Positions 1 through 64,000 of a stretch of DNA of 64,000 nt are shown here, piece by piece. Each line of letters opens with the position of its first letter. The stretch's first letter is position 1. Origin of the DNA: Candidatus Bathyarchaeota archaeon (GTDB lineage: Archaea > Thermoproteota > Bathyarchaeia > Bathyarchaeales > Bathycorpusculaceae); assembly GCA_963828195.1 (NCBI GenBank), contig CAWHDT010000003.1:256001-320000 (forward strand), in the 5' to 3' direction. The position numbers and the translations under genes are program-made. Under the pieces are notes generated by a model. That model was not told the origin of the DNA and did not search any database. It saw nothing but the letters and a program-made list of their open reading frames with translations.

Positions 1-385
1 CCGCCTTAATGGGCGAGTTTGCCTCAAAATCCAAAACTATCTGCTTCAGGTTAGCAAGCCAGTTATCAAAATTTTGATTATAGGGCGAAACTAAAAAAAC
101 CTGATTTCCCAGCTGGCTTGACTCTTTGAGAGTTTTCTCTGCAACCGCCCTTACATAAGCCAAATTCGTCGCATTAGACTTATCACGCGATGGCAACTGC
201 GGTTCCTCCTCGCCCATTATAGCCTTTAGCGAGTTAATTTCCTCTTTTAAAGCGGCGATTTGGATTGCTAAAACATTCCCTTTAGCGTCAGCTAGCCGTT
301 TGAGTTCTTCAACTTCGGCTATAAGGCTTAGTTTTTCAGCTTCCAACTTTTTTATTTTATCAACACTGCTCTTAATGATGCTCAC
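1..385 (-). CDS. Hypothetical protein with N-terminal coiled coil, runs off the window edge (partial)
   Basis: Hand translation from GTG at 385 gives MSIIKSSVDKIKKLEAEKLSLIAEVEELKRLADAK...FEANSPIKA with no stop to position 1; heptad pattern in the first 55 aa; absent from the ORF track because the stop is outside the window. Confidence 0.6.
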   Translation of the reverse strand, partial: MSIIKSSVDKIKKLEAEKLSLIAEVEELKRLADAKGNVLAIQIAALKEEINSLKAIMGEEEPQLPSRDKSNATNLAYVRAVAEKTLKESSQLGNQVFLVSPYNQNFDNWLANLKQIVLDFEANSPIKA

Positions 386-885
386 TACGTTTCCCCTTTT
401 CAAAAGGCACATTATCTTTTTTGCACTTAAAACTTTTGCAAAAAAGTTACATAACAGAAGTCAACTTGACTAAAAAGTAAAACGCAAATATCTGAAAAAT
501 AAATGCCAATGGTTTATTTCAAGTACTTTTGAGGATAAATTTCTCACCTCTTGAGCCTTCAACCATAAACAGCGACTTAGCTTATGCCTTTGAGGACGGG
601 TGGCTGCTACAAAATTGCTCCAAACATGCATGCGCAACCTTCAGGTAGTCAACTGACCGCTTAGTAATTTTTCACTGTTATCTAAAAAACAAATAATCAA
701 TTTTACGATATATTTTTATTATTATAACATATTTTAAACGGAAATAAGTTTTAAATATGATTAATATTCTCTATCAATATTTAATACAAAAATAATTACC
801 CTCTATTCTGCATAACAATATAAACAACCTAAGACAAGCTAAGCATTCAATCAGCGAGTATAATTCATTGAAAGGAGAAGTTCAA

Positions 886-963
886 ATGAAAATAGTGAAA
901 AAACCGCTAAGTCAATTTGCGCCAGCTTTAACTATCAATTCCTCGTCCGGAGGAAAACGATGA
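886..963 (+). CDS. Putative 25-aa leader/upstream ORF (MKIVKKPLSQFAPALTINSSSGGKR)
   Basis: AGGAG about 8 nt before ATG 886; its TGA (961-963) overlaps the ATG (960-962) of the large surface protein as ATGA. Confidence 0.35.
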   Translation: MKIVKKPLSQFAPALTINSSSGGKR

Positions 964-3900
964 AAAAATCCAAATTTCTAACAGCTATAATTATTACAAT
1001 AATTTTCGTCCAATTATTTGCGTATGCAAGTCTTACCCAAGTAAAGGGTGACCTAACAGCTCCGGTTACGGCAAATGATCCCCAAAACAATTGTCTACTT
1101 ACTTTTACCAGATGCATTGATGGGTACTGGCAGGGAATCTGCAACTGGCTCGGTTGGCATTCTGGATGCAATTCTATTGAAGCCATCACCATCGCTCCAG
1201 CAACCGCAACCATTGCTGCTGGTCAATCCCAATTATACTCAGCGACCGCCTACAACCAAAAAGGCAACAGCTGGATCATATCAACCAATCCAGATACAGT
1301 TTGGAGTATCAGTAGCGGCGCCGGAACCTACGTTTGGACAGGCAGTTCTGTGCAAGTCACTAAGGCTGGCACTTGGACTGTTACTGCAACTTACAAAGGC
1401 AAGTCAGATACGGCCTCTTTAACTGTTACTCACGCAAGCCTTAACGAATTGGCTGGCATCACAGTTTCTGTTAACCCGACGATTGTTGCTGCTCCCAATA
1501 GAGTCGTAGGCACAGCTACAGCATATGACATTTATGGAAACAGTTGGGACGTCAGCACTTTGGCGACTTGGAGTATTCCTGCTGGTAATGATGGCGGTTC
1601 TTGGGTTCAGAATGTTTATACTTCTCACACGGCTGGCACCTACACTGTGCAAGCTGCTTATGAAGGCAAGACAGCTACTACAAGTTTGACTGTTGCTCAT
1701 TCGACAAACGAGGCACAGTTAGCCAGTCTGGCGATTAATCCTTCCACCTCGACAATTGCTGCGGGTTCAACTCAGCCTTATACGGCTACAGCCACTGACT
1801 CGTTTGGTAACTCTTGGGACGTGACTGCCGGCATTTCGGCTTCAAACGGTTGGAGCATAAGCTCTGGCGCAGGCGGTTCCTGGAGTGGAGCAACCTACAC
1901 TTCAGAAAAAGCTGGCGAGTGGACAGTAACTGGAACCTACCTCGACAAGACCGCTACTGCTACTTTGACTGTCACCCACGCAACCGATGAAGCGCATCTC
2001 GCCTACATCACCGCCTCAATGAACCCAACCTCCGTTGCTACATCAAACACTTCCACGGGTACAGCGACAGCTTACGATTCATTTGGAAACAGCTGGGACA
2101 TAAGTACTGTGGCGTCTTGGAGTATCCCTGCTGGAGGCGACGGCGGCTCTTGGTCTCAGAACGTTTATACTTCATTTTTAGCTGGCGCCTACATAGTGCA
2201 AGCAAGTTACGAAGGCAAAACTGCGACTACTTCCCTAGTCGTTACTCATGCAACAAGCACGAATAACTTAGATCATATAGTCATCGAACCCAGCCAGTCC
2301 ACAGTTAATGTCGGTGTTTCTCAATCTTATACTGCTACTGCATACGACACATTCGGCAACAGTTGGAGCATTACGGCAGTTTACAGTTGCGTAAACTCCA
2401 ATGTAGTTGTTTCTGGTAACTCAGTCTACTCTAACGTGGACGGCAGCTATACTATAACTGGAACCTACGACGGAAAATCTGATACAGCAACACTGAACGT
2501 TGTTGGGCATTTGTTGACTATCGTTTCCATTGCAGTGTCACCTAAAACAGCCTCAATTTCAGCTGGAAATTCCCAAGCTTTTACCGCCACCGCTTCAGAT
2601 GGATACAATACATGGGACGTTACCAGCACAGTTACTTGGAGCATTAACACTACCGCCGGAGGCTCTTGGGATCAAAGCACCGGTATGTACACATCTGCCG
2701 CGGCAGGCACTTGGATGGTCAAGGCAACTCTGGGCACGCTATCAGATACAGCAACTTTGACCGTAAATGCCAATTCAGCGTTGCCTAGTTCCATAATCAT
2801 TAGCCCAACTACATCGACAATTGCAGCAGGAACTTCACAAAACTACACCGTTACGGCGTATGACCAATATGGCAATAGTTTAGGCGATGTCACCTCATCA
2901 ACGACTTTTAATGCTCCCGGCGCTTCAGTGACCGAAAACTCCGTTACATCAAATAACGTTGGTTCCTACACCGTCACCGCAACTTACAGTGGGTTAACTG
3001 ACGCTGCAAGCTTAACAGTGACTGGTTACACAGTAACGTTCACTGAGAACGGTCTGCAAACTGGAACAAGTTGGAACATAACTTTCGGCGGACAAGAGTA
3101 CTCCTCTTTAACCGACACAATAGCCATCAACGATGTTTCAGCACTAAGCTATTCATGGACCACTTCAAACAACATTCAAAATGGGCAAACAAGATACTTG
3201 GCCGCTCAAACTTCAGGCAGTCTTTCGATTCCAAGTCAATTAACCCAAAATATAGATTACTCAACGCAATACTTGGTTACCTATTCTTCAATTGGAAATG
3301 CCTTATCCGTTTCAGTTCCAACAGCCGAGTGGGTTAACACAGGCGCACAAGCTGACGGTTCATTCCCCACTCAGGTCATCAACGAGGCTCAAGATACTCG
3401 ATGCAACTTCCTAAGCGATAACCGACCAGAAACGATCACGCAACCAACAATAATCATAGGCACCTACCAAACCCAATATTACTTAACAGTCACTTCACCA
3501 TATAACACGGCAAGTGGAGCAGGCTGGTATAACGCGGGAAATGCAGCAACAGCTTCACTGGAAAGCGGGACAGCGTCAGGCTCAGTTGGAACGCAATATG
3601 TCTTTACAGCTTGGAGCGGCGACGCATCAGGTTCAAGTTTAACAAGCAATAACATCATAATGAACAGCCCCGAAACTGCCACAGCCACTTGGACAACACA
3701 ATACTACCTCACAGTAAGCTCTCCCTACGGCAGTCCAAGCGGTGCAGGCTGGTATAACAGCGGATCACTAGCCACTGCAAGACTTTCAAGTGGAAAAGTT
3801 TCAGGCAGTAAAGGTGTTCAATATGTCTTTAACGACTGGAGTGGCGACGCATCGGAAGCGGCACTAACTTGCAGCGTATTAATGACTAGCCCAGAAACAG

Positions 3901-4520
3901 CTACTGCTTCATGGAATACACAATACCTGGTAACTTATGCTGCAGTTGGCAATGCTCTACCAATAACTGTTCCATCGAATGAATGGGTTAACTATGGAGC
4001 CGCTGCGCGAGGCAAATTCCTTCCCACAGTAGTAGACTCTGCCGACGATACCCAATGTCTCTTTCTAAGCGACAACCGAACACAAAGTATCACTCAACCC
4101 ACAACAATAACAGGCGAATACCAGTCACAGTACAAAGTGACATTCAACCAAATAGGTATACTGTCGGATACAAAAGGAACAGTAGTAACAATCTTAAGCA
4201 CCCCAGAATGCTGCTCTCAACTAGCGAATGTAACATGGGTTAATAATGGCACACAACTTACATTCATCTTTAAAGCCTCAGTTGCAAGCACAACAGCTAA
4301 CAAAATGTACATTTTAAAAGGCGTAAACGCAGTTTCACCAATGATAATCGATAAACCAACAGTAATCCAAGGCACATACCAAGCTCAATACAGCACAAGC
4401 TTATACACAGTTTTAGAGTTCGCAATAATCATCTTCATCATTCTTTTAACTATAGCAGCATTACTTAGCTATCGCGGAAGAAAAAATAAAAACGAAAGAA
4501 GCCTTAGCACAACAGCCTAA
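960..4520 (+). CDS. Large cell-surface protein with tandem Ig-like (Big_2-type) repeats and C-terminal TM anchor
   Basis: Signal peptide; about 7 repeats of TATAYDxFGNSWD...YTVTATYxGK; later QYYLTVxSPY...GAGWY repeats; Ser/Thr rich; C-terminal hydrophobic helix plus basic tail; GGAGG SD. Confidence 0.85.
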   Translation: MKKSKFLTAIIITIIFVQLFAYASLTQVKGDLTAPVTANDPQNNCLLTFTRCIDGYWQGICNWLGWHSGCNSIEAITIAPATATIAAGQSQLYSATAYNQKGNSWIISTNPDTVWSISSGAGTYVWTGSSVQVTKAGTWTVTATYKGKSDTASLTVTHASLNELAGITVSVNPTIVAAPNRVVGTATAYDIYGNSWDVSTLATWSIPAGNDGGSWVQNVYTSHTAGTYTVQAAYEGKTATTSLTVAHSTNEAQLASLAINPSTSTIAAGSTQPYTATATDSFGNSWDVTAGISASNGWSISSGAGGSWSGATYTSEKAGEWTVTGTYLDKTATATLTVTHATDEAHLAYITASMNPTSVATSNTSTGTATAYDSFGNSWDISTVASWSIPAGGDGGSWSQNVYTSFLAGAYIVQASYEGKTATTSLVVTHATSTNNLDHIVIEPSQSTVNVGVSQSYTATAYDTFGNSWSITAVYSCVNSNVVVSGNSVYSNVDGSYTITGTYDGKSDTATLNVVGHLLTIVSIAVSPKTASISAGNSQAFTATASDGYNTWDVTSTVTWSINTTAGGSWDQSTGMYTSAAAGTWMVKATLGTLSDTATLTVNANSALPSSIIISPTTSTIAAGTSQNYTVTAYDQYGNSLGDVTSSTTFNAPGASVTENSVTSNNVGSYTVTATYSGLTDAASLTVTGYTVTFTENGLQTGTSWNITFGGQEYSSLTDTIAINDVSALSYSWTTSNNIQNGQTRYLAAQTSGSLSIPSQLTQNIDYSTQYLVTYSSIGNALSVSVPTAEWVNTGAQADGSFPTQVINEAQDTRCNFLSDNRPETITQPTIIIGTYQTQYYLTVTSPYNTASGAGWYNAGNAATASLESGTASGSVGTQYVFTAWSGDASGSSLTSNNIIMNSPETATATWTTQYYLTVSSPYGSPSGAGWYNSGSLATARLSSGKVSGSKGVQYVFNDWSGDASEAALTCSVLMTSPETATASWNTQYLVTYAAVGNALPITVPSNEWVNYGAAARGKFLPTVVDSADDTQCLFLSDNRTQSITQPTTITGEYQSQYKVTFNQIGILSDTKGTVVTILSTPECCSQLANVTWVNNGTQLTFIFKASVASTTANKMYILKGVNAVSPMIIDKPTVIQGTYQAQYSTSLYTVLEFAIIIFIILLTIAALLSYRGRKNKNERSLSTTA

Positions 4521-4543
4521 CGTCAACAGCTAACAAACGCAAG

Positions 4544-4582
4544 TTTTCTTTCTTTTTATTTGTTCAGGTTGTTTTCTTTTTT
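4544..4582 (+). terminator. Oligo-T tract, putative archaeal intrinsic terminator
   Basis: T-rich run about 25-60 nt after the stop at 4520, between convergent genes. Confidence 0.4.
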
Positions 4583-4725
4583 AAAAATAAGTTAAAGTCA
4601 GTAGGACTCAAGGGAGAACTCAACCTTTTTTTAAAATTCTATTTCTCCAATTATACCACAAATTACTGCAAAACTGTAACGGACTTAGAAAAGACTATTT
4701 TTTAGCAAGCACTTCAAAGTGGAGG

Positions 4726-4956
4726 CTATCGATCCATATACATGAAATGAATAAACATATAACCAAAGTAGGCTATCGCAAAGGCTGTCAATCCTATCTC
4801 TGAGGAAAGAATAACCCTGTTGCTTTCTACTCCCCTAAAATAACCGTTTTGAGCAATGCTCGTAAAAACGGTAGTCTGCAAAAACAATGCGCTGGCTATG
4901 CTGCTTAGACCTAAAACATGAACGAGCATTCTGAACTTTCTAGGTAAGTTTGACAT
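4726..4956 (-). CDS. Small hypothetical membrane protein (2 TM)
   Basis: 76-aa ORF with two hydrophobic segments; AGGAG SD upstream. Confidence 0.6.
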   Translation of the reverse strand: MSNLPRKFRMLVHVLGLSSIASALFLQTTVFTSIAQNGYFRGVESNRVILSSEIGLTAFAIAYFGYMFIHFMYMDR

Positions 4957-5330
4957 TTTGGGCTCCTGTTATTTTCATGTGATAAGTCAATTAATGACCC
5001 TTGTTAATTGGAAATACATATTTTTAATAAACAAATCAAATCATTTTTAAATTTTCTGTACAAACTCAGCTAGTCTTCTATTTTGCTTAATTCTATCTTA
5101 ACAAGCATAGTATTTTTGCATGATCAATTTACAAATCGCGTAAATTTAATTTTTTCAGCACAGGCGCGTTTTAGCCCCTTCTGTCATTTTGAATATTTTT
5201 TCGCCCAGAAAAATCACAGTCAACGCAGGAACGAAATTTGCTCTGGCGGGGTGCTTGTTTTTGATAGGCATATTTTAGCAAAGCATTATAGCTTAGTTCG
5301 CAAAAGCCATTCGTAATCAAGTGGTAAAAT

Positions 5331-5999
5331 TTGAAAACTTTGATTGCGGGTGTTGACGAAGCTGGGCGCGGATGCGTCGTTGGACCCTTAGTTGTCGCTG
5401 GCGTTATGCTGAAAGCTGAGAACTTGCATCTTCTAGCCGAATTGGGAGTTAAAGATTCAAAACTTCTGACGCCTAAGAAGCGTGAAGAATTGTACCCTGA
5501 AATTATACGTTTAGCTGAAAAATACCAAACCATAAAAGTGCTTCCGTGCCAAATTGATGTGGCAGTTGAAAGTGCCAGAAAACTGCATAAATTAAATCGG
5601 CTTGAAGCGCAAACGATGGCGCAATTAATTGAAGCCTTAAAGCCCGATGAGGCCTATGTTGATGCGGCCGACACGGTTGAGAACCGCTTCGGAAACCACA
5701 TAAAAGAATGCCTGAAAACCAAAACCCGAATTATTTCTAAACATAAAGCAGACAAAATTTTCCCTGTTGTATCAGCTGCATCCATCATAGCTAAAGTGGA
5801 GCGTGACAGAGAAATCGCAAGCTTAAAAGTGGAATACGGCGACTTCGGCAGCGGATACTTAACTGACGGGAAAACCATGGTGTTTTTGAGGGCGCTTCTG
5901 GAAAAAAATGATGATTATCCCTGTTTTGTTAGAAAATCGTGGAAGCCCGCCAAAAGAGCAAAAAGTGAAAAAGGCACGTTACAAAAAACACTTGTCTAA
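5331..5999 (+). CDS. rnhB: Ribonuclease HII
   Basis: AGVDEAGRG, DSKLL, HKAD, VSAASIIAKVERD, GSGY motifs. Confidence 0.97.
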   Translation: MKTLIAGVDEAGRGCVVGPLVVAGVMLKAENLHLLAELGVKDSKLLTPKKREELYPEIIRLAEKYQTIKVLPCQIDVAVESARKLHKLNRLEAQTMAQLIEALKPDEAYVDAADTVENRFGNHIKECLKTKTRIISKHKADKIFPVVSAASIIAKVERDREIASLKVEYGDFGSGYLTDGKTMVFLRALLEKNDDYPCFVRKSWKPAKRAKSEKGTLQKTLV

Positions 6000-6132
6000 A
6001 CTGTTTTACCATAAAAATGTTTTAGTTGTAGTCAAATGCTTCGACAAAAGGGCTACAAGCAAACGCTAATTATATAAATGTCGAGTTACACTTTTAGATT
6101 AGGAATGCGGGTTTTAAACGGCGGTTACTTGA

Positions 6133-7827
6133 TTGAGCGAAAAAGATGTTACCAAGTTTTTGCAGATACTCGGGCTCTCAAAACGAGAGATCCAAGTTTA
6201 CATGTTTCTTGCCAAAAGCGGTGTCCAATCAACCAGTTTTGTGGCTAAAAGGCTTAAAATGGAGCGTGTTCAAGCCTACCGCACATTTAAGAAACTTCAA
6301 GAGAAAGGTTTTATTGAAGCAACCTTGGAGAGGCCCACGCGCTTCACCATCGTTCCCTTCGAATCACTAGTTGACTCATTCATCAGCGCAAAAAAGACGG
6401 AGATTACAAGCCTAACTGACCAGAAACAGCCTCTTCTAACTGCTTGGCAATCGATAAGCGCTCCCGAATCAGAATATCCCGTAGCTAAGTTCTCTATCAT
6501 CACGGGTAAGAAAAAAATTCATGCTAAAATGTTATCGATGATTGAAGAGTCCAGCAGTGAAGTTATAGTTTTAACGACGGCTTTAGGGTTAATTCAAGAG
6601 GATATCGCGGGCATTTTTGATGCGGCTTTTGTGTCTGCTCAAGAGCGGAACATACCTCTTCAAATAATAACGGAGATTTCCCATGAAAACCTCAAGGTTG
6701 CAGAGCGAATAGATAAAACTATTTCTGAAGAAAACTTAAACGTTAAACTTCATCACGTAAACATGAGTTCCAAATTTTTCCCGCGCTTTTTGATTAAAGA
6801 CGAAGAAGAAGCCATCTTGTATGCGCCGTTTGGCAACGAAGCTTCCGTGCTTAATTTGGAAGATGAAGGCTTATGGATAAACGATAAAATGTTTATTTCA
6901 GTTCTGAAAGCTTTTTTTGTCCAAATGTGGCAAAGCGGAGTTGAAGCTTCAAGACGGATAGACGAGTTGAAGAGAGGAATACCGCTAAGTGAAACCGTCA
7001 TCATAAAAGACCCTAAAGAAGCCTGGATGAGGGTGACTAAGGTTCTTGAATCAGCAAAAAAAGAAGTTGTGATAATCACATCATCACAAAGCATTAACAG
7101 TTTATCAGAAAATGATCCGTTGGCAAATTACCTTAAAAAAGGCTTAAAAGTTCAGTTGATGGCGTCTATCGACTTAGACAATCTTGAACCCGCCCAGCGG
7201 CTTTCAACCCGATATGAAATCAAGCATGTTCCAATCAGTTACCTAACGATGATGCTGGTTGACAACAAGCACCTGTTCATGTTTAAGACACCGCCGCTTA
7301 ACGATGTTGTTGCCACTGAATCTGCATTTTACCTGGCTGACACATTTTACTCAAGCGACTCCAGCCAAATTGAAAGAGTAAGCGAAATGCTTGAAGATAT
7401 TTGGAAGAGAGGCATTGACATCTCAGAAGTCAGCAATCAAGCAGGAACTAAACTTCCCTCAGTTGAGGTTTCAACAACTGACGCAGTGGCAAAACTTGTA
7501 GAAAAAATGATGCAAAACAACGTCAACTCAGTACTTATAACTGAAAATCATAAGCCAATTGGCGTAATAAACGACAGGGACCTGTTAAGAGAGATAGTTG
7601 AAGGGCATAAGGATCCAACGAAAACTTTGGCAAAAGACGTTGACTTTACGCCTCTTATAACTCTTCAAGGAGACGAATCCATGATTACAGCCATGAAGAT
7701 TATGGAGGAAAAAGAGATTAAGCGAGCAGCCATGGTTAAAAACGGACAGCTCATCGGCATGCTAATGGAAAACGCAGCCAACGCCGCTAAAAGATCTGCC
7801 TTGCGAGTTAAAGCACCTGCACAATAA
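6133..7827 (+). CDS. TrmB-family transcriptional regulator with duplicated effector domains and C-terminal CBS pair
   Basis: N-terminal TrmB wHTH (LGLSKREIQVY...LQEKGFIE..ERP); two PLD-like effector domains (RFLIKDEEEAIL, TMMLVDNKHLF); CBS motifs (PIGVINDRDLL, GQLIGML). Confidence 0.85.
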   Translation: MSEKDVTKFLQILGLSKREIQVYMFLAKSGVQSTSFVAKRLKMERVQAYRTFKKLQEKGFIEATLERPTRFTIVPFESLVDSFISAKKTEITSLTDQKQPLLTAWQSISAPESEYPVAKFSIITGKKKIHAKMLSMIEESSSEVIVLTTALGLIQEDIAGIFDAAFVSAQERNIPLQIITEISHENLKVAERIDKTISEENLNVKLHHVNMSSKFFPRFLIKDEEEAILYAPFGNEASVLNLEDEGLWINDKMFISVLKAFFVQMWQSGVEASRRIDELKRGIPLSETVIIKDPKEAWMRVTKVLESAKKEVVIITSSQSINSLSENDPLANYLKKGLKVQLMASIDLDNLEPAQRLSTRYEIKHVPISYLTMMLVDNKHLFMFKTPPLNDVVATESAFYLADTFYSSDSSQIERVSEMLEDIWKRGIDISEVSNQAGTKLPSVEVSTTDAVAKLVEKMMQNNVNSVLITENHKPIGVINDRDLLREIVEGHKDPTKTLAKDVDFTPLITLQGDESMITAMKIMEEKEIKRAAMVKNGQLIGMLMENAANAAKRSALRVKAPAQ

Positions 7828-7887
7828 CAAATTTTTAGGCTTAAGTTTCCTCTGCCAATTTTTTTGATGGGTAAATGATATTAATAA

Positions 7888-8598
<711 letters not shown>

Positions 8599-8612
8599 AT
8601 GCGTGAGCGCCC

Positions 8613-9494
8613 TTGAAAGTTGAAGCTGAATGTGAATCTTGCCTGCTTGCTCGGGGATCAACACAGATCTATCAAGCCACAACTAACCCTGCCCTGCGTT
8701 TCAGATGCCTCGCCGAAGTTGTAAAACTTTTAAATCGAGAATTCAAACCAACTTCGGTGGCTGCTAATTTAGGCACAAAAAGAGACCGAATAATTAAGCA
8801 GTTAACAAGCAACAAGGACCCGTATGTTCGCACTAAGAAGGCGGCTAACGAGAAAGCCATGAAACTGCTGCCTAAGGCAAAAAAACTCGTGGACGAAGGA
8901 AACAATCAGCAGGAACGCTTCAAAAAAGCCTGCTTATGCGCTATTGTTGGCAACATTATGGAGTTTGACATTCCAGGACACAAGTTCAACTTGAACGATC
9001 TTGCGAGTTGCATTCGGGAAGCATCTAAAGACTTAGCCATAGACGACATCGACAGGGCTTATGATTTGGCGAAGAAAGCAAGCCACGTGCTTTATCTGGC
9101 GGATAACGCTGGAGAAATCGTTTTTGACATGCTGCTTGTTGAGCAGCTAAAGAACATGGGGTTAAAAGTCACCTATGTCGTTAAAGGCGGACCCGTAATC
9201 AACGACGCCACAATGGAAGACGTAGCGTTCTCAGGCATGGATAAAATAGCCGACGAAATATTAACCACCGGAACCGACGCGGTGGGCTTGCAGAAAAAGG
9301 AGGTTTCGCCTGAATTCCTCAAAGTTTACGATGCAGCCGAGCTGATTTTCGCCAAAGGCATGGGGTACGCAGAAACCCTCACCGAGTACAAGTTAACGAA
9401 GCCTCATCTGCTGCTGTTCAGAACCAAATGTGTACCAGTAGCCAACTACTTCCGTGTTCCCCGCGACAAAAACATTGCCAAGCTGATGCCTTAA
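8613..9494 (+). CDS. DUF89/ARMT1-family damage-control phosphatase
   Basis: ECESC N-terminus, GNIME, LADNAGEIVFD, VINDAT, AKGMGYAE, KC motifs. Confidence 0.9.
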   Translation: MKVEAECESCLLARGSTQIYQATTNPALRFRCLAEVVKLLNREFKPTSVAANLGTKRDRIIKQLTSNKDPYVRTKKAANEKAMKLLPKAKKLVDEGNNQQERFKKACLCAIVGNIMEFDIPGHKFNLNDLASCIREASKDLAIDDIDRAYDLAKKASHVLYLADNAGEIVFDMLLVEQLKNMGLKVTYVVKGGPVINDATMEDVAFSGMDKIADEILTTGTDAVGLQKKEVSPEFLKVYDAAELIFAKGMGYAETLTEYKLTKPHLLLFRTKCVPVANYFRVPRDKNIAKLMP

Positions 9495-9496
9495 AA

Positions 9497-11560
9497 ATGA
9501 AGATGCCCACAATAGCTTTTTCTCAAGAATCGTTCTCCCCTTTTGGCGAGGCTATACAGAAAGAGTGGCTTATAACCAACGGTTTAGGCGGCTACGCATC
9601 AAGCACCGTTTTAGGCATAAACACAAGAAAATATCATGGCTTACTGGTTGCCGCTTTAAATCCGCCTGGAGACCGCACCGTCTGCCTCTCAAAGCTAGAT
9701 GAAGACGTCTCCGTCGGCAAAGATTTTTACCAGTTAGGCGCCAACGAGTTCCGCGACGTGATTTACCCGCAGGGCTACAAGCTGCTTAAAACCTTCACAC
9801 TCGACCCTTTCCCCACCTACACCTATGGCTTCGGCGACGTGACAGTTCAAAAAACGGTTTTTACACCAAAAAACAAAAACGGCGTCGCAGTAATCTATAA
9901 AATTTCAAACAGCAACAGCTTCGACGCTAAATTCAGAATTTACCCGCTTTTAACCTGCAGACATTTCCACAACGTTTTAGACCAGTGGAGAAACCCCCTG
10001 TACTTCAGCCAAAAAACCAGCGGCGGCGCGTTTGAAGCGGCTTTTCAGAATCCAGAGGCTACGTTTCTGTGTCGCTCAACAGAGGGCGTGTTTAAAGAGA
10101 AAATTAACTGGGTGGACCATTTGTTTTACCGTGCTGAAGCCGCAAGAGGGGAAGCCAGCGTTGATGATTGTTTTCAGCCGGGAAGCTTTGAGCTGCCTGT
10201 TTTAGCTGGGGCAGAGAAGAGTTTTGCAGTAACCGCTTCTCTTAGCAGTGAAGCCGCCTCGGCGAAAGAGGCTCTTGAGGGCATCGGCGGCACAATTGAT
10301 GAGGTCAACGCTTCGCTAAATCAGGAGTTAACGCTGAAAAACGGTTTGCTGGAGAATTTTTACAGTTTACACCCTGAGGTTCCGCAGAGCGATTGGCTAA
10401 ACTGGATTCTTTTAGCCGCTGACTCATTTGTGGTGCAAAGTGCAGCGGGTGAAAAATCGGTTATTGCAGGTTACTTCTGGTTTGAGCCGTGGGGCAGAGA
10501 CACCTTCATTTCGCTGCCTGGCTTAATGCTGGCGACAGGCAGATTTGCCGATGCAAAGAATATTTTGCAAAACTTCATTCACTACTGCAAAGCAGGGCTT
10601 ATCCCAAACTACATTTCCGATAAGTCAGGGGAACCAACATACAACACTGTTGACGCCACATTCTGGTACGTTAACGCTGTCCTCCAATACCTAAAATACA
10701 CTGGCGACTTCGTGTTTGTCGAAGAGGAGCTTTGGGATAGTCTGCAGGCGATAGTGGATTATCATGAACGGGGCACCCTCTTCGGCATAAGGCTGGACTA
10801 CGATGGCTTGCTTATGCATGGGTCGCGGCTTACATGGATGGATGCTGCAGTCGGCGGCAAAGAAATTACGCCAAGAGTCGGCAAAGCCGTGGAGATCCAA
10901 GCGCTCTGGTACAATACGCTGCGGATCATGCAGTTTTTGGCAAACGACTTCGGCGACAACGCTTCCGCCCAGAAGTACGCTTCAATGGCTGATAAAACCA
11001 GCCGCAGCTTTAACGAGAAATTCTGGAACCCGAACGCAGACTGCCTCTTCGACGTCTTGGGCGCCGAGGGTGCGGATGCGTCTCTTCGCCCCAACCAGGT
11101 TTTCGCCGTCTCGCTCGATTTTACCATGTTGGACAAAGACAAAAGCGCGAAGGTTGTCAGCCTTGTTAATCGGGAGTTGGCGACGCCCTTTGGGCTGCGC
11201 ACTTTGGCGTTGAGCGACCCAAAATTCGTGGGCAAATGCTTCGGCGACAGATTAAGCAGAGACGCCGCCTACCACAACGGAACCATCTGGCCCTGGCTGC
11301 TGGGGCCATTCATAACCGCGTACCTGAAAGTCAACGGCTACAGCCCTCAGTCACGTGAGTACGCATTGAAAAACTTTGTTTTACCCCTCTTAGGCAGCGG
11401 AATCAACCATGCGGGACTGGGCACCTTGAGCGAAATATACGACTGCGACTCGCCGAACACGCCCCGAGGCTGTATCTCCCAGGCGTGGAGCGTCGCCGAA
11501 CCCCTAAGAACATACATAGAAGACGTGCTGCAGATTAAACCAAGATTCCAGTTTACCTAG
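9497..11560 (+). CDS. Glycogen debranching enzyme (amylo-alpha-1,6-glucosidase, archaeal/GDE_N + GDE_C type)
   Basis: EWLITNGLGGYASST, RKYHGLL, WGRDTFISLPG, TWMDA, YHNGTIWPWL, QAWSVAE; start moved to ATG 9497 just after the upstream stop. Confidence 0.93.
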   Translation: MKMPTIAFSQESFSPFGEAIQKEWLITNGLGGYASSTVLGINTRKYHGLLVAALNPPGDRTVCLSKLDEDVSVGKDFYQLGANEFRDVIYPQGYKLLKTFTLDPFPTYTYGFGDVTVQKTVFTPKNKNGVAVIYKISNSNSFDAKFRIYPLLTCRHFHNVLDQWRNPLYFSQKTSGGAFEAAFQNPEATFLCRSTEGVFKEKINWVDHLFYRAEAARGEASVDDCFQPGSFELPVLAGAEKSFAVTASLSSEAASAKEALEGIGGTIDEVNASLNQELTLKNGLLENFYSLHPEVPQSDWLNWILLAADSFVVQSAAGEKSVIAGYFWFEPWGRDTFISLPGLMLATGRFADAKNILQNFIHYCKAGLIPNYISDKSGEPTYNTVDATFWYVNAVLQYLKYTGDFVFVEEELWDSLQAIVDYHERGTLFGIRLDYDGLLMHGSRLTWMDAAVGGKEITPRVGKAVEIQALWYNTLRIMQFLANDFGDNASAQKYASMADKTSRSFNEKFWNPNADCLFDVLGAEGADASLRPNQVFAVSLDFTMLDKDKSAKVVSLVNRELATPFGLRTLALSDPKFVGKCFGDRLSRDAAYHNGTIWPWLLGPFITAYLKVNGYSPQSREYALKNFVLPLLGSGINHAGLGTLSEIYDCDSPNTPRGCISQAWSVAEPLRTYIEDVLQIKPRFQFT

Positions 11561-11619
11561 ATCTTGGCTTTTGTTCTAGTATTTTGTGGCTGGTTTCTGT
11601 TACTAATTTTTATTTTTAA

Positions 11620-11710
11620 AAGAACAACAACACCGTAAATTCAAATGTTGTTCTTCTCGGCAAGGTTTCTTCAAAAGAAGAAGACTAGAAAAATCGTTTT
11701 TCTTCTTCTT
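11620..11710. repeat. Two adjacent 10-bp inverted repeats, each with a 16-nt spacer (possible bidirectional terminator or binding sites)
   Basis: AAGAACAACA(11620-29)-N16-TGTTGTTCTT(11646-55) and AAGAAGAAGA(11675-84)-N16-TCTTCTTCTT(11701-10), between convergent genes. Confidence 0.65.
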
Positions 11711-11780
11711 CCCAAATAAGCCTGGCTGCTTTAATAGAGCATTATGCCGACGAGGGTTCCTCTCTGGTTTTCAAACGCTC

Positions 11781-12710
11781 TCAGTGCAGACAAAGTCCAA
11801 AAAGAAGAGGCGAATTGCTGCGTTTTCTGATGTAAACGATTAATCCCGCGCAAACGACAGCCGCAACTGTCGCACCTGCAACGGCAACGGGTACAACTGG
11901 AAAAGGCTCTGGCTTCGCTACTGTAAAACTGATGGTTTGTGAAGACCCAACGCTTCCAGCTTCATCAGTTGCGTAAACCGTTACGTTATGGGCTCCATTA
12001 AATAACCCATGCAAGGTCAAGTTTCCCGAAGTAGTAATATTCTGGTGTCCGTCAAGGCTATAGGTGATTTGCGAAACCGTCTTGTTAACCGTGAAATCTA
12101 GCGGCACGTTAGACGCGTTGTAGACTTTAGTTTCTGGAGATAGGACCGAGATGTTTGGAGAGATAGAGTCAATGTTAAATGAAACTGTTGTGAAAACAGC
12201 CCAGCCATAAGGATAACTGTAAGATAACATGAATACGTCAGGTCTTATCCAGACTGTTACGTTGTGTTCTCCTTGGGACAAATCAGTCAACGTCGCATTG
12301 CCCACATAAAGATTCGCTGAACCGGTCAGAGTTGTGGAAACGTTGTCTGGGAGTGAATAAACCTGAGAGCTCATGATTGTATTAACAAGGTTAGCTGTGC
12401 TATAATCCAGAACGCAGCCATGCCTCAAAAAAAGGTCGTAAGGACCGCCCGAAAAATTCTCCATGGGTACAACGTAAGATTCTATTGTGAAGGCTAAGGT
12501 AACATTGTTTTTGTTATAGGTTTCATTTCGGGGGGACTGTATGGTGACTGTGGCGTTTGTGTTTCCTTCAACGATTGTGTTATTGCTAGAGGTTTGTTCA
12601 GCTTGAGCGATTGTTCCTACGCCATTTAGGGTTAACATTGCCCCAATTAACATGGATGCCAGAAGCGACAAGACGAGCGTTAACGCTATTGCTTTTTTAC
12701 TCATGCCCAT
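11781..12710 (-). CDS. Secreted TM-anchored surface protein with two Ig-like/FN3-like domains (array member 4)
   Basis: Signal peptide; YSLDG...GAHNVTVYATD stalk domain; C-terminal TM + RKR; many N-x-S/T sequons. Confidence 0.8.
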   Translation of the reverse strand: MGMSKKAIALTLVLSLLASMLIGAMLTLNGVGTIAQAEQTSSNNTIVEGNTNATVTIQSPRNETYNKNNVTLAFTIESYVVPMENFSGGPYDLFLRHGCVLDYSTANLVNTIMSSQVYSLPDNVSTTLTGSANLYVGNATLTDLSQGEHNVTVWIRPDVFMLSYSYPYGWAVFTTVSFNIDSISPNISVLSPETKVYNASNVPLDFTVNKTVSQITYSLDGHQNITTSGNLTLHGLFNGAHNVTVYATDEAGSVGSSQTISFTVAKPEPFPVVPVAVAGATVAAVVCAGLIVYIRKRSNSPLLFGLCLH

Positions 12711-13578
12711 CCGCGGTCACCTGCTTGCGTTTCTTAAAGTGGACTAATAAACCAGCAATCGCAACAACAACCGCTGCTACTGAAACAATAGCGACGGTTA
12801 CCGTTTGAAAAGGCTTTGAGTTCATTCCTGTTGGAACAGCAATTGTGAAATTCATTGTTTGTGAAGCACCCATATTGCCAATTGTATCATTAGCAAATAT
12901 TGTTAAACTGTGCTGCCCTTCACTTAGTCCTGTTAATGTCGTGTTTCCGCTTATTGTTTCGTTGTTTTGGTTGTCTATGCTGTAGCCTATCCATGAGGTT
13001 GCCTCGTCAACGCTGAAATTCAGAGGTATTGAACCCAACGTTACATTCGTAATTTCATAGCTGTTGTTTTGGGGAGATAAGAGGCTGATTTTTGGTGGGG
13101 GAACATTGTAAACTGAAAAGTAAACGGGTGGAAGTGAGACGTTCCAAGGAAAAATTCCGTCATCATCAACATTGCAAGCTCCATCGGCGAATACCCTGAG
13201 TTCATGTATGCCATTGGCTAAACCCGAAATATCTGCTAAACCAGTTTCATTTACCGGAATAACGTCGAAACTACTCCAAAAAGTATAATCTCCCTCTGAA
13301 GAGGAAAATGATAGCGTAATTGCATTGTTGCCGTCTACGCTGTACCCAACTTCGTTTATGCCAAACCAAGGTATGGGACCGTTTTCGCTCAAATCTATTG
13401 TAAAATTCAAAGGCATATTTCCCGTGTAAGTGGTGTTGCTTTTTGGGCTTATCATTATTAATTTGCCATTAAGATTTGTGTAATCTGTGTCTGCTCTTAC
13501 CCTAATAGGAAGCAATATAATGGACGCCATTAGGAAGACGAGAACAAGCACCAAAGCCAAACGTTTACGAAAGTCCAT
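12697..13578 (-). CDS. Secreted TM-anchored surface protein with two Ig-like domains (array member 3)
   Basis: Signal peptide; GYSVDG and GYSIDN...GQHSLTIFANDT domains; TM + KKRK tail. Confidence 0.8.
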   Translation of the reverse strand: MDFRKRLALVLVLVFLMASIILLPIRVRADTDYTNLNGKLIMISPKSNTTYTGNMPLNFTIDLSENGPIPWFGINEVGYSVDGNNAITLSFSSSEGDYTFWSSFDVIPVNETGLADISGLANGIHELRVFADGACNVDDDGIFPWNVSLPPVYFSVYNVPPPKISLLSPQNNSYEITNVTLGSIPLNFSVDEATSWIGYSIDNQNNETISGNTTLTGLSEGQHSLTIFANDTIGNMGASQTMNFTIAVPTGMNSKPFQTVTVAIVSVAAVVVAIAGLLVHFKKRKQVTADGHE

Positions 13579-14967
13579 CCGCTGTCGCCCGTTTGCGTTT
13601 CTTGAAGTAAGTTAATAAACTAATAACCACTAGAACTGCTACCGCTATAGAGATAACAACAGTTTCGTTTGGGAAATTCGCCAGAGATACTTTGAAAGTG
13701 ACGGTTTGCGAATAACCCATATTTCCATATGTGTCATTGGCGTAGACTGTGATGCTGTGCAAACCGTTTGCCATTTTGGCTATGGTGCTGTTGCCAGTTA
13801 TTGTTATGTTTTGCTTCCCATCGAGGCTGTAACCCACCCAACTAACATCTTATCTGCTGAAAAAACCAAAGAAATGCTCGATTCATTGTACGTCTGGTTT
13901 AGCGGCGATAAGAGCGATATTTTGGGCGGAGTGGTTTCCAGTAAATATTTGGGGTCAGGTGTTCCAAACCCTGCGGGCGTATACTGCTCGTTTACAGAGG
14001 TTGGATTGGCATTTTCGGGTCCAGGATCATCGAAGGGAAAAGGGAAAACCTCAACAGTACCGCCGATAACGTATAGTGTGTCGTCGATGTCCGCAACACC
14101 GAAATCGGTACGCCCCGTAGGTATGTCAGCTCCAGAAGTCCAAGTATTACTTTCAGGATTGTAAATCTCCGTTGTGCCACCGCCGAACATGGAGTTCCAC
14201 CCAGCGAATACATAGATTCGTTCGGGAGCCATTATTCCAACAGTTGCAACTGCAATTCCAGTTCCAAATTCGGGTGGCGGTGTCCCTAAACTCCAATTGT
14301 CAGTTTGAGGGTCATATATTTGGGTTAGTTGAAAAATGGTGTTTCCGCCGATGATGTATATTTTATTGTTGAAGACGGTTGAAGCGTAATTAGTCGTGGC
14401 ATTAGGCATAGGTGCCTTGGTGGTCCAAGTGTCGGTAGCGGGGTCATAAGCCTCGTTTATTCCCGTGATGTTCCCGTCGCTATTCATCCCACCTATGCAA
14501 TAGATTTTGCCGTTTACAACGTTAGCTTGCAGTCCAGATCTATCTGTCGGCATAGGCGTTTTGGTTTCCCAAGTATCCGTCGCTGGATCGTAAACTTCGT
14601 TTAGCCCGCCGCTTATGCAATAAATCTTATCTTGAAATACTGCGGTAGAAAAATAACTGCTTGGCGTAGGCATCGGTGCTCTGGAAGTCCAAACATCTGT
14701 TGCAGGATCATATTCTTCATTCGTCCCTACAACGCCGCCACCTTTGGATTCATCCAAATCAATTACTTCAGTGGAGCCGCCTATGGCATAGATTTTGTTG
14801 TCTACTACAGCGACGCCTAAGCCGCCTCTAGCTGTGGGCATCGGTGCCTTCTCTACCCACGAATCCCCACCTGCTGATTGCCCCGATACAGGTTTAGAAA
14901 TCATTGTACACGATGTCATTAAGAAGATCAGAACAAGCAATAAGGCGAAACCTTTACTCATGTCCAT
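13565..14967 (-). pseudogene. Kelch-repeat beta-propeller surface protein (array member 2), split by a 1-nt deletion near 13846 (real or assembly error)
   Basis: Six Kelch repeats (KIYAIGG...EEYDPATDVW...APMPT) in 13804..14967; the shared stalk+TM continues in another frame (13565..13837); GAT AAG AT GTT AGT TGG GTG GGT TAC needs one base to read DK.VSWVGYSLDG as in the paralogues. Confidence 0.8.
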
Positions 14968-16189
14968 CTACAGTCACCCGCTTTCGTTTTCTGAAGTAAA
15001 CCAACAACCCAGCAACCACAACCAACAATGCTGCAGAAATGGCAACAACCAGTGCGGTTGGAAAAGGTGTGTCTACTGTGAAGTTGATGGTTTGGGAAGC
15101 GCTCATATCTCCAAAGGTGTCATTGGCGTAAAGCACAATAGTGTGTTCGCCGTTGGTCATCTCGGTTAGGGTTGTGTTGCCCGTTATGGTTACGTTTTGT
15201 TGTCCGTCAAGGCTGTAGCTTACCCAACTGACAAGTTTATTCACCGAGAACGATAAAGAAACATTAGAGTTGCTGTAGGTCTTGTCTAAAGGCGACAAAA
15301 CCGAGAATTTCGGCGGCACAGTTTCCTGCTCATAATTTAGCAGAAAAGATGCGTTGAACGGGGTCATCAGTGGGTACTGGTCTTTATTCTGTGAATCAAT
15401 TATGTATGACTGGTTCCCTATTCCCGTATTGCCTATCTCTGTAGCCTTGTAGTCGCTCCAGTAATTTCCGCCAGAAGGAAAGCCATCATCCCAAACATTA
15501 ATTGACCCGGAATCTGCAGCTTGTCCCCCAATTGGACTATTCATAAAATTGTTGTGGTAAATAGTATTGTTCGAAGCATCATAATCAATTCCTACGCCGT
15601 TAATGGATAAGCCTTTGGAGGTTATGGTATTTCCAGCTATTAGATTATTATTTGTTCCTGAGAAATCCATGCCTTCAATGTTGTTTACCAAGTTATTTCC
15701 AGTTACTATGTTTGAACCTTCGCCCTCAACGTAGATTCCGGCAGTTTCTTGTCCATTCAATGCGTCAACGGTTCCAGTTCCGCTTATCGTATTATTCGAA
15801 AGAGTGACATTTGAGGAAGATTCTAAAACGATTCCTAAGACCAAAGACCAAGGATACAATGATGTAACTTGAAAGTTTTTCACCGTAACATTCGATTGAT
15901 CACTTATTGTAATGGCTGCATATTCTCCATTGAATGTTCCACCATTCAATATTTGCCCGTTTCCATCAAGCACGATGTTGCTTCTTTCTATAGTTATGCT
16001 TCCATTTATCTCGCTTGTTAAAGTGTAGATATCTCCTGTTTGCTGAATGGGTGCGGTTGAGGGAGTTACGCTGCCGTCAGGATTCATAGTGATATCGCTC
16101 TGAGTTTGAGCCTTAACGGGTCGAACACAAACTATGCCTAAAGACATCAAGCACATGAGAATAAGAGCAAGGACAATAGTTTTTTTCAT
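14954..16189 (-). CDS. Right-handed parallel beta-helix (NosD/CASH-like) surface protein (array member 1)
   Basis: Signal peptide; ITIERSNIVLDGNG, NNTIYHNNF, GGNYWSDY, DQYPLM; shared YSLDG stalk; TM + RKRKR. Confidence 0.85.
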   Translation of the reverse strand: MKKTIVLALILMCLMSLGIVCVRPVKAQTQSDITMNPDGSVTPSTAPIQQTGDIYTLTSEINGSITIERSNIVLDGNGQILNGGTFNGEYAAITISDQSNVTVKNFQVTSLYPWSLVLGIVLESSSNVTLSNNTISGTGTVDALNGQETAGIYVEGEGSNIVTGNNLVNNIEGMDFSGTNNNLIAGNTITSKGLSINGVGIDYDASNNTIYHNNFMNSPIGGQAADSGSINVWDDGFPSGGNYWSDYKATEIGNTGIGNQSYIIDSQNKDQYPLMTPFNASFLLNYEQETVPPKFSVLSPLDKTYSNSNVSLSFSVNKLVSWVSYSLDGQQNVTITGNTTLTEMTNGEHTIVLYANDTFGDMSASQTINFTVDTPFPTALVVAISAALLVVVAGLLVYFRKRKRVTVDGHE

Positions 16190-16234
16190 TCGTTTTTCAA
16201 TTTGCTATTTTGTTGCTAAAGCGATAAAAGGTTA

Positions 16235-16291
16235 TTCATCAAGGTTTCTTGACTAATAGAGAATTTTTCTTAGTCCAGATTTCTTGACTAA
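16235..16291. promoter_or_regulatory. Pair of 22-bp palindromic operator-like sites upstream of the surface-protein array
   Basis: TTCATCAAG-GTTT-CTTGACTAA (16235-56) and TTAGTCCAG-ATTT-CTTGACTAA (16270-91); proximal site abuts a minus-strand TATA-like TTTTAT (about 16224-29). Confidence 0.7.
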
Positions 16292-16371
16292 CAATCTTGT
16301 CGGAGAGCAGGGTGTTCCGCAGAAAGAACAGCAAAAAAACGCTCACGCCGCTCTTGGATGGTTTTGGAAAA

Positions 16372-17412
16372 TCAGGGATTTATTGCTTTTCTGAGGCTTT
16401 CGGCGGCGGTTTCAGGCGTAACCGTGTTGATGTATGTGCCCGTGCTTAACTCGAAGCCTGCCCAAATTGACAGTTTAGGGTAAACTTCTAGGTGCCAATG
16501 GAAATAGCCCCGCGCTTCAGGGTCGAGGGCTAAGTGGAAGCCGTAGTTGTAGGGCGGATCATTCACCAAGTCTTTTAGGGCTTTGAGGCTGCCTTTGAGG
16601 GTTCTGGCGAAAGCTGAAATTTCCTCGTCGCTTAGACTAAGGATGTTGGCGGCGTGTTTTCTAGGCATAACCCAGAATTCCATCGGGTTGATGCTTGCGT
16701 AAGGAGCAAAAACGAAGAAGTCTGAGTCTTCGCTGATGAGCCTTGGGCTTTTGGATTCCTTCTCGATTATGTCGCAGAAAACGCATCTGCGCTCTTTGTC
16801 GTAAAATGCTTTGGCTGCAACCTGTTCTTCCTGGATTGTTGTGGGAACGATGGGTGTTGCGATGATTTGGCTGTGCGCATGTGAGAGCGACGCGCCAGCT
16901 GCCTGCCCGTGGTTTCTGAAGATCGAGACGTATTTGACGTATGGTTTTGCGCTTAGCTCTTTGAGCCTGTCGATATAGGCGTGGATGACAAGTTCAAGCT
17001 GAGGCAGAGATGCGTCAGCGGGGTGGTCGCTGTGGTTTGGAGACTCCACTATAACCTCGTGATGCCCAACCGCGCTGCCGAAGCATTCGCTTTTTAAAAT
17101 TTGGATTTCATCTTGGGGCTGCTTAGGCGGGCTGAAAGCTGGGTAGAGGTTTGGGATGCATCGGACAAGCCAGTTTTTGGGGCGTTCACCAACCAACGGG
17201 TCAGCAGCCTTCACAATTTCGCCGTTCTCCTGCAAATACAGCATCAAAGCGGGCGGCGTCATGGCTTCGTTGCCGACGCACATGGGGCAAACCACGGTTT
17301 GGGCAGACTCAGTTTTCGGTTTAGCAAAATCGGTGGGTCTGCGACCTCGCTCCGTCGCAATTACAACCCAACGGTTCAGCAAGTAATCTTTTCTAAGTTC
17401 ATTGTAAGGCAT
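16372..17412 (-). CDS. galT: Galactose-1-phosphate uridylyltransferase family (GalT-like HIT nucleotidyltransferase)
   Basis: ELRKD...WVVIATERGRRP, CPMC, NLYPA, HEVIVESP, GASLSHAHSQI, HWHLE, AGFEL. Confidence 0.9.
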   Translation of the reverse strand: MPYNELRKDYLLNRWVVIATERGRRPTDFAKPKTESAQTVVCPMCVGNEAMTPPALMLYLQENGEIVKAADPLVGERPKNWLVRCIPNLYPAFSPPKQPQDEIQILKSECFGSAVGHHEVIVESPNHSDHPADASLPQLELVIHAYIDRLKELSAKPYVKYVSIFRNHGQAAGASLSHAHSQIIATPIVPTTIQEEQVAAKAFYDKERRCVFCDIIEKESKSPRLISEDSDFFVFAPYASINPMEFWVMPRKHAANILSLSDEEISAFARTLKGSLKALKDLVNDPPYNYGFHLALDPEARGYFHWHLEVYPKLSIWAGFELSTGTYINTVTPETAAESLRKAINP

Positions 17413-17577
17413 CTGCTATGCACCCTGAAAACTAAGCCGCAGAAACATTTTAGCATTTCCCAAAGACAAACGCCATTTAGCTTTTTGCGTTGAGAGTTTT
17501 TGATTTCGTATTTATCGGAAGGTTTTATATCGGCTAATCCCTAGATTCAGCCATCGGGGGTTAAGGCGCTGGGAACT

Positions 17578-19185
17578 GTGATTGAGCAATCAGTTTCAGG
17601 GACGCGTTTAACCCAGTTAAAGGCGGGCTTGAACAAGTGGCGTCTTGCTTTTTTGGTTTTTGCCCTCTTCTACGCCGCCGTGCTCATTTTGACGCTGTCT
17701 AACATGCCCATGCAGTGGGATGAAGCTATCCAACTCAACACCGGATTATTTCTAAAAATGGGACTGTACCAACGGTTCATCGGCACCGCGTTTTATCCTC
17801 CACTTTTCGGCTCCCTCGCTTCGGTTTTCTTTCGTGTTTTTGGCGCAAGCTTGGTTTCTGGCAGGTTGGTTTCCGTCGTTTTCTCCGTTCTTTCGCTCTG
17901 GGCAGTTTTTGAACTTGCCTACAGCATGTACGGCGGCAAAGCAGGGTTGCTTTCAGCGGTTTTGCTGGGGATTATGCCGGGTTACTTTTGGTTTTCAGGC
18001 ATGGCTTCGCTGGACATGATTCTTGTTTTCTTTTTTACGGTTTCGCTGTTTTTCTTTTTCCGCTGGCTCAGCAATCATCGGAATAAAATGTTGGTTTTCA
18101 GCGGTTTAGCTTTAGGTTTTGGCTTACTGGCGAACTATCAAATTCTTGCTGCAGGAGTAATAATGGTCGTTAGCCTACTGTTTTTGGGCGTAGGTCAGCT
18201 TAAACGGCTGTTTTCAAGATTTACCCTGATAATAATTACGGCTGCAATAGTGATTGTTCCTTGGGTTGTGGTTGCTTACCGTTTTTACGCGTCTCAAACT
18301 CTAAGCCAATGGGCGTATGTTCTCGAAGTCGGCAACTCCGCAAATTCGGTGTACAGCAGCCGTTTTCCCCTGCCAATCTACTATTTAGTGGAGATGACTT
18401 GGCCGTACAGCAGCATCCACCCGGTTTCGCTCTTACCCTACCTCTTGGGTTTAGCTGGCTTAGGCTTCTTTGCGTGGAGACGGAAAAAAGAGGACAAATT
18501 CGTTTTCATCTGGTTTATAACAGTCTACGTTTTCTTTACGCTAATCGAAAATAAGCAGTGGCGCTATATGCTTCCGCTGTTTCCGACCTTGGCAGTTTCC
18601 GCAGCGGCTTTTTCTTTATTCGTCTACTCAAAAGCTAAGAACACGTGGATTGGGCATGTAAGCTTAAACAGGAAACGCGCCGCTAAACTTGCCGCAGGAT
18701 TATTAATAATATTTCTAGCGGTTGCAGTGGCTTACAGCGTCGCTGACACCAAGCTCATGACGGCGCAGGAAGATGCCCAGATCGATATTCAACAAGCCAC
18801 AAACTACGCGGTCAGCCAAGACGCGGCGAACCAGTCGATCATGGTTCTTTGCCCATTCAACTACTTCAGCCAGGGCATGGTAAGCTTCTACCTGCTGGCG
18901 GAAGATCAAACCCAAATTCAAGTTTACCAGTACCCGACGGAGCCAGTAGACGTTTACACTCCAACCTTTAACATAACCGATTTCATCGGCCTGTGCCAGC
19001 AAAACAACGTGAAATTCGTTTTCATCTACGAATACGGCGGCTCAGTACCCTACTTCAACACGACACTTGACCTTATGGACATCTACGCGCAACTGTACGC
19101 TTCAGGCAACTTTACACACATGACGCCCCAAGCCACGTTCGGCGCAGACCCAAGAAGAATCTTTGTCTTGAACTTCACAGGCTAA
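17578..19185 (+). CDS. GT-C fold glycosyltransferase (PMT/ArnT, GT39/83-like)
   Basis: WDE acidic loop after TM1, YPPL, about 11-12 TM helices, RYMLPLFP motif, extracellular C-terminal domain. Confidence 0.85.
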   Translation: MIEQSVSGTRLTQLKAGLNKWRLAFLVFALFYAAVLILTLSNMPMQWDEAIQLNTGLFLKMGLYQRFIGTAFYPPLFGSLASVFFRVFGASLVSGRLVSVVFSVLSLWAVFELAYSMYGGKAGLLSAVLLGIMPGYFWFSGMASLDMILVFFFTVSLFFFFRWLSNHRNKMLVFSGLALGFGLLANYQILAAGVIMVVSLLFLGVGQLKRLFSRFTLIIITAAIVIVPWVVVAYRFYASQTLSQWAYVLEVGNSANSVYSSRFPLPIYYLVEMTWPYSSIHPVSLLPYLLGLAGLGFFAWRRKKEDKFVFIWFITVYVFFTLIENKQWRYMLPLFPTLAVSAAAFSLFVYSKAKNTWIGHVSLNRKRAAKLAAGLLIIFLAVAVAYSVADTKLMTAQEDAQIDIQQATNYAVSQDAANQSIMVLCPFNYFSQGMVSFYLLAEDQTQIQVYQYPTEPVDVYTPTFNITDFIGLCQQNNVKFVFIYEYGGSVPYFNTTLDLMDIYAQLYASGNFTHMTPQATFGADPRRIFVLNFTG

Positions 19186-19388
19186 AAACAAAGCTCTGCC
19201 AATTTATCTTAACTCGCGAGAAACTTCCCCTAAATTTAGCTTACTTTGGAAAAAGGGCCACTCGGCTCCAAAAGATTCTGGGTTTTCTTTGATGTTTCAG
19301 GACTAAAGTGTCCGTGCTGAAGGTAAAAGCATATATCTGTTAGCTTGTCCTTGTTATTTTCCGGTCTTAAGTCGAATTGGGCGGAAAT

Positions 19389-20294
19389 ATGGCGTTAGCT
19401 GATAAAATTCTGAAGCTTAAGCAAGAAAAGAAAGCCGTTATATTAGCTCATAACTACCAAAGGTCAGAAATTCAGGACATAGCTGACTACGTCGGCGACA
19501 GCATTGAGTTGAGCCGCAAAGCAGTCGAGGAAAAAGACGCTGAAATGATCGTTTTCTCCGCCGTAGATTTTATGGCTGAATCAGCCGCGATTCTTAACCC
19601 AACAAAAAAAGTGCTTTTGCCCTGTTTAGGTGCACGTTGCCCCATGGCGCAGATGCTTACCGTCAACGAGATAAAACATGCTAAAGCCCAGTATCCAAAG
19701 GCTCCAGTGGTGCTGTACGTGAACACTTTGGCTGTGTGCAAAGCCCAATGCGACGTCTGCTGCACCAGCGCCAACGCCGTGGAAGTCATAAAATCTCTTG
19801 ACGCCGACACAATTCTGTTTGGTCCAGACCACAACCTAGCCGAATACGTCAGCGAAAAAACAGGCAAAACCCTGATTCCGATCCCTGAAAACGGTTTTTG
19901 CCCAACCCACCTGCTTTTCCAGCCCGAAGACGTAACCGTGCTCAAGATGCAGCATCCAGACGCAACCGTCATGGTTCACCCTGAATGCAGCTCAGAAATG
20001 CGCAAAGTAGCTGACTACGTTGGCAGCACGTCAAAGATGTGCCGTTTCGCAAAGGAATCCAGCGCCAAAGACTTTATCGTAGGCACCGAAGAGGGCATTC
20101 TGCACCGCCTAACCAAAGAGAACCCTGAGAAAAACTTTTATTTGGCGTATGAAGATGCAATTTGCCCAAACATGAAGCTCACCACGCTTGACCGCCTCTA
20201 TGTTGCGTTGAAAGATGAGAAAAACGTGGTTAAGGTTCCTGAGGCAGTGGCGAGGAAGGCGCGGGCTTCGCTGGAACGCATGTTTGAAGTTTAA
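19389..20294 (+). CDS. nadA: Quinolinate synthase
   Basis: ILAHNYQ, CPMA, YVNT, CCTSANA, GPDHNL, CPTH, HPEC, GTE, CPNMK. Confidence 0.97.
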   Translation: MALADKILKLKQEKKAVILAHNYQRSEIQDIADYVGDSIELSRKAVEEKDAEMIVFSAVDFMAESAAILNPTKKVLLPCLGARCPMAQMLTVNEIKHAKAQYPKAPVVLYVNTLAVCKAQCDVCCTSANAVEVIKSLDADTILFGPDHNLAEYVSEKTGKTLIPIPENGFCPTHLLFQPEDVTVLKMQHPDATVMVHPECSSEMRKVADYVGSTSKMCRFAKESSAKDFIVGTEEGILHRLTKENPEKNFYLAYEDAICPNMKLTTLDRLYVALKDEKNVVKVPEAVARKARASLERMFEV

Positions 20295-20698
20295 ACGGTT
20301 ACGATTGTGGTTTTGAGGATTTTTACGCCTCTTCTTGTGGTTAATTCGTCGCTTAGATGGTGGATTTCTGAGGCTTTGCCTTTAACGGCGATGGCTTCGA
20401 GGCAGTCTTTTTCGCTGATGTGGATGTGCATGGTTGACGTGATTATTTTTGAGTGTTCATGCTGTGTCTCGGTTAGTTCGCTGTCTAGGCCTTTTGCGTC
20501 GTGGTCGTAGACCATAAGTATTATGCCTGTTTGGATGGTGTCTGCTTCTTTGAGCCATTTGCGGTCGGAAACGAACAGTCTGACTGCGTCCTGGATGGCT
20601 TTGCTGCGGCTCTCGTAGCCCATTTTGCTTGTGATTTCGTCGAAGTCTTTGAGGAGTTCAGGCGGGAACGTTACGCCTATGCGGGTGACTTTTGACAT
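20291..20698 (-). CDS. nikR: Nickel-responsive regulator
   Basis: RHH N-terminus (RIGVTFP...SRSKAIQDAVR); YDH, QH, HIH and CLE nickel ligands; GGAG SD favours ATG 20698. Confidence 0.93.
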   Translation of the reverse strand: MSKVTRIGVTFPPELLKDFDEITSKMGYESRSKAIQDAVRLFVSDRKWLKEADTIQTGIILMVYDHDAKGLDSELTETQHEHSKIITSTMHIHISEKDCLEAIAVKGKASEIHHLSDELTTRRGVKILKTTIVTV

Positions 20699-20749
20699 GG
20701 ATGTCTCCAAGGACTGTTGGTGTTTTGTGCCTAAAAACTTTTATATTTT

Positions 20750-20779
20750 AGTAACACGTTTCTTCAATTAAGTGTTACT
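20750..20779. promoter_or_regulatory. NikR operator
   Basis: AGTAACAC-N14-GTGTTACT (= GTAACA-N16-TGTTAC, the 6-16-6 NikR geometry) directly downstream of TATA TTTTATAT (20739-46) of the NiCoT gene. Confidence 0.85.
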
Positions 20780-20792
20780 GGAGACATTCTGA

Positions 20793-21887
20793 GTGACTCA
20801 AGAAACTGAAAAATGCGACAGATTAGGCTTAACATTCAAAGACAAAATAAAAATAGGCAGCATCTACGCCGTTTTAGCCATCTTAACAGTTGTTTTAATG
20901 CTAACAGCAATAATGATCGGGTACAAATACGCCGTTCTAGCTGGGGTAGGTCTTGTTTCTTATTTGCTTGGGCTGCGGCATGCAGTCAACGCTGACCACA
21001 TCGCGGCAATCGACAACACCACCCGAAAACTATTGCAGCAAAACAAACGCCCCGTGACAGTGGGCATGTGGTTCTCACTTGGCCACTCAACCGTCGTGGT
21101 AGCGTTAACGGTTGCTTTAGTGCTTGCAACCCGAGCGGTTGTAAACGCGGTCCCGACGTTCGAAAGCGGAGGCGCCATAATTGGCACCGTGATTAGCGGA
21201 GTATTTCTATTCATCATTGGAATAGTCAACGTCCTCATTGTACTAGACGTGTACAAAACGTTCGCGGGCTTAAGAGACGGCAAGCTCACTGCAGCCCAGC
21301 TGGATGATGCCCTAAACAAAAATAGTTTCATGAGTAAAACTTTTGGAAAATTATTTAAAATTGTTAACGAGCCTTGGCAGATATATCCAGTGGGTGTTCT
21401 GTTCGGGTTAGGCTTTGATACAGCAACTCAGATTGCTCTGATCGCCATAACCATCGGTGTCAGCGGAAGCATACCCTTGTGGTATGTTCTTGTGCTGCCG
21501 CTTCTATTCACTGTAGGCATGGTTACAATTGACACTTCAGACGGCATTTCCATGCGGTGCGCGTACGGCTGGGCGTTCCTAAAGCCTATAAGAAAAATCT
21601 ACTACAACCTTACAATCACCATAATTTCCGTTTTAGTAGCATTCGCCATCGGAGGAATTGAGTTAATTCAAGTATTTGCGAGTGAACTTGGTTGGACAAG
21701 TGGCTTCTGGGGTTTCCTATCCACTCTTGATTTTGAAACCATGGGGTACGCAATTATAGCGATTTTCCTTGTTTCCTGGCTCGTCGCCATGGCTTACTAC
21801 CGATACAAAGGATACGAAAAAACCAGTTTCCCACCAAAAACGACCACTTGCCCCAGCGACGCCGCAGCCAAAGACATAGCCGTTTAA
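20793..21887 (+). CDS. High-affinity nickel/cobalt transporter (NiCoT, HoxN/NixA family)
   Basis: LGLRHAVNADHIAAIDN, FSLGHSTVV, LFGLGFDTAT, DTSDG, YGWAF..P.RKIYYN. Confidence 0.93.
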   Translation: MTQETEKCDRLGLTFKDKIKIGSIYAVLAILTVVLMLTAIMIGYKYAVLAGVGLVSYLLGLRHAVNADHIAAIDNTTRKLLQQNKRPVTVGMWFSLGHSTVVVALTVALVLATRAVVNAVPTFESGGAIIGTVISGVFLFIIGIVNVLIVLDVYKTFAGLRDGKLTAAQLDDALNKNSFMSKTFGKLFKIVNEPWQIYPVGVLFGLGFDTATQIALIAITIGVSGSIPLWYVLVLPLLFTVGMVTIDTSDGISMRCAYGWAFLKPIRKIYYNLTITIISVLVAFAIGGIELIQVFASELGWTSGFWGFLSTLDFETMGYAIIAIFLVSWLVAMAYYRYKGYEKTSFPPKTTTCPSDAAAKDIAV

Positions 21888-21962
21888 TTAACACTAACGT
21901 AAGCGAGGCAGAATTAGGGCAAAATTCAATAAACTCTAACACCTGCTAGAAAGCGAAGGAAA

Positions 21963-22400
21963 ATGCTTGAATCTAAAGAGTTCTCAGCAACAATTGAATT
22001 TGCCCGAAAGCTACACGGTCACGTGGGACCGTACTTGGTTATCGGCTTAAAGATGGGTGCTGCAGCCAAAAAAGCCCTAAGCATATCCGACACTGAACAC
22101 ATGCATCTGACCGCTGAAGCTGCTGTGCCCCTGCATCCGCCGTTTTCCTGCCTGCTGGACGGCATACAGGTCTCCACAACCTGCACAGTCGGCAACAGGA
22201 GACTCAAAATCAAGAGCTCAAAAAATATCCAAGCAACTTTCGGAAGCAAAAAGGACTCCAAGACAGTTAAAATTACTCTTGCCGATCACTTCAGTGAGCA
22301 ACTGCAGCAAAAACTAAAACAACACGCATTAAACGAAGCCTTCGCTTGGGAACTTGCGGATTTGCCTGAAAGCCAGCTATTCCACATTGCACTTGAGTAG
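21963..22400 (+). CDS. FmdE-family protein
   Basis: LHGHVGPYLVIGLKMG and SCLLDGIQVSTTCTVGN motifs. Confidence 0.85.
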   Translation: MLESKEFSATIEFARKLHGHVGPYLVIGLKMGAAAKKALSISDTEHMHLTAEAAVPLHPPFSCLLDGIQVSTTCTVGNRRLKIKSSKNIQATFGSKKDSKTVKITLADHFSEQLQQKLKQHALNEAFAWELADLPESQLFHIALE

Positions 22401-22417
22401 TTCAAGCTTAATTTTTG

Positions 22418-23551
22418 TTAGAATGCCCACCAGCCCAGCGCAAAAAAGACGGTGAAAAAGCACATTAACGCGGCTGACGCAAGCACTATAGCTATGTTGA
22501 CGGCTTTTCGCTCTGTAAATAAGCCCATGAGCATGAACATTGGAAACATCGCCATCACGTAGCGGGGAACGCTGATCCACCATGACGTGGAAACGGCGAG
22601 TGCCCAGGTAAGGAACATATAAACTGTGTAGACTGGGCGCATGCGGCGCCAAATCGCTACTCCAACCATAGCCAACCCGAAAACTGCGAAGACCAGCGGC
22701 GCCAACCCGATAGTGAGGTTGTCTGGGTAAGAGGCGTTTCTCGCCCACCAGTAAGCAGCCTCTAAACCCGCCTTAGGATCCAGCCTGTTAAACCAGTGTG
22801 TCGCCTCCACCGTCAAGAACGTGAAGGGGTTTCCCGTGACCTGATAGTTTATGCCTAGATAAATTAGGAAACCAGCTAAAGCCAGAAATGGCCAGAGAAC
22901 TCTGAGGTCGGTTTTTTTGGGGTTCCAGCCTTTCTGATGAAAATACTCCACCAGAAGCACGGGCAAAAGCAGAACCCCCTCCAGACGAGTTAAGGCGGCG
23001 CCTAAGCTGATTAATCCTGCAAGTTGCCATTTTCCCAGCCGTGCATAGTAGATGCTGGCGATAACTAACGCGAAAAATAGCCCTTCCGTGTATGGGACTG
23101 ACAGAAAATAGGCTGTGGGGAAGACGCTGAGGAAAAGCACGGCTTTCATGGCGACGGTTTCGTTGAATTCAAGTTTTGCAAGCTTGTAGAGGTAGAAGAA
23201 GGCTACTAGGCTGCTGGCGTTTGAGATTACTAGTGCGGAGAGGTTGATGTAGTTAAAGTCGTTGAAGGTGAATACACGGATGAGGATGGGGTATAGCGGA
23301 AAAAACACGATGAAGTTTGCTGCGTTGCCTGTGTTGACGTACCAGTTTTTTGCGATCGCTACGTAGTTGGAGGCGTCCCAGCGGTAAAACATGTTCATGA
23401 CAATTGTTAAAGGCGGGGCAGGTCCGCTGGTGAGAAGCGCTACTGCATAGCCAATTGTGAAAACCAGAATCTTCGCTAATACAACAAACAGAACTGCTAA
23501 TTTTGCTGAGCGAGGAACCTTTTGAATCAGGGCTTTAAAGTTGAGGTCCAC
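22418..23551 (-). CDS. GT-C mannosyltransferase (PIG-V / Mannosyl_trans2-like)
   Basis: RWDASNY..IAKNWY, FFPLYP, FPTAYFL..PYTEGLF, TR..G, PRY...FP motifs; polytopic. Confidence 0.85.
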   Translation of the reverse strand: MDLNFKALIQKVPRSAKLAVLFVVLAKILVFTIGYAVALLTSGPAPPLTIVMNMFYRWDASNYVAIAKNWYVNTGNAANFIVFFPLYPILIRVFTFNDFNYINLSALVISNASSLVAFFYLYKLAKLEFNETVAMKAVLFLSVFPTAYFLSVPYTEGLFFALVIASIYYARLGKWQLAGLISLGAALTRLEGVLLLPVLLVEYFHQKGWNPKKTDLRVLWPFLALAGFLIYLGINYQVTGNPFTFLTVEATHWFNRLDPKAGLEAAYWWARNASYPDNLTIGLAPLVFAVFGLAMVGVAIWRRMRPVYTVYMFLTWALAVSTSWWISVPRYVMAMFPMFMLMGLFTERKAVNIAIVLASAALMCFFTVFFALGWWAF

Positions 23552-23693
23552 GGCTTATTACCTTTTCGCGCTTTAACTTCTTATTCTTGGCAAACCAAAT
23601 AATAAAGGCACAGATTTTTTGTGCAGATTTTCACGAACGATTTATATCAAACAAAACTTAGACTTATATTAGCATTAAAGGAGTTAAAAACAA

Positions 23694-24020
23694 ATGAGTA
23701 TTGAACCTTTCCACGTAACAGACGCAAACTTTGAAGAAACCCTCAAGAAGAACAAACTGGTTTTTGTGGATTTCTGGGCTAATTGGTGTGGACCCTGCCG
23801 AGCTTTGGCCCCAACGGTTGTGGAACTATCAAAAGAGTACAGTGGCAAAATCTTAATCGGCAAACTTGATGTAGACGAGAACCCCGCGACGGCTGAGCGC
23901 TTCCAAGTTTTCAGCATACCCACCATGATAATTTTCAAAGACGGCACAGAAGCGGAAAGACTCGTTGGCTTATGCCCGAAAAATAAAATCGCGGAAACTC
24001 TAAAGAAACATTCAGAGTAG
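23694..24020 (+). CDS. trxA: Thioredoxin
   Basis: DFWANWCGPC active site, SIPT cis-Pro motif. Confidence 0.96.
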   Translation: MSIEPFHVTDANFEETLKKNKLVFVDFWANWCGPCRALAPTVVELSKEYSGKILIGKLDVDENPATAERFQVFSIPTMIIFKDGTEAERLVGLCPKNKIAETLKKHSE

Positions 24021-24021
24021 C

Positions 24022-24666
24022 TTAAGCGCTTTTCATTTTTTCATACATTTTCTCAAAAGTCCAGCGGATGCTCGACTTAAGCTCTTTAAGCCGTTCCTCA
24101 TCTACATTTTTGATTATTATTTCGCGTATCAAGTCGCCCTCACGCACAATGTTGTAGGAGAACATTTTATCCGCCGCCAACTGCTTTGCCTTAACTAACT
24201 CGACGTCTTTCTCCTGCATTTTAGCGAAGACTTTTTCAACAAGAAAATTGGTGAAAGGCGGCGTGTTTACGCTGAAGTTTTTGCTTTCATCAGGCATCAC
24301 ATGCATGCCCTGTTTGTCAAAAATGATGAGCGCCAACGGTTCATCAGCCATGGTTTTGAGGGGGATGACGCTTTCCTGCTCGGGCATATGCTGCGTAGCA
24401 GGTTTGGGTGTTTCAGGCGGGTATTGAATGACAACTTTTTGGGGTTCAGGCTCAGCTTTTGGCAAAACCACCTCTTTAGGCACGGAAGCCTCAGAGATTT
24501 CTTTGATGTCCCCGCGCCTGAAGCCTTTGTCAAGCAAAATAGCGTTAACTGTGTCTAATGCAGCTTGGATCTCTTTGGATTCAGCGGTTAATTTTTCCAG
24601 CTGCTCTTCCATCCGCTTCTTAAATGCGATAAGGGACTTAATTTTTTCTTGGTCTTGAGCCAACAT
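24022..24666 (-). CDS. Hypothetical protein (N-terminal coiled coil, Pro-rich linker, globular C-terminal domain)
   Basis: 214-aa ORF with normal composition; GTGA SD; C-terminal ELKSSIRWTFEKM looks like a conserved TACK hypothetical (from memory). Confidence 0.75.
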   Translation of the reverse strand: MLAQDQEKIKSLIAFKKRMEEQLEKLTAESKEIQAALDTVNAILLDKGFRRGDIKEISEASVPKEVVLPKAEPEPQKVVIQYPPETPKPATQHMPEQESVIPLKTMADEPLALIIFDKQGMHVMPDESKNFSVNTPPFTNFLVEKVFAKMQEKDVELVKAKQLAADKMFSYNIVREGDLIREIIIKNVDEERLKELKSSIRWTFEKMYEKMKSA

Positions 24667-24759
24667 GATTCACGCCCGCCTAACTATTTAGCGCTTTATG
24701 CTTATCAGTTTTAGCTTTTCCGTTTAAGCTTAACTCTTCGCAAGCAACTTCTTTGGAGC

Positions 24760-25380
24760 TTAAGCTGGCGGGGTACCGAAGACGTCAAGGTTGAGTTCGT
24801 AATGGTTGATGTTTCTGTTGGCGGTTGACATCCAGATTTCGACAGAACCCGTTTCCCCACTGTTTAGGCCAATATACGCGGTAAGAAACGGACCCACAAA
24901 CGGGTTCGTGGGGCTAACATCGTTTGCTTTGATAGTGCTATTTTGGGTATAGAGGGTTGCAGTCAGAAAAATATAGGCGTAACTGTCTTGGGATAGCGGC
25001 AGAGGATTTTCTGGGCTGTAATCGTTTCTTAATGTGGCGTTTACTATGAAAATCGGGTCGCCTTTGCTGATTTCGTTGCCCCCGGCAGGGTTAGGCGACT
25101 TGATAGTCTGGTTAGCGTACCCGTAATAAGTGGTTGCGGATACCAAAAAGATTCTTGTTGCTGACTCAAAAACTGTTCCCGCACCTGTATTTGAGATGGT
25201 TTGATAAACATATCCTGGCAGATACTGGGGGCTTAACTGCTCCACATTGGTTGCTGGCGCAGGCGGGGTAGTGTGAGGTGGCTCCAGTTTACTCTGCAAA
25301 ATGGGAAACCAGAATATTCCGCTAACTGCAATCGCTGCAATCAAGACAACCGCTGCGATTATTTTTTGATTTTTATTCAT
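24760..25380 (-). CDS. Hypothetical membrane-anchored/exported protein
   Basis: N-terminal TM helix, Pro/Thr linker, beta-rich domain with sequons. Confidence 0.7.
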   Translation of the reverse strand: MNKNQKIIAAVVLIAAIAVSGIFWFPILQSKLEPPHTTPPAPATNVEQLSPQYLPGYVYQTISNTGAGTVFESATRIFLVSATTYYGYANQTIKSPNPAGGNEISKGDPIFIVNATLRNDYSPENPLPLSQDSYAYIFLTATLYTQNSTIKANDVSPTNPFVGPFLTAYIGLNSGETGSVEIWMSTANRNINHYELNLDVFGTPPA

Positions 25381-25619
25381 GCAATCACAGCTGTCTTGGA
25401 AAGAGTGTTTAGACGTCTTATTATTTAATTCTAAGCTTTAGAACACGAATTTGCCGGTTAAGTTGCTGAAGGAAGACTTCTTTCAAACTGAAACTTGCTA
25501 TGGCCTTAAAGACGTATGGACGGTTGACCAATCCATAGCTAAAGATTGTTCAGGCATGTTGCTAAACCCTTGTTTGCATCAAACAATTTTTAAACAACAT
25601 AAGATACAATAACCATGAA

Positions 25620-25916
25620 ATGAAATCTCTTGAACAGGTAAAATCGCAGATAGAAGCCCTTAAACCGGTACTTCAAGAACGCTTCAACGTTAAAACCATA
25701 GAAATCTTCGGCTCCTACGCACGAAACGAGGCGTCAGAGAAAAGTGACATTGACCTTCTTATAACTTATTTAACGAATGACTACGACCATTCTGTTGTGT
25801 TCGCGTTGAAAAGTTACCTTAGGAGAAAACTCGGTCTCAAAGTAGATGTTATATCAAAAGAATTTCTTAATCCCAATATAAAAGATCAGGTACTGAAAGA
25901 AGCCGTCATGGTATGA
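25620..25916 (+). CDS. Minimal nucleotidyltransferase (MNT) antitoxin
   Basis: FGSYARNEASEKSDIDLL (GS-x10-DxD), KVDVI; overlaps the HEPN gene by ATGA. Confidence 0.92.
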   Translation: MKSLEQVKSQIEALKPVLQERFNVKTIEIFGSYARNEASEKSDIDLLITYLTNDYDHSVVFALKSYLRRKLGLKVDVISKEFLNPNIKDQVLKEAVMV

Positions 25917-26278
25917 GTAAAACCGCTGTAAGAGACCCTAAATTATACGTCAAAGAAATAATTGAGCATACGGGGTACATCGAAGAATATACCCGAGGTT
26001 TTACATATGAAGGATTCATCAAAGATAGAAAAACCATTGATGCGGTAGATAAAAACTTGGAAATAATCGGAGAAGCGATGAACAAACTATCAAAAACAAA
26101 GGACATACGAGCCAAACTGTATTATTATCGTATAAACTGGAAAATGTTAAAAGATTTACGCAATAGCCTTAGCCATGAATATTTTAGCCGAGACATAACT
26201 GACATTTGGAGAACGGCAACTTCCGTGTTACCTGCCCTAAAGCCTCAATTTCAAAAGCTTTTAGAAGATCTGAAATAA
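25913..26278 (+). CDS. HEPN (DUF86) ribonuclease toxin
   Basis: DAVDKNLEIIGEA and LRNSLSHEY (R-x4-H-x-Y) motifs. Confidence 0.92.
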   Translation: MSKTAVRDPKLYVKEIIEHTGYIEEYTRGFTYEGFIKDRKTIDAVDKNLEIIGEAMNKLSKTKDIRAKLYYYRINWKMLKDLRNSLSHEYFSRDITDIWRTATSVLPALKPQFQKLLEDLK

Positions 26279-26314
26279 AATAAAACTGGGTTAACACTTA
26301 TTCTTGTATCCTAT

Positions 26315-28087
26315 CTACGCCTGCGGTGCCTCGCTGATTTTCTTTAGCTGTGCACGATACATCTCAACAATCTCTTTAGAGGTAGTGGCGTCTTCGGGAG
26401 CTTTGTCGGTTCGGTATTTGCCCGTGAAACGTGGAAAACGAATCGCCAAGCCCGCGCCCTTGCGTATTGAATCCATGGCGCACATATGAATGGGGCTCAG
26501 GGTGACTTCGGCGCCTAAAATCTCAAGCACCAAGTTTGGTTCAAACCACACGTCTGCCTCCAGCATCGATTGGACGCGGGAGTTTTTGCGGGGGATTACA
26601 TGTTTCTGAAGCGTTTCATGCAGGGTTGCGAGGTCTTTGTCGGTGAAGCCTGTGCCGCACTTGGTGACGGTTTCAAAAGTGTCCTTCTCAGCGTTGTAGG
26701 TGGCCAGTAGCAATGCGCCGTATGCCCCTGCCCGTTTTCCTCTTCCATGAAAAGCGCCGACCACGACTAGGTCAACGGTGTCGGTCATTTCGCTTTTGTA
26801 GTCCCGCTTGTATTTTATCCATAGCCACCCGCGGCTTCCCGCCTGGTAAACTGATTCTTTGCTGATGGATTTGCACATTAAGCCTTCGCAGCCTTCCGCT
26901 ATGGCTTGCTCAAAGAAGTCCTCGAGCGCTTTTTGGTTGCTGACAACTTTTTGGATGGCGGGTGTCACTCGGTCGGTTTTTTTAATTATTTTTTCCAGTT
27001 CTTTTCGTCTCTGGGGTAAAGGTTCAAGGGTTAAGTCTCTGCCGTCAACGTAGAGCAGGTCAAAGGGGAAAAGCGAAATCGGGTACTGCTCAATCGCTGC
27101 TTCTACGCCGTATTTGCGTCGGCGATGCATCAGCTCTTGGAAAGGACGCATATCGCCTGTTTCCAGATCCATCGCCACGCATTCAGCCTCCAAAATCACT
27201 TCTTTCGCCGAGATTTTTTCTTTGATTAAATCCACTGCGTCAGGGTATTGGCTGGAAATGTTTTCTAAACGCCTGGAAAAAAGCACTACTTTGCCGTCTT
27301 TCTTGTGCGCCTGCACCCGTTCCCCGTCATACTTGTACTCTGCGGCGCATTTGCCGCCTAACTTCGCCAAAATCTCATCAGGAGAAGGCAACCGCTCAGC
27401 CAGCATCGGTCGAATCGGCTCAAAAACCACAACTTGAAACTTTTTTATTCCCTCCAACCCCTTCTCCACAACTACATCTGCGACTCTGCCCAGATCCGAA
27501 GAAATGCTGTAAGCGCGCTCAACAAGTTCCCGAGCTTCTTTTCCGCCGCCGTACGCTATCGCTAAGGCGTCGAGAACAGTCATGTCCGCGATGCCAAGCC
27601 TCAGGTTGCTTGTCACGATGCGGATTATCCATTTTGCCTCGTTTGGCGAAGCATCTGTTAGGAGGCTGCAGAGAAGCGCCATTTTGGTGTCCACAGCGCC
27701 GGAGCCTGAGGTTTTAGCCATCTTATCAAGCGTCTCATAAACGTGCTCAACCGTCAGCTTCTTCGTGAAGAACGTGGATTGTTTCCGTTTAGCCAAAAGT
27801 TTCTCGGATGTTTTGCCGATGTCCCCGCTACTCTGCAGCTCCGACAGAATAACGCTTTCGCTTTGTCCAGACGCTCGGGCTAACGCTTTTACAGCAAGTT
27901 TCTCGGCGATACCCATCTCCACACCCACGAAATCAGGGTACAATTTGCCCTGCGTCAAATAAACCACTTTTGCAATGGCATCTTTAGGGGTTTTCTTAAG
28001 CAACTCAACAAGTAAATCCGTCATTTCTAACCGTTTGGTTGTTGCTTCAATTTTCTCATAAGCATCAGCGATAACAGCATAATCCAT
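26315..28087 (-). CDS. lig: ATP-dependent DNA ligase
   Basis: PMLAE, EYKYDGERVQ, EGLMCK, WIKYKRDY, RFPRF motifs. Confidence 0.98.
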   Translation of the reverse strand: MDYAVIADAYEKIEATTKRLEMTDLLVELLKKTPKDAIAKVVYLTQGKLYPDFVGVEMGIAEKLAVKALARASGQSESVILSELQSSGDIGKTSEKLLAKRKQSTFFTKKLTVEHVYETLDKMAKTSGSGAVDTKMALLCSLLTDASPNEAKWIIRIVTSNLRLGIADMTVLDALAIAYGGGKEARELVERAYSISSDLGRVADVVVEKGLEGIKKFQVVVFEPIRPMLAERLPSPDEILAKLGGKCAAEYKYDGERVQAHKKDGKVVLFSRRLENISSQYPDAVDLIKEKISAKEVILEAECVAMDLETGDMRPFQELMHRRRKYGVEAAIEQYPISLFPFDLLYVDGRDLTLEPLPQRRKELEKIIKKTDRVTPAIQKVVSNQKALEDFFEQAIAEGCEGLMCKSISKESVYQAGSRGWLWIKYKRDYKSEMTDTVDLVVVGAFHGRGKRAGAYGALLLATYNAEKDTFETVTKCGTGFTDKDLATLHETLQKHVIPRKNSRVQSMLEADVWFEPNLVLEILGAEVTLSPIHMCAMDSIRKGAGLAIRFPRFTGKYRTDKAPEDATTSKEIVEMYRAQLKKISEAPQA

Positions 28088-28191
28088 AATTTCCGCTCAA
28101 AATAATAGATAATAAATGTCTTATTAAAATTAATCAAGCGTAGATTTACCAGAGCAGCATTGTTGTCAGAGTACAGTTTTTAGAAAAAGGT

Positions 28192-29805
28192 TTAGCCGGG
28201 AGCAGGAGAATTTACTTTTCTCTTGCGAGCAAGAACTAACACCGCAATTACCAATGCTATTATGATACCTATTGACGTTAGCAAAGCTATTTGTGTCCAG
28301 TTTAAGCTTAGCTGATTTTTAGTTTGTGTGACGACTTGATTTGGGGTTGCTGAGGGGCTTTGTGGAGACGGCGAAGGTGTATAATATGTGTATGATGGGG
28401 AAGTTGTTGGCTGGGGTGTGGGTTGTGGTGTTGGCAAGGCGATAGATGTTGGTAGGGGAGCGGTTAGGTCAGGCATTGCCTGTGTGTTCGGGGCTGTTAA
28501 GAAGGGAACGAATGTGACTGTGCCTAAATTGTAGTTGTCTTTGGAGTCATGGATTGTTTGGTTGATTGCTTGCTGGTCAATTGTTCCCCACCAGTTGTAT
28601 GAAGCATTGATGTCGCCGCCACTTTGTAAGTAAACGCTGTTCTGAGTGTTGTTTTCGATGTTGTTGTAGCTAAAATTTGTAGGCGGTTGATAAAGTCCCA
28701 CGCTATTGTTTGAAACTGTGTTATTCTGAAAAACCACGTTATTGTATTGAATCTGCATGCCATACTGGTTGTTGGTGATTAAATTATTTTCAATAAATAA
28801 GTTTGTCTCAACAGGCAAAACATTATTTATTTCATTAAAAATATTGCCGTTCTCAGTTGTCAAGATGCCGACCGTTGAACCAGAAATAATATTGTTCTCA
28901 ATCACACAATTACCGCCTCCTGAGGGAACAACAATTCCGTTGGTTCCACCTTCAATGGTATTACCGGAAATCGTGCCACTTCCTCCTGTAAGGATGATTC
29001 CGCCGGCAACGGAATTATCAAGGATGTCAGATCCACCGTAAATCCCCGTAGCAATGCTGTTGTTGGAAATTGTCGCCGAAGCTGGTATGCCCGTGGTTGA
29101 GGCAATTTGAACTCCATAATATATTTTGGAGTTCCCTTCGCCCTGAAATGCTGCACCATAAGTGTTACTGGTTGTTATTGTGTTGCCCGAAATAATTGGC
29201 GAGCCCCCTTGAACACTAATTACGCCAGTAATTAAATTCCCTGAAATTACAGGTGAGTCATAACCATTAATGAAAACGCTTCCGTTAATTGTGTTGTCTG
29301 AAATTAAAGGGGCGCTGCCGAATATTTCAATCCCCGATATGACATCATTCTCAAATTGCGGACTGCCGCCATAAACTTGCAGTCCAATTGTCGAAATAAT
29401 TGCGTTCTCAATAATTCCGCCAGAACCTGTTTCGTTTGAACTATCAATGGCATTTAGCACAAGTGACGCGTAAACAGAGGAGACTGCGTTGATGTAAATG
29501 GGATTATTGTTTGTTCCCTGAGCCATTAATGTGCCGTTTACCGTCAGACAATAAGTGCCGATGTTCACAGTTACGCCGGCATCAATCGTCAGGGTTACAC
29601 CTGTTGCCACGCCTACTGGTCCCGTGAGCGTGTAGGGGCTTCCCGCAAGGTTCCATGTGGTATCTTGGCTTATTATGTAGCTGGGAACGTTTGTGCCTGA
29701 ACCCTGCGCCTTGCACAAGTAAACATTGCTCACCGATGCAATTGAAAAGGTGATTAAAAATATCAAGAGAAAACTCAGTAGCCATAACTTACTCATTTTT
29801 CTCAT
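28192..29805 (-). CDS. Right-handed beta-helix surface protein with Pro/Thr linker and C-terminal TM anchor
   Basis: Signal peptide; DTTWNLAGSPY..VTLTIDAGV; ISGNxI repeats; NASYNWWGT; PTPQPTPQP linker; TM + RKRK. Confidence 0.85.
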   Translation of the reverse strand: MRKMSKLWLLSFLLIFLITFSIASVSNVYLCKAQGSGTNVPSYIISQDTTWNLAGSPYTLTGPVGVATGVTLTIDAGVTVNIGTYCLTVNGTLMAQGTNNNPIYINAVSSVYASLVLNAIDSSNETGSGGIIENAIISTIGLQVYGGSPQFENDVISGIEIFGSAPLISDNTINGSVFINGYDSPVISGNLITGVISVQGGSPIISGNTITTSNTYGAAFQGEGNSKIYYGVQIASTTGIPASATISNNSIATGIYGGSDILDNSVAGGIILTGGSGTISGNTIEGGTNGIVVPSGGGNCVIENNIISGSTVGILTTENGNIFNEINNVLPVETNLFIENNLITNNQYGMQIQYNNVVFQNNTVSNNSVGLYQPPTNFSYNNIENNTQNSVYLQSGGDINASYNWWGTIDQQAINQTIHDSKDNYNLGTVTFVPFLTAPNTQAMPDLTAPLPTSIALPTPQPTPQPTTSPSYTYYTPSPSPQSPSATPNQVVTQTKNQLSLNWTQIALLTSIGIIIALVIAVLVLARKRKVNSPAPG

Positions 29806-29850
29806 CCCAACCTACAAGAAGTGATGGGCTTGCTCTCGTTTAATAAGTTT

Positions 29851-29896
29851 TCAGTTAAAATATTTTGACTGACCTTAGTCAACATTTCTTTACTAA
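29851..29896. promoter_or_regulatory. Second pair of the 22-bp palindromic operator-like sites
   Basis: TCAGTTAAA-ATAT-TTTGACTGA (29851-72) and TTAGTCAAC-ATTT-CTTTACTAA (29875-96), abutting minus-strand BRE/TATA GAAAACTTATTAAA. Confidence 0.65.
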
Positions 29897-30074
29897 CTTA
29901 AGATTGAGAATATAAGTCTCCAATCAGGAAAATGAAAATTTATAAATTTAAAAATCGCTAATTGATGTATTCTAACTGTTTAGAGTTGCTTCAATTTTCT
30001 CGTACGACTCAGCGATTACGGCGTAATCCATGTTTTCCACTCAAAAGAAATACTGATTGTGGAAGTTATTAAAA

Positions 30075-31967
30075 TTATGTTGAATCTGTAAACAGCTTAA
30101 CCTTTTCAGCGGGGATAGTGAATTCAAATTGTGCCCCTTGACCTGGTTGACCATTTTCTTTAACTGTCCAACCGTAAACTTCACAGATCTTGTTTATCAA
30201 GTACAATCCGAATCCCGTGCCTTTTCCAAACCCTCTTTCAAATAGATGCTGCTTAGAATTCTCATCTATGCCAACGCCATCATCTTTGAAAAACAATTTA
30301 AATGATTTTTCGTTTAATTTTTGTGCATATATGCGGATTGTGCTTATTTTTTCGCCGTATTTTAAAGAGTTGTCAATAAGATTGTAGAAAACCTGTGTAA
30401 GCAAAGAGTCCGCGATCACTTCGAACCCGACGCAGCGGTTCTCAACTTTTACGCCTTTAAGATCCGAAAAAAGATAAACCGCATTTTGCACCATGCAACT
30501 GATGTCAACGGGAACTAATTCTTCAACGCCGATCATTTCATAGTTTTTTGCAAAATCAAAAATATCACAAATGTTTTTGATGGAATCATCAATGTTGCCG
30601 AGGTACTTCTTTAAGTTGGGCTCAATTTCACATTTTTTCCTCGCCAAATACAAATTGCCCTGAATTAAACCAAGTTTGTTTCTAACATCATGCCTTGTAA
30701 AACCGCCTAAAACCACGATTTTTTCGTTTAGCAATTCTGCCTTTGAAAGAGCATTAGCTAACACGTTCTGAACTATGGTCAAGTTAGAAATATTTAGGTA
30801 AGCCACAAAAAACCCGATTATTTTGCCTTCAACTATTAGGGGTCCACCGGATAAACTGACGTCAATGACGGTGCCGTCACGTTTTTTTCGTTTTGAATTA
30901 AAGGTTACCTGACCTTTCTTAATTAGCCCCTCTATGGTCTGTGACTCTTTTTTAAGCTCCTCAGGAACAATAACATCCATGATTTTCTGGCCCTTGATAT
31001 CTTCAAGGGTGAATCCGAAAAGCTCAGTAAAGCTACTGTTGGCGTCCGTTACGCGAAAAGTCTTATCAGTGAAAACAATCGCTTCTGGATTATACGCAAA
31101 AAGCGCTTTCAGCGTCTGCTGGCTTTCCTCTAACAGTTTTTCTTGCCTTTTACGTTCACTGACATCCCGAACAATGCTTACTCCAAACCATTGTCCATTC
31201 TCAATAAAAGCGGAGAAGGAAAGCTCGACGGTGGTGGCTGTTTTGCCAGATGTGTTTTTGAGGGCAAGTTCAACTGTTTTTCCAGTCATTAACAAGTTGC
31301 CATCTGCTAATTGTTTAAAGCCGTCTTGCATGTTTTTTTCATAGGTTGACGCGAATTGCCTGTTAAAATGCTTGTTTAATGCCTGAGCAATTTGATCCTT
31401 GGCATAATCTAACATTTCTTTTACTGCTTTGTTAGTATATACAATTTCTCCATTATCGTTAAGAACTAAGATTGCATCGATGCAAGAATCAAAAATTGCC
31501 TTAAACCTTTTTTCTCGCGCCTTAAGCATCGCTTGGGCTCTATTGTAACGTGATGCCTGAAGAATACATGATGCCAATTCAGCGTAGGTCGCATCTAGGG
31601 CGCCACGCTTATCCACGTACCTAAAAGCGCCAGAATTTAACGCTTTTACTGCAACCTCATCGCGTCCCTTGCCGGAAAATAAAATGAAGGGCGTCGCATT
31701 TCCAGTAGATTTTAGCTCATCCAAAAATTCTAAACCGTCTTTCCCACTCATCTGATAATCTGAAACTATTACATCAAATTTCTTTGTTTTCAGCATTTCA
31801 AATGCTTCTTTAACCGACTGGGCCGAATCAACTTCAATCTCCCCCTGCATCTCCAAACATTGTTTTGCCATACACAAGAAAGCGGCGTCGTCATCTACAT
31901 GCATTACACGTATGGGATTGTTGGAGATTACTGTAACTTTTGCTTCTTTTAAAGCGGTTTCAAACAT
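30075..31967 (-). CDS. Hybrid sensor histidine kinase (REC-PAS-PAS-HisKA-HATPase)
   Basis: HVDDD/SDYQM receiver; two PAS domains; RHDVRNKL H-box; NLIDNS, DDGVG, GFGLY boxes; start uncertain (31967 or 32000). Confidence 0.92.
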   Translation of the reverse strand: MFETALKEAKVTVISNNPIRVMHVDDDAAFLCMAKQCLEMQGEIEVDSAQSVKEAFEMLKTKKFDVIVSDYQMSGKDGLEFLDELKSTGNATPFILFSGKGRDEVAVKALNSGAFRYVDKRGALDATYAELASCILQASRYNRAQAMLKAREKRFKAIFDSCIDAILVLNDNGEIVYTNKAVKEMLDYAKDQIAQALNKHFNRQFASTYEKNMQDGFKQLADGNLLMTGKTVELALKNTSGKTATTVELSFSAFIENGQWFGVSIVRDVSERKRQEKLLEESQQTLKALFAYNPEAIVFTDKTFRVTDANSSFTELFGFTLEDIKGQKIMDVIVPEELKKESQTIEGLIKKGQVTFNSKRKKRDGTVIDVSLSGGPLIVEGKIIGFFVAYLNISNLTIVQNVLANALSKAELLNEKIVVLGGFTRHDVRNKLGLIQGNLYLARKKCEIEPNLKKYLGNIDDSIKNICDIFDFAKNYEMIGVEELVPVDISCMVQNAVYLFSDLKGVKVENRCVGFEVIADSLLTQVFYNLIDNSLKYGEKISTIRIYAQKLNEKSFKLFFKDDGVGIDENSKQHLFERGFGKGTGFGLYLINKICEVYGWTVKENGQPGQGAQFEFTIPAEKVKLFTDST

Positions 31968-32119
31968 GTTCTCGCCGTTTAGCAGTACTGGGCAATGCAC
32001 TCTACTCTTTCTTCTATAAAATGGCTTACGAATTGGAACTTAAAATTAAGAATAGTTATGTGAAAGATAGATTTGTGATTAACAACAAATAAGAATAATA
32101 TTATGCATTTACTGAGCAG

Positions 32120-32578
32120 GTGTCTGGTATGGAAAATATTCTAGTGGTGGACGACGACCAAAAAATGCAGGAAATGCTCTCTGAAATTTTGACTGACAAA
32201 GGCTACTCCGTCACATGTGTCGCAACCGGCAAGAAAGCTGTTGCTGAAAGCTTCAAACAACTCTACAATTTAGCTTTCATAGATATACTTTTACCAGACA
32301 TGAACGGAACAGAATTGATAAGTAAGCTTCGAAAAACAGAGCCTGGTATGATTAAGATAATCATAACTGGAAACGCCACCTTAGACAATTCTATTGAAGC
32401 GACAAATCACGGAATAGACGGTTACATCGTGAAACCGTTTGATCCCAAGAAACTACTAAATCTAGTAGAGGTTAAGTTGAAAGAACAGCAGAAGAAAATA
32501 CAATTCGACGAGAAAAAAGTAGCCGAATACATTGAGCTAAGACATGAATGGATGGCAAACGCTAACCTCAAAAAATAA
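32120..32578 (+). CDS. Stand-alone response regulator receiver protein
   Basis: LVVDDD, IDILLPDMNG, IITG, YIVKP; short helical tail. Confidence 0.9.
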   Translation: MSGMENILVVDDDQKMQEMLSEILTDKGYSVTCVATGKKAVAESFKQLYNLAFIDILLPDMNGTELISKLRKTEPGMIKIIITGNATLDNSIEATNHGIDGYIVKPFDPKKLLNLVEVKLKEQQKKIQFDEKKVAEYIELRHEWMANANLKK

Positions 32579-32846
32579 TAGGAAAAATTTTGTTTTCCTA
32601 ATAATTCAAGTTTAAAATAAAAAATTTATTTTTTATATTTCGGACGCCGCTTTGTCCCTAAATTATGTGTTGAAGTAAGTTGGTGATACTGCCTTTTCAT
32701 ATCTGCCGATCCTCTCAGCGTGCGCGGGAAAAACTCACTCCAACAATGCCATGCCAGAATAGCGTAATGCTAGCGCGTTGCCTCCATTTTTTCTAGCGCT
32801 GACTTGCGGTGGTCATTGCGCGATTACCGTGCTACAGTCAAGCTTC

Positions 32847-33443
32847 TCATTCTTTGTTGGATGAAGATAGGAAGTTTACGCCTATGGCTATCATCCAAAT
32901 AAGTTGTGGATAAATTATCATTCTTTCCATACCGCCCACGCCAATTCCCAGGTAGCTTGGACGTGTACCAAAATAAAGCACGAGAGCGACAAGCGATGCA
33001 ACACCTAATATTACGGAAAAATACTTGAAAGGACCCCTGATTATTTTGTACGAGGCAATTGCGGCTATGCTCCAAAAGACAAAAACCATGAACGCGCCGA
33101 TGGTGTGAATGATTGGGGTTCCATGAACAATAAATGTGTTTTCAGGAAAAATACCCGCTAAAAGGTAGCCTAAACTTGCCAGAAAAATGGAAGCTGTGAT
33201 TGCCCGATTCTTGAATTCACGGTGAATAAAATATACGCTTATTAGAGCCAATAAGCTTAGCAAGATTGTCGATGGGTCCTCAATTATGGCAGAGGGTTTA
33301 CCCCATACGCCTAGGTCGCTTATGTAGTTCAAAGATGTGCTGTAATTTGGATAAACTGCTTGTGCGAGTAAAATTGCTATGGTATGCTGTGCAGCGGCAA
33401 CAAAAAGTAAGGCTCCAGCCAGTGTCTTGTTGCTATAATTCAT
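32847..33443 (-). CDS. DUF998-family membrane protein
   Basis: YPNYS...NYISDLG, GIFPE, H, GGMER motifs; 5 TM. Confidence 0.85.
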   Translation of the reverse strand: MNYSNKTLAGALLFVAAAQHTIAILLAQAVYPNYSTSLNYISDLGVWGKPSAIIEDPSTILLSLLALISVYFIHREFKNRAITASIFLASLGYLLAGIFPENTFIVHGTPIIHTIGAFMVFVFWSIAAIASYKIIRGPFKYFSVILGVASLVALVLYFGTRPSYLGIGVGGMERMIIYPQLIWMIAIGVNFLSSSNKE

Positions 33444-33513
33444 AACGCGATGGTAAACTGCTTAATATTTAAACCTTGATAATGATTAAAAAGCGGCGCG
33501 CCATTGCCTGTCA

Positions 33514-33981
33514 TCAGTAACCTCGCCACTCATTTGGGTTTTGATATTTGGTGATGGGAGTTGCTTCTTTGGCGTCTTCAACACTCTTGATCATCTGGAC
33601 ATATTCGTTTGTCTTATCTGAGAGGATTTTTTTGAGCATCTCCAGCATTTCCGCTATATTCACAGGCTTCAATAAGTAGCCGTCGGCTTTCTCATTCACT
33701 GACTTCACAGCGTTTTCAATCGAGGGATGACCCGTAACAATTATCTTTACCATCTTGGGCTGAAGCTGCCTCAGTACTTTGAGGAGTTCAACACCTTTAA
33801 TGTCAGGTAACTCGATATCAATTAGGGCAATATCAAACGGTCCGTTTTTACATGCTTTAACAGCTGATTTACCGTTTTCTGCAGTTTCAACTAAATATCC
33901 TGCATCAGTCAAAACAGTAGAAAACAAGTTTCTTGTTCCTTCATCATCATCAATAACCAAAACATTAGATAACATAGACAT
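33514..33981 (-). CDS. Stand-alone response regulator receiver protein
   Basis: LVIDDD, IDIELPDIKG, IVTGHP, YLLKP. Confidence 0.9.
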   Translation of the reverse strand: MSMLSNVLVIDDDEGTRNLFSTVLTDAGYLVETAENGKSAVKACKNGPFDIALIDIELPDIKGVELLKVLRQLQPKMVKIIVTGHPSIENAVKSVNEKADGYLLKPVNIAEMLEMLKKILSDKTNEYVQMIKSVEDAKEATPITKYQNPNEWRGY

Positions 33982-34329
33982 CGCCCCTACCTTTTCCAAT
34001 CATGTCTTACACACTGAAGATATGAATAATAAAAATTATGAAGCCTAAAACTGAATCCGCACACCATATTATCAATCAACTTCAATGTGCATTTCCCGAA
34101 AATTTTTCAGACCAGCCACAGCTACAGCAATGTTTGCCCGCTGACTGTTCGGCAAGTGAAGACAGCGCGCAAATCGCCGCCGCTTCAATCTAGTTCTTTT
34201 ACAAAGACCCTATTGATGCTAAAAAACAAAAAAGACAGATAACGAAATGGGGAACCCATTGACAGAAAACGGCTTTGTTAGAAAGCATTTATGAAAGTTA
34301 AGCGTTAAAAATACTTTGAAGGAACCCCG

Positions 34330-34908
34330 ATGTCAGAACAAATAAGAAGCTTCATCGCTTTTGACATGCAAAACGAGCAGGTGCTAAGCCGACTTGCTGA
34401 GGCACAGAAACTTCTGGTTGAATCAGGCGCAGACCTCAGACCGGTAGCGCCGCAAAACATCCATATAACCACCAGATTTTTGGGCGACATCAGCCCCGCC
34501 ATGGTTGACAAAGTTTTCGAGGCGATGAAAAACGTCAAGTTTACCCCTTTCAACATCAAACTCTGCGGACTTGGCGTTTTTCCCAGCCTCAGTTATCCCC
34601 GCGTCGTTTGGGCAGGAATGACCGACGGCGTGGACCAACTTAAAAGCATTTTCACTCAGCTGGAACCTCAGATTCGGGCTTTAGGGTTTGCGGCGGATGC
34701 ATACGGGTTCAGCCCCCACTTAACCATCGCGCGGGTAAGGTCTGGCAGAAACAAGGATGCCCTAGCTGAGTTGGTGACAAAAAAAGCTGATTACGAGTTT
34801 GGCATCATCAAAGCGGACTGCCTTCGGCTGAAAAGAAGCCAGTTGTCTCCTAAAGGTCCAACTTACTCAACGCTAAGAGAAGTCTGCCCGCCAATGGAGC
34901 AGAAATGA
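34330..34908 (+). CDS. thpR: RNA 2',3'-cyclic phosphodiesterase (2H family)
   Basis: RSFIAF, HITTRFLG and HLTIARVR 2H motifs, GPTY; adjacent to cca. Confidence 0.93.
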   Translation: MSEQIRSFIAFDMQNEQVLSRLAEAQKLLVESGADLRPVAPQNIHITTRFLGDISPAMVDKVFEAMKNVKFTPFNIKLCGLGVFPSLSYPRVVWAGMTDGVDQLKSIFTQLEPQIRALGFAADAYGFSPHLTIARVRSGRNKDALAELVTKKADYEFGIIKADCLRLKRSQLSPKGPTYSTLREVCPPMEQK

Positions 34909-36326
34909 TAGCTATGCAGGAAATTAGAGAGCAGGTTCTCCAGAAAATTACGCCCAGCAAAGAGGACCGCGAAAAAGTTGAGGCTATAACCCGCGAGCTG
35001 GAGAAGAAAGTATCGTTGGCTTGCAAACAAGAAGGCGTTTCCGCAATTGTGCGTGTTGAAGGCTCAGTTGCCAAAGACACTTGGCTTAGGGAAAACCCAG
35101 ACATCGACATTTTCATGCGGCTCCCAACCTCGATTCCGAGAAAAAACCTCGGCGACATCGGTTTAAAAATCGCCAAGAAAGCAGGCGGTGCATACGAGCA
35201 GGTTGAGCGTTTCGCTGAGCACCCTTACCTTGAAGTATTCGTTGAAGGCTACCGAGTGGACATTGTCCCATGTTACGACGCTAAGCCTGGCGAGTGGCAA
35301 AGCGCCACAGATAGAACACCCTATCACACAGACTACATCAAAAAACGCTTGAGCGTGGAGATGCTGGGGGAGGTTCGGCTGCTGAAGAGGTTCATGCAGG
35401 GTACAGGCGTTTATGGGGCTGAAATAAAGGTCGGCGGATTCAGCGGGTACCTCTGTGAACTGCTGATAATGAAGTACCGTTCCTTTGCCCAAACACTGCA
35501 GGCTTTTGCTCTGTACAATAAGCGTGTCGTAATAGACATCGAAAACTTCTATGCTGACAGACAAAACGAGCTTCCCCTGCTTTTCCCAGAATCGTTAGTG
35601 ATTGTTGACCCAGTGGATAGGGGGAGAAACGTTGCTTCAGCCGTGCAGCCTGAGAAGCTTTACGTTTTTGTAGGCGCCGCCAGAGCCTTCCTTGAAAGAC
35701 CCGATGCAGCCTTCTTTTACCCGCCAAAAACTCAAGCGCTGCCTGTTAAAAACTTAAAGAGCCAGCTTGAAAAGCGCGGTTCAGCCACTGTATTTCTGGC
35801 TATAGACCAAGTGAGCGCTGTTCCCGACGTGCTTTGGGGGCAACTATATAGAACAAAACGTTCGCTGCATAAACTATTAGAATTAGCCGATTACAAAGTC
35901 CTGCGGGACACCGTTTGGAGCAACGAAAAAAACCTCAGCATCTTCGTCTTTGAACTTGAAGGGCAATTTTTGCCAAACATCAAAAAACACCTCGGACCGC
36001 CTCTTGAACGAGAAGAAGAAAGCGAGAATTTCCTAGCTAAATACGCTGACAACCCCCAAGTATTAGCTGGACCCTACATCGAGGCTGGACGCTGGATCGT
36101 CGAGGTGCAACGCAAAAACACTGATTCAGTTGCACTTTTACGGGAAAAACTTGCAGGCGGAGGCAAAAACGCAGGCGTACCTGAACTGATTGCTAAATCA
36201 ATTCTTAAAAAACATAAAATTCTGGTTCACGACGAAATTGTCGGGTTGTACGTTGAGAACGACGATTTCGCCGTGTTCTTAACGGATTTTCTTGAGGGGA
36301 AACCGTTTTGGCTAAAAGCCAAATAA
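34905..36326 (+). CDS. cca: CCA-adding enzyme, class I
   Basis: GSVAKDTWL...DIDIF, AEHPY, DIVPCY, SATDRTPYH, YGAE..GGFSGYLCEL, DPVDRGRNVA. Confidence 0.97.
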   Translation: MIAMQEIREQVLQKITPSKEDREKVEAITRELEKKVSLACKQEGVSAIVRVEGSVAKDTWLRENPDIDIFMRLPTSIPRKNLGDIGLKIAKKAGGAYEQVERFAEHPYLEVFVEGYRVDIVPCYDAKPGEWQSATDRTPYHTDYIKKRLSVEMLGEVRLLKRFMQGTGVYGAEIKVGGFSGYLCELLIMKYRSFAQTLQAFALYNKRVVIDIENFYADRQNELPLLFPESLVIVDPVDRGRNVASAVQPEKLYVFVGAARAFLERPDAAFFYPPKTQALPVKNLKSQLEKRGSATVFLAIDQVSAVPDVLWGQLYRTKRSLHKLLELADYKVLRDTVWSNEKNLSIFVFELEGQFLPNIKKHLGPPLEREEESENFLAKYADNPQVLAGPYIEAGRWIVEVQRKNTDSVALLREKLAGGGKNAGVPELIAKSILKKHKILVHDEIVGLYVENDDFAVFLTDFLEGKPFWLKAK

Positions 36327-36424
36327 CCCATCTGTGACGACTGCACCTAATTACAGATGAAAAGCAGAAACTTGGCAACGGAGTTGCTGCGAAAGAAATA
36401 AGAATTACCAATACTAGTTGAAAT

Positions 36425-37201
36425 ATGGTAATTTTTATGGAAAATTATAAGCAGCAAGCAGTGGAATTATTTAAAAGTGGGGAAACTGGGGATAATGGAC
36501 CGCTTTCTCACATCAACCCAGATAAATTTGTTCAGCACAACCTTACATTGAAAGACGGCCTTCAAGGACTAATGGAGCGCAGGGCAATTAATCAAAAAAT
36601 CTCGTTTAAAGCCAATCCAGTACGTGCCTTCCAAGATGGAAATTTCGTATTATTGCACTCAGAATTCAACGTGCCAAACGTTTCTTTGATCGGCTTTGAC
36701 ATCTACCGATTTGAAGATGGAAAGATTGTGGAGCACTGGGATAACTTTCAGCCTAAAGCTGAGAAACCGAGTCCGAGCGGGCACACCATGACCGATGGAC
36801 CTACATTTGCCTGGGGGCTTGATAAGACGGAAGCGAATAAAGAGCTTATGCGAACTTACATGGATGACCTGCTTAATGACCGCAAAGAAAAGTTCGCAGG
36901 CTATTTTGACGGCGATAACTATATTCAACATAATCCTTTGGTTGCGGATAATCTAACGGGGCTGTTTGCTGGATTGCAGGCTTTAGCGGCAAAGGGGCTA
37001 GCTGTGAAGTACACCAAGGTCCACATGATTTTAGGAGAAGGAAACTTTGTACTCGTCGTTTCGGAGGGCAACTTCGGCGACAAGCCTTCAGCCTATTACG
37101 ACCTGTACAGAGTCAAAAATGGAAAAATCGCTGAACACTGGGACACCATTCAAGCAATACCTCCGCGTGAAGAATGGAAAAATTCAAACGGCAAGTTTTA
37201 A
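36425..37201 (+). CDS. Tandem SnoaL/NTF2-like domain protein
   Basis: Two repeats of QHN...DG and D.YR..GKI.EHWD. Confidence 0.88.
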   Translation: MVIFMENYKQQAVELFKSGETGDNGPLSHINPDKFVQHNLTLKDGLQGLMERRAINQKISFKANPVRAFQDGNFVLLHSEFNVPNVSLIGFDIYRFEDGKIVEHWDNFQPKAEKPSPSGHTMTDGPTFAWGLDKTEANKELMRTYMDDLLNDRKEKFAGYFDGDNYIQHNPLVADNLTGLFAGLQALAAKGLAVKYTKVHMILGEGNFVLVVSEGNFGDKPSAYYDLYRVKNGKIAEHWDTIQAIPPREEWKNSNGKF

Positions 37202-37254
37202 CGGGCATCTTTAACATTTTTACCGCATATAGGAATAGCGCCTTACCGAATTGT

Positions 37255-37686
37255 TCATTTCACTCTTTTCCATATCAGGACTCCGGTTTGCTGCTTACCG
37301 CCAAAAATCATCGGCGCCGTGGTCAGCATCAGTTTATCTTCTTCGAACTTGTAGAAGCGTTCCAGTTTTTCGCCTACCCAATTCGGAATTAAGCTCACTT
37401 CTACAAGATGTATCACCTTATCTTCAGTGACTTCATACTTACCGCAATATGAGATGTAGGCCCTTGCCGCGGCTATCATTTCTTCTGCTGGGATGCTCAT
37501 CGGGTCTGGAGACGAAAATCTTCGTCTCTTTGAAGCCATAATTGCTACTGCCATGAATCCATCACGGTTGTACATGATATAGCCTACGGGGTCATTTCCG
37601 AAGGGGTAGGTCACTTGGTCGCCTGACCGATTTTCGTAGGACACGAGCTTCCATGTTCCTATAAATTTTTCAGACATAAATCCCAC
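37255..37686 (-). CDS. Lipocalin-like domain protein (Lipocalin_5 type)
   Basis: GTWKLVS, P.GYIMY..DGFM, SYCGKY, PNWVG, LIWKR. Confidence 0.85.
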   Translation of the reverse strand: MGFMSEKFIGTWKLVSYENRSGDQVTYPFGNDPVGYIMYNRDGFMAVAIMASKRRRFSSPDPMSIPAEEMIAAARAYISYCGKYEVTEDKVIHLVEVSLIPNWVGEKLERFYKFEEDKLMLTTAPMIFGGKQQTGVLIWKRVK

Positions 37687-37915
37687 TTGCTCAAAAGAAG
37701 CCCTTTCTTTCTGAAAAATCTTGTGTTGATATGCTTTTTACTTATTCACACTATTCCAGAGTTTTGTTAAGATTATGATGAAACAGCTAGATGGAAAAAT
37801 AGCAAAATTGCGACCTGAATTCTCTGTCAACTCCTAGTTCCTTCAGGAATCAATCTAAATCTTAGAACTAACATGTTATATTTTGAATGAATTAGGTGAT
37901 AATTGGAGCCTAGCC

Positions 37916-38518
37916 ATGTCAAATAATGATTATTGGGAAAGCGCTTATACAAGCGGGGAATACAAGCATTGGGAGTTCAGTTACCCCTCGCCTGAGCTTA
38001 TCGCCCTTGCAGCCGCCAACGTGCCAAAGAGAAATGCGCGGGTTCTCGACGTTGGATCGGGCGGTGGAACCGATGCGGTCTTTATGGCTCAACGCGGATT
38101 CAGAGTCACAGGTATAGATATCAGTGCAGTTGCGCTTAAAATCGCGGGGAAAAGAGCAAAAAAAGCTCGTGTTAAAGTGGATTGGCTCAGAGGGAGCGTT
38201 TTTGAGCTGCCGATTGCAGCTGAATCAGTAGATTTCTTGATTGACCGTGGTCTATTCCACCTCATAGAAGACGTTGATCGACCCAGATACGCCTCCGAAC
38301 TTTTTCGGGTATTAAAAAACGATGGGCAAGCCCTGATAAGAGGCGCCAGCGGCGAATCACCTCACGACCAATTCAACCCCGTAACCGAAGAAGCCATCGA
38401 CAGATACTTTTCCAAATCAAAATTCAAAAGAGGTCCAGTGCTGCCGATTCCGCTCTTCTCAGTTGAGGGCGCAATGGGTGCTAGGATTGTAATGCTCCAG
38501 AAAATGGGGAAAGCTTAA
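37916..38518 (+). CDS. Class I SAM-dependent methyltransferase
   Basis: VLDVGSGGG, GIDIS, DRGLFH motifs. Confidence 0.9.
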   Translation: MSNNDYWESAYTSGEYKHWEFSYPSPELIALAAANVPKRNARVLDVGSGGGTDAVFMAQRGFRVTGIDISAVALKIAGKRAKKARVKVDWLRGSVFELPIAAESVDFLIDRGLFHLIEDVDRPRYASELFRVLKNDGQALIRGASGESPHDQFNPVTEEAIDRYFSKSKFKRGPVLPIPLFSVEGAMGARIVMLQKMGKA

Positions 38519-38522
38519 CCAC

Positions 38523-39677
38523 TTATTGTGTTACTGAGTGGTACCAGCTGATTATGTATTCGGGCAGGTTCAGCCCTCTTTGTCCCAGGCGTTCAGCCAG
38601 CTTTACTGGGATTGGGCTAAGCACGTAGGCTGCTCGGGTGTAGAAGCGTCTTGGCGTTTGTGGCTTGGCTTCTTCGGGGAGTATGATTTTTAGGTCTGCT
38701 TTTTTTGCCAGAGTTGAGTCGGGAGAGGTTGTTATTGCAAATACTGTTCCAGCGAACTTTTTGATTACGTCAGCCCATATAATGACGGGTCTGGTTTCGC
38801 CCGAGTACGATAAGAGAATTTCAAGGTCGCCAGCTCTTGGATGCGGAGTATTAACGCCTCTAGTTATGTAGACGTTGTCGCCCAAGAAGCTTTTGATGTG
38901 GAAAAGTCTTACGCCCGTCATCTTCGCAATCTCGTTGCCAGTGCCTTTTCCGCCCAAAAACACGTTTGTTCGTTTTTCAAGCAAGTCAACAAGCCGCGTA
39001 TAAGTTTCAGAGCTAACGTTTGAATCTATCATTTCGCCGATTTTCTCGAATTCTTCAACGCAAAACCGAAAAACATCGTCAACCTCAAGGTTACGGAAAA
39101 CCGCCTCCACCATGCTGTTCATAAGCTCAAGAGTACCTAACTCGAAAATGTCGCCCATCATACCCGTTTCGCTGTACTCAGTTCCCGGCTTAGATTTCCC
39201 GCGCCCCTTAAGCTCAACCACGTTCCCGTACTTGCCAACTACATCAGCCAAAGGCGACTCAGTAGCGGAGGTGAAAAGCCCCATGGTGAACTTGTTTGAT
39301 TTTTTTTCTTCAATGTACTTGGCTAGGTCCTGAGCCATAACTAGCGGGTCGTCGGAGTAGCCGCTGCCTGAATTTATCAAAAGCAACGTTTTTTTGTAGC
39401 GCCTTCCAAGGTCGGCAGCCGCATCATACATGCTTTTGCCTGGGAAACCTGGGTCATCAGGAGTTAAAACCACCTTGTTTCTCCAACCTGCTTGGCTCAA
39501 CGCAATCTGGCTTAAAGCAGCATTTAAAGAGTAAAGAGATCTGCCTGATCCTCCGCAGATTACGCAGTCAGCCGCTTTCAATTCATCAAATAACGGGGAG
39601 AGTTCTTTTCGCTTGATGCTTAAAATGTTCTCTTGGATTTTGTTGACGTATCCGATGCTGCTGATTTTGCTTTTGAT
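38523..39677 (-). CDS. Tandem SIS-domain sugar-phosphate isomerase (HxlB/PHI-like); true start unclear
   Basis: GSGRS, NSGSG, MGDIFE in domain 1; GKGTG, SYSGET, ITT in domain 2; frame stays open 32 codons above the first TTG (39581) to ATC 39677, 8 nt below AAGGTG. Confidence 0.8.
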   Translation of the reverse strand: MKSKISSIGYVNKIQENILSIKRKELSPLFDELKAADCVICGGSGRSLYSLNAALSQIALSQAGWRNKVVLTPDDPGFPGKSMYDAAADLGRRYKKTLLLINSGSGYSDDPLVMAQDLAKYIEEKKSNKFTMGLFTSATESPLADVVGKYGNVVELKGRGKSKPGTEYSETGMMGDIFELGTLELMNSMVEAVFRNLEVDDVFRFCVEEFEKIGEMIDSNVSSETYTRLVDLLEKRTNVFLGGKGTGNEIAKMTGVRLFHIKSFLGDNVYITRGVNTPHPRAGDLEILLSYSGETRPVIIWADVIKKFAGTVFAITTSPDSTLAKKADLKIILPEEAKPQTPRRFYTRAAYVLSPIPVKLAERLGQRGLNLPEYIISWYHSVTQ

Positions 39678-39820
39678 TCCAACCGCACCTTCAGTGTCAA
39701 GATGATTTACTGAATCTCTATATTATCCTTGCGCTTGCCAGCAAGCAAAAACGCCAACGCTCAATCAACTCCGTTAACTGCTCCGGCACTTTTACACAGG
39801 TTCCTGCGAGGCTACGCTAA

Positions 39821-40504
39821 ATGTTTATATCAAAAGAAACCCTCACGCAAGAAGCCAGTGTGAAAAATATGCCCTCCCCAAGTGAAGCAGAAAAATACCA
39901 GTTTCTAGTAAAGCTTGCGTTGGATAACGGTGCCGCCGACGCCAAAATTATCTCAGCAGACAAAGTGGTTGTTGAAGACCGCGTGGTTCTTAAATGCAAA
40001 GTCGGCTGCAACCATTACGGCAAAACGTTGGCTTGTCCCCCCTACACCCCGTCAGCTGAAGAGTTTAGAAAAATAGTTCGCGAATACCGCTATGCCATGT
40101 TTATGAAGTTCAAGTCCAAAGCCCAAGCTGACCCCGAAGTGTATAAGCAGCTTTCAGTGGCCGAAACAGACCCCGCCGTCCCAAAGGAAATCAAGGAAAA
40201 AGCAGCGCAGTTTTGGGCAGACTGGAAAGACGACAAGAAAAAAATGCTCCAATCCGTCGTAGACTTGGAAAAAGCAGCCATGAGCAAAGGCTACTCCCTC
40301 GCCATATCGTTTGTTTCAGGAACCTGCCAGCTGTGCGAAAAATGCAATACAGAAACAAAAATTTGCGTCCACCCCAATCTGGCGCGCTGGTCAGAGGACG
40401 CCGTCGGAGTAAACGTGAGAAAAACCGCGGCAAACGCTGGAATCGAGGTTATCTTTCCGTTTGCGAAAAACCCCGAATCGTTCGCATTGCTCCTCATAGA
40501 TTAA
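39821..40504 (+). CDS. DUF2284-family predicted metal-binding protein
   Basis: RV.LKCKVGC..YGK.LACPP and GTCQLCEKC...CVHP..AR.SEDAVGVNV. Confidence 0.88.
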   Translation: MFISKETLTQEASVKNMPSPSEAEKYQFLVKLALDNGAADAKIISADKVVVEDRVVLKCKVGCNHYGKTLACPPYTPSAEEFRKIVREYRYAMFMKFKSKAQADPEVYKQLSVAETDPAVPKEIKEKAAQFWADWKDDKKKMLQSVVDLEKAAMSKGYSLAISFVSGTCQLCEKCNTETKICVHPNLARWSEDAVGVNVRKTAANAGIEVIFPFAKNPESFALLLID

Positions 40505-40715
40505 CCCCTCGTCATGGGGAAGAAACTAAAAAACGCCTTGCCCAGCCTTCATGTGTGTCTGCGCGGGGGAAAATGTTGCTGAAGTAGGAGATCTTCACTT
40601 TGAAGGCTTCCATAAGGCCTTATTGCGATTCATGAGCCGACTGACTGCAGCAAACGCCGAAATTCCTAGTGAGCTAACAAACAATAAATGCTGATTACGT
40701 TAAACTACGCCGAGG

Positions 40716-41195
40716 CTATACTGCCGCTTTTGGGGTTTTTGGTTTTCTTGGTCGCCATGTTAAAGCACTATAGATCGTAAACGCTAAGAGAGCCACAAAC
40801 ACTGCTGCTTTGATGGCTGTGAAGTCTACGATGGCTGAGTAAAGGGCGAATGCTGCGGGGAATCCTCCGATGTATACTGAGAAAAATATTGCTGTGGGCA
40901 GTTTGTAGTTGTATTTGTAGTCTTTGAATATGCGTCTGCCAAAGTACAAGGCTGCCAAGCGCCCCATGCCATGAGTGCATTTTATGCAATTGTAGCATGG
41001 ACGTAGGCAACCCAGAATGTGAAGTACACCATAAACCAAGATAAGGGTTAGAATAAAAAACACAATACCTGCTACCAAATCATATAGCAGAAAAGCCACT
41101 GAATCAAGAACAATCCACAGGAAAAGCGCTAGGTTACCAAAGAGAACCAGATTTTCTGGGAAGAAAATTGGTCAACCGTTTTTTGGTTCCGTCAT
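40716..41195 (-). CDS. Cys-motif membrane protein (about 4 TM) with in-frame TGA at codon 8
   Basis: GAGG SD + ATG 41195, then MTEPKNG*PIFFPENLVLFGNLALFLWIVLDS continuing in frame into track ORF 40716..41099; C-x3-CYNC-x2-C motif. Confidence 0.7.
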
Positions 41196-41214
41196 GACAG
41201 CCTCTTCGCGCGCC

Positions 41215-41631
41215 TTACTCTTCTTTGCTTTCGAATTCAACTGTTACGGGCGTCGGATTCTTGAAGATTAAGAGTACCGGGCAGTTTGCTTCGGTTCGTC
41301 TCCATGCTGCTTCCACGAGTGCTTTCCGTGCTTTTGAAACTACGTTGACCTTCATAGTTAAGTTTGATACATTAGGACCGTCAGGAGCTTTGTCTGCTTC
41401 AACTGTTATCTCCACTTTGCTTGGTTGGATGTTACTCTTTTTGCAAACATCGGCGAAAATTGTGACTCCGCAATCTGCCAGAGCCATCATGCTGAGCTCA
41501 AGTGCTGATGGACCACTATCCGTTCCGCCGGCAGCAGTTCCCATATCGCAGACTACGCTGTGGGTTCGTTGGTTGTCCACTATTGTGCGAACATTTTCAA
41601 CCCAAGTCGCTTTAGCTTTGATTTTTGCCAT
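41215..41631 (-). CDS. OsmC/Ohr-family protein
   Basis: GGTDSGPSALEL..ALADC and NCPV; GAGGTGA SD. Confidence 0.9.
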   Translation of the reverse strand: MAKIKAKATWVENVRTIVDNQRTHSVVCDMGTAAGGTDSGPSALELSMMALADCGVTIFADVCKKSNIQPSKVEITVEADKAPDGPNVSNLTMKVNVVSKARKALVEAAWRRTEANCPVLLIFKNPTPVTVEFESKEE

Positions 41632-41651
41632 TTGTTTCACCTCTTGTTTGG

Positions 41652-42038
41652 TTAATGCGAATGTTCATGGTGGTGCGCGTGTTCGCATCCACTGGCGAGT
41701 TCGGTAAGTTTGCCTGCTTTAAAGGAATCAATCGTTGCCTTGACCGTAGCGTCCTGTGCCTTGAGTACTGTTACCCCTGCATTTTGGAAGCTTTGTAATG
41801 CTCCTGGGCCCATTGCAAAGGCAACGATAACATCAGGCTTCAATGAAAGAATTGTTTCATGCGGGTGACCAGCTCCTCCGACATGTTCTCCTGTATTAGG
41901 CTCAGTTTTGACCGTTTGAATTTGACCCTTTTCGTCAATATCCACGATTGCAAAGTAGGGTGCTCTTCCGAAATGTTGCGCTACCGCAGCATTCAAATCT
42001 GCCTCATCTTCTACAGGTACAACCAATCTTTTCGTCAT
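41652..42038 (-). CDS. NifB/NifX-family (IssA-like) metal-cluster binding protein with His-rich tail
   Basis: HFGRAPYF, MGPGA motifs; ends CEHAHHHEHSH. Confidence 0.9.
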   Translation of the reverse strand: MTKRLVVPVEDEADLNAAVAQHFGRAPYFAIVDIDEKGQIQTVKTEPNTGEHVGGAGHPHETILSLKPDVIVAFAMGPGALQSFQNAGVTVLKAQDATVKATIDSFKAGKLTELASGCEHAHHHEHSH

Positions 42039-42069
42039 TTTTTTCAACCTTAATCAATTATCTGATAGA

Positions 42070-42115
42070 GTTTAATAGATAAATAATATTAATAACTATC
42101 GTTTATAAAATAAAC
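42070..42115. promoter_or_regulatory. Two putative Lrp/FFRP binding sites 31 bp apart
   Basis: GTTTA-ATAGA-TAAAT (42070-84) and GTTTA-TAAAA-TAAAC (42101-15) in the divergent intergenic region. Confidence 0.4.
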
Positions 42116-42130
42116 TCGGTTGAGAGCACT

Positions 42131-42700
42131 ATGGATGACGTTGATAGGAAAATAATGGCAAAACTGCAGGTGGACGGAAGAGCACCATTAAACGAAATTT
42201 CAAAAGACATTGGTTATACAAGCATGGGGACAAAGAAAAGATTGGAAAAAATGCTTAAAAAGGGAACAATCAAGGTATCTGCCCTTCTAAACCCAGATGC
42301 ACTTGGCTTGCATCCAGCCATAGTGATGCTTGAAATGGACAGTGCAGAAGCTATGCAGAACTTGCTCGATCGCTTCAAAGATTGCCCGCGTGTGGTTCAA
42401 ATCTTCAAAACCGTAGGTGGATTCAACCTCATAGCCTTAGTTTATGCAGAAAATAATGAAACGCTTGAAAGCATATCGATGGAAAAATGCTCAATGCGGA
42501 GCGCCCCTGGAATCCGCAGATCAGAGTTCTACCCCATTAGCGATACTTTCTTCTCACCTTACTTGCAGATTAGAGAAACGTTGGCACACAAAGGAACAAC
42601 GGTTGCTCCGTGCAGTGTTAATTGTGATCCTTGTGTGCGATACAAAGCTGGAAAATGCGTCGGTTGCCCAGCAACTAACAAATACAAAGGAACAGTGTAA
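42131..42700 (+). CDS. Lrp/AsnC-family regulator with C-terminal Cys cluster
   Basis: MDDVDRKIMAKLQVDGRAP HTH; RAM domain (TVGGFNL); PCSVNCDPC...KCVGCP tail. Confidence 0.9.
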   Translation: MDDVDRKIMAKLQVDGRAPLNEISKDIGYTSMGTKKRLEKMLKKGTIKVSALLNPDALGLHPAIVMLEMDSAEAMQNLLDRFKDCPRVVQIFKTVGGFNLIALVYAENNETLESISMEKCSMRSAPGIRRSEFYPISDTFFSPYLQIRETLAHKGTTVAPCSVNCDPCVRYKAGKCVGCPATNKYKGTV

Positions 42701-42840
42701 ACAGGAATATTGAAAAGCAAACTATGCCTAACAGACCTTGTTTATTTCTTAGTAAACCCTTCAAACCAATCTTGATGGATTTCGCATAAGCAATTGAGAG
42801 TAAGTCAATGCAAAATCATAACGAACGCGCCAGGTTCACC

Positions 42841-42877
42841 GCCGTCTGCATGGCTCAACGTTGAAAGTTGCAAGGTG
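42841..42877 (+). repeat. Copy 1 of a 37-38 bp imperfect-palindrome direct repeat
   Basis: GCCGTCTGCATGGCT-CAACGTTGAAAGTTGCAAGGTG; 34/38 identical to 45762-45799. Confidence 0.8.
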
Positions 42878-42914
42878 AGATCTGAAGATAACATAGATCG
42901 AGAATTAATGTTAT

Positions 42915-44147
42915 TTAAGCGTTGTTTATTGCTACAGGGTTCTTTGGGTTCATTTTCCATTGCCTCATATTTAGTACCGAGCCGACTGCTGTCACTATGT
43001 TAGTAAGAATTATTACGTAGGTTACAATGTTCAGGAAGGTGTTTGCATGTGGCAACTGTAGACCTACAGCGAGAACAGCAAGTGTGGCAGGCGTCAGACC
43101 CATAGCACATGTGAGCAAAATCTGGCTTCTTTCTTTGTTCAGTTCAGATTTGAAAGTTGAGATTTTCACGGCTACAAACCGAGTTGCAAGAAGCATCACA
43201 AGAATCAGAAGACCTATTGACAAGTTGCTGACGATTAGAGATGGAGTAATCACGAAAATCAAGCCTAGAAAAAAAGCGAACATAGCGTTGAGCAGAAATG
43301 AAATCTCTTCTTGAAAGCTTTTAAGTTGTTTCTCGAGAAAATCCATGCTTATCTGTCTTCTGAAAAATTTGCTAACGAGATGATAGTTGCCAAGAATTAT
43401 GCCGAAGACGAGTACGGCAAGAATGCCATTGCCACCAAGCACAGTGGTCAAGGAGTATGTAATCAGCACAAAACCTAAGGTCAAAACGTAAGTGAACCTT
43501 TGCGTCTGAAAACGATATAACACGAAAACCCATGCTAAACTCAGAATAACCCCCAGCACTATTCCAATGGAAAACTGAGCGGTAATATTGGAAGCGATGG
43601 AAAGCCAACCGGTTCCGCCGTTAGTGTAGATGCCAACGAAAGCAAAGAAAAACACGACAGAAAAAATGGAGTTCATCGCAGATTCTAGCGTAAGAAATGT
43701 TACAGTTCCATCTGAAAGCCTCATCATTCTAGACAGAGGCACAACTACTGCAGCCGTGGTTTCTCCCCCTATAATGGACGCAAATATGAATGATGACAGT
43801 ACGTTCCATTTCAAGATGAAAATTCCAATAAGCCCAAGAAACACCATGCTCGAACTCACGTAGATTATTGTCTGAATGAAAGCTCGACCGCCGTTTGCAA
43901 GAACTGAGCCAAAATTTAAGTCCAATCCTCCATAAAAGAGAACCATAAGCAAGGTTAATTCTGCGAAAATAGCTAGAACAGGAATTAGCAACTGGCTTGA
44001 GAAGACGTTTAGAACGGGTCCAAGAATGATACCTGCAAGTATGAGAAAAATGAAAAGGGGTATTCCGGTTTTCTTGAAAAATAATTGTCCTACAAAACCA
44101 ATAACAATGATTCCGGCAACCAAGGTAAAAACAGCGGATGCTTCCAT
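42915..44147 (-). CDS. Cation:proton antiporter (CPA/NhaP-like), paralogue 2
   Basis: About 13 TM; GIILGP, VLFYGGL, LESAMNS, GNGILAVLVFG, EEISF, FFLGL, ATRF, GLTPATLA. Confidence 0.88.
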   Translation of the reverse strand: MEASAVFTLVAGIIVIGFVGQLFFKKTGIPLFIFLILAGIILGPVLNVFSSQLLIPVLAIFAELTLLMVLFYGGLDLNFGSVLANGGRAFIQTIIYVSSSMVFLGLIGIFILKWNVLSSFIFASIIGGETTAAVVVPLSRMMRLSDGTVTFLTLESAMNSIFSVVFFFAFVGIYTNGGTGWLSIASNITAQFSIGIVLGVILSLAWVFVLYRFQTQRFTYVLTLGFVLITYSLTTVLGGNGILAVLVFGIILGNYHLVSKFFRRQISMDFLEKQLKSFQEEISFLLNAMFAFFLGLIFVITPSLIVSNLSIGLLILVMLLATRFVAVKISTFKSELNKERSQILLTCAMGLTPATLAVLAVGLQLPHANTFLNIVTYVIILTNIVTAVGSVLNMRQWKMNPKNPVAINNA

Positions 44148-44151
44148 CAGT

Positions 44152-45396
44152 TTACATCTTCTTTTTTCTTTCCCAAAAGAATAAACTGTTTACATCCAGT
44201 CCCTTCTCGATTAAAATTGCTCCCGCTGTTGTGACTATGTTGGTTAGAATGATTACGTAGGTTACGATGTTTACGAAAGTGTTTGCATGCGGCAATTGGA
44301 GGCTTACGGCGAGAATGGCGAGTGTTGCTGGGGTAAGTCCTTGAGCGCACATGAGAAGTATCTTCCTTTTCTCGTTCGCGAACTGTGAATTATAAGTTGA
44401 GGTTCGTGTAGCTACAAATCTGGTTGCAAGAAGCAACAAAAGAATCACGATGGCAATTGATAAGTTAGTTGGAATACGTGACGGGGTAATTGCGAAAGTC
44501 AAACCTAAAGAGACGAATAAAAGAGTTGTGAGTAGAAATGAAATTTCCTGTTGAAAGGCTCCAAGCTGACTTTGAAGGGAATCCAGGTTCATTTGTGTTC
44601 TGAAAAGTTTATTCACGAGGTAATAGTTTCCAAAGACGATGCCGAAGACAAGCACAGCCAGTATGCCGTTGCCCCCAAGCTCGGTTGTCAAGGAGTATGT
44701 GATTAGGATTAGCCCTAAAGTCAGGACGTAGGTGAATTTTTGTTTTTGAAGACGGTAAAGTGTATAGATCCATGCCAGACTCAAGATGGCGCCTAGCACT
44801 ATTCCAACGGAAAATTGTGATGCGACACTAGAAAAGGCTGCGAACAAATTAATTCCCGGGGTAGTGTAGACTCCGACGAAAGCATAGAACAGGACGATGA
44901 GAAAAATAGAGTTTATTTCAGCTTCTATTGTCAGGAAAGATGATGTGGCTTCTGACATTTTCATCCATCTTGAGACTGGTAAAAGTAATGCGGCGGTGGT
45001 TTCGCCAGATACCATGGATGCGAAGATGAAGGATGGCAACACGCCCCATTTCATTACGTAAATGCCTATCGCTCCAATCAGGATAGCGCTTAACCCAACG
45101 TAAATGGCCGCTTGAACAAATGCTCTTTCGCCTCCCGCTATTATCGCAGTGGACTTCAAGCCTAATCCATTGTAAAATAGAACCATAAGAAGTGTCAGCA
45201 CTGCCAATGGTCCAAGCACCGAAATTATCGACTGTCTTGGAAAGATGTTTAGAAGTGGCCCTAGAATGATGCCTGTGATTATAAGAAATATGAAGATGGG
45301 TATGCCTGTTTTCTTGAAGAACAATTCACCTGCAAAACCGATAAAGATAATTCCTGCAACAACTGCAAAAATAACAGTGGCATCCATTTTATCCAC
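44152..45396 (-). CDS. Cation:proton antiporter (CPA/NhaP-like), paralogue 1
   Basis: Full-length paralogue of the downstream gene with the same motifs. Confidence 0.88.
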   Translation of the reverse strand: MDKMDATVIFAVVAGIIFIGFAGELFFKKTGIPIFIFLIITGIILGPLLNIFPRQSIISVLGPLAVLTLLMVLFYNGLGLKSTAIIAGGERAFVQAAIYVGLSAILIGAIGIYVMKWGVLPSFIFASMVSGETTAALLLPVSRWMKMSEATSSFLTIEAEINSIFLIVLFYAFVGVYTTPGINLFAAFSSVASQFSVGIVLGAILSLAWIYTLYRLQKQKFTYVLTLGLILITYSLTTELGGNGILAVLVFGIVFGNYYLVNKLFRTQMNLDSLQSQLGAFQQEISFLLTTLLFVSLGLTFAITPSRIPTNLSIAIVILLLLLATRFVATRTSTYNSQFANEKRKILLMCAQGLTPATLAILAVSLQLPHANTFVNIVTYVIILTNIVTTAGAILIEKGLDVNSLFFWERKKKM

Positions 45397-45761
45397 TACT
45401 TTTTAATAACTCGTTTTAAGTATTTTTGCTTTTGCTACTTGGCAAAAAAATGTTCTGCTCAGGTCGAAATATTATTAGGGCCAAATGTGGTTTGGTTCGG
45501 AAAGAGCAAAGGTCAAGTGGATTTTTTGCCCTACTTGTTGAACGTTGTTTATCATTCCGGTAACCTGCACTTGGAAGACACGGGGTTTTGCCTCAAAAGA
45601 GAAAAGAATGTAGGCTACTTGGGTACGCTGCTCATTCAGCGTCAACTAAGGGAGATGTTGCATCCGTAAACCCGTTTTTGTCCTGCCGATGAGCGGAAGA
45701 GACCAAAAAACGCCCGCGGCTGCTTTCATGCATTAGCTCCAACCCGCCCATAACCGACAGT

Positions 45762-45915
45762 GCCGTCTGCATGGCTTCAATGTTGAAAGTCGCAGGGTGC
45801 CCATCTCAAAGTCGCAACCCGCAAACGCCTCCTAGCCCCAAACAACCCAAGCACCCCAAAACGCAGAGACCCACAGCGGAAAGTCGCAACTTACGCCCGG
45901 GCGAAGTCGCAACTT
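45762..45915 (+). repeat. Copy 2 of the direct repeat followed by iterated AAGTCGCA(ACTT) motifs
   Basis: GCCGTCTGCATGGCTTCAATGTTGAAAGTCGCAGGGTG (45762-99); AAGTCGCA at 45787, 45809, 45881 and 45904. Confidence 0.75.
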
Positions 45916-45977
45916 GAAAAAACAGCAAAAAACAAAAGCTCAAATAAGCTCTATGCGAAAGAAGATGAGCGATTCAA

Positions 45978-46247
45978 ATGAAGATTCTGCTTGATGAAAT
46001 GTATGCTGGTTTGAAAGAGTATTTTGAGGCTTTAGGTTACGAGGTTCTGACGGCTCAGGAATCAGGTTTGAAGAGCGCCAAAGATCGGGACATCGTAGAG
46101 TATGCGGGCAAAAACAATTTGATTCTTGTAACACAGGACCAAAAAGCCGCGGAGCTGGCTGAACTTCTCGGGGTCAAATGCGTCTTTATTTCCAATTTAA
46201 TGATTGCAAAGTTGGTTGATGAAAAAATCAAGCAGCTGACACGTTAA
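45978..46247 (+). CDS. DUF5615/Mut7-C-like PIN-fold protein
   Basis: MKILLDEM...LGYEV...DRDIVEYA...ILVTQD. Confidence 0.85.
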   Translation: MKILLDEMYAGLKEYFEALGYEVLTAQESGLKSAKDRDIVEYAGKNNLILVTQDQKAAELAELLGVKCVFISNLMIAKLVDEKIKQLTR

Positions 46248-46786
46248 ATCCAGATGTGCCTTAGGTACTTATTCCACAGATAAGCTGATGCGTAACCCGC
46301 CACAATGCCCGTTGCTGGTCCCATGAACAATACAAGCGCATCAAGCATGGGGCTTCTTTGAATAAATAAGCCGGCGCCTGCACCTGCAAACTGGGGAACC
46401 ATCGAGAACGCAGAGTAACTAATTACTCCAATCAACATCGTGCTTATAGCCATCGCAACAATCAATCTGTTGCGGTTTACTCCTTCACGCGTACCCTTTA
46501 CTCTAAAAATAAACAAAAACGCATCCACTAAAACCCCGAAGAGAAAAGTGAAGAGAAAAGTAAAGGGACCCAAAGCTGGGCTTCCCAGCGCCGTCAGTAA
46601 CCCTCCAACCGCGCCTACGTAGGTGGCGCCGAATTTTTTGATGAAGAGGCTGCTTATGGAAAGAAGAACAGCTTCAACAACGATCAGGACGTAGTTTAGG
46701 GGGGCTGGTAGAAAGACGTTGACGACAAAAATGATTGAGCCGAATAGAGCGATTAGGAATAATTGGCTTAGTCTCTGCGTTTTATG
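46244..46786 (-). CDS. Membrane protein resembling an ECF transporter S component; start codon not canonical
   Basis: Frame open about 70 codons above the track start (KTQRLSQLFLIALFG...KKFGATYVGAVGGLLT...GVLVD); 5-6 TM; no ATG/GTG/TTG between TAA 46795-93 and 46573. Confidence 0.65.
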   Translation of the reverse strand, partial: HKTQRLSQLFLIALFGSIIFVVNVFLPAPLNYVLIVVEAVLLSISSLFIKKFGATYVGAVGGLLTALGSPALGPFTFLFTFLFGVLVDAFLFIFRVKGTREGVNRNRLIVAMAISTMLIGVISYSAFSMVPQFAGAGAGLFIQRSPMLDALVLFMGPATGIVAGYASAYLWNKYLRHIWI

Positions 46787-46971
46787 CCCCCTTTATGTAG
46801 CTGTTTACGTTGCTGTCTAAAAAGTTTAATGTAAACGTTGTGGTTTTGTAAGATTTATGCGGTTTTGATGGGTGTTGATTATTTTAAACAGAAAAGAATA
46901 AATCTGCAAGATACAATAATAAATAAACAACATATATTTGACTTATAAGTGTGAAAGGGGATACAGTAAAA

Positions 46972-47724
46972 ATGAGCACTCACGCAGAAGATTTAAAACT
47001 TCGCCTAATGACCATCGAGCTGTTAAGAACAGCGAAATACAAGCGAAACATCACCTATCGGGAATTAGCTTCAAAAACCGATTTGCCAGTCACTGTGCTG
47101 AGCCGCTACGCAAAAGGGCATGTGCTGCCAAACACGACAAGAGCCAAACAGCTTTGGCGAGTTCTAAACAAGATCGTCGGTTTAGAAGCTGAGTTGCGCA
47201 GCAGAATTAAATTTGACGATGCAGGCTACTTCGATAACACTGAAATCGTAGGTGACTACAACATTTTGCAGCAAGCCGCAAACCATGCACTCGCAAATTT
47301 CGCTGGTAAACGAGTTACAAAAGTTTTGACAGCAGCTGTTGACGGCATACCCTTAGCCACTATGGTTGCCAACGCTTTAGGAGTTAATCTTATCGTTGCA
47401 AAACGCAACAAGGAAGTCGGCGTCAAAGCATTCATAGATGAAACATACATTTTAGGGCGAGATTCAGGCGTAACCGTGACGCTCTACATCCCCAAAGAAG
47501 CAATCAAAAAACGCGACAGCGTCCTCATCGTTGACGACATGATAAAGAGCGGCGAAACACAAGAAGCGCTCGTAACCCTCGTGAAGAAGTCCAAAGCTGA
47601 AGTTTCAGGCATATTCTCGCTCATCTCAGTCGGAGAAGAATGGAAAAAACGGTTAAAATCAGGCGAAGACTCCCCAGTGGAAGTTGTCACAGCCCTAAAA
47701 TCGCCCTTTGACCATTCAGCTTAA
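46972..47724 (+). CDS. HTH + phosphoribosyltransferase protein (archaeal PurR-like regulator)
   Basis: TYRELASKTDLPVTVLSRYAKGHVLP HTH; DGIPLA and VLIVDDMIKSGET PRPP-binding loop. Confidence 0.88.
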   Translation: MSTHAEDLKLRLMTIELLRTAKYKRNITYRELASKTDLPVTVLSRYAKGHVLPNTTRAKQLWRVLNKIVGLEAELRSRIKFDDAGYFDNTEIVGDYNILQQAANHALANFAGKRVTKVLTAAVDGIPLATMVANALGVNLIVAKRNKEVGVKAFIDETYILGRDSGVTVTLYIPKEAIKKRDSVLIVDDMIKSGETQEALVTLVKKSKAEVSGIFSLISVGEEWKKRLKSGEDSPVEVVTALKSPFDHSA

Positions 47725-47791
47725 ACTCAATCAAGCTTAAGCAAACATTTTTCTTTCCGTTTTTCCAATTTGCCGTTAGGAGTAAACTTAA

Positions 47792-48180
47792 ATGAAGATA
47801 GACCACATCACAATTCTCGTCAAAGACCAGGATGAAGCAGCAAAATTTTACGTTGAAAAGCTTGGATTCAAAAAACAACAAGACACTGTTTTTTGGGGAG
47901 ACATGCGCTGGATCACTGTTTCAGCTCAGAGACCAACCGGACCTCGAGTTAACCCTTGTTAAGGCAGACACGGAAGACAAGCTTAAAGCGGTGGGGAAGC
48001 AGGCGGGAGACCACGTGTTTCTAACTTTGGAGACTGACGATTGCCAAAGAGACTACCATGCGATGAAGGCGAAAGGTGTCAAGTTTTATGGGGAACCAAC
48101 AGAGCAGCTACGGTGTAGAAGTTGTTTTTGAAGATCTCTACGGTAACCTAATTGACCTGATTCAACGAAGCAAACATTGA
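47792..48180 (+). pseudogene. VOC/glyoxalase-bleomycin resistance family gene with two frameshifts
   Basis: AGGAG + MKIDHITILVKDQDEAAKFYVEKLGF...RWITVS, shift near 47930 to DQPDLELTL...GVKFYGEPTEQ, shift near 48108 to YGVEVVFEDLYGNLIDLIQ. Confidence 0.85.
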
Positions 48181-48193
48181 TTTTTATTATTTT

Positions 48194-48445
48194 TTATATT
48201 TTTGGGAAGACTCGCGCGGGATAATATATTCTGAATATTGCTCCACTACTATGATTGGTATTATGTAGATGACCCATTAGAGTAGTGCCGTAAGTATTGC
48301 TTGAAGCCAACCTGTTTGGAAAATAGCTTTGAAAACCTTGATGAAAGCTATTAGCGCTAGTATGTAGCCATACTGCATTGAGAAAGAACCCCACCGGAAA
48401 CGAAACTGTGAAATAAACGTTTGGCCTAGCCAAAGTTGCAATCAG
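48194..48445 (-). pseudogene. Degraded remnant of a small membrane-protein gene
   Basis: Hydrophobic fragments across frames: IATLARPNVYFTVSF.VGFFL / GYILALIAFIKVFKAIFQTGWLQAILTALL*WVIYII / GAIFRIYYP..FPKI*. Confidence 0.4.
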
Positions 48446-48556
48446 TACATTTCAAAAAGTCCCTCAATTAATTTTGCTAAAGGTTTAAAGTTTCCTAATC
48501 AACAATTTAGAAAACGTTTAATTAATTCATTTGATAAAGATTGATTAGTGTTTTTT

Positions 48557-48787
48557 ATGGTTAAATATAAAGTTGAAGTTGATTTGAAAACGTGTGTTTC
48601 AACTGCGGCATGTTACGCGACTGATAGAATGCATTTTAAAGCGGGTAAAAATCAGCAGTCCAACGTGGTTGGCGGTCAAACAGATGAAACAAAATCCACC
48701 AATGTATTCGACGATGATAAAATAGGTGATGCTCAAGACGCGGCTAAAGCATGCCCAGTATCCGCCATAACTGTAACACAACAATGA
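48557..48787 (+). CDS. Monocluster ferredoxin, probably [3Fe-4S]
   Basis: VDLKTCVSTAAC...AAKACPVSAITV; second Cys of CxxCxxC is Thr. Confidence 0.85.
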   Translation: MVKYKVEVDLKTCVSTAACYATDRMHFKAGKNQQSNVVGGQTDETKSTNVFDDDKIGDAQDAAKACPVSAITVTQQ

Positions 48788-48850
48788 GCTGCTGATTTCA
48801 TTTAGGTTGAGGCTTTGAAGCTAATCTGTAAAGTAATTTCGCTTTTAATT

Positions 48851-49015
48851 TCAGCTTGGGTTTTTCCGCCAAGTTGAGTAACAAATGGCTGTTATTTGTT
48901 CATTGGAGCGCTTCTCTGCTTCAGATTTGCTGTTGTTTTCTTCATGCATGAATTTTTCGCATCTGGAAATAAAATCTCTTTCAGATTCATTTGCTTTAGG
49001 TTTTGGTGCTGGCAT
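48851..49015 (-). CDS. 54-aa two-Cys small protein (MPAPKPKANESERDFISRCEKFMHEENNSKSEAEKRSNEQITAICYSTWRKNPS)
   Basis: Hand-translated, below the track cut-off; GTGA SD 6 nt upstream; recognisable MPxPxP-E-FISRC / Q-AICYSxW pattern. Confidence 0.75.
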   Translation of the reverse strand: MPAPKPKANESERDFISRCEKFMHEENNSKSEAEKRSNEQITAICYSTWRKNPS

Positions 49016-49127
49016 AAAAAATCACAAATAAAATCCTCTCAAAAACACATTTAACGTTTCGGCTTTATCTGGAAGTTCAACCGAAGAATTTTGCGGAAGC
49101 ATCTGATTCAATTTACAGTTTTGTTTT

Positions 49128-50357
49128 TTAAAGTTGTGCGAATATTCTGAGGTAGTCTTTTAAGTCGTTGATTATTAAAAAGTTGCTTTTCACGTGTTCC
49201 TTCCCGCTAATTCCCATTTGTGTGGCTTCTTCTTTGTGGTTTAAAAGGTAAAGGGTTTTTTCGGCTGCTTCTTCGACGCTTTCTACAAGATAACCATTTG
49301 ATCCATTGATGACTTGAAGTGGGATTCCACCAACGTTTCTTCCAATCACTGGTATGCCTTTCCAGAGAGCTTCGGTTACGCTTAGACCAAACCCTTCACG
49401 CGTTGACATTTGAAGGATAACTTGTGAAGCCCTTTGAAACGCGTTAACCTCAAGGTCTCTCACGCCTTTAAAATCTGTTAAGAAATGGATGTCACCGTCA
49501 TCATCTGCGTGCCGGGCGGTCTTCTCAAAATAAATCCATCCTTCAGGGTCATCAGTCGCCATGCCCGCTATGAGAAGCAATTGGACCTGAGGAACTTCTT
49601 TCTTTACAAGTCTGTAGACGTCGATTACGCCTAATGGATCCTTCCAAGGATCAAAACGCCCGACTTGCGTGATGATTGGTTTTTCAGGATTTACTCCATA
49701 TTTTTTCAAAACCTCAGAAATCTCGTCTGCCGAAATTTCCTTGTTTTTGTCGCTTAAAGGGTCGATTGATGGTGGTCTTATGAATATTTTCGGACCGTTG
49801 AGGCTCGGCATTACATATTTTTGAGAAGTGAAAACTGCGGCGTCGTATCGACTTACATAGGGCTCAAGAAAATTCCAAACGGCAAGATTGGGCGTGGATA
49901 AGTCTATGTGGCATCGCCATATCCACCTGTCGTTCTTTGCGGGAAGAAACTGAATCATGGCGGCGGGTTGATTATCGTGAATGATGACAAAATCAGTGTT
50001 TAAAATTGTCGATTCACTGTTCATCCTATTATACTCCAAGTAAGTTCGCACATCCTCGTCTGAGAGATCCAAACTCATTCCTTGAAGAGCATTATGTATT
50101 TTTTTAGTTACATTGAAGAAATCTACCGAGCCCTTGATAACTTCCCAATGAACATCTAGCCCTACATCCTTCATTATCGGCACCAAATTCTCAAGCAACT
50201 CTGCTACCCCCCCTCCGAAAGATGTAGAATTGACGTGAGTGACCGATTTGCCTTTTAATTGCTCGGCTAAAGCTTTAACCGAATCGACTTCTTCCTGTCC
50301 AACGATCGGAACGTAATCGTCAATTTTGATTTTTCTCAACTGCTCCACCCGCAACAT
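49128..50357 (-). CDS. treT: Trehalose synthase, glycosyl-transferring (GT4)
   Basis: HVNSTSFGGGVAE, IHDNQP, WIWRCHID, RFDPWKDP, DDPEG, EGFGLSVTEALWK. Confidence 0.92.
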   Translation of the reverse strand: MLRVEQLRKIKIDDYVPIVGQEEVDSVKALAEQLKGKSVTHVNSTSFGGGVAELLENLVPIMKDVGLDVHWEVIKGSVDFFNVTKKIHNALQGMSLDLSDEDVRTYLEYNRMNSESTILNTDFVIIHDNQPAAMIQFLPAKNDRWIWRCHIDLSTPNLAVWNFLEPYVSRYDAAVFTSQKYVMPSLNGPKIFIRPPSIDPLSDKNKEISADEISEVLKKYGVNPEKPIITQVGRFDPWKDPLGVIDVYRLVKKEVPQVQLLLIAGMATDDPEGWIYFEKTARHADDDGDIHFLTDFKGVRDLEVNAFQRASQVILQMSTREGFGLSVTEALWKGIPVIGRNVGGIPLQVINGSNGYLVESVEEAAEKTLYLLNHKEEATQMGISGKEHVKSNFLIINDLKDYLRIFAQL

Positions 50358-50570
50358 AAAATCACCTTCAAAAATGGCTCGACAAACTAATGCGACAAAT
50401 TAATATTCGTGCCAGAGAATAATAATGTTTGTCCAGCTTTTAGAATCAGCGACCGAAAAATCATTATTTGTTTCAAACTAAGTTTAATTGATTAGCTTCT
50501 CATGCATTGCTTCGGCTTAAGTTGAACGGCGATGATGCAGGCAGGATTATTAAGCAATTTGTGAACGAAA

Positions 50571-52400
50571 ATGAGAATTGGAGCAAGTTATTCTAAAGAT
50601 AGTAGCGAATTTGTAGTTTGGGCTCCGGATCAAAATGATGTCTCGCTGGTTTTGCCTCAACGAAATCGAATTCAAAAAATGGAGCGATTAGACGATGGCT
50701 ATTGGCGATTAGAGGCTGAGGGAATAAAACCTGGCACCCTTTATCGGTTTCGTCTTAATGATAAAATAGACCGGCCTGACCCAGCTTCTCATTTTCAACC
50801 CGAAGGCGTTTTTGGTCCATCAGCTGTAGTGGATCATTCTTCTTTCGCTTGGAAAGACCACGAGTGGAAAGGAGTAAACTTGAGAGACATGATTATGTAT
50901 GAATTGCATGTTGGAACGTTCAGTCGGGAAGGCACTTTTGATGGGGCAAAGAGCAAAGCTTTGGAGCTCTCGCGAATAGGAATTAACGCGGTTGAGCTTA
51001 TGCCGGTTTCGCAATTCTCGGGTGCAAGAAACTGGGGTTACGACGCGGTTTTTCCTTTCGCAGTGCAAAACACTTACGGTGGACCGGATGAGTTAAAAAA
51101 GTTGGTTGAAGAGTTCCATGCCAATGGAATCGCCGTGATTCTTGACGTTATCTATAATCATCTGGGTCCAGAAGGCAATTTTCTGAAGGATTATGGACCG
51201 TATTTTCTTTTCAACCGTAAGACTCCGTGGGGCGCAGCAATAAACTTTGACGGCGACTTTAGCGGTCATGTGAGAAATTTTTTTCTTGAAAACGCTCTTT
51301 CCTGGTTCAAAAACTATCACGTTGACGGTTTAAGGTTAGATGCTGTTTTTACGATAATTGATAGTAGCCCCAAACATTTTTTGAAAGAGTTATCGGAAAC
51401 TATCGAAATTTTTTCGAAAACAGTTCCCAGAAAACTTTTTCTTATTGCGGAAAATGACCGGGTTGACCCTAAAATAATACAATCCAGAAAAACAGGAGGA
51501 TATGGGCTGGATGCACTTTGGCACGACAACTTGCATCATTCACTGCATGCGCTTTTGACGGGAGAACGAAACTGGTATTACTCCTCATTCGGATCCTTAG
51601 GGAAAGTCGTGCAAGCTTTAGATCAAAGTATTACTGATCAAACATTAACTTCAAGTAAAGGAACTTCGGGAAATTCAGCGACAAACATTAAACCAAGCAA
51701 ACTTGTAGTTTTCTCCCAAAATCACGACCAAGTCGGAAACAGACCCTTAGGCGAACGGCTAATAACAATTGCGGGTCTTGAAGCAGCAAAACTTGCAGCG
51801 GGAATCATTATACTGTCTCCATTCACTCCACTACTGTTTATGGGGGAAGAGCACGGGGAAAACGCGCCTTTTCTATTCTTCACAGACTACACAGATGAAG
51901 CTTTGAGAAAAAAAGTTCAGCTGGGAAGAAAATTAGAGCTTAAGAAAAACGGCTGGAAAAATCAGCCGCCAGACCCTCAAAACGCTGAAACATTTTTGCG
52001 TTCAAAGGTAGATTGGCAGCAAAGGTCTGCTGAAAACGGGTGTAGAATCTTGGATTATTATAGGAAACTCGTGAGTCTCAGAAAAGTCCTCTGCAACAGC
52101 AACTTTGATAAGCGCCAGGTCACAAAGTTTTTTGTGTTCGAGGATCAGTCGCTTTTGATAATTCAAAAACGTTTCTCAGGCTCTTTTATGGTTACTGTTG
52201 CCAATTTTGGCAAACTAAAAGGTAGTTATCAGTTCCCCTGCAACGGAAAAACCTGCCTGAAAGTGCTGGATTCTGCAGATAAGGTTTGGGGTGGTCCTGG
52301 ATCTGCCCTGCCAGGCACAGCAAAACTCGGAGATCGACTTGATATCAGTCCGTTGAGCATGGCAGTTTATTTAAATTTAAAAGGCGAAAAAAATGACTGA
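50571..52400 (+). CDS. treZ: Malto-oligosyltrehalose trehalohydrolase (GH13)
   Basis: VWAP, PDPAS.FQPEGV.GPS, RNWGYD, DVIYNHLGPEGN, GLRLDAV, QNHDQVGNR, FMGEE. Confidence 0.95.
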   Translation: MRIGASYSKDSSEFVVWAPDQNDVSLVLPQRNRIQKMERLDDGYWRLEAEGIKPGTLYRFRLNDKIDRPDPASHFQPEGVFGPSAVVDHSSFAWKDHEWKGVNLRDMIMYELHVGTFSREGTFDGAKSKALELSRIGINAVELMPVSQFSGARNWGYDAVFPFAVQNTYGGPDELKKLVEEFHANGIAVILDVIYNHLGPEGNFLKDYGPYFLFNRKTPWGAAINFDGDFSGHVRNFFLENALSWFKNYHVDGLRLDAVFTIIDSSPKHFLKELSETIEIFSKTVPRKLFLIAENDRVDPKIIQSRKTGGYGLDALWHDNLHHSLHALLTGERNWYYSSFGSLGKVVQALDQSITDQTLTSSKGTSGNSATNIKPSKLVVFSQNHDQVGNRPLGERLITIAGLEAAKLAAGIIILSPFTPLLFMGEEHGENAPFLFFTDYTDEALRKKVQLGRKLELKKNGWKNQPPDPQNAETFLRSKVDWQQRSAENGCRILDYYRKLVSLRKVLCNSNFDKRQVTKFFVFEDQSLLIIQKRFSGSFMVTVANFGKLKGSYQFPCNGKTCLKVLDSADKVWGGPGSALPGTAKLGDRLDISPLSMAVYLNLKGEKND

Positions 52401-54830
52401 AAAATATATTTGCATACACGGACATTTTTATCAGCCTCCACGGGAAAACCCATGGCTTGAAGAAGTCGAGTTTGAAGAGTCTGCTCAGCCATACCATGAT
52501 TGGAACGCTAGGATAACAGCTGAATGCTATGCCCCTAATTCTGTTGCTCGAATAATGGATTCTCAGTGGCGCATAATCGGCAAGGTCAACAACTATTCAA
52601 AAATAAGCTTCAACTTCGGCCCACGCTTCTCTACTGGATTGCAAGTCATGAACCTAAGCTTTACGAGTCAATACTTGAATCTGACAAAGAAAGTGCTAAA
52701 AGCTATTCAGGACACGGTTCCGCGATTGCTCAGGTCTACAATCACATGATTATGCCGCTTGCGAACAAGAGAGACAAAGAGACGCAGGTCAAGTGGGGAA
52801 TAAGAGACTTTGAAACCCGATTTGGAAGGTACCCCGAAGGCATGTGGCTTCCCGAGACAGCCGTTGACATCGAAACCCTTGAAGCCTTAGCAGAAAACAA
52901 CATCAAATTCACCTTACTTGCCCCTCATCAGGCTCTTAGAACCCGCAAAATAGGCGAAAAAGATTGGACAGATGTGAGCGGAGCAAAAATTGATCCTAGA
53001 AGAGCTTATGTTTGCAAGTTGCCTTCGGGAAAAACCGTAAACCTGTTTTTCTTTGACAAACTAATAGCTTCGGGAACAGCTTTTGGAGAGTTGCTGTCAA
53101 GCGGCGAGGTCTTCGACAGCAAACTAATGGAGGGCTTCAAAGGCTCAGAAGAAATGGCAGATGCACTGGTGAACTTGGCTACTGATGGCGAAACCTACGG
53201 GCATCATCACCTTCACGGCGACATGACATTAGCCTACTGCCTCTACATCATAGAAACAAAGAAACAAGCAAAACTAGCAAACTACAGCGAATTCTTGGCG
53301 CAGCATCCCCCGGAATTTGAAGTAGAAATCCAAGAAAACACCTCATGGAGTTGTTCACACGGCATCGAAAGGTGGCGAAGCGACTGCGGCGACAAGACGG
53401 GCAGAGAAGATTGGAAGCAGGCATGGCGGAAACCGCTGCGGGAAGCCATGGATTGGTTGCGAGATGAACTTGCGCCAAAGTTCGAATCTGAAGCAGCCAA
53501 ATATCTTAAGGATCCTTGGAATGCAAGGAACAGCTACGTAAACGTCGTTCTTGACAGGTCAAGAGAAAACGTTGAGCGGTTTCTAGCTGAAGTAAGAAGC
53601 AGGGAACTCGGTGAAGATGAAAAGCGAAAGGTACTGAAGCTTCTTGAAATGCAGAGGCAAGCAATGCTGATGTTTACAAGTTGCGGCTGGTTCTTTGACG
53701 AAATTTCTGGAATCGAATCTGTGCAGGTCATGTTGTACGCGGCTAGAGTGATGCAGCTTGCTAAAGAAGTTCTGGGATTAGAACTTGAAAACAATTATAT
53801 CAAAATACTTGAAAATGCACCGAGCAATATTCCTGAATTTGGAAATGGAGCAAAAACCTACAACATCCTCGTTAAGCCAGAAGTCATCGATCTACAGAAA
53901 ATAAGCGCGCAAGGAATCATTCTTCAATTGTTCTCAAACGAAAAATCAGAGGCTTCCAAAGAAAAACAGCAGTATGGCTGCTGCTTCAACATAAATTATG
54001 AGGAACTGGAGAAACACGAAACTGGAAAATTCCGCCTTGTGTTCAGCCGCGCTGTTGTCCAATCGCAGATCACTTTGGATGAAGCGAAAATAGATTGCGC
54101 TGCAGTATGGCTTGGAGACCACAACGTCTCCTGCGGAGTCAAAATGGATACAGATGAGGAAATATTTGAGAAAATCAAAGGAGAAATCTTGGAGCTATTC
54201 AATAAGGGCGAAATAAACGAGACTATACTGCTTATGCCGAAATATTTTGGAAATCAAACTTATTCACTTAAAGACCTCTTCAAAGACGATCAAGTTCGCA
54301 TTCTAGACATTATTCTTCAGGAAGCCGTTAAAAAAGCAACAGATCTAAACGAGATCGTCTACAAAGACAACTCCGCCTTAATCAGTTTTATGAGGGAAAT
54401 CAACCTTACCCCACCGAAACCTTTCCAATATGCCACAGAGATCGTTTTGAACGCTGAAGTAAGAAAAGCCATAGTAGCTAAAGATGTAAACGTTGAATCA
54501 TTAAACAAACTAGTTTCAGACGCCAAAAAGTTGCCTGGCGATTTCGAATGGAGCAGCATATCGTTGGATGCAAACAAAAAAATCGTTAATGAACTGCTGA
54601 AAATAAGAGATTCGCCGCCTGACACAAAAAAGCTTGAAGACGAAGCAAAACTTGTTGCAGCACTGATTCAAATGCCGATTAAACTTGAACTTTGGCAGGC
54701 GCAAAACATAGCTTTTGAAATCGCCCAAAAAATCTATAACCCGATGAAGGAGAAAAACGATGAGTTCTCTAAATCGTGGGTTTCAGCTTTTCAGCAACTG
54801 TGCAAATCGATCGGAATAAGGTTGGATTAA
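52393..54830 (+). pseudogene. GH57-family glycoside hydrolase with DUF3536 C-terminus; 1-nt deletion near 52621 (likely assembly error)
   Basis: HGHFYQPPRENPW in 52393..52749; SFNFGPTLL split as TTC GGC CC ACG; WLPETAVD, ATDGETYGHH, SWSCSHG.ERW, MFTSCGWFFDE in 52566..54830. Confidence 0.88.
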
Positions 54831-54833
54831 AAT

Positions 54834-57504
54834 CTGAAGCCAACATCAACCTACAGAGTTCAATTGAATAAACAGTTCGACTTCAACAAACTCAAAGCTA
54901 CTCTTCCCTATTTGTCTGAACTGGGCATATCGCACGTTTACGCTTCCCCAATTTTCACGGCTCGACCAGGAAGCACGCACGGCTATGACGCAACCGACAC
55001 CAACCAAATCAACGATGCACTGGGTGGATCCGGGGCTTTCGACGCTTTGCTTAGGGTGGCTGCCGACCTTGGACTTGAGTGGATTCAAGACATCGTTCCC
55101 AACCATATCGCTTACTGGCCGCAAAGCACCATGGTTTCAGACGTGATGAAGTTCGGCTCCAACTCTGCCTACCAGGGCTTCTTAGATGTTGATTGGAACC
55201 ATCCGTCTCCGAGGCTGCAGGGAAAAATTTTGGCTCCCTTCCTTGCGGAACCCTACGAAACATGCCTGCGGCAAAGGCAGATATGCCTAGCATATCATGA
55301 TGGCTTTCAAATAAGATATGGCGATCTTGAGTTTCCAGTCAGAATCAGTTCCTACCGAACGATTTTGTCCCAGTCAACCCATATTTTAGACCTTCCATTT
55401 CAAGACGAAAAAAACTTTGCTTCTAGCATCCAAAAGAATTACAGTTCAGATGAATTTTTGAGGTCTGAAATCGAAAAGGCTTTAAATCGTCACAACGGAG
55501 ACACTGATCTTCTTGACGCCTTGCTATCAGAGCAAGTTTATGCCCTTGCCTACTGGAAGACAGCCTTTGAAGAAATTAACTACCGCAGATTCTTCGACAT
55601 AATTGATTTAATTTGTCTGCGCATGGAAGAAAAAGACGCATTTGAAACCACTCACCAGCTGATACTGAAGCTTGTTTCCGAAGGAAAGGCAACGGGGCTC
55701 AGGGTTGACCACGTGGATGGTTTATTTGATCCAGAGCAATACCTCAAATGGCTAAGGGAAGCCGCGCCGCAAACATACATAATTGTTGAGAAGATTCTGT
55801 TCTGCGACGAAAAGCTGCCAGAGTCGTGGCCTGTGCAAGGGACCACCGGGTACGATTTTCTTAACGAACTAAACGGGCTTTTCGTAGAAAAAAAGAACAA
55901 AGCAACAATGAGCGCCGTCTACAGGGAATTTTCGGGAAACAAAAAATCATTCAGAGACCTCTTGATTGATTGCAAAAAGTCTGTAATCCGAAATTACTTC
56001 GGAGGCGACTTAGACAACTTAACTCGGCAGCTGCATCAAGTTCTCAAAAGTAGACCTTACGGCGAAAAATGCACTATGCAGAGCCTTCGCGAAGCTGTGA
56101 TTGAGATGCTTTCTGCTTTCTCCGTTTACAGAACATACATCAGCAACGACAATGTCGCTGACAAACAAAGGGCAGCTTTCAAATATTGTTTGCAGGCTGC
56201 AAAGAAACAAAACAGGAAAACCGCGTCAGACTTAGCGACAATCGAGACTTTGCTGGGTGACGCTACTTCGTCAGCGGATGCGTTGCAGTTTTTTATGCGG
56301 CTTCAACAATTCAGTGGCCCGATAATGGCTAAAGGGCTCGAAGGATACGGCGCTCTACATTTACACTCGCCTGCTGTCCCTCAATGAAGTCGGCGGCGAA
56401 CCTGAAAAATTCGGTGCGACCAAAAGCGATTTCGATTTCTTCCTGAAGCGTCGGCAGACAAGTTGGCACCTGTCTTTGAACGCCACCAGCACCCATGACA
56501 CGAAAAGAGGAGAAGACGCCCGGGCAAAAATAAACGTGTTAAGCGAGGTTCCCGCGGAATTTTACGCCGAAATTAAAAAATGGAGCAGGTTAAATCTCAG
56601 CAAAAAGAAAACGTTGGACGGCAACCTTGCGCCAAACGGAAACGAGGAATACTATATTTACCAAACCTTGCTTGGTTCTTTTCCCTTTGATCAAAATGAG
56701 TTGCCGGAGTTTACAGACAGGCTGACGATTCATGTAACGAAGGCTCTGCGAGAAGCCAAAGTGAACACCAACTGGGTCTCGCCTAACTTGCCGTATGAAG
56801 AAGCAGCAACTTCCTTCGTCAAGGCTCTTCTTGAGCAAAAAGAAACAAACGCCTTCTTGCAGGAGTTTACATCATTCCACAAAAAAATCGCTTTTTGCGG
56901 TTTCATCAATTCCCTCTCCCAAACATTAATCAAGATAACCAGCCCTGGAATCCCCGACTTCTATCAGGGCACGGAACTGTGGGACCTGAACCTTGTCGAC
57001 CCCGACAACCGGCGCCAAGTAGACTTTCAAAAGCGGCAAAGATACCTAGACGAGATAAAAAACTTGAAACCCAGCGGCGTTCAGGGGCTTCTAAGCAGTT
57101 TTGAAGATGGAAAAATAAAAATTTTTGAAATAACTAAGGCGCTGGAAGCTCGCAACAAAAACATTGACCTTTTCCAACAGGGAGACTACATTCCCTTAAG
57201 AGTTAAAGGCTCACTAAGTCGCCATATCATTGCGTTTTGCAGAAAAAAAGAAACAGCGTATGCCGTCGTCGTTGCGCCCCGTTTTCTGGTCAGCCTAACA
57301 GGGATGCAGCGTCTGCCTCTTGGCGATGTTTGGAAAGATACGTTGGTTTGTCTTCCAAAGGGGGCTTCTGTTCGGTGGAGAGAAATTTTCACGGAAGAAG
57401 CTGTCTTTTCAAAAAAGATCGGCAGTGATAAAGGCTTCTGCTTGTCGGAGTTGTTGCAGTGTTTCCCTGTTGCGCTGCTTTTATCAGAGGAGTCAGCCAC
57501 ATGA
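54834..57504 (+). pseudogene. treY: Malto-oligosyltrehalose synthase (GH13); 1-nt insertion near 56343 (likely assembly error)
   Basis: KPTSTYRVQ, GSTHGYD, DIVPNH, NYRRFFD, RVDHVDGL, GTTGYDF; MAKGLEDTALY...LNEVGG split by GAA G GAT; TSTHDTKRGED, PGIPDFYQG, LVDPDNRR. Confidence 0.92.
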
Positions 57505-59018
57505 AATTAACCCAAAGAGCAAGCGGGGTTCTCCTCCACGTAACTTCTCTGCCTTCAGATTTCGGCATCGGCGACTTGGGACCGTGGAGTTACCGTTTCG
57601 CAGATTTGCTTGCACGTGCCAACCAGCGTTACTGGAGCATCCTTCCCCTCACGCCGACAAGCGCCAGATATGGAAACTCCCCCTATCAAGCAGCCTCTGC
57701 ATTTGCAGGCAACACCTTGCTTTTAAGCCCAGAATTGCTCCAAAAAGACAGGCTGCTGACGGAAGAAAACGTCAAAGATCTAATGCTGCCGCCTGGGCCA
57801 GTGGATTTCAAAGCGGTAACAGCGAAAAAAAAGCTTATGGTAAAGAAAGCATACCGCAGCCTTACAAGAAACGGCAATAGAATGTTGAAACCTGGCAAAT
57901 GCGATTTTGAACAGTTCTGTTCAGATTGTGCAAACTGGCTTGACGACTATGCGCTTTACGTGGCAATTCAAGAGTCCACAAAAAAACCGTGGTACATGTG
58001 GCCGCCGCCTGAACGTGACAGAGAACCCCGCGCCGTCGCCAAAAGACAGATTGAGTTGAAAGAGTTTATTGAAGAGGAAAAGTTTGCGCAGTTCCTTTTT
58101 GCGAGGCAGTGGGATCTGCTGAAACAGTATTGCCGAGCCAAGCAGTTGTCTGTGATGGGCGATTTGCCTTTTTACATGAGCTATGACAGCGCAGATGTCT
58201 GGGCGCATCCAGAATTATTTAAGCTGGACGCCCAAAAACAGCCGATATTCGTAGGCGGTGTGCCCCCAGACTATTTCAGCGAAACAGGGCAGCTGTGGGG
58301 AAACCCAGTGTACAATTGGCGAGAAAATAAAAAGACCTGTTTCCAATGGTGGATGGATAGGCTGCGGTGCAATTTGAAGCTGTGCGATTATATGCGGCTG
58401 GACCATTTTCGGGGTTTCACGGCTTATTGGCAAATATCTGCATCGTCGAAAACGGCGAAAGTGGGCAAGTGGGTTAAGGCTCATTCAAAGAGTTTTTTTG
58501 ACGCCTTGAAAGGCTACTTTCCCAACTTGCCGTTTATAGCGGAGGATCTTGGGTTAATCACAAACAACGTAAGAAACAACCTGCAGCATCTTGGAATCCC
58601 TGGGATGCGAGTGCTGATTTTTGCTTTCGGCGGGTCAAAAGACAACCCCAACTTACCCTCAAATTACCCAGAAAACTCCGTAGTCTACACTGGAACACAC
58701 GACACCAACACGGCGAGGGGCTGGTTCACTGAGGAAGCAACCCCCAAAGAAAAAATGCAGCTTTTCAAGTGTCTGGGCAAAAAAGTTTCAGAGACACAGG
58801 TAAGCCGCGAATTCATAAAGTTAGCGCTAGAATCCAGGGCTGATCTAAATATAATTCCGCTGCAAGACGTTCTTGGTTTGAGTTCTGAAGCCCGAATGAA
58901 TCACCCTGCAGGGAAACTTCATAATTGGGAGTGGAGAGTAAAAAGTGAACAACTTTCAAGTGAAAACTTTGAGTGGCTTGCAGAATTGACAGCGTGTTCA
59001 GGCAGATGCAGTCTCTGA
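57501..59018 (+). CDS. malQ: 4-alpha-glucanotransferase (GH77)
   Basis: RASGVLLHVTSLP, GDLPFY, GVPPDYFSETGQLWGNP, RLDHFRG, AEDLG, YTGTHDTNT, RMNHP. Confidence 0.96.
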   Translation: MKLTQRASGVLLHVTSLPSDFGIGDLGPWSYRFADLLARANQRYWSILPLTPTSARYGNSPYQAASAFAGNTLLLSPELLQKDRLLTEENVKDLMLPPGPVDFKAVTAKKKLMVKKAYRSLTRNGNRMLKPGKCDFEQFCSDCANWLDDYALYVAIQESTKKPWYMWPPPERDREPRAVAKRQIELKEFIEEEKFAQFLFARQWDLLKQYCRAKQLSVMGDLPFYMSYDSADVWAHPELFKLDAQKQPIFVGGVPPDYFSETGQLWGNPVYNWRENKKTCFQWWMDRLRCNLKLCDYMRLDHFRGFTAYWQISASSKTAKVGKWVKAHSKSFFDALKGYFPNLPFIAEDLGLITNNVRNNLQHLGIPGMRVLIFAFGGSKDNPNLPSNYPENSVVYTGTHDTNTARGWFTEEATPKEKMQLFKCLGKKVSETQVSREFIKLALESRADLNIIPLQDVLGLSSEARMNHPAGKLHNWEWRVKSEQLSSENFEWLAELTACSGRCSL

Positions 59019-59157
59019 CTTTTTGGTACAAGACAAATCCAAGCGCTGCAGCTACCAATCCAACTGTTAAGAAAATGATTGCCGCTATGACATAAATTTG
59101 GCATAGAATGTGGGAATACTGTTTGGAAATTAATTTGTTAAGACCTTGAACTGTTAT

Positions 59158-60552
59158 TTAAGCCGATTGCATCTTTTTGATTGGCAAATTTACTGTAAAT
59201 GTTGATCCCTTGCCGGGAATACTGTTGACGTCAATGATTCCACCATGTGCTTCCACAAAGCGTTTGCATATTGGCAGACCCAAACCCATTCCTTTTGCCT
59301 TCGTTGTGAAAAGCGGGGTCCAAAGTTTCTTCAAAGTATCCTCGCTCATTCCCTCACCTGTATCTGCAAAACTGAAGACTACACTGTTCTCGATGTTTTC
59401 ACTTTTGATTGTTAATGTTCCGCCTTTGGGCATGGCTTCGATGGCGTTTTTGATCAAGTTAACGAAAACTCTGTTTATCTTGTCTTTATCTACAGCGAAC
59501 TTCGGATCTTTTTTGGTTGTGTTCACAACGATGATGTTTTCGGGAACTGCAAGCAAAGTCAAGGTCTCTACCAAAAGCGAGTTTGGATCGGTTTCGCTCA
59601 GATTCAGATTTATTTCCTTGGAGTATTCAAGAAGGTCGCTTATTATTTTGTTTGAATTATTCACCGACTTCTCGATTGTTGCGATCATTTCTTTTTCTTT
59701 TTCGGTTAAGTCGGTTTTCTTTTTAAGATAATAGACGGCGCCAGCTATGCTAGTGAGCGGGTTCCTTAAATCATGTCCCACCATTCCTGCTAATTGCCCA
59801 ATGGTAGCCATTCTCTCTGATTTTCGCAGCTCCAGGGTCTTTTCCTCGACTGTCTTTTCTAAATTTTTCGAATGCTTCTCAAGTTCCTGTTGAAGTTCGA
59901 TGTTTTTTGTTAAGTCTTGAAAGCTTTTTCGGCGGTAGATCTGTAGTTGCCATGACCCTGATAAAGCAAGGACGTAGGCTAGAATTAAACCGAGGAATAC
60001 TGTGAAAATGATGGTTATGGAAGAAGGCTGCAGAACCCATATTACAATTGCGGCTTCACCTACCGCCGCGATTGATGCTAAGAAAATTTGGTTTATAAAC
60101 CGATTAGGAGTAACCATGCATACGACAAATAAGGCAATAATGGTTATTATGACCTGCGCAACAAAATTCTGCGGTCTCGTCGCATTTATGATTCCGCTAC
60201 AAATTAAAACGATCAGAGTATAAGCAGAAATTGATCTGTCGTACTTCCTAAAACTTGCCGTTTTCTCTATTTGGATAAACACCACAATAGTATATAATAA
60301 AACACCCAACCTGATTGCTACAAGGCCGTAGAATTCCTGGGATAATCCAAAAAACTGGTAATCATTAAAGGCAAAAGCAATCAAAGGAACCGTAAACAGC
60401 AATATGGCTATTCTAGCTTGCTTTATGTCTTTGCGAAGGTGAAATTCTCTATATTTATCCTCTTGGTCACCGGTCAACTCAAGCTGCGGTCTGCCGAACA
60501 TGTCTTGGATTTTCCCCAGCCCAGTCATATGTTCCTGCGCAATATTAATCAA
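59158..60552 (-). CDS. Membrane-bound sensor histidine kinase (about 6 TM)
   Basis: AGMVGHDLRNPL H-box; NLIKNA, DTGEG, FTTKAKGMGLGL boxes. Confidence 0.93.
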   Translation of the reverse strand: MINIAQEHMTGLGKIQDMFGRPQLELTGDQEDKYREFHLRKDIKQARIAILLFTVPLIAFAFNDYQFFGLSQEFYGLVAIRLGVLLYTIVVFIQIEKTASFRKYDRSISAYTLIVLICSGIINATRPQNFVAQVIITIIALFVVCMVTPNRFINQIFLASIAAVGEAAIVIWVLQPSSITIIFTVFLGLILAYVLALSGSWQLQIYRRKSFQDLTKNIELQQELEKHSKNLEKTVEEKTLELRKSERMATIGQLAGMVGHDLRNPLTSIAGAVYYLKKKTDLTEKEKEMIATIEKSVNNSNKIISDLLEYSKEINLNLSETDPNSLLVETLTLLAVPENIIVVNTTKKDPKFAVDKDKINRVFVNLIKNAIEAMPKGGTLTIKSENIENSVVFSFADTGEGMSEDTLKKLWTPLFTTKAKGMGLGLPICKRFVEAHGGIIDVNSIPGKGSTFTVNLPIKKMQSA

Positions 60553-60825
60553 TTACGTTAAAAAAATGCTTTACCTACATTGAATGCATTAATATTTCCA
60601 TTAAAACCGCACAGAAGAAAAAGAAATCTATAAAATCTATATAGTTGTTGATTTATTTTTTCGCTGTCCTTTAAGGTTTTTCTAGGTTAAATCTGAGCAG
60701 AATATGGGGTGCTAAATTTTAGGGATTTTCTTTCCAAACTTGCGGTGTTAATCGGAACTTTTTCCGAAATCTTAAACAGAATCGTTCCTGACTTAACATT
60801 ACAAATCAGTTCGAGGCATATTAGA

Positions 60826-61854
60826 ATGCGGATGATAAAGTGGTGCGACGGAACGGTCATTACAGTTGACCAGACCAAACTTCCCCTCCAAGAAGTCACT
60901 TTAGAAATCAAAACGGTTGAGCAGATGGCTGAAGCCATAAAAACCCTCCGCGTCAGAGGCGCCCCACTTTTGGGTGCAGCAGCCGCCTTCGGAGTTGCAT
61001 TAGCCGCTTACCACTCAAAAGCGCCGACCAAAGAAAAATTGCTATTTGAACTGGAGAACGCAGGCACGATAATTAAGCATCAGCGACCCACTGCGGTAAA
61101 CCTGTTTTGGGGCGTAGACCGGGTTCTGGATAGGGCACGTGGTTTTTCGGGAAATGTGGGCGAAATGAAAGTTTTGGTGGTTGAGGAGGCGCAGAAAATT
61201 GCGGATGAAGATGCATTGCAGAACCGCGCAATCGGCAAAAACGGCGCCGTGCTCATCGACGACGGCGACACCATTTTGACGCATTGCAACGCTGGCGAGT
61301 TGGCAACAGTCGAGTACGGCACTGCCTTGGGGGTTATCCGCGCCGCTTGGGAAGAGGGCAAAAAAGTCAAAGTTATCGCCGACGAAACTCGCCCGCTGCT
61401 TCAAGGTGCGAGGCTTACGGTTTATGAGCTGAAGCGCGATGGGATACCTGTCACTTTGATAACGGATAACATGGCGGGCTACGTCATGAGCAAGGGGCTT
61501 GTTGACAAGGTCATCGTAGGCGCCGACCGCATCGTCCAAGACGCCGTCGTTAACAAAATCGGCACTTACTCGGTAGCGGTGCTGGCACATGAGCACGGCA
61601 TACCGTTTTATGTTGCAGCGCCAAAATCCACCTTCGACCTGCAGCACAAAGCTTCTGACGTAATTATTGAGGAGCGCAGACCCGAAGAAGTCACCTGCAT
61701 CGGCTCAGTGCAAATTGCTCCTGAAGGCGTCAACGTTATGAACCCTGCCTTCGACATCACGCCGCTCAAATACGTGTCAGCAATCATATGTGAAACCCAA
61801 GTTTACTACAGCAAAGACTTCAGCAAATTCAAGAAAACGGCGTTAAATAAATAA
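60826..61854 (+). CDS. mtnA: S-methyl-5-thioribose-1-phosphate isomerase
   Basis: DQTKLP, VRGAP, RPTAVNL, THCNAGELAT..YGTALG, ETRPLLQGARLT, NPAFDITP. Confidence 0.93.
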   Translation: MRMIKWCDGTVITVDQTKLPLQEVTLEIKTVEQMAEAIKTLRVRGAPLLGAAAAFGVALAAYHSKAPTKEKLLFELENAGTIIKHQRPTAVNLFWGVDRVLDRARGFSGNVGEMKVLVVEEAQKIADEDALQNRAIGKNGAVLIDDGDTILTHCNAGELATVEYGTALGVIRAAWEEGKKVKVIADETRPLLQGARLTVYELKRDGIPVTLITDNMAGYVMSKGLVDKVIVGADRIVQDAVVNKIGTYSVAVLAHEHGIPFYVAAPKSTFDLQHKASDVIIEERRPEEVTCIGSVQIAPEGVNVMNPAFDITPLKYVSAIICETQVYYSKDFSKFKKTALNK

Positions 61855-61898
61855 AACCAGAAAAACGTCAAAGTCCTCGCGATTCTCTTATTCCCATT

Positions 61899-63143
61899 TT
61901 AGTGTGTTTTGTACCTTAAGAGAGCGGCAAAACCGCTTAAAGCGGTAAGCTTTGCTTTTTCCTGTGACTCTGTAGATATGACTTCAACCAGCCCGTTTGT
62001 TTGCGCAGCCAAATCCTCTAAAACATCCACTATATCCTTCTCCTCCACCGAGTAATCAACGGCTTTGCATCTCTCGCATGGATGCGATATCATTTCTCGA
62101 ACAGCCTGAGCCTTCTCTTTCACATTTACTATGTTCGTCTTTGATAACTCGCATTTCTTGCACATTACAACGATTTCAATCATATCCGTTTTGTCTGTCA
62201 CCAAGGCAACTTCCACTTCGCCTTTTTCAAGTGCGTTCAAAACTGGATCTAACCCGTAAATAGCCAACCCATCAGGCTTGGCAGTTTCCGCCAAAAGACG
62301 CTGCACAACCAGCTTCTCCTCCGGCGCACACATATTGTTGATTGTTTCAGACGATTTAGCAAGCACCTCTCGTACGCCTTCTTTGCCCGCGGATTGGCTA
62401 TCAACTGTGCCTATTAGCGCATTTTTTAGTTCGCAATGGAGGTAATCGCCGCTTAAGAAATCCTCTTTGGTGTGGCCGGGTCCTCCAACTAGCAGCGCCG
62501 TGACTTTGTGGTTCTCAAGAAATTCTTTTGCTGCGTGCTCAGCAATCCTGTGGAAAAAGTATGTAACTTCCATGTCTCGTTCTCGCTCGTATCGTCTTTG
62601 GCTTGACCCGCCTTTTCCAGATTTTCCCGGAATCCCAGATGTAATGTTTTCAAGTAATTCAAGGCGTTCACCATTAAGTATCCCGAAGCTCGCCTCCTTT
62701 GAATCCAACGAGATAAGCCCCACAACATGCTGATTTCTCAGCATTTCCCTCAGCGGATCTAGATGGAAATGATTATCAACGTTGTAGAAGTAGGCGGTAA
62801 TCGGCTCTGGCGGAACAACTTCTTCAACGTGTAAAGCGTCGCTTTCCAACTCGTTCGCAGCGAAAGTTCCAGCAAATAAGGCAAGCCCGTTTCCCGGATT
62901 TTCCTTCTGCAGCTTTAGATGCTGGATCAGATTTTTGAGGCCTTCTTGTAGGCGGTTTTTCTCGCTTTCAGATTTCGCGGCGGCAGAGTCCGATTCACAC
63001 TTGAGAAATGCGGCCAGCTCATCCACTGATTTCTCCCGAGGAATATAGAGCGAGATGAACTCCATTCCCCGTCCCTCCTTATCAGACAGATACGCAATAA
63101 GCTTTCTGAGTTTATGCTGCTTCACTGAATTGCTGGTCGCCAT
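61899..63143 (-). CDS. Divergent paralogue of archaeal peptide chain release factor aRF1
   Basis: Three-domain eRF1/aRF1 layout (ISLYIP, NGLALFAG, PPEPI; PGKSGKGGSSQRRYERER, GGPGHTKEDF; YGL, Zn ribbon CKKC/CERC, GFAALLRY); GGGTG SD favours ATG 63143. Confidence 0.9.
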   Translation of the reverse strand: MATSNSVKQHKLRKLIAYLSDKEGRGMEFISLYIPREKSVDELAAFLKCESDSAAAKSESEKNRLQEGLKNLIQHLKLQKENPGNGLALFAGTFAANELESDALHVEEVVPPEPITAYFYNVDNHFHLDPLREMLRNQHVVGLISLDSKEASFGILNGERLELLENITSGIPGKSGKGGSSQRRYERERDMEVTYFFHRIAEHAAKEFLENHKVTALLVGGPGHTKEDFLSGDYLHCELKNALIGTVDSQSAGKEGVREVLAKSSETINNMCAPEEKLVVQRLLAETAKPDGLAIYGLDPVLNALEKGEVEVALVTDKTDMIEIVVMCKKCELSKTNIVNVKEKAQAVREMISHPCERCKAVDYSVEEKDIVDVLEDLAAQTNGLVEVISTESQEKAKLTALSGFAALLRYKTH

Positions 63144-63282
63144 CTGGCACCCGTGAAAATGCGCTAACTTTTCTGAAACCAAACTCTACACCTAATTATT
63201 AAACTACGTAGATACAAATTTATCAGTTTCTCAGAATTATAGCCAACCCGTATTGGTATCACGATGCGTTGGGACGAGCTGT

Positions 63283-63837
63283 TTACGTTCTTTGCATCAT
63301 TGGAAATTTGTAATTCGTTTTTTTGCCAATAAAGTAGCCAATGAAACCGCCTGTTATCCAAGAAAGAATAAGGGTGATTCCAGCAAAATAATCGGCAGTT
63401 AAGTCTGTCATCCCCCACCTAAACCCGCTTGCATTTGAAATCAACATAATTATAGCCCAAAAAGCAAAACCAAGTAGAGATGCTCCAACAATCACGTAAA
63501 TTTCTTTGCCAAGCTTAACTCCGCTTTTCCCAAACTTCTGTCTGTAGCTGTCTAATTCAAGTTCTGGGAAAGCAATCATTTCATCTAAAACAAAATGACC
63601 CTTATCCGTAAGTGAAAATTGTGAATCTGCTTGTTCAGATATTAAATGCTCTTCATCAATTGTTAATTTTTCAAGAGTGTTTAATTGATATGTAAGCTCT
63701 TGAGCGTCGTCAATCTTTAAATTAGTCATTAAATCGTCAAAAGTTAAATGTCCATGTTCGCCAAGTTGCAGTAATATTTTTTGGCGCAGAGGCTCTTTTA
63801 AAATTTCATGCAACTGAACAAGCTTTTCATCGTTCAT
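63283..63837 (-). CDS. Winged-helix protein with two C-terminal TM helices (membrane-tethered regulator candidate)
   Basis: HEILKEPLRQKILLQL..HGHLTFDDLM...L.YQL..L...FSLTDKG ArsR-like wHTH; two hydrophobic helices. Confidence 0.75.
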   Translation of the reverse strand: MNDEKLVQLHEILKEPLRQKILLQLGEHGHLTFDDLMTNLKIDDAQELTYQLNTLEKLTIDEEHLISEQADSQFSLTDKGHFVLDEMIAFPELELDSYRQKFGKSGVKLGKEIYVIVGASLLGFAFWAIIMLISNASGFRWGMTDLTADYFAGITLILSWITGGFIGYFIGKKTNYKFPMMQRT

Positions 63838-64000
63838 GCAATCTGCTTCAATTTATAGCAATATTAGCTTTTCCGAGAAGCTATCTATCATCAATACTGG
63901 TAGCTCGAGTTGAATATTGGTCGAACTCATTTGGTTTTTGGGAGACATGACGCATAAAGCCGAACTCAAAGAGAGCGGAGCAAATCAGAACCCAAGAATT

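What the first reader, a model, noticed from the sequence alone, without database searches (positions are those of the whole stretch)
61899..63143. aRF1 paralogue that appears blind to stop codons: candidate new ribosome rescue factor
Seen: a full-length three-domain aRF1 in which all three N-domain decoding motifs are altered. The GTS/GTE loop reads GRGMEF, NIKS reads AAKS with an apparent 1-residue deletion, and YxCxxxF reads YNVDNHF. The catalytic loop reads GKGGSSQRRYER instead of GGQS, while the Zn-ribbon minidomain and the C-terminal G.AALLRY (aEF1A-binding region) are kept. Established: those motifs read stop codons, GGQ hydrolyses peptidyl-tRNA, and non-canonical superfamily members (Pelota, Vms1/ANKZF1-like) act in rescue. 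Inference: a second, codon-independent factor delivered by aEF1A for rescue or hibernation, perhaps using the downstream Gln of GGSSQ. Caveat: GGCGGGTCAAGC (62612-62601) differs from GGCGGTCAAAGC (GGQS) by one extra G and one missing A, so GGS alone could be paired indel error. The N-domain degeneration cannot be explained that way.
Basis: partly seen in the sequence, partly recalled or inferred. Interest (0 to 1): 0.75.

Follow-up and report, generated by a model that had tools for sequence, protein, structure and literature searches.

The report
Stop-codon-blind aRF1 paralogue family in Bathyarchaeia
This gene is a second, conserved copy of the archaeal translation release factor that has lost every element used to read stop codons, so it probably acts on ribosomes in some way other than normal termination.

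Summary
Window 61899-63182(-) encodes a 427-aa three-domain aRF1 homologue. It reads GRGMEF for the GTS loop, AAKS with a one-residue deletion for NIKS, YNVDNHF for YxCxxxF, and GGS for GGQ. The Zn ribbon and C-terminal GFAALLRY are kept.

The same genome also holds a canonical aRF1 (NIKS, YRCDSRF, GGQ) and a Pelota. GGS is not an indel error. Contigs from two other studies match it exactly, and 48 of 80 species-level homologues carry Ser there through five different codons.

The gene belongs to a monophyletic family of soil and peat Bathyarchaeia, found in 13 of 151 genomes of its order. In this family the decoding motifs are always lost. GG and the flanking SQRRYER are invariant. Gln is ancestral and was later replaced by S, E, A, W or M. 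dN/dS is 0.24, against 0.06 for canonical aRF1, so the gene is selected but accessory.

The family is sister to an aRF1 type from another class of the phylum, which suggests transfer. No conserved neighbours were found.

Best reading: a codon-independent A-site factor for rescue release or hibernation. No biochemical or expression data are available. It is a new variant of a known kind (Balon, Pelota, Methanosarcina aRF1-2).

The parts
61899..63182 (-). Complete CDS of the aRF1 paralogue: 427 codons plus stop at 61899-61901, with a TTG start at 63182
   Evidence: ORF list; Pfam and NCBIfam hits; start column conserved as TTG/ATG/GTG in 84 of 91 homologous loci
63189..63193 (-). Shine-Dalgarno-like AGGTG, 6 nt before the TTG start
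   Evidence: Read. The same AGGTG/GAGGT lies 5-8 nt upstream of the aligned start in most of the 14 loci printed.
63144..63182 (-). Family-specific 13-residue N-terminal extension (MVSEKLAHFHGCQ). Cys12 is invariant and Phe9 is 92% conserved. Canonical aRF1 lacks it.
   Evidence: Alignments; dN/dS 0.33 over these codons; modelled as a short strand (residues 5-9) plus helix (11-14) at low to moderate confidence
63057..63074 (-). GTS-loop equivalent GRGMEF (residues 37-42). The canonical Thr (97% in canonical aRF1) is replaced.
62970..62981 (-). NIKS equivalent A-AKS (residues 68-71) with a one-residue deletion. This loop is hypervariable across the family.
   Evidence: The canonical Ile (100%) and the following Thr-Arg are lost.
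62766..62786 (-). YxCxxxF equivalent YNVDNHF (residues 133-139). Cys, 100% in canonical aRF1, is Val here, and Val holds this position in 86% of the family.
62583..62615 (-). Catalytic-loop block K-G-G-S-S-Q-R-R-Y-E-R (residues 190-200). Every position is invariant in the family except 193 (Ser here; Q/S/E/A/W/M elsewhere).
   Evidence: the DNA is confirmed by independent contigs
62067..62162 (-). Zn-ribbon minidomain; Cys341, 344, 369 and 372 are invariant
61911..61937 (-). C-terminal SGFAALLRY motif, the counterpart of the GILRY/AAILRY region implicated in eRF3 binding
   Evidence: The motif's role is taken from the passage of PMC2613156.

Best explanation
The gene encodes an accessory, aRF1-derived A-site factor that no longer reads stop codons.

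Shown: it keeps the whole aRF1 fold, the C-terminal motif of the GTPase-binding region, the Zn ribbon, and an invariant GG-x-SQRRYER loop of canonical length. Every residue that canonical aRF1 conserves for decoding is lost (Thr of GTS, NIKS, the following Thr-Arg, Cys of YxCxxxF). It is under purifying selection, coexists with a canonical aRF1 and a Pelota, and is patchily distributed.

Inferred: like aRF1 and Pelota, it is brought to the ribosome by the genome's single aEF1A-GTP. It docks its remodelled N domain in the decoding centre without needing a stop codon and places the GG-x loop in the peptidyl-transferase centre.

My committed reading is a codon-independent release or rescue factor for ribosomes stalled without a stop codon in the A site, the functional analogue of bacterial ArfB/ICT1. 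Hydrolysis would be fully competent in the ancestral GGQ members and altered or weakened in the derived GGS/E/A/W/M members, including this one. The invariance of the two glycines and of the loop is what a catalytic factor needs; Pelota and Balon discarded that loop.
For: - Architecture and family scores. The fold is closest to aRF1/eRF1 (Foldseek E 1.9e-36 to 4af1), ahead of Balon (8.8e-20) and Pelota (9e-16) (on a model with pLDDT 84.8).
- The own genome has a canonical aRF1 at 517 bits with NIKS, YRCDSRF and GGQ, plus a Pelota at 260 bits and a single aEF1A.
- More than 120 distinct homologues at 73-82% identity exist, and 84 distinct species-level homologues.
- The family is one clade: 80 of 80 rows, support 98; 100.
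- Residues that canonical aRF1 conserves and the family has lost are T40, I69, T74, R75, V78, C135 and Q193, i.e. the decoding and catalytic sites.
- G191, G192, S194, Q195, R196, R197, Y198, E199 and R200 are invariant.
- All basal lineages carry GGQ. Ser is kept through TCA 28, TCG 16, TCC 2, TCT 1 and AGT 1.
- Pooled dN/dS over 18 independent pairs is 0.24 (N-extension 0.33, N 0.28, M 0.19, C 0.25).
- Literature passage: the two Gly need glycine-only torsion angles and any mutation abolishes release, while the Gln side chain has a packing role (PMC5799190).
Against: - No biochemical, structural or expression data exist for any member.
- Trp, Met and Glu at the Gln position (5, 5 and 10 of the 118 tallied rows) are hard to reconcile with efficient hydrolysis. 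They fit a non-catalytic plug as well or better.
- dN/dS is about four times that of canonical aRF1 (0.24 vs 0.064).
- The gene is dispensable. It was found in only 13 of 151 genomes of the order, and three copies are damaged: G091 has two stops, G128 has a 36-aa deletion, and L120 is frameshifted.
- No conserved neighbours point to a pathway.
- aEF1A binding is inferred from motif conservation only.
- Two of the 13 holders lack a demonstrably intact canonical aRF1. None was found in G112 (94% complete). In G126 the canonical gene is broken by at least 3 frameshifts. The 'always a second copy' pattern therefore holds in 11 of 13.
Confidence: 0.42

Rival explanations
1. Non-hydrolytic A-site and PTC occupant. 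This would be a Balon-like hibernation factor, or a Pelota-like splitting adaptor, that parks on idle or stalled ribosomes independently of mRNA. It would keep the peptidyl-transferase centre inert and protect or recycle ribosomes during starvation, freezing or drying in soil and peat.
For: Bacterial Balon is an aeRF1 homologue without NIKS and GGQ. It binds the A site independently of mRNA together with EF-Tu (PMC10901736 passages). 'Potential archaeal Balon' was defined as aeRF1/Pelota homologues lacking NIKS and GGQ, forming their own clade, in genomes that also have aeRF1 (PMC13324472 passages). The Gln position tolerates S, E, A, W, M and L in the derived clade. The family gained many conserved basic residues (K21, K24, R145, R149, K162, K190, K409), which would suit rRNA contacts. 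No HPF/RaiA domain was found in the own genome with PF02482 (genome 96% complete). All named holders are soil, peat, bog or permafrost MAGs, and the runs holding the sequence are soil metagenomes. The patchy, accessory, fast-evolving pattern fits a stress factor.
Against: Balon and Pelota lost the GGQ loop altogether. Here the loop has canonical length, and its GG and flanks are invariant. Gln is kept in all 22 basal rows across 51-60% identity, and Ser is itself held by selection. It does not belong to the Balon family by sequence (NF052289 29.6 bits vs cut-off 320). Only 13 of 151 genomes of the order have it, so it cannot be the lineage's general hibernation factor.
Confidence: 0.3
2. A release factor with altered or residual codon specificity. 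It might be dedicated to a subset of stop contexts, or act as a competitor that tunes read-through.
For: The protein scores above the aRF1 equivalog cut-off. The N domain is still under purifying selection (omega 0.28). In G112 no canonical aRF1 was found, and in G126 the canonical gene is interrupted while the paralogue, a GGQ form, is intact. Methanosarcina has two aRF1 copies (PMC12626013 passage).
Against: All three decoding elements are gone in 84 of 84 members, and the NIKS-equivalent loop is hypervariable between members. That is the opposite of a new fixed specificity. The own genome has no PylS N-terminal domain or PylD, and only weak synthetase-like hits to the PylS C-terminal domain. 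G112 is 94% complete. The G126 breaks leave conserved residues in all frames, which looks like assembly error.
Confidence: 0.08
3. A slowly decaying or functionless duplicate or xenologue that persists by chance.
For: It evolves faster than canonical aRF1: within genus g1, paralogue identity is 51-72% against 83-94% for canonical. Three damaged copies were seen. The distribution is patchy.
Against: 77 of 80 genome-contig loci give a full-length ORF over 400 aa; L120 is frameshifted, and L138 and L140 are cut by contig ends. dN/dS is 0.24 with 1157 synonymous against 1123 non-synonymous differences on about three times as many non-synonymous sites. Family-specific invariant residues and a conserved N-terminal extension with a conserved TTG start and SD are present.
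Confidence: 0.05

Closest known systems
Canonical archaeal release factor aRF1 (TIGR03676; structures 4af1, 3agk, 3vmf)
   Same: It has the same three-domain fold, collinear over about 405 residues. Also shared are the GG-containing loop with following Arg residues, the GGPG motif, the Zn ribbon and the C-terminal AALLRY motif.
   Different: It lacks the Thr of GTS, NIKS, the following Thr-Arg and the Cys of YxCxxxF, and it has Ser for the catalytic Gln. It carries a 13-residue N-terminal extension with an invariant Cys. It is accessory, fast-evolving and patchy.
Balon / Rv2629 / Msmeg1130 (bacterial ribosome hibernation factors, aeRF1 homologues)
   Same: Both are aeRF1-superfamily proteins without stop-codon decoding motifs, encoded in organisms of stressful habitats. 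Balon is an A-site binder associated with the EF-Tu/EF1A-type GTPase (passages of PMC10901736).
   Different: Balon has no GG loop; it has a lasso loop and bL27 trap, an HP motif and a beta-hairpin insertion. The present protein keeps an aRF1-length GG-x loop and shows no such insertions in the alignment to aRF1. NF052289 scores 29.6 bits against a cut-off of 320. Foldseek ranks Balon well below aRF1.
'Potential archaeal Balon' of Methanosarcinia, Syntropharchaeia and Thermoplasmatota (Nat Commun 2026, PMC13324472)
   Same: The operational definition is the same: an aeRF1/Pelota homologue lacking NIKS (and GGQ), forming its own clade, in genomes that also have aeRF1.
   Different: That report does not name Bathyarchaeia in the passages read. 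Basal members of the present family keep GGQ. A direct sequence comparison was not possible, because the sequences are in supplements that are closed.
Methanosarcina aRF1-2, the second aRF1 copy
   Same: It is a second aRF1 homologue beside an active omnipotent aRF1. The PNAS 2025 paper reports that 4.3% of archaeal genomes (n = 81) have two copies and that copy number rises with genome size. Holders here also tend to have larger genomes.
   Different: No sequence was available to compare motifs or phylogeny. That the second M. barkeri copy is inactive is my recollection of Alkalaeva et al. 2009, which I did not read here.
Pelota/Dom34 and bacterial ArfB/ICT1 (functional analogues)
   Same: These are codon-independent factors acting on stalled ribosomes. 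ArfB/ICT1 keep GGQ without decoding domains (recalled knowledge). Pelota is delivered by aEF1A (cited).
   Different: Pelota has an Sm-like N domain and no GG loop. TIGR00111 scores 72.8 bits here against a cut-off of 177.65, and the genome has its own Pelota. ArfB/ICT1 are of the unrelated bacterial RF fold.

Membership tests
aRF1/eRF1 homology family (Pfam eRF1_1/2/3; TIGR03676) | Three-domain architecture and a score above the curated cut-offs | tested here: met
   eRF1_1 40.2, eRF1_2 117 and eRF1_3 60.6 bits, all above cut-off. TIGR03676 361.7 bits vs 234.7. Foldseek best hit is aRF1 4af1 at E 1.9e-36.
Functional canonical aRF1 (omnipotent stop-codon-dependent release factor) | NIKS motif | tested here: not met
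   A-AKS with a one-residue deletion. No member of the family has NIKS (0 of 84).
Functional canonical aRF1 (omnipotent stop-codon-dependent release factor) | YxCxxxF motif | tested here: not met
   YNVDNHF. Cys is 100% conserved in the 30 canonical rows and is absent from the family (Val 86%).
Functional canonical aRF1 (omnipotent stop-codon-dependent release factor) | GTS-loop threonine | tested here: not met
   GRGMEF. Thr is 97% conserved in canonical rows; the family has K, M, R and others.
Functional canonical aRF1 (omnipotent stop-codon-dependent release factor) | GGQ catalytic motif | tested here: not met
   GGS in the window, with the DNA confirmed. Across 80 family members: S 48, Q 28, E 3, A 1.
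Functional canonical aRF1 (omnipotent stop-codon-dependent release factor) | Binding to aEF1A-GTP through the C-terminal domain | not testable with these tools
   The C-terminal GGFAALLRY motif is conserved. Binding itself could not be established.
Balon / Rv2629 family hibernation factor (NF052289) | Family profile score above the cut-off | tested here: not met
   29.6 bits vs 320. phmmer against PDB chains at E <= 0.001 lists no Balon chain.
Balon / Rv2629 family hibernation factor (NF052289) | Absence of the GGQ loop (replaced by a lasso loop) and presence of the HP motif and C-domain beta-hairpin insertion | tested here: not met
   The GG-x loop has canonical length and is collinear with aRF1. 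Features of Balon are taken from PMC10901736 passages.
Pelota (TIGR00111) | Family profile score above the cut-off | tested here: not met
   72.8 bits vs 177.65. A separate true Pelota is present at 260 bits.
'Potential archaeal Balon' (PMC13324472) | Lacks NIKS and GGQ, forms a distinct monophyletic lineage, and the genome also has aeRF1 | tested here: inconclusive
   The NIKS loss, the clade of its own and the co-resident aRF1 are met. GGQ is lost in this copy but kept in basal members.

The most novel reading that the evidence does not exclude
This is a previously undescribed class of archaeal ribosome-associated factor. A horizontally acquired aRF1 became blind to codons while keeping a PTC-reaching GG loop. 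In a large soil and peat Bathyarchaeia clade, selection then replaced the universally conserved catalytic Gln by Ser. The Ser forms would act with altered chemistry at the peptidyl-transferase centre. They might hold peptidyl-tRNA inert, or release it with a different nucleophile preference. The invariant Cys12 of the new N-terminal extension could serve as a sensor or as an extra contact in the decoding centre. If so, archaea would have a third A-site factor beside aRF1 and Pelota, and a natural experiment on what the GGQ glutamine is for.
Probability: 0.3. Interest if true: 0.8.

Novelty: new variant of a known kind. Interest (0 to 1): 0.6.

Why it matters
NIKS, YxCxxxF and GGQ are treated as universal in a/eRF1 (PMC2613156 passages). 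Here a whole family, annotated in databases simply as 'peptide chain release factor aRF-1', has lost the first two everywhere and the third in most members, yet it stays under selection.

It offers a tractable pair for testing how archaeal ribosomes are rescued or silenced. A GGQ form can be compared with a GGS form, and a codon-reading copy with a codon-blind copy from the same genome. The same pair tests what the catalytic glutamine contributes.

There is also a practical point. Automatic annotation and aRF1 copy-number surveys will count these genes as release factors, which can mislead inferences about genetic-code changes.

Tried and rejected
- **Paired-indel sequencing error at GGS:** rejected.
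- **Pyrrolysine link, as once proposed for Methanosarcina:** the own genome (96% complete) has no PylS N-terminal domain or PylD hit, and only sub-threshold synthetase-like hits to the PylS C-terminal domain.
- **Conserved operon partner:** none. In 13 loci only the paralogue itself is shared.
- **Defence system:** 0 PADLOC families.
- **Virus-borne gene:** one weak partial match (41% identity over residues 132-314) in viral contigs, which is not the family.
- **Recent in-lineage duplication of the Bathyarchaeia aRF1:** disfavoured. The family is sister to P0128 plus four aRF1s of family f39 (support 99). The AU test rejects paralogue plus Bathyarchaeia canonical as one clade (p = 0.016), but that group was named after a first tree had been seen. 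With Pelota as outgroup, FastTree put the family outside all aRF1. I read that as long-branch attraction and do not use it.
- **First AlphaFold run on 31 family members:** poor (pLDDT 65.3) and replaced by the 93-row run.
- **Complex prediction of the own aEF1A with the paralogue alignment:** no verdict (score 0.01, mark 0.32). This is no evidence either way.
- **Sequencing runs:** no RNA holder listed. Only soil-metagenome DNA contigs, with shares 0.12-0.44, so there is no evidence on expression.
- **Taxon of P0128:** the Atlas gives 'commonest Nitrososphaerota' for the nearest cluster. This is a lead only. P0128-type aRF1 was not found in the 201 genomes sampled from the class (maximum 49% identity) and is 49-55% identical to family f39.
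- **Literature searches:**. 'Bathyarchaeia'+'aRF1' and 'Bathyarchae'+'eRF1'+'release factor' each returned 0 papers. The search was swamped by the Arf1 GTPase. Supplements are closed. Table S9 of PMC12626013 and the supplementary data behind Fig. 7 of PMC13324472 may already list these Bathyarchaeia genes.

Papers seen:
- Passages only: PMC12626013, PMC2613156, PMC6514570, PMC13324472, PMC10901736, PMC5799190.
- Recalled, not read: Shaw & Green 2007 and Alkalaeva 2009.
Full report
**The object.** Window 61899-63182 on the minus strand is an open frame of 427 codons. The product matches Pfam eRF1 domains 1, 2 and 3, each above its cut-off. It scores 361.7 bits on NCBIfam TIGR03676 (aRF1_eRF1, cut-off 234.7). 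Pelota scores 72.8 bits (cut-off 177.65) and the Balon-type Rv2629 family scores 29.6 bits (cut-off 320). A 93-row AlphaFold model (mean pLDDT 84.8) is closest to aRF1/eRF1 (4af1 at E 1.9e-36). Balon (Msmeg1130) follows at 8.8e-20 and Pelota at 9e-16.

Every motif change it listed is present:
- GRGMEF for the GTS loop
- A-AKS with a one-residue deletion for NIKS
- YNVDNHF for YxCxxxF
- GKGGSSQRRYER for the GGQ loop

The four Zn-ribbon cysteines and the C-terminal SGFAALLRY are retained.

One correction concerns the start. At the aligned column 84 of 91 homologous loci have TTG (72), ATG (8) or GTG (4). The upstream peptide x-E-K-[VI]-x-H-F-[HY]-[GA]-C-[QH] is conserved. Canonical aRF1 has no such extension.

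**Is GGS an error?** No. Contigs from runs X2 (62576-62726) and X4 (62534-62712) belong to two different studies. Both cover the GGS codons with no differences and no gaps, although one run may be the source sample. Among 80 species-level homologues, Ser is encoded by TCA (28), TCG (16), TCC (2), TCT (1) and AGT (1). The residue is therefore maintained through synonymous turnover.

**The rest of the genome.** The assembly is 2.83 Mb in 9 contigs and 96% complete. It holds:
- a canonical aRF1 at 517 bits with TASNIKS, YRCDSRF and AGGQS
- a Pelota at 260 bits
- a 270-aa Pelota-like protein lacking the N domain
- a single aEF1A

It has no PylS N-terminal domain or PylD hit, and no HPF/RaiA domain was found with PF02482. 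The paralogue and the canonical copy are 33% identical.

**A family, not a one-off.** The large protein collection returns 1051 relatives at E <= 1e-20 among 8000 scored candidates. The best 120 are 73-100% identical, and those that carry a name are called 'peptide chain release factor' of Bathyarchaeia. A scan of species-representative genomes found 123 loci, of which the best 80 were kept. Nearly all come from Bathyarchaeota/Bathyarchaeia MAGs of peat, bog, palsa, permafrost and soil. Six MAGs carry two copies.

In 151 genomes sampled from the window's order, the paralogue (52-76% identity) is present in 13, spread over three families, including 6 of the 12 genomes of its own genus. The others show only the canonical type at 33-42% identity. 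In a 201-genome sample of the class, no second copy of this kind appeared outside the order. One genome, G216, has two canonical-like matches.

Eleven of the 13 holders also have an intact canonical aRF1. In G112 (94% complete) none was found. In G126 the canonical gene is broken by at least three frameshifts, although its residues remain conserved in the shifted frames, and Pelota and aEF1A are intact there. I could not decide between assembly error and real decay.

**Motif states across the family.** None of the 84 distinct members has NIKS or the Cys of YxCxxxF. The NIKS-equivalent loop is hypervariable between members.

A contrast of 63 family rows with 30 canonical rows was run. The positions that canonical aRF1 conserves at 85% or more and the family has changed are led by T40 (GTS loop), I69 (NIKS), T74, R75, V78, C135 (YxCxxxF) and Q193 (GGQ). 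The family in turn has its own invariant residues: C12, K21, A30, R145, G183, K190, Q195, Y198, Q263 and K409, many of them basic.

Residues 190-200 (K-G-G-x-S-Q-R-R-Y-E-R) are invariant apart from x. At x:
- The 120 close homologues plus the two genome copies give 122 rows, of which the 12 commonest patterns cover 118. These show S 54, Q 43 (plus the canonical copy), E 10, W 5 and M 5.
- The 80 species-level rows show S 48, Q 28, E 3 and A 1.

On a tree of these 80 rows, all basal lineages carry GGQ. Q to S happened at least twice, once in a 53-row clade and once in a 5-row clade. Inside the large Ser clade there are returns to Q (a 5-row clade and one further row), plus E (3 rows) and A (1 row). 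The minimum is six changes.

**Selection.** Pairwise Nei-Gojobori counts over 18 phylogenetically independent pairs (pooled dS 0.27) give the following dN/dS:

| Region | dN/dS |
|---|---|
| Overall | 0.24 |
| N-terminal extension | 0.33 |
| N domain | 0.28 |
| M domain | 0.19 |
| C domain | 0.25 |

Canonical Bathyarchaeia aRF1 gives 0.064, from 3 pairs with dS near 1. The gene is therefore under purifying selection in every domain, but it is about four times less constrained than the essential factor.

Within genus g1 the paralogues are 51-72% identical, where the canonical copies are 83-94% identical. Between families, however, the paralogue can be more similar than the canonical copy (G000-G111: 75% vs 61%). 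This points to transfer, or to old subfamilies with differential loss.

Damaged copies exist: G091 has two stops, G128 has a 36-residue deletion in the M domain, and L120 has a frameshift.

**Origin.** The family is monophyletic (support 98-100). Under a site-heterogeneous model it is sister to a canonical aRF1 type with GRGTEL, NIKSDT, CDDHF and GGQ. That type is represented by P0128 and by four genomes of family f39, from another class of the same phylum (support 99). The AU test rejects uniting the family with the Bathyarchaeia canonical clade (p = 0.016; the group was named after a first tree was seen). The nearest Atlas cluster of P0128 is mostly Nitrososphaerota (a lead only). Acquisition from such a lineage followed by remodelling is the simplest reading. 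Long-branch effects cannot be excluded.

**Context.** The neighbours differ in all 13 loci compared. In the window the gene lies between a methylthioribose-1-phosphate isomerase gene (60709-61854, convergent) and a small winged-helix/transmembrane ORF (63283-63837). There are no PADLOC hits, and the family was not found on viral contigs.

**Mechanism.**
- Shown: an aRF1 fold without decoding residues; an intact and invariant GG-x loop and flanks; a retained C-terminal motif and Zn ribbon; purifying selection; coexistence with aRF1 and Pelota.
- Established knowledge: NIKS, YxCxxxF and GTS read the stop codon, and GGQ triggers hydrolysis (PMC2613156 passages). The two glycines are indispensable because of their backbone angles, while the Gln side chain has a packing role (PMC5799190 passage). 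aRF1 and Pelota are delivered by aEF1A (references cited in PMC10901736).
- Inferred: the protein enters the A site with aEF1A without needing a stop codon and puts its loop into the peptidyl-transferase centre.

I favour a codon-independent release or rescue factor (0.42). The reason is that the catalytic loop is conserved more tightly than in canonical aRF1, and Gln, then Ser, is selectively maintained. The Balon-like non-hydrolytic reading (0.30) is the serious rival. It is favoured by the Trp, Met and Glu variants, the habitat, and the published precedent of NIKS/GGQ-less aeRF1 homologues as hibernation factors in bacteria and, tentatively, in Methanosarcinia and Thermoplasmatota. An altered-specificity terminator (0.08) and a decaying copy (0.05) are unlikely.

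**Novelty.** The concept is known from Pelota, Balon, 'potential archaeal Balon' and the second Methanosarcina aRF1. I found no description of this Bathyarchaeia family, of its GGQ-to-GGS history or of its N-terminal extension. Supplements that might list it could not be read. I rate it a new variant of a known kind, interest 0.6.

Noticed in passing
P0125, P0126, P0131, P0133, P0135, P0146 and about 50 more representatives: Many archaeal canonical aRF1 proteins of 500-1450 aa carry an insertion exactly after GGQ, at query position about 180. In P0125 and P0146 it is an intein: Intein_splicing in both, with LAGLIDADG and HTH domains as well in P0125. The intein sits in the catalytic loop of the release factor.
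   Followed up: partly
G000:C5:123548-124309 (L008:1492-2304, minus strand; P0004): This is a fourth aeRF1-superfamily gene in the same genome. The 270-aa protein matches only the M and C domains of Pelota (TIGR00111 43.9 bits, profile positions 112-348; eRF1_3 23 bits) and has no N domain. It has no PADLOC hit.
   Followed up: partly
Representative proteins P0142, P0158, P0233, P0237, P0251 (GGW), P0176 (GGF), P0249 (GGM), P0246 and P0267 (GGA), P0215 (GGS), P0157 (GGE): Outside this family, sporadic aRF1 homologues in the 50%-identity library have lost the catalytic Gln. Most of them keep NIKS and YxCxxxF. P0157, P0226, P0250 and P0253 also lack NIKS. Their taxa and copy status are unknown.
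   Followed up: no
G126:C2:6651-7875 (L051) and G126:C5:532009-533232: In one congeneric genome the canonical aRF1 is interrupted by at least three frameshifts in its C-terminal third, with residues conserved in the shifted frames. A further aRF1-like copy carries 8 in-frame stops. The paralogue, Pelota and aEF1A are intact there. This may be assembly error or real decay.
   Followed up: partly
G112 (whole genome, 94% complete, 40 contigs): Only the paralogue (a GGQ form) and Pelota were found with TIGR03676 and TIGR00111. No canonical aRF1 was detected.
   Followed up: partly
L042-L060 and L001 (canonical aRF1 genes of the genus): At the nearest start codon to the aligned start, the canonical aRF1 genes of this lineage also have TTG or GTG rather than ATG in 16 of the 17 listed.
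   Followed up: no
L063, L114, L062, L076, L078 (and 31 of the rows): The Gln-bearing members nested inside the Ser clade differ at three adjacent loop positions at once (K-T-V-K-G-G-Q vs K-S-G-K-G-G-S). This looks like a recombination or gene-conversion patch rather than point reversion.
   Followed up: no
window 59158-60552 (-) and 60709-61854 (+): The neighbouring genes are a membrane histidine kinase-like ORF (464 aa, read from its translation, not scanned) and a methylthioribose-1-phosphate isomerase (IF-2B family, 306 bits). Neither is conserved next to the paralogue elsewhere.
   Followed up: partly
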